Positions 1 to 37,653 of a stretch of 37,653 nucleotides of DNA are shown one piece after another. Made by a program: the position numbers and the translations under genes. A model generated the notes under the pieces. It saw nothing but the letters and a program-made list of their open reading frames with translations. It was not told the DNA's origin and made no database searches. How positions within the stretch are numbered: the first letter of the stretch is position 1; the number at the start of each line of letters is the position of its first letter. This stretch comes from Perkinsus chesapeaki ATCC PRA-425 (lineage: Eukaryota; Protista; Perkinsozoa): assembly GCA_013115145.1 (NCBI GenBank), contig JAAPAO010000343.1, positions 1-37,653 of the forward strand, read 5' to 3'.

Positions 1-936
1 GGAGTTGATCTAGGGTTACAGGGTGATGGGGTAGGCTCCATTCCTCCAAGATGTTGTCGAACTCCTTCAGGTTGGCGGTTCTTTCTAGGGAAGGGAACAA
101 ACTCGACCTGAGAGATAGGTCTTTTGCAAAGGTGGGAAACTTCTGCAGGGACGCCATGAGTTTATCTCGGCGTATATACCAGGTTAGGGATCCTGCCTGG
201 TTGCTCTGTGACTCGGCGAACAGTCTTCTTTCTGCTGCGCAGAATAAGGACCAGAATTCGAAACGATGAGTCTCGAGATTGACCCAGCGTGATAGATATG
301 TGGAGGCATCAGATGGTAGGAACTCTGCTTCAAGTGCATTAAGTATAAGCTCAAAGACGTCTCCGCAATCTCGGAGCCATTCCTTTAGGCTAATCGTCAT
401 GGCGGCTTTTTGGCCTCAGTGCAGTCCTCGAGGGAGATGTCGATCTTCGTCCACGCTGTTAACAACTCCTTATTGGCCAGGCATGTCTCGAATGCATGTA
501 GCGCCTGGTCCAAGATAGCTATCCTCAGTGGATATGATAGTTTTGCAAGTGACATTTTGTGTAGAAGTCTAGTGAAGTATGCTTCAGACCACTGTTCTCC
601 AGAGAAACCCCATTCCTTAAGCCATGTTTTGACGTCCAAGGCCAGCGTCTTGCCCCTAGTGGATGTCAGGGTTAGCCCGGCTACGTTATTATATAGGCCA
701 AATGTTCCCAAACCAAGTAAGATGAGACAAGCCGTGGTCGGTTGCCTAAGCTTTCTGAGCTCTGCTTCGGAGAGGGCTGAGCTCCGTTGTTGAACATCAT
801 AATCACAGGTAGCGGTGTTGACCACTTGATTGAGAAAACGGTAGGATGATGCACCATTTGGTGGCCCTCCCTTAGCTGTCTCATACTCATACTCAGACGA
901 GGGTACGTCGGCGGTGATAGCATAACTCTTGTGCAT
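1..936 (-). mobile_element. Gag-like ORF of a probable LTR retrotransposon, frameshifted near 400-410 and truncated by the window edge
   Basis: Intronless 179-aa ORF 936-397. A second frame (AAMTISLKEWLRDCGDVFELILNALEAEFLPSDAS...) continues open from about 405 to position 1 after a shift at the A5 run in GAGGCCAAAAAGCC. The helical W..F..L..EF.P segment is gag-capsid-like. No pol or LTR/PBS was verified. Confidence 0.4.
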
Positions 937-1604
937 AATACAACACTCTTGTAATTGATGGATTAAGAATAGATGATAGTGATAGTAGTATTGAGTTGTT
1001 AATGGAGCTACAGTATGTACGTGCTCACATATCGAGGGATTAGTAAGAATTGATAAGATAGCAAGAGGCTACTCGTCGGGCGAGTACATTGGCAACTCAA
1101 CTGAATACTAGATTGTCCCTAAGCCCCTGGACCACATTACATCATCCATTGCTCCTTCACCCATATTATAAAAAGTGGTCGGCGGAGTCATTGGAAACAC
1201 TCGCAGCAGTACTCGGCGAGTACTACTCGCCTCATCGAGTCGGTCACATATCGCTCTGTAAGACATACCCATGACCTTACTAGATACCCAGTTTACTAGT
1301 CAGCCATTGTTCGATCGACCAATATTGAGGCTCTGATTTGAAGAATTATTTTAGCTGCAACTCCAATGCAGCATTAAAACGATGGCGTGTTAGGGGCGCC
1401 GGGAAGCACTCTCGGCACCTTTTACACAATGCCAACGCTTCGTCGAATCTATTTCAAATGGATTGCAGGCTAATTGACCACTTGCCGGATTCACGGTATG
1501 GTGAAACCGGCTAGTAAATAGGAGAATCAATTCTGCGTCTATATACTCTTCACCTTTGGCCATGCCGATGTCGTGCAGCGTTGAATCCACATTAGTTGTT
1601 TTCA

Positions 1605-4600
1605 ATGTTCAATAACCCGGGAGCTCCGTCCAAGCCTACCAATGCCGCAGCCCTGCAGGGCCGGAACCCACTCAAGAGCTTTGCTGATTCGATGACGAGA
1701 GCGACGGCTACACAGAGACCGGGATTGTCGGGTAATGGGAAGGCGCTGATGTTGTGGCATTTAACGTGTGACACAAAGTGAATGCATAGAATATCTCTGC
1801 CCGCAGGCCAAGGTTAATAGGAGTCTTAAATCCTCCTCTGATCAATCTGGTGCGGAGCTCCATCCTTTTACATTATTTTTTATGCTGACATGTCGATGTA
1901 GAGTTACTGCTGCGCTTTTCTGGCTCTACGCGGCCTAAAACAGTTGTTGCTCTTAATTATCAGTCTTAGTTATCTAACATACGCCACAACCGCTCCTTCA
2001 TGCGGCTCTCCTGCGCAGTACATTCGACAGTCTATTTTAAATAGGATCAGTCCTGGAATTCTTTCCCAGCTTTCGTTTTTGATGCAGTGGGAAGTTCTGC
2101 CCGGTCGTCGACGTCACATGCGGGGCTTGACCAACGGCTTGCTGGGCATATGGCTGGAGGACCAACGGCGGCGAGTATGGATAGCAGTTTTATGAATATA
2201 GATCAACCAATGATGGAGAGTAGTAAGGGTAGAAGAGCCGCCGTTTTGGATACTAAATAGGTTAACAGTTCGTCCACTAGGGCGGTGATGGGAATCATAG
2301 AGATGATGATCTCGGATTACACTTAGTTCGGGGAACCTCTTCACCTGCAAGATACGTCATAATGTATGACATACTTTTCACATATAAAATATTTAGTAAC
2401 CAATATATTTATACCATCGTTCCTGCTCATCAGCACCACAATGACCTTCTCTTTACTGTTTGGCATTCCACAGTATGTCTGCAATAGTTACTCCGCCCGG
2501 CCCCGGGAATTGGGCTCAAGAGTTCGATGGGTCGAAGATGAATCATGCCAGGTAGGCGACAGCTCTGAATGATGGTATTTGAGATACAGAATATCACTTT
2601 TTGATTCTAATTTCGTTTATTTGTATTTTCTATTTGTTTATATGATAACATTAACAGTTATATCAACCTATTATTCTGATAGGCAGATCGAGTATTGTAG
2701 TCTACATTAGTCTAATTGTATTTTATAGACTGTCGATCATTTATTATAATATATTAACTCATATCAGATAATAAATTATTAGGCCAACGGCTGCCCAAAG
2801 AGGGCCTAGAGAAGCTCCTACGGTTTCCATGCCACATCAGCAACAACAATTTCAGCACTCGATGCCACCTCAGGTAGATACCCTGGAGGAATTCATGAAG
2901 ATATTATTATTAGTTCTATCATACTGGAATGCCAGCAGCACCGATGTATCACCGACCGATGGTTCAGCAACCGATAGTAGCCTCGGAAAACAAACCAGCA
3001 GCTGATGTGAAGAGGGAGGGCGCTGTGGATATGGAGGCTGCGAAAAGAATGGTGGAGACGATGCGTAGGTTATCGGCAATGCTTTGAAGGTATTTAAAAT
3101 GTTCAGGGGCGTCGGGAAATGCTAAATTTGCAAATAGCCAGTTTGTGGATTTTGTCGATCAGATTGTCAAGGGAGATCTGCAGTTGTCGGATGATAAGGT
3201 AGTGCTTTGGGGTAAAGAGGGCAGCCGGGCGTGGTTGGTTATTGGAGTGTCAACAGTGCATACTTTATACCTTATGTTTACTTGTACTGGGAATGACAAC
3301 TCCGATAGCATCAACTCCACGCTTTTGCGATCGTTCCCCTTATAGAGGAGCACCCTTCGTTATACAGGGTGACTCCAAAAAAATATCTTTTGCATAACTT
3401 GTGAAATGTGTTTCATACCGGCCTGAGAGGCGCTCCCGTCGAAATCGAAATTGGCCAAATGTGACCTCTTCCATTGGGACCGATTTTCTGGGGAGTTTTG
3501 AAATTTAAATATCACGCCAACCACATTGAGTTTCATCATGAGTCGTGAACTACCATCAGAAGGTCGCTATCGAGAGCTTCCGAACGTTTCACGTGTCGTC
3601 GAAATATTTGCCTGCACGAAAAAGTTACGCCAGATAGGACATTTCTGGGTCACCCTGTAGCTGTAAGAATATTGTTCCAAAAGTTGGCCGGCAAGCTGTT
3701 TCATTTCCGAAGTCGCTTTACTGTGTTCGGATGGTTGTAGGTTTTGGATTCGACGGGTCAGCCCGTTGACTGGGAAGTTTTGTATGATGAGGCTGCGGCT
3801 GCTATGGCACATGCTGAGGAGATTGCTGAGGAGCAGGAAGAGATGAGTAGGAGAGGAGAGAACTCAGGAGTGTTTGGTAATGAGGCTTTAGGGGTGTATT
3901 GGGCATGGGTGCGTTTTGGTGGCGAAGTGAGAAAAATTCTTACAAAAAACCAATTAGGATAGGAAAAATTACGAGTATGGAAACTTCAATCACATCGACG
4001 AGTGCTTTCCGGTGAAATTTCAAAGGTTCAGATGTTAGTTGGGTTTGATGAGGTACTGTAATTTACTGCCTTAACGCTCTGTTCTGAGGGCTAAATACTC
4101 CTCAGGGCCTGGTTAAGTCCAGTGAGATTTCACCTATAACGAATTCCAGTCAGGGGTGCTTGTAGTAGTTTCAGTAAAGGACTGCTGTATTATCTATAAG
4201 TAGTATCACACCTATTACCTATTCTAGTACCAATTCCTTTATTACTGCGTTAACTAGTATCTCTAAGCCTTTGAGATGAGTATACAGCGTGTTGGATGGT
4301 CGCAGGTTCGATCCCTAGGCCAGCTATGAAATTTTTTTCGTCCTTAAACCTGCAAGATGCAATCAGTGCCTATTTCCCTGGAATTATCGTAGTAATATAT
4401 AGGATCGTGCTGGATAGTTCTTTCTCATGCACAGTGCCATTTCGGTAATGCCTCCGTGGCCTTTGTTTGGTTAAGGTTGGCTATTCTTCTTCTAGTAGGC
4501 CCTATGGATGATGTATGGCAGCAGTTGCAACAGGAAGGGTGGCTGCTACAGGAGGGATGGACGAGCGCTCGAGATACCTATGAGTTCATTTCTGAGAATC

Positions 4601-6824
4601 CGTAAGGGGAATTCGGTAGTGGACGATGGGACCACTTTTATATGGAGACCCGCCCTGAGGTGTCGCTTTCGTCGTCATTTTTATGATGGCTATGGCTAGG
4701 AGCTTGTTGTTTTGAAAAACAGAAGACCGTTTACAGGTACCTTGAGTCTAGCGAGTCACCGCTACAGTTGGCTTTGAGGCTGATGGCTGAAGGAAAGGAT
4801 AAAGAGGCAATGCTTGCGCTTGAGGCTGAGGTGATTAAGTGGCATATACGTATTGCATTTGTAACTCCATACCGCTCAAGTGGATCTGGCAGCTGTTTTT
4901 GCGTCCGGTTCAAATAGATTTTTTGTGATTGACCTCAAAGTGTGTAGGAATGTATTCTCCAGCCATAAGCATCATAGAGTACTTATTAGCAGCTAGTTAA
5001 TAGCGCATCTATTTTACTGCTTCGTTTCAATTCACATCGAACAAAACTCCGAAGATCGGGGCGGGAGAAAATTACAACTGGGAAGGCGCTGGCTTGGTAG
5101 AATATAATCTTTGTAGTCATGCGAAAATTGCGAAAATTTTTCCCCGGGTCGTCAGAGGTAAGCTCTCTCCGACGCTAGGCAAAGGGATGCCTGTATCTCA
5201 ACCCTGTTGTTCATTATATATAATTTGGTACCACAGAGCTACATATTGCCTTTTTTGTATATATATATTTATCATATCATCTTGCAGGTACAACAGCACC
5301 CTGATTCCTCTGAAGGCTGGCGTTTGCTAGGACTGATGCACGCTGCGAACGATATGGACGTTGAAGCTATAGTGAGAAAGATGGTAGCATATCTGCGGGC
5401 TTTGAAGTGTGATGTTTTCAGACGTGTTTGGAGAAAGGGCACGACGCTGATCCGTACAATACGGACAGTCTCCTGGCGTTGGGAGTGTCTCTGACTAATG
5501 AGCTTGATTCTTATAGAGCTTTGAAGATACTGAGGTGGGTCCAGGCCGTTTGATGCGATACAGGCGGAAATAGATTTGTGATTTGTATCGACATCGTGTC
5601 CGAGTGGTTAAGGAGCTGGACTTGAAATCCAATGGGCTCAGCCCGCGCAGGTTCGAATCCTGCCGATGTCGTTTTTCAGAATTTATTTTTTCACAGCCTC
5701 TGTTTCAGGGAATGGCTCCAAAACCACGAAACCTACCATGGACTAGTTCAAGCTAGCACCGTTGATCCCCAAATGCTCCTCGACTATGACTTTCTCAAAA
5801 AGGACGTGGGCGTTACTTGGCGCAATTCCGACACATGTGACACCTAGGTTGTTTCACTTTTGGAGAAGGCAACTCAGTCTCGACCACAAGACTCGGACGC
5901 GTTTATTGCCCTCGGCGTCGCCCACAACATTGATAGAAACTATTCAAAGGCAGTTGAGAGTTTTATAACTGCTGCAACACTCCGACCGGAGGACCCGAGT
6001 TTGTAGGAATTGGCGGACTAAGAGTCGGAGTTACTGTTGTACAGGTGGAACAAGCTTGGAGCTACCTTGGCGAACTCCGGACACTCTGAAGCATCTCTTG
6101 TGGCATATAATCAGGTAACGCGTATAGTGTATCTCGTTTCAAATTAAACAGTTTTGGACCTTCCGCGTGTATTATAAGTACTTCTGTATACACGAACGTC
6201 TCGGCTATGCGAATATGTTATTTTTGAGAGAGATTTTTCCCCCTCGAGCAGTGGCGTTTGGATCAAAAAGCCACCGCAGTCGTAAAAATGAAATGCCGAA
6301 TGAGACGTGGACGTGTTACCGCTCTCAAAGAAATAGCTGAGGCTGTGCATCTGGTTAGTATTACAAAAACGTCTAATAGGACATGCGTCCCATCCCACTG
6401 TCTTGGCAGGCCCTGAGCTTGAAGCCCAACTACGCCCGCGCCTGGTCAAATCTAGCGATAGCCCACTGCAATTTGAACCAGCATGAAGATGGCATAAGGC
6501 AAGTGCATGAGGTTTGTCCGCACGGTCACCAAGTGGTCTCGTAGGTTCTATTTGGCAGCACTAAAACTAAGTCCAAAGGCGGAACATTTGTGGACTCTTT
6601 TATTTAATGCGGTGAGTCGTAATGGCTACCAGCGACATTAACGGCTGTTTGTAGGTCGCGGCTTGGGCACCAGATAGAGACGAGCTGGGCGATATGGTTG
6701 ATCGGCATGATATGGCCGGGTTGAACGCGGCAGTTGGAGGGGGGGTAAGTTGATGGTAGCTGTAAAAGATAAGTGTCGAAGCGATGATAACGAACAGAGG
6801 AATGAGCTATAGGTTTCTATTTAA
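1605..6824 (+). CDS. PEX5: Peroxisomal targeting signal 1 receptor PEX5 (multi-exon; 5' end uncertain)
   Basis: Hand-spliced exons include 3107-3198, 4737-4830, 5288-5371, 5422-5534, 5709-5805, 5848-6002, 6045-6114, 6410-6498, 6545-6611 and 6655-6744. They give YEFISENPY...LALEAEVQQHPDSSEGWRLLG, LALGVSLTNE, LWNKLGATLANSG and ALSLKPNYARAWSNLAIAH, which is the PEX5 TPR signature. Also present are WxxxF/Y motifs (WAQEF about 2505, WEVLY about 3771), the KFANSQFVDFVDQIVKG box and an N-terminal NPLKSFAD motif (about 1665). Confidence 0.93.
3365..3657. mobile_element. Tc1/mariner-type MITE (293 bp) inside PEX5 intron 3199-3740
   Basis: Terminal inverted repeats CAGGGTGACTCC / GGGTCACCCTG, TA dinucleotide on both flanks (3363-64 and 3658-59), no coding capacity. 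Confidence 0.85.
4298..4338 (+). pseudogene. tRNA 3'-half relic (B-box) in a non-exonic part of PEX5
   Basis: GGTC-GCAGG-TTCGATC-CCTAG-GCCAGCT-A followed by T7 at 4332-4338. No D-arm or anticodon arm is recognisable upstream. Confidence 0.55.
5590..5671 (+). tRNA. tRNA-Ser(TGA), nested in PEX5 intron 5535-5708 (sense)
   Basis: 82 nt. Acceptor stem GACATCG/CGATGTC, anticodon loop CTTGAAA, long variable arm, T-loop TTCGAAT, G73, followed by TTTTT. Confidence 0.97.
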
Positions 6825-7428
6825 ATTGTTATCACGCAGGATGTCTAAGGCATCACTTTTCCGCTTCAACTTACCTACTGGCGTCATTACCGCTGTGATT
6901 TCGCAGAAGTGCGACCATTTAGGTGCCTGACGTGGAGAACCTTCCCGCACCGCAGCGCAATTTAGCGCAGGGTGTTGGTGACGTTGTTGCATCGTTGAGA
7001 GCTCAAATGAAGAGACCTCGGGATGAGAGCTGATTTGAGGCAAGTTGAGAACGATGTTGTAGTGTTTTGAAATTTTTATTGAGACCGTTTCTTTCATCAT
7101 CTTCATTGAGTTGGAGTACCTCGCGTCGTTCTGAGAATTCGGTCCATATGTCCGAAGGACTTCCACAGAGCCTGATCGGTTTTTAATATTCCCAGCGGTG
7201 TAGATGTCGCCTCGACCACTCTTCGAGGGTTTTATGGCTGCTCAATTGGGGGACCAGGCAAACACTGATTCGGGCGAAAGGCAAAACTTCATTGCTCAAA
7301 GGCGTTCGCCTTTGAGCATCAGCAGCTGGAGACACGGGGCCTACGGTTTCTGAGAACCTTTTTCCACCTTCCCCTCCCCCTCCGACAAGGCTCGACGGGC
7401 GAGTATAGAAGTTTAGAAAAATGAGCAC
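6807..7428 (-). CDS. Possible orphan gene, convergent with PEX5
   Basis: Two adjacent minus-strand ORFs (81 and 119 aa) fill the gap between PEX5 and the SEC20 upstream region. No recognisable motif. Confidence 0.2.
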
Positions 7429-7744
7429 GAGGACGCGCCGCCCGGGAAGCGGTTTTGAATTCCACTTGGGATTGCTGAGAAATTATTGCATTTCCTAGAG
7501 TGTTGAGTGGTGAAATCTTAGCCGATAAATAATAGGAAGCACAGCCGGAAGGATAGCACTTCCTCGATGAGGCTTGGGAGGAGAGTCACTGATGTTTGTT
7601 TATATAACTTTTGATATGCAGAATGTGTTTTTAGACGTACGCGCTCAAATCTTGAAGCTCCGAAATGGTATGTAGAACTTTAAGTCAATATCATAAATTT
7701 CTGTCATGACCGTTTCGTCACATCCTATCATTTTGACGTTGTCA

Positions 7745-7812
7745 ACTTGTACGTAAGTTGAATTCTGAGTCAGAATTCAACCTACGTACAAGTCAGGTCA
7801 GAATTTCTGACC
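7745..7812. repeat. Long palindrome (24-bp arms, 1 mismatch, 1-nt centre) plus an adjacent perfect 8-bp-arm palindrome
   Basis: ACTTGTACGTAAGTTGAATTCTGA-G-TCAGAATTCAACCTACGTACAAGT (7745-7793) and GGTCAGAA-T-TTCTGACC (7796-7812). Confidence 0.95.
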
Positions 7813-7866
7813 AAGTCCCGTTGTGCCGCAGTTGGGTTGTTAAGTAGAGGAAGCAGTTTTTACAGT

Positions 7867-8841
7867 ATGTCAAATTTGGCGTCGGATCGAGATAAGCTTT
7901 TTGCCGGTGGTGCTGCGGGGTCGGCAGGTAAACCAAAAGCAGACGATTCGGGTAACAGGGCAGCTGGAAGAGTGCTGCGAAGATCTGTACAACAGATGAG
8001 GGAAAATGTTCAGGTAGAGTTATGTGGTGGAACGATTATGTAGGGGTGATAAATTCCGGATGAATTGTGGATATAATCGTTAGATAGCCTGCGAATCTTC
8101 TGATCTGTATGTAATTAGCACTATAATGATAAGCAGGAAAGTGGTTCAGGCGAAAATTCGATAGTCGAAAGGTTCGACTTGAATCCCCAAAGGTTGGCTT
8201 AATATCCTCTGGAACATAACTGTTATGAAGTCCGTAGTTCAAATGCCTAACACTTCACGTATTAATATTACCGACGAGCCCAGAGTTGTGGCTCACTAAG
8301 AATCTTAACCGCTTCACAAAATCATATCATTTCGATTGTTCTTTCAATACGACGACTTTAATGCTGATTTTTGTAAGGGGATTTAGTGTCGCGAATTCAA
8401 TTTTTGGTTGCACTGTGGGATCTCGCTCGCCACCGCGTCTGTCGTTTTCAGCGTATGCGCGTGACTGAAGATGCATTGACAGAGTCGAGCGGTAAAATAA
8501 AGGATGTCAACGATGAATATGAGAACAACTACTCTGGAGCGTTGAAGACTGCCTCGGAGGCGATGACCAGTTTGAAGCGCCGAATTGATGCTGATGACAA
8601 ATATATTTGGTGGTCGTTTTTATTTTTCATTACTGTATGCGTTTTCATTATTCTTAAACGTTTAATGATATTCTCCCTCACAGGATGGCTTCTTCACATT
8701 ATAACCGAGTTGCTGTCTGTGGTGTATGATTATCTTGTTCAACCCTCCTACCGTGAAATTGTTCAGCCAGCTATTCTTTATTTTACGAACTCTAGTGAGG
8801 GCACTGTGGCCGATATCGGGTCGAGTGTAGATGAACTGTAG
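7867..8841 (+). CDS. SEC20: ER SNARE Sec20/BNIP1-like protein
   Basis: join(7867..8013,8452..8841). SNARE-like coil RSVQQMRENVQRMRVTEDALTESSGKIKDVNDEY, then a transmembrane segment (IWWSFLFFITVCVFIILKRL) and C-terminal VDEL. Confidence 0.75.
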
Positions 8842-8919
8842 CATTATTGAGTTGCTGTTTTGTTATCAATTGAATCGGATCTTGGGCTTGCTCATATTCG
8901 TCGGGAAGTTCTAGCCGTT

Positions 8920-9219
8920 TCACGCGAATCTTAGCTTGATGCTAGGTTTCAAGCTTACCTGCCTTTTTTCGAGAAAAATAAAATTCGTCGTTTTAAAAGT
9001 GAATACCACGCTAAGAGAATCCTTCATCGTCGTATTCACTTTCGCATCCCGGTCTACCAGGATAGAGCACCCAGTAGATAGGGTTCGGCACCACTCGGAA
9101 TCAGTAGCTCCTCCACGCGAGAAATTGTAGAGGAGCTTCAAATGTTCTCGGAGGCCTGCACTTGGTCTTTTTTCTGCTTCAGGGACAAAATTTTCTGATT
9201 TCCCCTCCACTAGGAACAC
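8920..9219 (-). CDS. Possible orphan exon
   Basis: 99-codon open frame ending at a strong donor (CAG|GTAAGC), head-to-head with the gene at 9384. No homology recognised. Confidence 0.2.
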   Translation of the reverse strand: MFLVEGKSENFVPEAEKRPSAGLREHLKLLYNFSRGGATDSEWCRTLSTGCSILVDRDAKVNTTMKDSLSVVFTFKTTNFIFLEKRQVSLKPSIKLRFA

Positions 9220-9383
9220 TTTCCTGATCCTCGAGAACTCGTTTCCGTGATGCTAAATGGATCCTAACGCCATACTGGTGGCGCTCCACGGGCTTTAGTT
9301 TGTCTCTTATCCGAGAAGGTAACCCTAAGATATTTTTCTCATCGCAGCGATACGCAATTACGTTGTATCAAGCCCCTTTTAAG

Positions 9384-12300
9384 ATGCCCAACGAGTCTCG
9401 GCTTAGGGTACTGATAACAGCTTCCTCGGAGCTGCTCGGAAGAATTTTACTGCACACACTTGCGAGGTGAGCAGGCATCTTGGTTAGCATTGGGCGAATT
9501 CAGTAATGACTTACAGTACGCGCAATCTAAAGCGCGCGTTTGGTGTCACCGACATCATTTCTTAAGCAGACCACATATGAGATTGCGCGTACTCTATAAT
9601 ATTATCTCCATAAATTTTTCAATGTCTATTATATCTTTTACAACGAAAAAGATGCAGCATTTCTCACAAGTCGTGAGAAATATAGCGGTTGTGAAAATAA
9701 ATAGTTAAAAAGTGTAATTTGTGGTTCTATGTGAAATGTGTTAAATTTTCCCGATGCATGACCCCTTTTGTGTTCGTTAAAACGAACTAATAGGTGTGTC
9801 GAACTTCAATAAACTATTTTGTTTATTTATACTATTATATAATTATTTAATAGCTGCCTCGATTATTAATCACACCTTTAAAAATTGAAGGCAATGGAAT
9901 CAATCGTCAACTTTTGTATGTTTTCAGAGAGCAGCCGGAATCTGTTATTTATTTGCTTGTCGAGTCGGGTGCGCAGGATTACTTTATAATCGATAGCGAT
10001 CTCACCAACAAGAGTCCCTCGACTCCGCATTCTCCCGAGATCAGGAAAGTCTACATGGACGCAGGTAAGGCGTTGAGAAATTGCCTAGTGAGAGCAAGAT
10101 TAGCAAGATTCATTGTAGGTCCCCTGCCGAATGATATCAACGCTGTTGTCTACTGCGGTGTCGGAAGCTCTCCTGAGCAGGCCGCCAAGTACGCCGCTCC
10201 AATCTTTAGCGTTTGCGACTGACAGCATCGGTTCGATGAGATTCGGCGAACCCCGCTGTGGTGTCTTGGTCGTAGAAAGTCGTAATGTTATATCTGTTTG
10301 TTACGTATCATTCGCGGCACTTTTGTGATCTTCAGATTTTTCGATCGGTGCTCTGCCCAATTGCCCGACCTTAAAGTCTTCGTCTATGCGAGCTCCGTGT
10401 ATTCCAACTGGGGCGTTAGAAACCAGTTTACGTCCGGAAATGTTACAGAGGTAACCGTAAGCTGCAAACAAGCTGTGAGTTGGGTGTAGACGTTCTCGCT
10501 CGCACCAACGTCCGATCGCCCGCGGGCCTCCTCGATTGCTGGCATCCTTATCGGTAGCACACGCAGGAGATGGCCGAGCAAAAACATCTATTTAAGGTGA
10601 GAATTTGGGCCTCAGGAATGACACATACGAATCGTATGATACGATTGCGATGATGCATGGCAATGAAAAGAAGGATTATGCACAGTACCCCTGGCCATCT
10701 GAAGACGGTTGAAGTTTCAACGGCCCCCGACAGAGTTCCAGTTGAAATTTCAAATGTATAGGTTGTCACGTATTGTGAATTGATTAGTAATTTTTTATGG
10801 GCCAGAATTGAGAGAGTTTGATACTGTTCGATGTTAAATACCGTTCAATGCAAGTGTTGACTGGTAGCCGTGAGCCTATTATGACAATAGTTTGCTTCCC
10901 TTGCTGTTTTCTCTATCTCAACTGTCTTGCAGTTACTGCTGTGAGCAAGCTTTGGCAAGGCGATGGTTGCAAGTAGAGAGGCCGTGCCAGTTGGTAAGTT
11001 CTCGCCCTTCTACCAACCTCTCAGGAATCTTCAGGCATTCGTTCGATTCGGTCTGCTAACTCCTCCTGCTTGTTCGACTTTCTCTCGAGCCTTCAACGCG
11101 GTGGCCGAGCGCGTCGCCATTCCCGGGGCGCGCGTGCGTGCGGGCGCTGGAGGATTGAGAGAATCTCGCCACGACGTGTTGATGACCGCATCAGTTCTGC
11201 CCAATTTGGACGGTCGCCGTACCGACCCCAAAGCGGTACTTCTCATCACGCCTGCCGACTTGGCCGCACGCGCCATCTTGAGTGCGGCTCTGGACGCCCT
11301 CCACAGAAATGGGGAGGTGGAATCCGTCCAAGGTTCGATCCCCAGGCTTGACGTTTTCAGGTTTCTGATGCTCCTCAAGTGTACGCCTTGGCACTGGCAT
11401 CACCGATGCTACAATGGGGCAAATTGCGAAAGCTCATAATCGATCGTTCGGGAGGGCGGGTTTCGGCCGCCGATGGTCACCACGGTGGTGCTGTGTTACA
11501 CAGGACCTCCTTATCGTTTGATGTAAGCCACCCCCTGGATGTCAATACAACAGAGCATCTGTGAAGTTTTCCAATAACCGCCGCGGTTGGGCATCCACAC
11601 CAGATGTGCGGCTCGGTCTTATTGGGTATTCACTCCGCCGGAGAGATTGGTATCCTTCTGGATAGAAAGAATGCCAATTGCTCTAGCGGAGAGCGTCATT
11701 GAAAGTTTTAATGGCGAAAAACGGTTGGGAAAATATTCAAGTTTCCGTTGGTTTTTTTGTGGCACCTACTTCTCAGCAAATTGATATCAGTGGTACGCAG
11801 GGTAAATCGAGCAGCATGTGACAATCATATATTATTCCTGGTGCGCAATAGTACTATTAATGATTCTCAATATTTAATTATAAAGAGCTTGAGATACTGT
11901 CCCACATGGTATAGTACTGTTGAGCTCAGGTCTGCAGCCCTAACCTTGAAATAATCGCCCCAAGTCTCTGCGCTGATGCCAAAGGCATTCACGTTCACAA
12001 CTATGTTATACATTGTTTGGGCATCCTTAAGAATGTTGGTGAGGAGTGTCTAGACGCCCATATGCCCGCGGGAAGGAGCCTTATGATGCAGCAGCCTCTG
12101 CGCTATACTGATATATTATCTGATACCAAATGGCAACACGGTGGCGTTGTTAACTTTGTAAGAAGAATCGAGTCGATAGTGCAAGGTCAAATTGAGGCTT
12201 TGACGCCTGTGTGTTTTTCGAGGCCTGTCGGCTGTCTTTTGCAGTTCATTAGGAAATTTCCGTCTTAGTCGAGCCGGAAGCTGATGAGCAATTTATTGTG

Positions 12301-15300
12301 GAGTATGTGGCCCTCGTTTTCGGTCAGCGACATACGTTGGCGAGGAGAGGCAATTTCCGTTGGCTCCCGCGCTCTGGATTTGGGAAGCCTTAAATAGCAT
12401 AAATGACAAGGGAGGAGGCTCGTCAGTTCTTTACATCGAGATTGGTATTTTGATACAACAGATGATTAGTCGGTTAATAATAGTTAGACGAACCAATAAT
12501 AATAATAATTATGCATTCCCTTGCTGGTTGCACGTCTTGCGATGACTTGTCGTATTTTCAACCTCCCGATGTTCCACTGTCGTCTGTCATCTCACAGGCA
12601 CTCCGCAAGGAGGCCCTATCCTACCACATGCCCGATATGGAGAAAGTAAGATCACTGGTCCTCAACTCCAAGGCTGTACGGGAAGCTACACACAGCAAGA
12701 AGCTTAAAGCCGAAGCTGCCGCCATGCTGGTGAGATTTAGATGAATAACGGCTTATGTGCCGTGATTGCCAATCACACCAATGACCGAGACCAATCACCA
12801 ATCACTGATTGGTAGCGTCCCGTGTATTCTCTGCGGTGTACGAAAAGTCCACAGCTAGAAAGGAGGCGCTTTCCCTCTCCTTTTTCCGGCCAGGGTAGTG
12901 GTCGACCAACTAGCACCAGGGCAGGGCACTAGTGGCAGTAGTCTACTGCTAGCAAGCCACCGAGTCATTCGGAGAGTTTCAGAGAACCGTAGTCGCAACA
13001 GCTCCCGCTTGAAAAAGAATTCTGATTCCAAAGGCAGCACTCTAACCATTTAGGACCGAATCATGGGAAATCAGCGAAGCGACATAATAAGGGTATTTGT
13101 CATTGTACTGCACAAAGTGTTCACGTCTATATATGATAGAGTGCTGGTCAACCATGACGGCCTTGACAAGCTGAAGGAGTAGGTCGCGGGTTCGAATCCC
13201 AGGATGGGCACTTTTGCTTTCAGACTTAACCAACGTGGCGCCAAGGTTCTATTATTGCCTACACACAGGAGCTACATCGACTTCCTCGTCCTCAGCTATA
13301 TTTGCTATTAGTAGCATTTCAAGGGATCGTGAGATTCAATGGCTTTGTGGTTAATTCGTGCAGCACGGACCGTTCCCGATCTCCCCCGTCATGAACGGGA
13401 AGATCCGTATGCAGTTTTCTAGGGAAGAAAATTCCCCTTCAAGCTGAGGGCCTCAACTATTGTCACAAGTAGAATGATATAGCTACTTTGTTAGGCATAT
13501 ATGATACTGTATTATCAAAGCAATACCGTAAAACCCTCCACGCGATTACGTCCAACCAGATTGACAGGAATTCTCCTCGAGGAGCACCAGTCACTGTAAC
13601 TTGGTCGTTATTTCAGTGCCGATATTCGATTACCTTTCATCGCCACTGGTGATAACTTTTTGTCAATTGTTGGCATTTGGAAGATTCTGCAGCACTCAGG
13701 TAAGAAGTTTGTTAAAAGTTCCGATGCGGGGACTCGAACCCCGGTCGCGTGGGTGAGAGCCACGAATCCTAACCAGCTAGACTACATCGGAATGCATCCG
13801 ATACGTTGCAATTCTGGCTCGCAGGTGCCTTCTTCATGAAGCGTTCCTTCAACAGTGAGACTCACCCTCTTTACTCAATCGTCTTCAAGACATACATGCA
13901 AGTTGTCCTCGAGGAGCAAGGTAACCTCCCCAATCAATAACCACATTATCACGGCATCGCTGGAGAGCAATTCAAATGAGCGATTGCCTGGATGATCTAG
14001 TTATCCCAGTGGCACTATCGCTTCCGTTATGCAACCGAAACTCACTATATGCCAAGTCGATTCATTGTGCGGTCCTCGTATATCGATGGTAATTCATCAC
14101 AGCGTAGGGTCTCATTTTACGGGAGGACATTTGCCTTCCGGTTGGTTTTTTGGACACTGCAGTTCTTTCAGGTTGTGTAGAGATGTTCATCGAGGGCGCT
14201 CGCTCGCGCAGCGGCACTACCATTCGTCCGCCCAAAGTCGGTCTGCTAAGATTTGCCGCCGAGCCGGCGGTTCAAGCCGCAATGAGCAGCCCCATTTCTG
14301 ATATCACTGGTGAGACAACGTCGATGACTCTGTATTACAATCTCTTTGTTTGTGTGCATGCGAACTGAGTCGGTTGTGAGGAGGTGTCTACTTTCCCTCA
14401 GATCAAGACGAGGTCTATTTGGTGCCGATTTCTATCGGCTATTCCCGTGTGATGGAAGTCGATTCTCTCGCCACGGAGCTAGAAGGCCGCGCTAAAGTAG
14501 CCGAGAGTCTCGCAAGGACAGTCTCGTAAGAAAACCTGATATAGGTAAAGCAAACGCACTATTTAGGGCGCTTCGATACCTGTCGATGAACTTCGGCACG
14601 CTTACGGTGCATATTGACCCGCAGCCTATAAAGGTCTCGGATGCAGTGAAACGGTGGAAAGATGGCCAAACGAGTGAGCTCGGGTTGTTGGAGTTTATTA
14701 CTGTATAAGGCTTCACGAAGCGACAGTTGGGACTCGGTGACGTAATCTGAGCTGGTTAAACTGGTTGCAGATGCACTCCCGAAAAGGCCAAGATACACAA
14801 CACCGTACCAGCAGTTAGCGGAGGAAGTCGCAGATCGCCTCGATGCGAACATGCCTATACATACCACCCACTTGGTAGGTGAACCTTCATCTGGATGATA
14901 GAGATCCAGAATTAATTTTTATAATAAATGTGCAGGGTGACCCAAAAAATGTAATTTTTTGAAGGACTCCTCCGGGAGGGAGAATATTTCGGCGACACGT
15001 ACGGCCTTCGAAGTTTCTTGAGGACGACCTTGTTATGGTTTTTCGGGTCACCCTGTGCGAGCAGAATATGAAGTGGATCTCACGATGAACGGCTTATAAA
15101 AGTGACTACGCAGTACTCGCCACGGCATCTATGACTTTCCGTCTGTGAAATATATCTGAGTAACATTGCCACTGGGAGTTTCCTATTTCCTACCGCTTTA
15201 GGTGGCTGCAATTTTACTGTGGAAGAGACACGATTCTGTTCCCACCGTCAGCCACGCTGTCATGGTGGACAAGGTGAGATGGCTCTCCTCGCTACTGAAG

Positions 15301-16515
15301 AGACGTGGGCTCACGATTATACTGGACGACACCAACGTACGAAGGCGCAAGTTCGATTCCTTGCACGACATTTTATTGCATTAATTCAGACGTCCTCGGC
15401 GGTTTCCCGAGTGGCTTCTCTTTATGTTGATCATGTTATCATTTCTGCACCTGAGGAGGAGACCGGTGAAGTGAGGTAGGCACGATTGGCCCTCCAGCGG
15501 GGCTGGAGGAGATGATTTCGCATGTTCATGTGAATTGAATTTTCTCATCGGAAGCCCAAGAAATACTCAACCTCTATCTTTGACAATCGCCGAAATCTAC
15601 GGCCATTCGGGAAAGTTCGCTGGAAATACTTTTCTTCGCCAACACATGTCGTGGGCGACCGTTCATTAGTACTCCTAAACTGAACGGAGCGATGAGCTCA
15701 ACTGATGTTCTGGTAGGTATTCAGTTTGCCCCAACAACCCCTTATTTGCTACATTACTATTAAGCTATTACCGCAACCAACTCATATATAGTCTGGGCCA
15801 TGAAGCATCTATCATACTGGCCGCTGGTGATGCGCAGAAGCTCTCCTTCCTTCGCGAAGAGCTCCTGCAGGAGTGCATTCCGGCCAGTACTGATGAATCT
15901 GCGGTAGAGTGTAACAGCGATCCACAACTAAGAGACTTCGCGGTTTCCTTGATCGGCCCCGTTGTCGAATGTTGGTGGGTTGTGACGCTCATTGCGAGCG
16001 GTTGTCGAGGAGCTGTCACCACTACTGCGGCCGAACTGGTCTCTGGAGCGTCTGGCTTGGCCAAGGAGCTTTATGAGGAAGGCAAGTGTGTGTACTTAGA
16101 GGCCTGCTCATTTGACTTCGCCAAGAAGGCTGTGAGAGGAATGACTAAAAGAGGGTGAGCTGGTCGATGAAGTCACTTCCGTTGATTCACACATCAAATA
16201 CCATATTAATAGCATGCACTCAGGTGTCTTGTGATGAACGGCAGGAATATCAAGGTTGATGTTGATAAGACTCGCGAGCTGCTGGCTCTGCTCGAGTCTA
16301 TTAGACAATGTAAGCTCCGAGTTCAGCAGTCTTTGCAAGCCTATCTTCATTTAGCCCCGGCCCTTCCGCAAGGCAGGGCTTTATCCGACTCTTCTGAAGT
16401 GCTCTGCAGCGTGGAGGAAAGGCAGCCGCCTACTCAGAGACGGTTCTTCACTCAACTGCGCGGCATGACACTGATTAGGCCCCTGGGTCGATCCCATGGC
16501 ACATCGAAAATGTGA
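9384..16515 (+). CDS. FARAT-like fusion: degenerate fatty acyl-CoA reductase domain + DHAP/glycerol-3-phosphate acyltransferase (GNPAT-like), C-terminal PTS1 (SKM)
   Basis: N-terminal half shows FAR-like motifs: RVLITASSELLG (9384-9466), IYLLV, NAVVYCG, LKVFVYASSVYSN, LAFVRFGLL, TPADLAARAILSAA, QVYAL..LQWGKL and NYVIHCLGILKN. C-terminal half shows PTHRSYIDFLVLSYI (block I), IATGDNF, SGAFFMKRSF, EMFIEGARSRSG..PPKVGLL, YLVPISIGYSRVME, NFGTLTVH and LSYYRNQL. It ends TSKM-stop at 16513-16515. Confidence 0.85.
11317..11360 (+). pseudogene. 44-nt intron consisting largely of a tRNA 3' half
   Basis: GTGGAATCCGTC-CAAGG-TTCGATC-CCCAG-GCTTGAC-G-TTTT-CAG. Removing it joins ...HRNGE to VSDAPQVYAL in frame. 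Confidence 0.6.
13179..13223 (+). pseudogene. 45-nt intron consisting largely of a tRNA 3' half
   Basis: GT-AGGTC-GCGGG-TTCGAAT-CCCAG-GATGGGC-A-C-TTTT-GCTTTCAG. Removing it joins ...DKLKE to LNQRGAKVLLLPTHRSYIDF in frame. Confidence 0.7.
13719..13791 (-). tRNA. tRNA-Glu(CTC), nested antisense in intron 13700-13824 of the FARAT-like gene
   Basis: TCCGATG...CATCGGA-A, anticodon arm CGTGG-CTCTCAC-CCACG, T-loop TTCGAGT, followed by TTTT. The intron splits QHSG|AFFMKRSF. Confidence 0.97.
14933..15055. mobile_element. Short MITE (123 bp), same family as 3365-3657, in an intron of the FARAT-like gene
   Basis: 17-bp TIRs with 1 mismatch (CAGGGTGACCCAAAAAA / TTTTTCGGGTCACCCTG). Internal AATATTTCG.CGACACGT is shared with the reverse complement of the first MITE. 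Flanked by TG on both sides. Confidence 0.8.
15337..15389 (+). pseudogene. 53-nt intron with a degenerate tRNA T-arm/3'-end-like sequence
   Basis: GTAC-GAAGGC-GCAAG-TTCGATTC-CTTGC-ACGACA-TTTT...TTCAG. The hairpin GCAAG/CTTGC surrounds a TTCGA loop. Confidence 0.35.
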
Positions 16516-16820
16516 TGGTTATTCCGCCATAAAGGTATGGTCAGTGCCTTACCTTCGACTCGTGTTTGTCCTTTTTGTCATTACTAAGATCACCATGCTT
16601 AATTTCTTTATCTTCGTATTCCTATTGTTGCGTTTTGTTGAGCAGTACACCGAGACGACACACGTGACAGTGCGAATATCCTCAAGTTGACAACTTAGGC
16701 AAGCCTGCTGAGTGCTCAAGTACTTGCTGTTGGACTGCATACCAATATGCCATAGTACTAGTACACGTACCGATATGTATAGTCGATGAAGCGTACGTAA
16801 TAACTGACTGAGAAGATAAG

Positions 16821-17819
16821 GAATACCCAAGATCGATTCCACAATCGTATTAAGCACACTAAAATTAATAACTAGCTTCAACCCAGCACTTGCGCTGAAA
16901 CAACAGGAGCTGATAGAACACGTAGACCAGCTAGCTGCAACGAGCGAAGCGAAAGGTTCGGTAGGAATTCCTATGTTAGCGCTGAGCCATCAGAGGTGAC
17001 GCTGTCACTGTTAACCGGCTCTGAATCAGATTTCTGATGAGGCGCTGAATATTTGAATCTCGCTGGAAGGGCGTAGAATATCCAAACACTTGTCAAGAAA
17101 GCGATTAGCGTGTGGGATATTGACTGCTATCAGCCAGCCGCTTGACCCGATTCACATTTTTTCTTTTCGTGCTGGTTATGTTCTGTCGTACTCGGGACTC
17201 CCGAGTCGGGAGAGCCGATAAAACGCGAGGGAGGGTTGTGCGAAACTCGTGGCGAAAAAATACGTGCGGATTGATCATGGAACACATCTATTTACATTCT
17301 CAAATGAAGCCCGCGCTGTTGGTCAGCTTTCTTCATCAAAGTGCTTTTGCAGGAGTTCGATGAGCTCATATCGGAACGCATCGTCCTTGAACCAGTTGTG
17401 CTCCGCCAAGAGGCTCCGAGGGGCCGAAAAGAGAAGAGGGGGAAAATAGGCGATCTGCGGCACAAGTGATGTAACCCGAATAGGAATGTCGCACGTTATG
17501 AAGGTGTTTTGGGTGAACCACTGTGTCCCAACAGTAGTTCAATCCTTGAGGATTATCTTTCAACATTCTTCGATGAGATGCATGATCAATTGGTGCGTTG
17601 TACCTGAGGCAAATACCTTATGCCGAAGCGGCAGAGCCAAAGGAGTTTCAATTGCTCTCCACGAGGCCGCCTCGTGGTTTTTGGGAGCTCTACCGGACTC
17701 CGCATATTAAGCGAGACTCACTTTCGACAGACCTATCACGTCTTATCTCATCAGCTTGCTTAACGGAAGCTCCTTCTCACGATGTGAAAAGTCCCGAAGA
17801 GGAAGTGTTTCAAATGTGA
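16821..17819 (+). CDS. Probable spliced orphan gene (fragmentary model)
   Basis: Several protein-like plus-strand frames bounded by GT/AG: IDSTIVLSTLKLITSFNPALALKQQELIEHVDQL, CAKLVAKKYVRIDHGTHLFTF and YLRQIPYAEAAEPKEFQLL...EEEVFQM*. No family recognised. Confidence 0.3.
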
Positions 17820-19554
17820 AACAAGTTGGTGTGGAGCAATTGCTATCCGTCTATCATAAGACTTTCTCACCAGTCTCGAAGTATCTGCCGGCCCTCTTTG
17901 GTATTTCGCACTATGAAGAATGAACCAATAGCATGTCCACGAGGATGAACATCTTCGAACTCTGAGCGAGATCAGGTCAGCAAGGAACTCATATGAATTC
18001 AGACCGAGCGATTCTTGATGAAACTCTTCAGCGATTCCAACCAACTTTCGCTCGTCCAGCTCGAAGTTGTGAATAACGCCGTCTAGGCTCTCGACCGTGC
18101 CTAGTGAGAAGCCAGCTAGTCTCAGCGAATGCCAAAAAGGTGTTGCTCACGGAAGTAGGCGTCCGTGTCGATAGAGACACCGAAATCACACCCCTCTTCT
18201 CGTTGGTTCATCTCATTGATCATCACAGATATCTTTCCCCATCCAACTTTCCTTTCTAGATAATCTATTTCCGGATCTGGTACCTGTGGAATGACTTGCA
18301 ACGGTTTCAGACAGTTGAACTAAATCACATTGAAAACCACTTCACAGTTTCCAAGCCTTCTGCAGTAGAGTCGGTTCGCTTCGTATGTTAGTGATATGAC
18401 TGATGCGCGGTTAATTTTTTCGGAAGTCACTGGCTCAGCTGGCCGCGAATCCGTCATAAATATGCAGTACCTACTAGATACGCAGTTCTCCAGGGGAGCA
18501 CGCCGAAACCATGGACTGCTACGTACGCAGTTCTACTCTACGAGGAGCCGAGTGGCTCGATCTGCCTACTTGTATGCTTTAACAAGGGATTCTTTTCTCA
18601 TAAGTGACCTGCAAGCATAACCCTTCTGACCGTCCGAATGAAGTGTTGTGCCCATCGGGCAGGAGAGCGGTCGAGACCTCGCTGGCACGGCTGCGTTTGG
18701 TTCAAGCATAGACACTAAGTTAAGTGCTGCTTCCCATAGGCATGTAGGCACCTGAGGGATTACCCCTAATATTGAAGGGCCCTTAGGAGATGTCGCAGGA
18801 AAGAAGTAGTAATTCAAGCACCTAACGTTCGTAACTTAGATATTCTCTTATGCTCGGATAAAAGTTGACTTAACGCCGCCTCTATTCGTGCAAGGGCGGC
18901 GTATTCCTCATTAGTAGGCACCTGAATGATTATAGGGGGCAGAAGGATGGCGATACTTGCGACGAAGTACTGCAAGCCACTGAAATTGAAGCTTCAAATC
19001 CAGCACGACCAGCGCAAGCTGGGCGGTTTTTTGGAATATACAGCCAACATACCAGTGAGCAGCCGAAAGCGTCTTGTTTCGGAATTCCGAGCTTCTCTAT
19101 CACTGCAAGCAAAAGTCTAAGAAGGCTGCGAGCCCATCCGGAAGCCGATATCTCGCTAAGTGTCAGAAGGTCAAACAGCTGGATGAACTGCGACGTGAAC
19201 TTCCTGAGGCACAGTTAGTCTCATCAACATTCGGATTGCACATCGACCAATAATCAGCTTTGTCGGCCGGAGGAGAAGACCTATAGCTTTTGCACTTGTG
19301 TCGGAAGTTCCGTATTTGAGACTCCAATTCGAGTGTGCGAGTCAAACCTTCGCCAGGCTTCTGTCCATCTCAACATAATCTAGTTACAGTACGTGTCATC
19401 TAGAATGGGCTAGTCAGCAAGACTTGAATTATATAATAGGGTCAAAAACGCGCGTTCTAAATGACTCGCACTGTACTAGATCCAAGGAGTCGGTACAACG
19501 TTGATCGGATGGGAACGTTGGCACCTATCCATCTCGTCCACTAACGCATTCGAT

Positions 19555-20745
19555 TCATGCGAGTTGGAGCTGGAGGGCTCTTCCCGTAAAATATGGAACG
19601 CAAAAACCCTCATCGTCAGCATGCCCAGTGGACCTGGAAGGAGGATCAAGAACAGCTTCGTCCAATAATGGACTTGTACAATCGGTTGCCATATATCCGT
19701 CATGAAACTCTAGAATGTTATGGTATCGGTATATTGATGGAAGTATGCGCCGCTCCAAGAGTTCATTGAGTCCTCCTCGCTCGATGGCCGACGCTGCATC
19801 GTATACGTTTCTCTTGACTGAGCGGGGCTGCGGGTCTGCTCGCTCTGCTGCGATCTTACTTTCCATCCAGTCGATCATCATGTCTGTACTGTGGGCGCAC
19901 CCAGCGTAAGCGACGCGATGAGCGAGGGGTGATTCGTTTGGATTAGATCTTGGTTTTGGCGATGGTCGTAAGAACTTGAACCAAGGCGTAGTTACGGTTG
20001 AGGGCTCCCCCTGGCATTTCACTCGGAGATAAATCAAGGGAGAGTGCGTGGCAAAGTTCATTGTCACTTAACAACTACGGTACCGCTAATCGAACAGGAA
20101 GTCCCTCCACGTGCTCTAGAACAGGCGAAGGTGGCCGCATCGGCGTCGAAGAGTCGACGGTTTCATTCGGACGCCCGCAGATCAGCTGCCCTGCCCAGGT
20201 ACCTAAAGCCTCAGTCTGCTAGGGAGTTACCGGCTTTCAACCGGCTACCCATGGAAGTGCATCGCAAAGTGTTTTCCAGAACTTCACGCCCGCTCTGGCA
20301 CGTGGCGAGGCTGCACTTGTTGTCGCCCCATGGAGAGCTGATACCTCCAGACGGGCACACCTGCATTTGAAGCCTCGGAGAAACTGATTGGAGCAACGAT
20401 TGCTTGCCAACAGAATGATGGAAGCTCTACAAAGTCGAGTACGTGTACTCTTATCACAAAGCAGATAATGATCGCCACAATAATTTGGGACAGCTTCGAA
20501 TGATCACAATTTACGAGTGTCCAGGGCATTGACCCGGGGCCATTCTCAATAGATGTATAACTAGCTCGTGCTACAAAACGATTATACCAGGAGAGCTATT
20601 CGGGAACGATGAGGCACAGCACTCACGTAGTGTACGCCTCGACTTAGGATATCTCTTGGCATAGGCGGCGGACAGAACTGGGGCTCGTGAACGTGCGACC
20701 TCCATATATGCGTCTGTGGACCATATATAGGCCGATTTGATAGGT
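19555..20745 (-). CDS. Uncharacterised exons, probably a C-terminal extension of the AsnB-like gene
   Basis: An in-frame splice from DPREP| into THIWRSHVHEPQFCPPP is followed by further GT-AG-bounded frames and a 170-codon ORF (20067-19555). Confidence 0.35.
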
Positions 20746-20758
20746 GTAGGCATCTTAC

Positions 20759-23582
20759 AGGCTCACGGGGATCCAATTGATTTGACATGACAGAGAAGCC
20801 GACCTTATTAGGCAGGTATGGATACTCGGCCGAATCGAATAACGACTCCAATGGGAGCTGGAAAGGAATAGAGGGACAGTGGTATGGTTGTTGAGGATCC
20901 ATGGATACCGTCCGACACATCGTGAAGTGACAGGATACGTCGTAACTGGTCTACTATAGCAGCTCGTTGTCACCTTATATGCTTCATTCTTCAACTCGTC
21001 GGAGAGCCAGAGCCATTCCTGCACGACCCGCCGATCAAGGAAAGGGTATCTTCCTTCTACTCCGTGCGAGCCGGCGACCAATTCCTGCACATGTGTCTCT
21101 GCTCGTATTGAGATGACTAGAGCACCTCCTTCATAAGGTAGTCCCTCTGAGTGCTCAGGAAGAAGGTTTTCCACGGAAACATTTCATGGAGGTCTGCCGG
21201 CCATAAGCCGCCAAACTGAGATTGCGCTCCGAACCGTGAGCCATTGAAACCATAGTCAGACAGAATCTCGTCGCCTCCAGCACCAGAGAGATATACCAAA
21301 GCACCTCAATTTGAGGACATGGCTGCTGCAGGAATGATGCCGTTTGTACCTTGATTTCGCATATGGCGACAGATAAGAGATAGCCCGCGCGAAGCTTGGT
21401 CGGCAGATAAGGACGGCGGGAGGTCCCTGATTACCAGACTAAAAAGGGCCAACCGACAGGAGTTACACATTATGTGTATAATTGAATCTTTCAACTCCGG
21501 TTGCCATCCATTCAGCTTCACCATCATCATCTCTTCGGGATATAACGACTAACCAGTGTTCGTTCACCGAGGCTCCTTTGTCGATTCTGGAACATACGCA
21601 TGCTTCGATAATTCAGCATGTATCCACCTCGATTCTATAACTGACAGATCCTCATCACCCACGATGGTCACTGCAGTGTGACGAAGCTCCAAGCGTATCA
21701 AGCCAAGATGGATGGCTCCCGAATCGTGCCTGAGGTCGCTCTACTTCTAAAACTTCGTCGGAAGTTTACCCGCTGCTGAGGCCGATGAACATCGGGTGCT
21801 GTGCTTGTCGAGTTCTCTTCTTTAAGGCGTCTATGAATGCTTCCTCGAAGTCGGTCGTCGTAACCTACGTCATTTACGGCAGGCCGATTTCATAATCGTG
21901 CGCACCTTGTGCTGTCTGAGGTCGAATTCCGTGATCGTCGTAGCGTGAGAAAAAATCATGGCACCGGCGGGATCCTCCACAAACACCAAAGCCGTATTCG
22001 GATCGACCATTCGTATACCAGTATCCTGGAAGTTGTTCCGGTTAGAGATGCTCGCAATCTCACCGTAAAGCCACACGCTTGCAACGCACTACGATAAGTC
22101 GCTGATGCGAACCGATTTCCCTCCGAAGCGAACCTAGGAACAGGAAGATGGATCCCACTTCACAGCTCTGGAAAAATAGGCAATTTTTGGACATATATGC
22201 CGATCTCAACATGCGGTGGCATGAAAAGGAAACAATCTCTATTTTTCCCGGAATTTCACGGAAAAGGAGATTCAGACCACATTTTTTTTGCTTTTCACGC
22301 ATTTTACGAGATTCAGAAAAAGATGTGGCGATGCAATGAAGAAAGTTAAACTTGAACTTTTCAATTGAGAAAGCCGTGTAAGTACATCAACATTTGGCAG
22401 GCCAGACTCTGCCTGGCAGAGTACAGGTGGAACGTGAATTCTATCGTACCATATAGGTTTGGTGCTGAAGGTATCGGTAGCTATTATCACTCTTCTCCTG
22501 GCCCCATCATGAACCAGAATCGCAAACTCTCCGTCAAGCTGGCGGATGAAAGATTCCGAGCCGAGTCTCCTAAGTGCGCAAGTTATGCACACATGACATT
22601 TCGTTCATACTCGTAAAGTGGAAGAATAACTTCACCATCGGAAGTTGCGTTTTCCAGGCCGAGCTCAAGCCAGTTATAAATTTCGCCATTGAACAATGCA
22701 AGCGCGTCATTTCGGCTGGACCTGAGGAAGCCACGACAGCTTACTGGTGGAACAACCGTGCGGTTTAGTTCCTTTGTCGGCGCGCGGACGGTGACCGAGC
22801 AAGCGGGGCTTTCCACGTCCTTTCCAACCGAGCGACAGCGTTCAACCTCAGATGGGATTTCTTCGCAGCCTCAGGAAGCAATATTGCGAGTCGTAGAGTC
22901 ATTCCGATTTGCGCTGTACTATGCAGAAGTGCAACTCTTGTTCAAGCAGGTAGCTCACCTACATCAACGGCTGTGGTACAAGATCGCCTGTCATGTGTAG
23001 CAAGTTGTGAACGTATGTGTATCTGCGGAAGTCGTCCTAGATGTGCTCAATGCTGGAAGTTAGTTCTTCGATACTTCAAATTAACCCTGGCAAATCGCTA
23101 GTAGCCATTTAGATTCATTCTCGTTCCTTTGAAATCTACAGATATTGCCTATCGAACCCCTGACTGTTTTCTGGACTCGCTACGCGGCGTCGTGCCAAGC
23201 GACGCGGTCCCTATCCGAGTAACCCTCTATAGGCTGACATTCGAGAATGGCTAATGTAATCAAGAAGCTCCTCTTGCCGGACAACTTCTTTAGAGTAATA
23301 CCCACCGTTCATTCCGGCAGAACTGAGAGCCTTAATTAGGCCCTAGTCGAAATTCCCGGTTCTGCCAACTACGCCCCAACCGGGCTACTAGAGTCTATGC
23401 CGGTCTCACTTCCCTTCCTTGTCCCTCCAAATGGTCGTAGCGTCCGGTCCCCGGTGTTTCATCAATCTATTAGCGGCTTTGATATCCAAATCGCTCAATG
23501 GGAAATTAGCGAACAGGAAGCTACATCCCATCGAGGGCTGTAACAACGTGGCGATCAAGGTTGAGCTAGCCCAGAGTATCAT
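20759..23582 (-). CDS. Asparagine synthetase B-like Ntn glutamine amidotransferase with signal-peptide-like leader (multi-exon)
   Basis: Motifs in order: CSFLFANF, HRGPD, HNLLHMTG..PQP, FNGEIYN, SDGEVIL, LDGEFA, DTFSTKP, GLSSGHDSG (PP-loop), LSGAGGDEI, EGRYPFLD, KVGF. Confidence 0.88.
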
Positions 23583-24334
23583 GACCAATTTGAGGAAGAA
23601 CGCTGAAGCGACAGGTGTTATATATATCAGAGAGCACGAAGCTCTCGGAAGGAGAGCCTCGGTACGTCAATCTCGGGTTTTTCAGTTTCGTAGAGCACAT
23701 GCGAGCTTTCATGACGATGCAAGTAGTTACAGAGGCTTACATGAGCTCGTATTCTATTACCGCTCGCGTCATTAGCTCTATGGGTCCATTTATACAAGCC
23801 GGACTTATCCTCACCGGTGCTTATTTATTAAATTTTTAGTAGTGTATGAGCGAACTCACTGTTGGCACCCTCCCGAATGAGGAGCTATGGGTCATGGACG
23901 ATCTAGTTCCGAAGAGGTTACTTGGTCTCGTCTTGACCCTTGTCATGGTAAGCCGAAATAGGGTCTACGGCGATTCCGGGGGATAAATTATTCATTCGCC
24001 GAGTTCATCGTGAGATCGGCTGAGGTTACCATCAAGTGAGATCCGAGAAGAGTCTAGTGGGGCTTTCAGCCGCCTCATCCACTTCGTTTTCACTGCAACT
24101 CAAACACAGGACTTCAGCAAATTATTGTGACACTTGGGCACTCCACATGACCGTGCAAAGCGGCTTCACTATTGATTAAACCATCCTAGGAGCGGTCTCG
24201 GAGGCGCAGGAACTAATCTGAAGAATGTGGCGTCAATTTCATGGATGAGATGTAATCAAGAATTTCGCTCAGCATGCTGGGCGGCATTGGAATGCGCATG
24301 TTGATAAAGGAAGATACTCTTCACAGGAGACTCT

Positions 24335-24825
24335 TTAGATTGTTGACAAATATAATAATGAACTCCGCCGAGAGACTTCACAGCTTAAACTAATACAGCC
24401 ATGCGGCGCAGGGAGAAAGCAAAACAGCGCAGCGCGAACTTGGCACTGCCAAGCTGACAGAAGAAAGTTCACCAGCCGGCGCTCTGGCTCACCCTCGTCG
24501 ATGTCGAAATCATCCAGTGTCATCCATTGGACAAATTCATCGAACTCTAGAGAGCCAGATTTGTCAGAATCGATGATTAGCCACTTCGCCTGACCACCGA
24601 GACTGATACGAAGAACAACGCGGATTGAACACATCCGGGCATTATTGATCGTATTCCCCGGGCAAAGTAGCGGCCAAAATCAAAGAGCACGAGTAGCAAG
24701 TACCATTCTACTCGCCTCATCAGAATTCTATTTTCGTTGACGCGCCTTGTAGTTGAGATTGAAGAACACCCATGACATAGGAGAAAAAGTTGAGAATCAC
24801 GTTGATAGAAGTACTGCAACCACAC
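24335..24825 (-). CDS. EF-hand calcium-binding protein (partial model; may extend to about 23850)
   Basis: Canonical EF-hand loop DSDKSGSLEFDEF in an AG/GT-bounded exon. Confidence 0.5.
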
Positions 24826-25266
24826 CGGGCTTCACACATACGCAAATCTAGATGGAAGTCACTAGAATCTTAATCGAAAGGCTTCAATTAAAAGTGAAAT
24901 AGCAACAAGTCCACAGGGACGGTTCAGTGACAGGGTGCAGAAAATGGAGGACTTCATTCCTGGAGCCATCAGATGAAACTCAGCATATCTATTGACTCAT
25001 TCCAGTAGTTTGCATCAGAGAGTTACTGATGTTATCGAGGTTACTAGGTTAGGGGGGGTAGCAGAGATGCAATCGAGATATGTTACTGGATTTCGATCGA
25101 TAATATGCTACAGGAACATTGCTCCCAGACCAACAAGAAACATCGAATGCATTCCGCCCGACTTCTAAGAGCTCCCTGATCGACAAACCCCCGGGAGTGT
25201 GACACTATAGATTTAAATGCTTTTTTCGAGTGTCTATGCCTAGAAACACACTACGTTATACTATGT

Positions 25267-25525
25267 ACTAAGTTACTATGTTACTTAACATATTTACTAA
25301 GTTACTATGTTACTTAACATATTCACTAAGTTACTATGNNNNNNNNNNNNNNNNNNNNNNNNNNNNNNNNNNNNNNNNNNNNNNNNNNNNNNNNNNNNNN
25401 NNNNNNNNNNNNNNNNNNNNNNNNNNNNNNNNNNNNNTACTATGTTACTTAACATATTTACTAAGTTACTATGTTACTTAACATATTTACTAAGTTACTA
25501 TGTTACTTAACGTATTTACTAACAT
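25267..25525. repeat. 29-bp AT-rich tandem repeat interrupted by a 99-N assembly gap (25339-25437)
   Basis: Unit ACTAAGTTACTATGTTACTTAACATATTT occurs on both sides of the gap. Copy number is unknown. Confidence 0.95.
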
Positions 25526-25559
25526 ATGTATTATGTTATTTTTATCAATGTGAGTTCAA

Positions 25560-28500
25560 AAAAAGGATCAGGAAGAGTTAGATACTGCAGCTACTTCAAA
25601 TTGTTCATCAGTTATATCCGGGCAGAGTTCCTCGGCAAGGCCTCGTACAGCAGCTTTCGATAATGACTAGGAATGGATCATGGTACAGATGACTTTCAAG
25701 CGAGCCACCTGGGGATCGTCGGGGTAGTTATCTTGGCCCTCAGGCAAAAGTGTGCCGAATTGCTCCAGTAACCATTCCAGACGGATGATGTTGATGTTAT
25801 ATCTGATAGAGTTTGTCGGGCACCACGGACTTACGGCGCCGCCTTACCGGTCCGATAGCTCTTTCATCGAAGGTTTGCCTTGCCTGCTCGGAGCGCCTCC
25901 TGGAACATGCTCCAGCGCTGCACCTGCGCAGAATCAGAAGGATAAAATAAAAGAAGTATAATAAATGTAATAGTGTATAGAGTTTCAAGGAGACTACATT
26001 CAATGACACTCCACGCTGCCTGCTCGAGGAAAGCACCATTCAAGCACTTGCCTGAGCCATCGCCTTCATCCTGGAATCCGGTGCCAGTCAGATCGGGGAG
26101 CTCCTCCGAAGTTGACCGAAGATGGACATCTTTGGTCAGTCTGAACCCGTCATAGGAGGGCAAGCAAAAAGAAACGACTTACGCGACTTTCCTTCTGAGG
26201 ATGGCGAACTCCTCAGGATTCATAACCAGCTCCAGACTCTCACTGTCGACTATGCCGTCTTCACATTCACATACGAGAAGGCGTTGAAGAAGCGCCCACT
26301 GGTGCATGCAGATGACGGTCCTAAAAGATTCGGATCCTCTTCGAGTAGGAAGGGGCGCAGCGAAGACCTTGAGAGAAAATAATGTTAAAAGGAAGGTTAA
26401 CTTATCAGTGCAGGTATGTGACACCATTCACTACAGTTCGAGCTCGGTGACCGTACTACAGTCACCCCAGGGGGCTGATACACAAGCTTGTTCAAAGCTT
26501 CAGGGTTTGAAGTTGATAAACCATTTCAAACAACCGGAATTTCGTGGAGCGGGTTCAAACCGGTTTAATAATTCTCTCAACTTTGAGCAAGCTTGTGAGA
26601 TAGGCGCCAGGTCGTCCATTCAGCCCAACGATAAAAGCCTCCTGAAGGTATCCAAAATCTGACATGGAGCGTAAATGACGTTTCCCTGCACATATGAGTT
26701 ATGTAGATAAATCCATAGATCCCGAGGAGATTCCACCGTCCCGCCCTAGCAACGACTCCCTCACCATCGGACATCCTCAGGAGCAGAAATTTGATACCCA
26801 TTAAGTGCAGCGAGCTCCGGGGCAATGTCATCTCGGCAAAAGCGCTTCGGATCCTTGCGGAATCCTGCTTTCTCCAGCAGATCGCATATGAGCTCGACGT
26901 GTGCTCCTTTCGGTGGCACCTGCAAGATCCCGCTCGTGTGATTCCTAAGCCGCCCGTCACCTCATCGACGACTTCAGATTCGTCATCAGGTTCCATTCCT
27001 GTGAGGATGTAATCCTCATCGAGAATCCTTTGTATCTCCTTGTTCTCCAGCAAATGCGTGCAGAGGTGTGCGAACCTTGCCAAGAGCGCGAGCTCGTTAA
27101 GAGTAACAAAGCTGCCATGGAGACAGATTTATCAACCAGCTCGTCGAGTTGATGAAAACTAGGCTATCGACTGGACATCCTGCCGAGTCTGCCTTATCTA
27201 CCTACGAACTGTTCCATTATTTCAGACCCGAAACGGGTGCTGTGTCGCAGTTTCTGTTGAACCACAGTTCGACACAATAATTGCTAGTTTTCGATACACT
27301 GTACATAGATACGTATACTGTATCGATATATACAGTATATATACATCGATATATATATAGGAAAACACTAGCTTTAATAAGGTAGGCGTAAGGTGTCATC
27401 TTCTTACTCATGCTTCTCCCTTTCTTCATCGGCCCGCATAGCCTCCACCGCGGCAGCTTCCTTTTCTTCCGTAGCAGCCGCCTCACGCTCCTACCACACC
27501 ACACAAGATCTATCATTATTCGTTTGCTATTTAGGTTTTATTCTCCTCAACAGAATGCTTCCCGCGCCGAGCCGAAAGCAGACGAAATTCCCGCAAAGCG
27601 TTCTTTCCTCGCCTCGGGCACGCGACCGCGCGCAACTATACAACACTAAATGTGGCTGAAGTTAAGAGCGCCGCGCTGGCAGTGTTGGTATGTCCGTATG
27701 GGTTAGTCAGGATCTTCTTGATTCCGTCATTGCTCCTTCCACCAGAGGCATAAAAATGAAACATCTCGTAAAGAGCATAGGCGCAAAAACAATTCTTGGT
27801 AAAACTTCGAGACGCTGGAGTCTCATCGGTTGGCTACGCCTCTGATTTCGAACATAGCTCAACGGAATGCCACTGATTGACATTCTCGAAGTTATTAGTT
27901 ACTTCACAAGACGTCTGTCCAACTGCCTGATCGAGATGACCCCACCGGAAAGCCAGGAAAAGTAGTTCTGAGAGAGTCCCCTTTAGACGCCCACCTGGGT
28001 CTCTTTGTGGTGCTTGCGAGCTTGCGCACGAACGAATGCTGTCCACTTTAAGGGCACTCCACCTGCAAGATGGCCATCTTGATCTCCAAGAGCACAGTAA
28101 AGTGGAAATCTCACCCGGTCCTGTTGCTGGCCCGGCAAACCAATGCCAGAACTCATCGAAGTCGATCGAATCCTTTCCGGCAAAAGCTTCCAGTATTTTC
28201 GGTGTGCTGCAGTATTTACAGTTTATCAGCTCGCCACCGAGCCAGGCGAGTTCGTCAAGAACGGCAACAACCTTATGAATCGCGCTGATTCGGACTTGTC
28301 GTCTTGAACAGAAGCCTTCGAAGACGCCACGTATCTCCTTTTTTCGTCGGTATATCTGATACAGTGATTTTGATGCCTTCCGGCATAATCACAGATGAAA
28401 GCTATCAGACCTGGGCGAAACCCCTCCGAAAAGGTGTCAAAAATCCCCTTATAGATTGGAAGCAGTTTCAAGACCTTCTCGGAAAGTGTTGAGGAACTCT

Positions 28501-29180
28501 TCAAAGGCCCTCCGGAAGTTCTTGAAAGTAATTTTAATTTCAAAAGCCCTGCCTTCTCTACGCCCGAAGCGTATGCTTCTAGATTATCTCGCAGCACACT
28601 GTTGGTCTCCACGTAAGCTTATTAAAATGTCGCCCCATCATGCCGGGTGTTATGGCGTTATTTTTCTTGTTCATTCCTTCTTCTGCTACCGATTGATGGC
28701 AGGTCCAACCTCTGGCGCAATCGATTCAGATTTGGTGCTTGTCAAAATTTCTTTATTCGGTTAGTTCTCTTACTTCCCGTCGTCCTCTCTCAAGCTCGGC
28801 CCATTCCGAGAACTGCTCCACGTTTGCGTCTCCGATTCTACCGCTACTGGGGTTATTCCGTAGCAAATACTGGGCCAGCCAAGCCAGCGGGCAGAATCTA
28901 CTCCTCACTAGCGGATCAGCGTCGTCGCGAAAATGAAGTTTTTCGACCTGTGGAAGGTGCGCGTGTTATCGCTTTGGTACTGCTGTCCTACTTCAAGCGC
29001 TAGGGCTGCTAGTCCCTTGGCCAGGACGGGCCATAGGGACTCCACCAAATAAATATCCCAATCGGAGTCGGTCGTGGAAGGTTTAACTAGTTTCTGGAAG
29101 AATGTTCTATCGAGGACTATGTCGTCTTCGATTTCCCGGGTTGACGGTAGCCTTCTTTCCTTAGGTACTTCTACGACCAT
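25560..29180 (-). CDS. Large spliced gene with a Dpy-30/EFCAB5-like N-terminal motif (putative flagellar protein); boundaries uncertain
   Basis: Exons give DIYLVESLWPVLAKGLAALALE and SRFCPLAWLAQYLLRNNP...ELERGRRE. Further minus-strand ORFs (28612-28226, 27083-26577, 26427-25864) may belong to the same gene. Confidence 0.4.
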
Positions 29181-29549
29181 AAAGCAACAGGCTGGAACCG
29201 AGGTTAGGGTGCGATGAGGAGAGTTATATATTTGTGTCAGCCTTCCTAGTGCGGAGGTTCAATAGAAGGTTTGATAGGAAATCCGTTCCACGCGGGAGCA
29301 AACGGAGTCCTGAGTCCCGGTTGAGCAGTTTCTTCTCATTGACGGAGTTCTTCTAGTTAGCTCGGAGAACAGTTTTCGAAGGAATCTTGAAGAGGTTTTT
29401 ATCGCGTGAATCTATCTGACAGAATCAACAATCGTCGAGATTCTTTGCGGCGGACGGTCCGTTTAAAAAGTGCGCTGTTACAGTCGCGCTCGCCCGGATA
29501 ATCGATTTGCGCGCAAGTTCCCTTTTTCGAGCGGCAGTCTCTTATACCT

Positions 29550-30971
29550 ATGAGTGAGGCTTGCACTTTAGAGCACTTGAAAGATACCCTATGTCTGGAC
29601 TCTATTGGCAGTCCTACTGTAGAGGTCACCGTGGAAGCGGTGCTTCTACTAGTTGCCTTTGCTATTTTGGCGTTGGCCGCTGATCACCTTTGCGACTCCA
29701 TGGAGACTCTCTGTGATCATTGGGGCCTGCCAGAAGAGATCGGCGGTGCAACTTTTATGGCCTTCGGAGGCGCTGTACCCGAAATCACGGTCAATTCGAT
29801 GGCTACTATGAAAGCCATATCTCAAGGGGCTAAAGGTGGGCCAGCTGACGCGGCCCTGGGCATCGGGGCCATCCTCGGCAGCGGTTTGCTAGCATTCCTG
29901 ACAGTGCCCGCCATTTGCAGCATTGCCAACCAGAACAAAGCTCCTTTGTTGCTTAAAAGAAGGCCTTTGACCAGAGACGTCCTGTTCTACGGCGCATCGG
30001 TGCTGGTGCTTCTCCACGCTTTAAGAACTTCTATATCGGCGAAGCACGGCCTTTGCCTTCTCCTCATCTATGCAGTCTACGTCACGACCCTCTGCTATGG
30101 TGATCAAGTCCGTTCGTGGTACACTCAGTGGCGTGTGACTCATCGACATGGTGTGGCTGCTGCCATGGAGCCGTCCAAGACGCCTGAGGGAACCGCGGAT
30201 TTCCAGAGTTTCAGGGAGTTCAGGAAAAAAGCGAATAACAAACAGAGCTCGGTCTTTAGAGAGAAATACGACGAGGAGCTCGCCTTGCCGTTGATTGAAA
30301 CTGGCACTACGCCGTCTGGGACCGCAGCGCCTCAGAAGGCTTCGGTATTGGACAATCTGCAGGCTGATTTTGATAGGTTAGTTCGGCCTTTGGAGAGATT
30401 AATCGATCTCACATGTCCGGATTGCCGAATCTATCAACCTCGGGAGAATCTTTATCTCTTAACCTTCGTGGTATCTTTCCTATGGGTCGGCCTAGCGTCG
30501 TCCCTGATCGGGTGTGTGGTCGATAGATGGGTGACAATGCTTCAGAACCCAAGCTCCAGCGGTTTCTTCGGCCTGGTATTGGTCGCCTTGGGAGCTGAGA
30601 TCCCCGATGCCATCAACGCTCTCACAGCCTCAAGTCGAGGCTACGGCTCTATGGCAGCTGCATCCTGCGTCGGCTCGCAAATCATCAACATCTGCGTTGG
30701 TCTTGGCCTGCCCTGGGCCCTGTCCGTGCTGGCGTCGGGTTCAGTACCGGTCTCCTCGGCAAGTTGCTCCTTCCTTAAAGCCGTTGGCTCTGTCAACGCC
30801 GCAGTGGCATCGGTGTTGGCAGCCTGGCTCATCTGGCAGGGCCGCGCGTCCGGGGCGAGCCAGTTTTGTATCGTGGATCGGCGGAAGGGATTGGCGATGC
30901 TCCAGTGCTACCTGGGAGTGATAAGTCTCTTTGGCCTGCTAACATTCGCGGGCGTCTTTGGAGGTAAATGA
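29550..30971 (+). CDS. CaCA-family cation/Ca2+ exchanger, NCKX-like (intronless, 473 aa)
   Basis: Alpha-1 repeat GATFMAFGGAVPEI, alpha-2 repeat GLVLVALGAEIPDAI, GS..INI, and two hydrophobic clusters around a central loop. Confidence 0.9.
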   Translation: MSEACTLEHLKDTLCLDSIGSPTVEVTVEAVLLLVAFAILALAADHLCDSMETLCDHWGLPEEIGGATFMAFGGAVPEITVNSMATMKAISQGAKGGPADAALGIGAILGSGLLAFLTVPAICSIANQNKAPLLLKRRPLTRDVLFYGASVLVLLHALRTSISAKHGLCLLLIYAVYVTTLCYGDQVRSWYTQWRVTHRHGVAAAMEPSKTPEGTADFQSFREFRKKANNKQSSVFREKYDEELALPLIETGTTPSGTAAPQKASVLDNLQADFDRLVRPLERLIDLTCPDCRIYQPRENLYLLTFVVSFLWVGLASSLIGCVVDRWVTMLQNPSSSGFFGLVLVALGAEIPDAINALTASSRGYGSMAAASCVGSQIINICVGLGLPWALSVLASGSVPVSSASCSFLKAVGSVNAAVASVLAAWLIWQGRASGASQFCIVDRRKGLAMLQCYLGVISLFGLLTFAGVFGGK

Positions 30972-31138
30972 GTCTTAGTTTTCTGAAAAGCTAGTCCGGC
31001 TGGGTCCCACGTCAACGTGTGATGGGTGATGATATCGTCTTGTGGGAGTTACAGTACCCTTTGTAGAATATAATAGTATTTCATTAGTGGCATCCTGGCC
31101 TGTTGCGTTCTCATCGCCTCGGCATCCTTCAGCTCGCC

Positions 31139-31882
31139 ATGTTATTCCTGCTCCTCTATCTCATCTCTGCAGTCGAGGGGAAGACTGATGAGAACGACAA
31201 AGTGACTCGGGTATGTTTCGGCCACAGGCAGCCTCCCCGCCAGCCGTTTCCGAGCCTGACGACTTGCCACATTTACAACCCGAAAGCCTGCTGCACCGCT
31301 GGCCACGATTTCATCATCGGCGACTACTACGAGAGGCTCGGCACGCGTGCGTGTCTGATGTCCTACACCTCCCTCAAGGAGCTCCTGTGTGTGATGTGCG
31401 ACCCGAAGGCCCTCACGCTGGATGTAGTTGCTGGGACGGGGAGCTATATCAATATTGACAGGGAAACGGGGGACTTGGAAATTCGGTTGTGTGAAAAATT
31501 TTTACATACGTTCTGGGACGACGGTGTTACGAATGATCTTGACAAACCGACAACGCGGTATGATCTTTGTGGTTTGCGGACGTGCGCCCCGGATTCGGAG
31601 GATTGCGAAAGATTCTCGACGATTGTGCCGGGCGAGGTGATGCTTAACGGATCTTACAGGATGGAAAATGTGGACGACTTTCTGAGATTTATGGAGCCGA
31701 GATATCCGAATTTGTGGACTGAGGGAATTCGTGGCGCAGTGAAACTTATGCGAGTCGCTGATGACGCTGGAATACCTTGCAAAATGCCTTCCATTGCGGA
31801 TGAGGCCACGAGCGTGATGTCGGTGGGTCTACCGATACTGGTGGCTGTAGTGGGGCAGCTGCTCTCGCTACTGCTGGTATAA
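31139..31882 (+). CDS. Secreted/GPI-anchored folate-receptor-family (Cys-rich) protein
   Basis: Signal peptide MLFLLLYLISAVEG, Cys pattern C..YNPKACCTAGHD...C...LKELLCVMCDP, and a hydrophobic C-terminal tail after DEATS. Confidence 0.6.
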   Translation: MLFLLLYLISAVEGKTDENDKVTRVCFGHRQPPRQPFPSLTTCHIYNPKACCTAGHDFIIGDYYERLGTRACLMSYTSLKELLCVMCDPKALTLDVVAGTGSYINIDRETGDLEIRLCEKFLHTFWDDGVTNDLDKPTTRYDLCGLRTCAPDSEDCERFSTIVPGEVMLNGSYRMENVDDFLRFMEPRYPNLWTEGIRGAVKLMRVADDAGIPCKMPSIADEATSVMSVGLPILVAVVGQLLSLLLV

Positions 31883-32096
31883 TATTAAGTTCATGGATTA
31901 TCATGTAGCATCGTTCAAGGTGTTAAAGGTCTAGATGTTTGGTTGGCAATCGGGGGGCTGATGGGGGTGGTGACTGCTAAAATTTCCCCAAAAAATTCGG
32001 GGCATTCTTCCACTGAAGTCCGTATTTTCTGCGGAAATTTCGATGTCGGAAATGTCAAATCATTCCGGTTAGCCTTTTACTGTTTCTTTGGTTCCT

Positions 32097-33926
32097 ATGT
32101 GCGGCATATGTTTCACCATCAACGGAGCAGCTGACGCAAGTTCGATCCCGGCATCCTTCACTTTTGAAGATCACTCGGCAGCCCAGCGCCTCCCGCCTAT
32201 CGAGGAGCTTCTCAGATGTCGGGGCCCAGACGATTTCGGGACATACGAGACTCACTTTGGCGATTTGACTTTGAAGTTTTCCGCGGCCGTTTTGCACATG
32301 CGCGGTGACGCCGGTGCCGTTCACCAGCCGTGCGAAAGTGAGGAGTACGTTTTCCTGTGGAACGGCGAACTATTCAACGACGAGTGTTTCGTCGAGTCGG
32401 GCAAGAGTGACACTTTAGAGGTATTTCGCCGGCTCAGGGGGTGCGAGGATGTGCCGGCGGTGTTGGATGGATTAAAGGGACCTTTCGCGTTCGTATTCTT
32501 CGACCGTGGTAAGGGTGAGCTTTGGTTCGGTAGGGATAGGTTCGGTCGGCGATCACTCCTGTTCACTAACGATCCTGCCAGAGGTCTGTCGGTGTGCTCT
32601 GTGGGCAGTACGAGTGCGGAATGTCAAGTGGCGGAGGTGCCGGCTAAGGGGACAATTTATCGTCTGGATTTGGGAAGCTTGAAAATCCGCGAAATTCCGT
32701 ATCCCAGCGGGGTCTGCTATCGGCAGGAATCCTTCTGGAGTTCGGAAGTTAATGGCACAGGGACAGCTGAGGAGTTCCTGGCAATTTTGCGGCGCGCGGT
32801 AAGTCGGCGCGTACGAATGTTGGACCATCCAGGGCCGATCGGGGTGTTGTTTTCCGGGGGAGTTGATTCGACGGCCCTTGCCGCTCTCGCCTTGGAGGAA
32901 TCTTCGCGTAATGTCGACCTGCTGACCGCAAGCGTTGACGGGAAAGACTCCCCGGACCTCCGAACTGCCCTGGTGAGCTACCGGAGCTTGGTCGAGGTCT
33001 ACGGCCACGAGCGGGTCCGATTGATTCTCTGTCCAATTGACGCCGCCGACAGGAAGACTTATGAGCGTGTGATGGGGTTGAGCAGCCCCAGAGTCACCCA
33101 TATGGATGTGAACATCTCGGTGGCATTATGGACGGCGGCAAGAGGGGAAGGAGCCGTAGTGGACCCAGCCGACTTGGGCTCCGAGGGCTTCAGGCAGTCA
33201 GTTCTTCAAGAGGAGAGCGAATCGTCGGCGGAATGCCGCGGTATGAAAGTTGCTGGGCGATCGGAGCCGACTCGGACTCTGTGCGCGGCTGGAGGGTGTT
33301 CCAGGATCGCCAAGGACAGCTGCGTTCGAGGCATGTGTAAGTTCTGTTGTCGTCGAGCGGCAGCGGTGGGAGACGTTCCGTATTGTCGGACACATAAGAC
33401 GGGCGTGGATACCCCCTCCGAGAGCCAGGAGGATCTGGACCTGCCCCGTATCCTCGAGGGCACTACCGACTGTCGCGCGGTGAAATCGGAATGCCGGGTG
33501 TTGCTTGTGGGCCACGGAGCGGACGAAGTCATGGGGGGATACGCGAGGTACCGCACGCGAGAGCTCAGAGACGGTCTGGCGGGGAGGCGGTCGGAGATGC
33601 TGAAGGATTTGGACAGACTGTGGGTGAGGAATTTAGGCCGAGATGATCGTGTGATGAGCGATCATGGCAGGGAGCCGAGGCACCCTTACCTGGACGAAGA
33701 GCTCCTCGCCTGGGTGGGTCGGCATCGGTTATGTGACAGTGATGTCGAGAGTAAGCCGTTGCTGAGGGAAGCAGTGAGGCTGATGGCCGGTGGCGCTTTG
33801 GCTGGCACCGCTAATTTCAGAAAAAGAGCAATTCAGTTCGGTACGCGGCTAGCGAAGGTCAATAATATAGCGCATTTCGGCAGCAATCGGCAGGGTGCCG
33901 GTGAGCGGAAGTTCAGTGACGTCTGA
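32097..33926 (+). CDS. ASNSD1: Asparagine synthetase domain-containing protein 1-like, with an inserted Cys/His zinc finger
   Basis: MCGI, RGPD, VLHMRG, LWNGE, GRDRFGRRSLL, LFSGGVDS, GHGADEVMGGY, RNLGRDDRV, RHPYLDE, KRAIQFGTR. Confidence 0.93.
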   Translation: MCGICFTINGAADASSIPASFTFEDHSAAQRLPPIEELLRCRGPDDFGTYETHFGDLTLKFSAAVLHMRGDAGAVHQPCESEEYVFLWNGELFNDECFVESGKSDTLEVFRRLRGCEDVPAVLDGLKGPFAFVFFDRGKGELWFGRDRFGRRSLLFTNDPARGLSVCSVGSTSAECQVAEVPAKGTIYRLDLGSLKIREIPYPSGVCYRQESFWSSEVNGTGTAEEFLAILRRAVSRRVRMLDHPGPIGVLFSGGVDSTALAALALEESSRNVDLLTASVDGKDSPDLRTALVSYRSLVEVYGHERVRLILCPIDAADRKTYERVMGLSSPRVTHMDVNISVALWTAARGEGAVVDPADLGSEGFRQSVLQEESESSAECRGMKVAGRSEPTRTLCAAGGCSRIAKDSCVRGMCKFCCRRAAAVGDVPYCRTHKTGVDTPSESQEDLDLPRILEGTTDCRAVKSECRVLLVGHGADEVMGGYARYRTRELRDGLAGRRSEMLKDLDRLWVRNLGRDDRVMSDHGREPRHPYLDEELLAWVGRHRLCDSDVESKPLLREAVRLMAGGALAGTANFRKRAIQFGTRLAKVNNIAHFGSNRQGAGERKFSDV

Positions 33927-34076
33927 GCTCCGGTTGTGATCCTGTGGTCAGTACAACTACTACGCGACTCGTTGCAGGGCTCTCCAAGGTGGGCGAATTG
34001 TCGGAACGTTTTCCTGTATTATCGTAAGCTCGAGTTGGTCAATGAATTGTTATACGGGTCTTCAGCGGTTGCTTCC

Positions 34077-34559
34077 ATGGATCCACAGGTGATCGAAAAG
34101 ATCACACAAGTGGAGGACAAAGCTGGGAAGTTGATGGTGAAAGAGGGCGACATCGCGGCGCTGCTGGCGGGGAACGGTGAAGACGAGATCGTCATGAGGC
34201 GTAAAATTGAAGTTAAGGAGAGGCACGTTGACGCGAAAAAGTGGGTGCATTTGCCCTGCACTGAAAAGCAACCGCAGAAGGATACCCTGGATACGAATTC
34301 CGGCCCTCGCGGAGGCTCGAATAAGCATTTGGGGTGGCTGGCTCGGAGGCATGGCGCGGCCCGGATGCCGGGCTACGGGGCAAAGCGAAGCTTCAAGGAC
34401 TCCGCTGAAGAATGCGCCTACCTTCGACGGGAGACGGCTCAGCTTCGGGAGGCTCTGAGTAGGCTGCGACTGCACAACGTATCTACGTGGAAGGACGGCG
34501 TTGAATTTGGGCGCCGAGGTTGGACGGCACCTTGGTACGATTACGGAGATACGAGATGA
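34077..34559 (+). CDS. Hypothetical protein (intronless, about 160 aa)
   Basis: The ATG is preceded by a pyrimidine-rich AG (TCTTCAG). The ORF is uninterrupted and has coiled-coil-like segments (ECAYLRRETAQLREALSRLRL). Confidence 0.55.
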   Translation: MDPQVIEKITQVEDKAGKLMVKEGDIAALLAGNGEDEIVMRRKIEVKERHVDAKKWVHLPCTEKQPQKDTLDTNSGPRGGSNKHLGWLARRHGAARMPGYGAKRSFKDSAEECAYLRRETAQLREALSRLRLHNVSTWKDGVEFGRRGWTAPWYDYGDTR

Positions 34560-34854
34560 TTCATTACGATGTTGATAAAGCTTTTTACATGTTATTGCTT
34601 TGAACGTATAACGAGTCTGGTTTTGTGTTGCCAGTTGTAGTGGTAGTGAGAATGGATGAGTTTGAAGGCTAAGGGCGCAATTCGGGTTGGCTAGATTGGC
34701 ACCGACGTGAGCCATTGGAGATGAAGTCTTCCACCGTTTGGGAACGCGCCTTGTCTGTTGCTGAAATGCCAAATATTGTTACTATGGACCCGCCGAGTGT
34801 ACTAGGTGACATCCGTATGAACTGAACTGCGTGCTTGAGTGGTTTTTATTATCT

Positions 34855-36841
34855 ATGTCGAGCCACGAGGCAGTAAGCGAGTCTGGGTTCTACGGTTGTT
34901 ATTTGCTGCAAAGTGAAGCCTCTCCTAGTGTTGGGTATATAGGCTTCACTGTGAATCCTCGGCGGAGGTAGGCCATCTGTAGAGATTCCGACGTCTTGCT
35001 CTCATATCACGATTCATACCCGCCAAACCGTACGTGCCAATCACAGCTGCGTGTCGACTATTTAGGACGTATTGTTAGAATAGGGGTATCTCTGTCAGGA
35101 TTCGGCAGCATAACGGCGAGTTGAATAATGGTGGGGCTCACAGAACAAAGCGCCATAGACCGTGGAAGATGTTGCTAGTGTGTTACGGCTTCAGCAGCCA
35201 AGTGCAGGTAATTTAATGCAAAAGTCGCTACCCGGATTTGAACCGGGGTTGTCACGGCCACAACGTGACGTCCTAACCACTAGACGATAGCGACTCTAAT
35301 ATTCTTCAAGGGACTTCGCATCCCGCAAGGTGCATCATCGACTTGCAGAAACCTCCTCATATAAAAGCAAATACGTCGCTTTTGTGGGGTGCCCGGTGGT
35401 GCGGGTAGCTTACCCGGGGTAAGGCGTACCTCTTCAGGCGTTGCAGTTCGAGTGGACGTGGCAGCACCCAAGATTATCACGGCTCACCAGAGAAGGTCTG
35501 GCCGATATAGGTAAGTGGGATGGCGGCTTATACGGTGTAAATGAACGAAGCTGTAGGCAATATTTTCCCCGCTGCCGAAGTGCTACATCTGGGAGCGGTC
35601 GGAACTCTCAATTCCGAATTAATAATTCGCTGACAGCTGGCGTCCTCGTGTTCAGGGAAAGGCCTGACGAAACGTGGACGGCAACGAACCAATAACGTCC
35701 ATGACAGCCTGGCTCTGGTGATCGGTATGCTCCACCTTCCGCCCTGGTCTCGGATGCCACTGGTCCTGAATATTCTAGAACCGAGCATAGCCGGCGTTGT
35801 CGAAAACAAAGTGACCGAATTCAGAAATGCTCGAGGTAAGAGGATTTGTGGTTCCAGAAAATATATTATCTTCACTAGGAGAGATCGCGTACAGCAGTTG
35901 TTTCCGGATAGAACATTCGCCAATAGAGGTGCTTCATCGAACCCACGTAGCGGGAGTGGCCGAAGTAAGCGATCGATATCAATTTATCGAGTACGACGAG
36001 ACTGTTTGAGTGTAATGAACACGTACGTTGCAATAAGTTGATATGGTCGCTTGGAGCGCACCCGGCAATGAGAAGACGGCCGTGTAAGTTACTGTGTAAC
36101 ATGTTCGGCTTTCAGTCGGTCGTTGAAGAAGCCGACACCAGCAACAACGCGTGTTGCGTGTGCGCACAGCAATTCCTATCGGGGATAACTAAGCGGGCAG
36201 TCTGCTTGTCCTGTCACAATTCGGCACATGTTACCTGCATTGCGTCTGTGGGCTGCTGTGATTCCGGCGGTGCCCCGATAGCCGACGCACAAGACCGGCT
36301 ACTGCCCGATTTCGTTAGTAAGTTGGGATTTCAGGATTGATGTGAATTCGGTGACGGCCTATTATGTGCTCCTGATCTATGCCATATATTCCCCTTCTTA
36401 GCATTAACACGAAATACTGTTTACCGTGCAATGTGCTGACAGCTTCTCTTCATCTCTGCCTTCTGCCGCAGTTAGTGGTTATCCCTTTGTGCTTTGTCAG
36501 AGTGCCCGATTTGCGACGATGTGTCAAAGTGGGGAGATCTTCTCAGAACCGTGGGTATCTACCAGAAGAAACCGGAGCTGCTAGGTAGCAGCGACGAGGA
36601 AGACGAAAACGAAGTGGATGAGAACGAGCTTAGTGATTCGTTAATAGATGTACGTACGGCAGCACAAAACTAGAATTTTAGTGAAGTACCCTACCCGGGG
36701 ATCGAACCCGGAATCTCCACCTTAGGAGGGTGGCGCCTTATCCATTGGGCCAGCAGGGCGATAAAATTATAGCTTTTGGCAACGGCTCGCTTGGCCGTTG
36801 ATTCATCGTCGTCTCAGATATCCATTGATGACGCCTTGTAA
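34855..36841 (+). CDS. SLX1: Structure-specific endonuclease subunit SLX1 (GIY-YIG + RING-like)
   Basis: Exons 34855-34967, 35099-35207 and 35438-35510 give FYGCYLL..YIGFTVNPRRRIRQHNG..GGAHRT..RPW...ALQFEWTWQHP. Later exons give LPPWSRMPL, CCVC..C.SC..SAHVTC and CPICDDVSKWGDLL. Putative last exon 36773-36841. Confidence 0.93.
35223..35294 (-). tRNA. tRNA-His(GTG), nested antisense in SLX1 intron 35208-35437
   Basis: GTCGCTA...TAGCGAC-T, anticodon arm TCACG-TTGTGGC-CGTGA, T arm CCCGG-TTCAAAT-CCGGG. Confidence 0.96.
36687..36759 (-). tRNA. tRNA-Arg(CCT), nested antisense in putative SLX1 intron 36650-36772
   Basis: GCCCTGC...GTAGGGT-A, anticodon arm CCACC-CTCCTAA-GGTGG, T-loop TTCGATC. Confidence 0.96.
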
Positions 36842-37442
36842 AGTAACGCTAAGTCCGAGTAGTTTTAATGCACTCCCAGTCAATTCAGTAACAAGAGTTT
36901 GTCACATTTTCCGTATGTCGTGTTCAATATACAGTTACCACCGAAGTCTTTGAATGGTATATGGTAGCATACTGCGAAATACTTATACGTTTTATTATAC
37001 AATCATTAGGCATACTGCCATACGGCCAGAACATAACGCCAATAAAGAGGAAACGAGCCACCTGAACCATCGTCTACCAAAACGGCCAGTGGGTAGCTAG
37101 GAAATACAAACCAAACCCACGCACTATGATGCCTTTTCCATCTCCATGCTTGCTCAAGTTGTCATGGGCTATCCGATAGCCGCTATCGTGATACTAAAAG
37201 GAAGTGAATAGGCGCATGATCCCTATGAGATTGAACCGCTCCATCACCGCTGGAATTTTCTAATCTGTTACATCAGTAGCAAAAGACCCGACTGCTAGTT
37301 AGTTACCAACAGTAGCTATACAGCAACTTAGACACTACATGCTGTAAACTACAACGCAGACAACTCGGTTCAACGGCCATGACTGCAGCCAGACTCCGTC
37401 TGACTGTCATGGGCACGCTACGGTTTTCTATTGTTGCAATGT

Positions 37443-37653
37443 TCAAGGGCCTTCCGACGCTACGTGAGTGATGAGGATTGAGATGGTCCAAATGTGACTG
37501 TAGTTTTTGCGAAGTATTTCATCAGGCTTTATTAAAGCCGCTTTAATGATGCCGTTGAATAGGGTCACTTCATTAGACACTGTGAAGGATTGTGTATTCT
37601 GTCCCCTTATAGATTCCTTATAGATTTGCTCCATAGCTCCTTTAGCTGTGTTA
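37443..37653 (-). CDS. Partial ORF open to the window edge, unknown product
   Basis: The frame has no stop from the right edge down to 37443. No motif recognised. Confidence 0.2.
   Translation of the reverse strand, partial: NTAKGAMEQIYKESIRGQNTQSFTVSNEVTLFNGIIKAALIKPDEILRKNYSHIWTISILITHVASEGP

Follow-up and report, generated by a model that had tools for sequence, protein, structure and literature searches.

We analyzed a window of 37,653 nucleotides from the genome of the shellfish parasite Perkinsus chesapeaki, the forward strand of which carries FOL47_006193, a gene of 23 exons at 9384-16515 with a public model of 1023 amino acids. Over 9384-16512 the public protein matches the 23 exons letter for letter, the stop codon follows at 16513-16515, and each of the introns (22/22) has one single GT-AG solution. 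The exon annotated at 15792-16154 probably has its true extent at 15717-16154. Whole-protein work was done with public protein models, exons were searched individually and codons were counted one residue at a time. The tRNA-Glu(CTC) gene listed in Table 1 is also found in intron 13 of the P. olseni and P. marinus orthologues.

Table 1. Features of FOL47_006193, with positions in the window
Feature	Position	Strand	Basis or remark
FAR-like module, residues 1-415	exons 1-9, 9384..12157	+	exact protein mapping, unique GT-AG
Exons 1-9	9384-9466, 9928-10064, 10119-10188, 10336-10450, 10490-10596, 10933-10993, 11035-11316, 11361-11522, 11930-12157	+	protein mapping
Glycine-rich NAD(P)H loop remnant TASSELLG, residues 12-19	9417..9440	+	alignment; FARATs have TGCSGFLG
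Glu40, at the conserved Arg position after strand beta-2 (LxR)	9962..9964	+	MAFFT and hhalign alignments
End of exon 5, WPSKNIYL and first two bases of the Ser171 codon	10571..10596	+	alignment, mapping
Exon 6, 61 nt	10933-10993	+	last base of the Ser171 codon, then YCCEQALARRWLQVERPCQL
GNPAT/DHAPAT-type acyltransferase and GPAT_C region, residues 416-1023	exons 10-23, 12598..16515	+	Pfam and mapping
Exons 10-16	12598-12729, 13054-13178, 13224-13310, 13617-13699, 13825-13920, 14172-14309, 14402-14525	+	protein mapping
Exons 17-23	14567-14673, 14771-14874, 15202-15336, 15390-15475, 15792-16154, 16224-16309, 16355-16515	+	protein mapping
Block I HRSYID, H515...D520	13264..13281	+	invariant in FARAT alignment
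Block III FIEGARSRSG (FxEGxRSRSG), residues 595-604	14186..14215	+	FARAT alignment
C-terminal tripeptide SKM, PTS1-type signal	16504..16512	+	fits [SAC][KRH][LM]
tRNA-Glu(CTC) gene	13718..13791	-	antisense inside intron 13, outside the protein

Reading frame and continuity of the gene

We compared the FAR-like module with its P. olseni counterpart, and the exon pattern in the P. olseni protein model was identical; all nine exons were open, with canonical splice sites, in both species. Exon 5 aligned with P. olseni DNA without gaps, with 23 of 35 residues identical in the annotated frame, compared to 12-15 in the two other frames, both of which run into a stop codon in the window. The gap-free alignment thus favors and supports the annotated frame, and the donor and acceptor occupy identical positions in the two species. 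Three P. olseni models carry a different frame of this exon (..HTEEMAEQ..), which we rejected as mis-framed; it has a TAG at 10555-10557 in the window and yielded only 12/35 identities against 23/35 in the frame taken by the sequence-only reading, an earlier interpretation of the window made without database searches. The public model and P. olseni bear out that reading in the splice 10596/10933 and in the motifs TASSELLG and N...S. A Sterile-like exon read by eye at 11578-11781 was unconserved in P. olseni and absent from both gene models, and this stretch is therefore intron.

Conservation between P. chesapeaki and P. olseni ends precisely at the exon 9 donor (12157) and restarts at the acceptor (12598), and a stretch conserved in three species, ALRKEA(L/V)SY, lies ahead of the first exon 10 Met. 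The linker between the two modules is collinear with that of single-chain FARAT proteins, including the invariant W407, and the independent models of P. chesapeaki and P. olseni join both modules through the same 23 exons. From these observations we infer that the gene encodes a single polypeptide of ~1020-1050 residues on one transcript. The alternative is that there are two genes, a small one for the N-terminal module and a second one for a DHAPAT of 600 residues, with the fusion an artefact of gene modelling. The P. marinus annotation is split in this way, with a 626-aa DHAPAT starting from the Met of exon 10 and small separate fragments upstream, but in P. marinus this locus is interrupted by an assembly gap and its models are fragmentary. 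Together with coding conservation that begins at the acceptor, ahead of that Met, this makes the two-gene explanation quite unlikely.

The acyltransferase half and the ether-lipid route

The whole FOL47_006193 protein scored 63.5 bits with PF01553 and 83.5 bits with PF19277 (GPAT_C), GPAT_C being above its cut-off; single exons yielded 20.3 and 17.1 bits with PF01553 and 36 bits with PF19277. Acyltransferase blocks I-IV are intact, as the sequence-only reading had described, and invariant compared to FARAT homologues; in addition to blocks I and III (Table 1), we located GAFF..R at residues 558-564 and VP at residues 643-644. FARAT is the bifunctional fatty acyl-CoA reductase (FAR)/DHAP acyltransferase of Tetrahymena thermophila and Dictyostelium discoideum (PMC13012113, PMC7375469). 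The closest relatives of the Perkinsus acyltransferase are FARAT proteins of 1092-1138 amino acids with the domains PF07993, PF03015, PF01553 and PF19277, to which it is 44% identical and with which it groups. In a tree that was a quick build (30 rows, 291 columns), a FARAT clade was sister to the Perkinsus acyltransferase with an SH-aLRT of 93, and a eukaryotic clade with a support of 99 contained Perkinsus and the other FARAT fusions. The closest named FARAT returned, with a FARAT FAR module as the query, was from the ciliate Euplotes/Moneuplotes.

The C-terminal tripeptide is SRM in P. olseni and SKM in P. marinus, and both fit the same PTS1-type pattern as P. chesapeaki. In Leishmania LmDAT, SKM works as the glycosomal targeting signal (PMC3219689), and a DHAPAT with a PTS1 has been reported from P. 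olseni (PMC5755239). The C-terminal half looks like a working DHAP (GNPAT-type) acyltransferase, and its family placement and the PTS1 suggest a preference for DHAP. Because of the C-terminal -SKM, the protein would most likely act in the peroxisome, making acyl-DHAP.

We searched the P. chesapeaki genome (a 3544-contig assembly) exon by exon for partners in the ether-lipid route and found neither AGPS nor another FAR. The FAR module of a FARAT used as a genome query gave no match. The PF07993 profile had no match in the window, its matches elsewhere in the genome being one NRPS-type reductase and two epimerase-like genes, and the PF03015 profile had no match anywhere in the genome. Several candidates were rejected. 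A putative additional FAR on contig C309 follows a carrier domain and is a thioester reductase of the NRPS type, and the C3063 and C3058 loci resemble epimerases or dehydrogenases. The AGPS candidates, which were drawn from loci with FAD_binding_4 and FAD-oxidase_C, include a D-2-hydroxyglutarate dehydrogenase (C876) and a D-lactate dehydrogenase (C2771); nine further loci have one common FAD_binding_4 pattern, and the three of these nine that were scanned were all BBE-like oxidases. A transcriptome survey of P. olseni likewise scored DHAPAT with a PTS1 as present and AGPS and FAR as absent (PMC5755239; this reading of its table assumes that check marks disappeared in text conversion). Perkinsus seems to lack the entire ether-lipid route and, because AGPS is missing, the fusion could not start ether-lipid synthesis there. 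The sequence-only reading had suggested that another enzyme or a host supplies the fatty alcohol; with no AGPS to use the alcohol, no other FAR in the genome and a route that seems missing, this suggestion is unnecessary and we did not retain it.

Motifs, origin and constraint of the N-terminal module

We aligned the module with true FARAT proteins to follow its reductase motifs. In the nucleotide-binding loop, TGxxGxxG in FARATs, P. chesapeaki has lost two of the three glycines, one of them replaced by Glu; P. olseni has the same TASSELLG and P. marinus has TGGSELLG, and the second glycine is Glu in all three species. The conserved Arg after strand beta-2 of NADPH-dependent extended SDRs contacts the 2'-phosphate of NADPH; here the FARAT sequence ..LLRSKK is replaced by LLVESGA. 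The catalytic segment, interrupted by the splice 10596/10933, reads WPSKNIYL-S-YCCEQ, with W163 at 10571. Both MAFFT and hhalign placed WPSKNIYLSYCCE under WPNTYTFTKFLTE of the FARAT proteins without gaps. In this register, which is the one proposed by the sequence-only reading, Asn167 (10583-10585) therefore stands at the position of the catalytic Tyr and Ser171, whose codon is split between 10595-10596 and 10933, at that of the catalytic Lys. We considered an alternative register with YCCEQ under YTFTK, in which Tyr is kept and Lys becomes Gln, but both programs favored the former, and the catalytic Lys is absent in either. The HxAA motif is also lost, and residues 1-420 contain no YxxxK, YxxxR or GxxGxxG. 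A Ser in the region of the catalytic triad is retained (STCY in FARAT, SSVY in P. chesapeaki). The motif losses are common to P. olseni, that of the second glycine extending to P. marinus. An alternative exon restoring YxxxK or GxxGxxG had been raised as a possibility, and a tblastn search of the whole window with four FAR modules turned up no additional exon in which the motifs are intact.

With the loop, the Arg, HxAA, YxxxK and part of the Sterile residues gone, the module very probably can neither bind NADPH nor reduce acyl-CoA, in keeping with the dead-looking reductase of the sequence-only reading. Loss of motifs predicts inactivity but is no proof of it. We weighed the possibility that the module is still an active reductase, either a FAR or a related enzyme acting on acyl thioesters or aldehydes, with non-canonical cofactor binding and catalysis. 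Purifying selection on the module, the retained Ser of the triad region and the conservation of the degenerate motif positions themselves among species would fit such an enzyme. The lack of all three motifs in residues 1-420, the Glu residues at the second loop glycine (in three species) and at the post-beta-2 Arg, the deletion of ~100 residues from the Sterile region and the failure to find an AGPS that would use the alcohol product speak against it, and we consider continued reductase activity improbable.

In scans of separate exons and of the P. chesapeaki and P. olseni whole proteins and their N-terminal parts, no match to NAD_binding_4 (PF07993) or Sterile (PF03015) was found in the module at E <= 10; the profile check proposed in the sequence-only reading was thus positive for the acyltransferase (PF01553) and negative for both reductase domains. 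Comparison of the module with FAR modules by hhalign gave a score of 35-37 and P of 0.001-0.0006 over 244-251 collinear columns, with a hhalign probability of only 22-28%. In 200 column shuffles the score was 16.3 +/- 2.9 with a maximum of 25.7, and none of the 200 reached the real score of 35. By ESM features, all of the ten best clusters (10/10) were NAD_binding_4 (PF07993), with a score of 0.91 and 189-197 of 256 features shared, a result that holds for both the P. chesapeaki and the P. olseni orthologue. The module has the position, and approximately the length, of the FAR module in the closest acyltransferase relatives, and a Sterile remnant of about half the length, with ~100 residues missing, keeps the end motif of that domain (HNYVIHCLG under DWYQYLTLVCYG). 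AlphaFold models were poor, with a pLDDT of 31.8 from an alignment of Perkinsus rows only; after FARAT rows were included the value was 40.6. For this second model Foldseek returned weak, generic extended-SDR matches, and these were given almost no weight because its input alignment already contained FAR sequences.

These results support a distant homology between the N-terminal module and the FAR module, with the extended-SDR/FAR order retained. Its 415 residues could instead be a lineage-specific extension whose likeness to FAR arose by chance or from a generic Rossmann-like pattern; the missing Pfam match, the low hhalign probability, the low-confidence structure models and a large search with the 94-aa exon 7 that returned Perkinsus relatives only all lean in this direction. 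They are set against ~250 collinear columns with a score that no shuffle equals, the uniform ESM neighbors in two orthologues, the place and approximate length shared with the FAR module, and the persistence of the end-of-Sterile motif and the linker Trp, and we regard an origin outside FAR as very unlikely. The protein can thus be placed among FARAT-type fusions, as the sequence-only reading had proposed, its acyltransferase grouping with such fusions and its N-terminal module being distantly homologous to FAR.

We compared substitution rates for evidence of constraint. For the module, pN between P. chesapeaki and P. olseni was 0.217, with a saturated pS of 0.77, and dN/dS between P. olseni and P. 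marinus was 0.137, compared to 0.065 for the acyltransferase half and 0.035 for the acyltransferase core. The module therefore evolves ~2x faster than the acyltransferase half, and it is kept by purifying selection, which fits the retained pseudo-reductase of the sequence-only reading. Differences from P. olseni in the 61-nt exon 6 are mostly synonymous. The faster evolution and the loss of motifs and of part of the Sterile region might suggest a functionless, decaying relic, or a pseudogene throughout, but a dN/dS of 0.14, a pN of 0.22 despite saturated synonymous sites, nine open exons with canonical splice sites in both P. chesapeaki and P. olseni and the mostly synonymous changes in exon 6 make this highly improbable. 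In SDR-superfamily pseudoenzyme domains, a Rossmann-type fold order and selection persist after loss of the cofactor and catalytic motifs, and the parallel with the Perkinsus module is an analogy of kind only.

Comparison with known systems and proposed history

The Perkinsus protein resembles FARAT in the order of its parts, probably in one chain: a FAR-like module, a short linker, a GNPAT-type acyltransferase with GPAT_C and a PTS1-type C-terminus. It differs from FARAT in a reductase module that falls below Pfam thresholds and lacks GxxGxxG, the post-beta-2 Arg, HxAA and YxxxK, in a Sterile region ~100 residues shorter, and in the lack of AGPS in Perkinsus. The stand-alone GNPAT/DHAPAT of animals (Drosophila Dhap-at, human GNPAT) belongs to the same family with the same blocks, 37-38% core identity and peroxisomal targeting; in contrast, it has 600-750 residues without a FAR-like module, FAR being a separate protein (PMC13012113).

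The best precedent for a structural role of the module is LmDAT of Leishmania major, in which N-terminal deletions result in an unstable, inactive enzyme (PMC3219689). This trypanosomatid DHAPAT has lately been reinterpreted as a cryptic FARAT through structure comparison (PMC13012113). Like the Perkinsus protein, it combines a GNPAT-type acyltransferase with an N-terminal extension that goes unrecognized as FAR in sequence searches, and it ends in the identical SKM signal. However, the Leishmania extension is ~650-700 residues long, hhalign showed no direct similarity between it and the Perkinsus module (P 0.6), and Leishmania has AGPS and produces ether lipids.

Our preferred reading, which we consider probable, is that FOL47_006193 is a FARAT descendant encoding a peroxisomal DHAP acyltransferase, its reductase having turned into a retained pseudoenzyme. 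The ancestor would have been a FARAT fusion of the kind with which ciliates, amoebozoans and Discoba begin making ether lipids. Since Perkinsus, without AGPS and another FAR, would make no ether lipids, the reductase activity would have become useless. By analogy with LmDAT, the module was probably retained, and probably serves at present, for folding, stability or acyl-CoA handling of the acyltransferase. A more specific version, which we offer tentatively as possible rather than probable, dates the fusion back to the ancestor that ciliates and myzozoans share, with vertical descent within the alveolates; after the loss of AGPS, the reductase would have become a selected pseudoenzyme needed for folding or assembly of the acyltransferase or for acyl-CoA delivery.

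FARAT fusions are now regarded as the ancestral eukaryotic start of ether-lipid synthesis, and a recent survey found them among Diaphoretickes in ciliates only and unmasked cryptic FAR modules in Discoba through structure comparison (PMC13012113). The Perkinsus gene brings the FARAT architecture to Perkinsozoa and bears on the proposed history of transfer. If the joint reading of an ancestral fusion and a dependent pseudoenzyme is true, the gene would independently parallel the LmDAT extension of trypanosomatids and would argue against the ciliate-only acquisition that the 2026 PNAS survey could suggest. The degenerate module also accounts for the P. olseni survey having scored DHAPAT as present and FAR as absent (PMC5755239). 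More broadly, the gene presents a natural case of a bifunctional enzyme after loss of its pathway partner (AGPS), in which the reductase half loses its chemistry and keeps its selective constraint. The sequence of the N-terminal module is specific to the parasite and, should DHAPAT depend on the module for stability as in Leishmania, it would be an ordinary candidate for functional study in a shellfish pathogen.

Gene model and exon reading

The public P. chesapeaki protein FOL47_006193 (P0008, 1023 aa) is encoded within the window; 23 exons between 9384 and 16512, followed by a stop codon at 16513-16515, account exactly for it, with only one GT-AG solution for each of the 22 introns. Intron sizes are mixed (39-55 nt alongside 100-460 nt). 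The P. olseni orthologue P0006 (1053 aa) gave the identical 23-exon pattern when mapped on its own contig. Exons were searched individually, and whole-protein analyses were run on public proteins such as P0008 and P0006. From the gene models and the conservation boundaries, we infer one transcript across both halves.

The sequence-only reading had placed a splice at 10596/10933, which is the annotated junction of P0008, and had read the peptide WPSKNIYL-S-YCCEQ across it. Exon 5 DNA aligned without gaps between P. chesapeaki and P. olseni; in the P0008 frame 23 of 35 residues were identical, compared to 12-15 in the two remaining frames, each of which contains a stop codon in the window. The frame used by the P. 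olseni models P0001, P0003 and P0007 was rejected, having a TAG at 10555-10557 in the window. The exon 5/6 donor and acceptor positions coincide in the two species, and the differences in exon 6 (61 nt) are mostly synonymous. These comparisons, along with the mapping of P0008, therefore confirmed the observation down to the exact letters of the peptide.

Several public orthologue models were found to be faulty. Exon 5 is misframed in P0001, P0003 and P0007 (P. olseni contigs L019 and L020), and P0001 also skips exon 6. In P. marinus the module lies directly upstream of an annotated 626-aa DHAPAT, the public annotation splits the gene into DHAPAT and small fragments, and an N gap (contig L022, 7066-7165) covers exons 5-6. 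Exon 21 of P0008 begins at 15792, and an AG at 15715-15716, within the intron at 15476-15791, would let the exon begin in frame at 15717 and be 25 codons longer (R-YSVCPNNPLFATLLLSYYRNQLIY). Since the P. olseni and P. marinus proteins conserve this stretch, P0008 probably lacks 25 residues belonging to the GPAT_C region.

A degenerate reductase module of FAR origin

The gene had been proposed to encode a FARAT, a fusion of fatty acyl-CoA reductase (FAR) and DHAP acyltransferase. The N-terminal part gave no Pfam match at E <= 10, whether as single exons or within P0008 and P0006. Despite this silence, four lines of sequence evidence say that the part is FAR-derived, in keeping with the proposal. 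The nearest non-Perkinsus relatives of the acyltransferase core (44% identity) are proteins of 1092-1138 aa with PF07993, PF03015, PF01553 and PF19277; a quick maximum-likelihood tree placed the three Perkinsus sequences next to that FARAT clade as its sister group (SH-aLRT 93), and both fall within a eukaryotic clade (support 99) that also contains Stentor, Leishmania and Drosophila sequences. With MAFFT, residues 1-415 were collinear with FAR modules, the motifs being in register. An hhalign comparison of the two Perkinsus sequences with FAR-module alignments gave scores of 35.0 and 37.1 (P 0.001 and 0.0006; 244-251 columns), compared to 16.3 +/- 2.9 (maximum 25.7) for 200 column shuffles and 21.7 for a reversed sequence. 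The ESM Atlas feature search with residues 1-420 returned NAD_binding_4 in all ten best clusters (score 0.91, 193-197 of 256 features in common), with fatty acyl-CoA reductase and male sterility protein among the names, and the P. olseni orthologue gave the same outcome. Structure models of the module (pLDDT 31.8 for the first, 40.6 for the second) do not add to this predicted origin: the extended-SDR fold matches were weak and belonged to the second model, which had been built from an alignment with FAR sequences already in it.

Alignment with FARAT proteins also upheld the reported replacements in the nucleotide-binding loop (TASSELLG for TGxTGFLG) and in YxxxK (N...S). The second loop glycine is Glu in all three Perkinsus species. 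A pattern scan of residues 1-420 found no YxxxK, YxxxR or GxxGxxG, and the same scan found GxxGxxG and YTFTK at the expected sites in four of four true FARAT proteins. The Sterile region has lost about 100 residues; of it only the end motif remains, along with the linker Trp. No spare exon with intact motifs was found across the whole window by tblastn with FAR modules as queries. In extended SDRs, losses of this kind should prevent both NAD(P)H binding and hydride transfer, and the Perkinsus module is predicted to be incapable of either.

Motifs of the N-terminal module compared to FARAT proteins, and tRNA-related features of the locus
Feature	Position	Strand	FARAT	Window	Remarks
Glycine-rich loop			TGCSGFLG	TASSELLG	P. 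olseni identical; P. marinus TGGSELLG
After strand beta-2	Glu40		..LLRSKK	LLVESGA	Conserved Arg to Glu
HxAA motif			IIHSAAS	VVYCGVG	Lost
Catalytic Ser region			STCYVN	SSVYSN	Ser retained
Catalytic YxxxK segment	Asn167, Ser171		WPNTYTFTKFLTE	WPSKNIYLSYCCE	Tyr to Asn, Lys to Ser
tRNA-Ser(TGA)	5589-5672	+			P. marinus L022 5434-5515; upstream of gene in both species
T-arm-like intron	11317-11360				44 nt; GGTTCGAATCC type
T-arm-like intron	13179-13223				45 nt; GGTTCGAATCC type
tRNA-Glu(CTC), complete gene	13718-13791	-			Antisense within intron 13 (13700-13824, 125 nt); same intron in P. olseni (L021 8712-8785, L019 4708-4781) and P. marinus (L022 9960-10032)

The acyltransferase half, selection and tRNA genes

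Searched by single exons, Acyltransferase gave sub-threshold Pfam matches and GPAT_C exceeded the cut-off; the whole of P0008 yielded 63.5 bits and 83.5 bits, respectively. The acyltransferase blocks are intact, as claimed earlier, the residues of blocks I-IV being invariant in alignment with FARAT proteins. The C-terminal tripeptide is SKM in P. chesapeaki and P. marinus and SRM in P. olseni; SKM is the glycosome-targeting tripeptide of LmDAT, the Leishmania DHAPAT (PMC3219689), and a transcriptome study of P. olseni reported a DHAPAT carrying PTS1 (PMC5755239).

The P. chesapeaki-P. olseni comparison showed saturation at synonymous sites (pS about 0.75-0.77) and a non-synonymous difference of 0.217 for the module, 0.115 for the acyltransferase half and 0.047 for its core. 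The P. olseni-P. marinus dN/dS values were 0.137, 0.065 and 0.035, respectively. The module is therefore clearly under purifying selection, though its rate of evolution is about double that of the acyltransferase half.

Intron 13, which holds tRNA-Glu(CTC), separates the exons for acyltransferase blocks I-II, and two small introns carry tRNA T-arm-like sequence. Both loci, in P. chesapeaki and in P. marinus, also contain tRNA-His and tRNA-Arg(CCT) genes, which in P. marinus lie downstream of the fusion gene. Together with the upstream tRNA-Ser(TGA) found in these two species, this suggests conserved tRNA synteny around the locus.

Pathway partners and a proposed role

We searched the fragmented P. 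chesapeaki assembly (41.7 Mb, 3544 contigs) exon by exon. All three PF07993 loci were rejected as FAR: the C309 locus is an NRPS-type thioester reductase, another is threonine-dehydrogenase-like and the third GalE-like. A FARAT FAR module used as protein query gave no match in this fragmented assembly. AGPS, which uses fatty alcohol in ether-lipid synthesis, was likewise not found there with FAD-oxidase_C and FAD_binding_4. The best solved relatives of the two FAD-oxidase_C loci are D-2-hydroxyglutarate dehydrogenase and D-lactate dehydrogenase, and nine further FAD_binding_4 paralogues share one match pattern, the three scanned being BBE-like oxidases. The failure to find AGPS agrees with a P. 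olseni table that has dashes for AGPS and FAR and lists DHAPAT (PTS1) as present, blank cells being read as present (PMC5755239). The suggestion that fatty alcohol comes from another enzyme or a host was thus not borne out, as no other FAR was found in the fragmented assembly and fatty alcohol would have no use without AGPS.

The nine paralogues are intron-less ORFs of 538-880 aa (C2328, C3360 (two), C2417, C2992, C664 (two), C2931 and C2888), with a BBE domain also in the three scanned (C2328, C3360, C2888), which suggests an expanded berberine-bridge-like oxidase family in P. chesapeaki. Contig C3063 is AT-rich, contains runs of N and Asn/Gln-rich open frames besides a threonine-dehydrogenase-like gene, and looks unlike the rest of the genome in composition; it may represent contamination or an unusual region.

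The FARAT architecture itself is already known, and the Perkinsus gene is a variant of it. Ciliophora were given as the sole group with FARAT within Diaphoretickes (PMC13012113), Perkinsus is unmentioned in the text of that paper, and the EukProt entry for P. marinus is a truncated 626-aa model; therefore the fusion in Perkinsus, with its degenerate reductase, appears undescribed in the literature searched.

Deletion of the N-terminal extension of LmDAT left the protein barely detectable and inactive (PMC3219689), and the extension was recently identified as a cryptic FAR via structure comparison (PMC13012113). Between the Leishmania and Perkinsus modules hhalign found no direct similarity (P 0.6). 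Judged by its sequence, the Perkinsus gene descends from a FARAT. Once AGPS was gone, fatty alcohol would be without use and the reductase module would have lost its chemistry, and the acyltransferase would presumably send acyl-DHAP from the peroxisome into ordinary glycerolipid synthesis. Motif loss and purifying selection fit the earlier idea of a retained pseudo-reductase; by analogy with LmDAT, the constraint on the module fits a structural or regulatory role.
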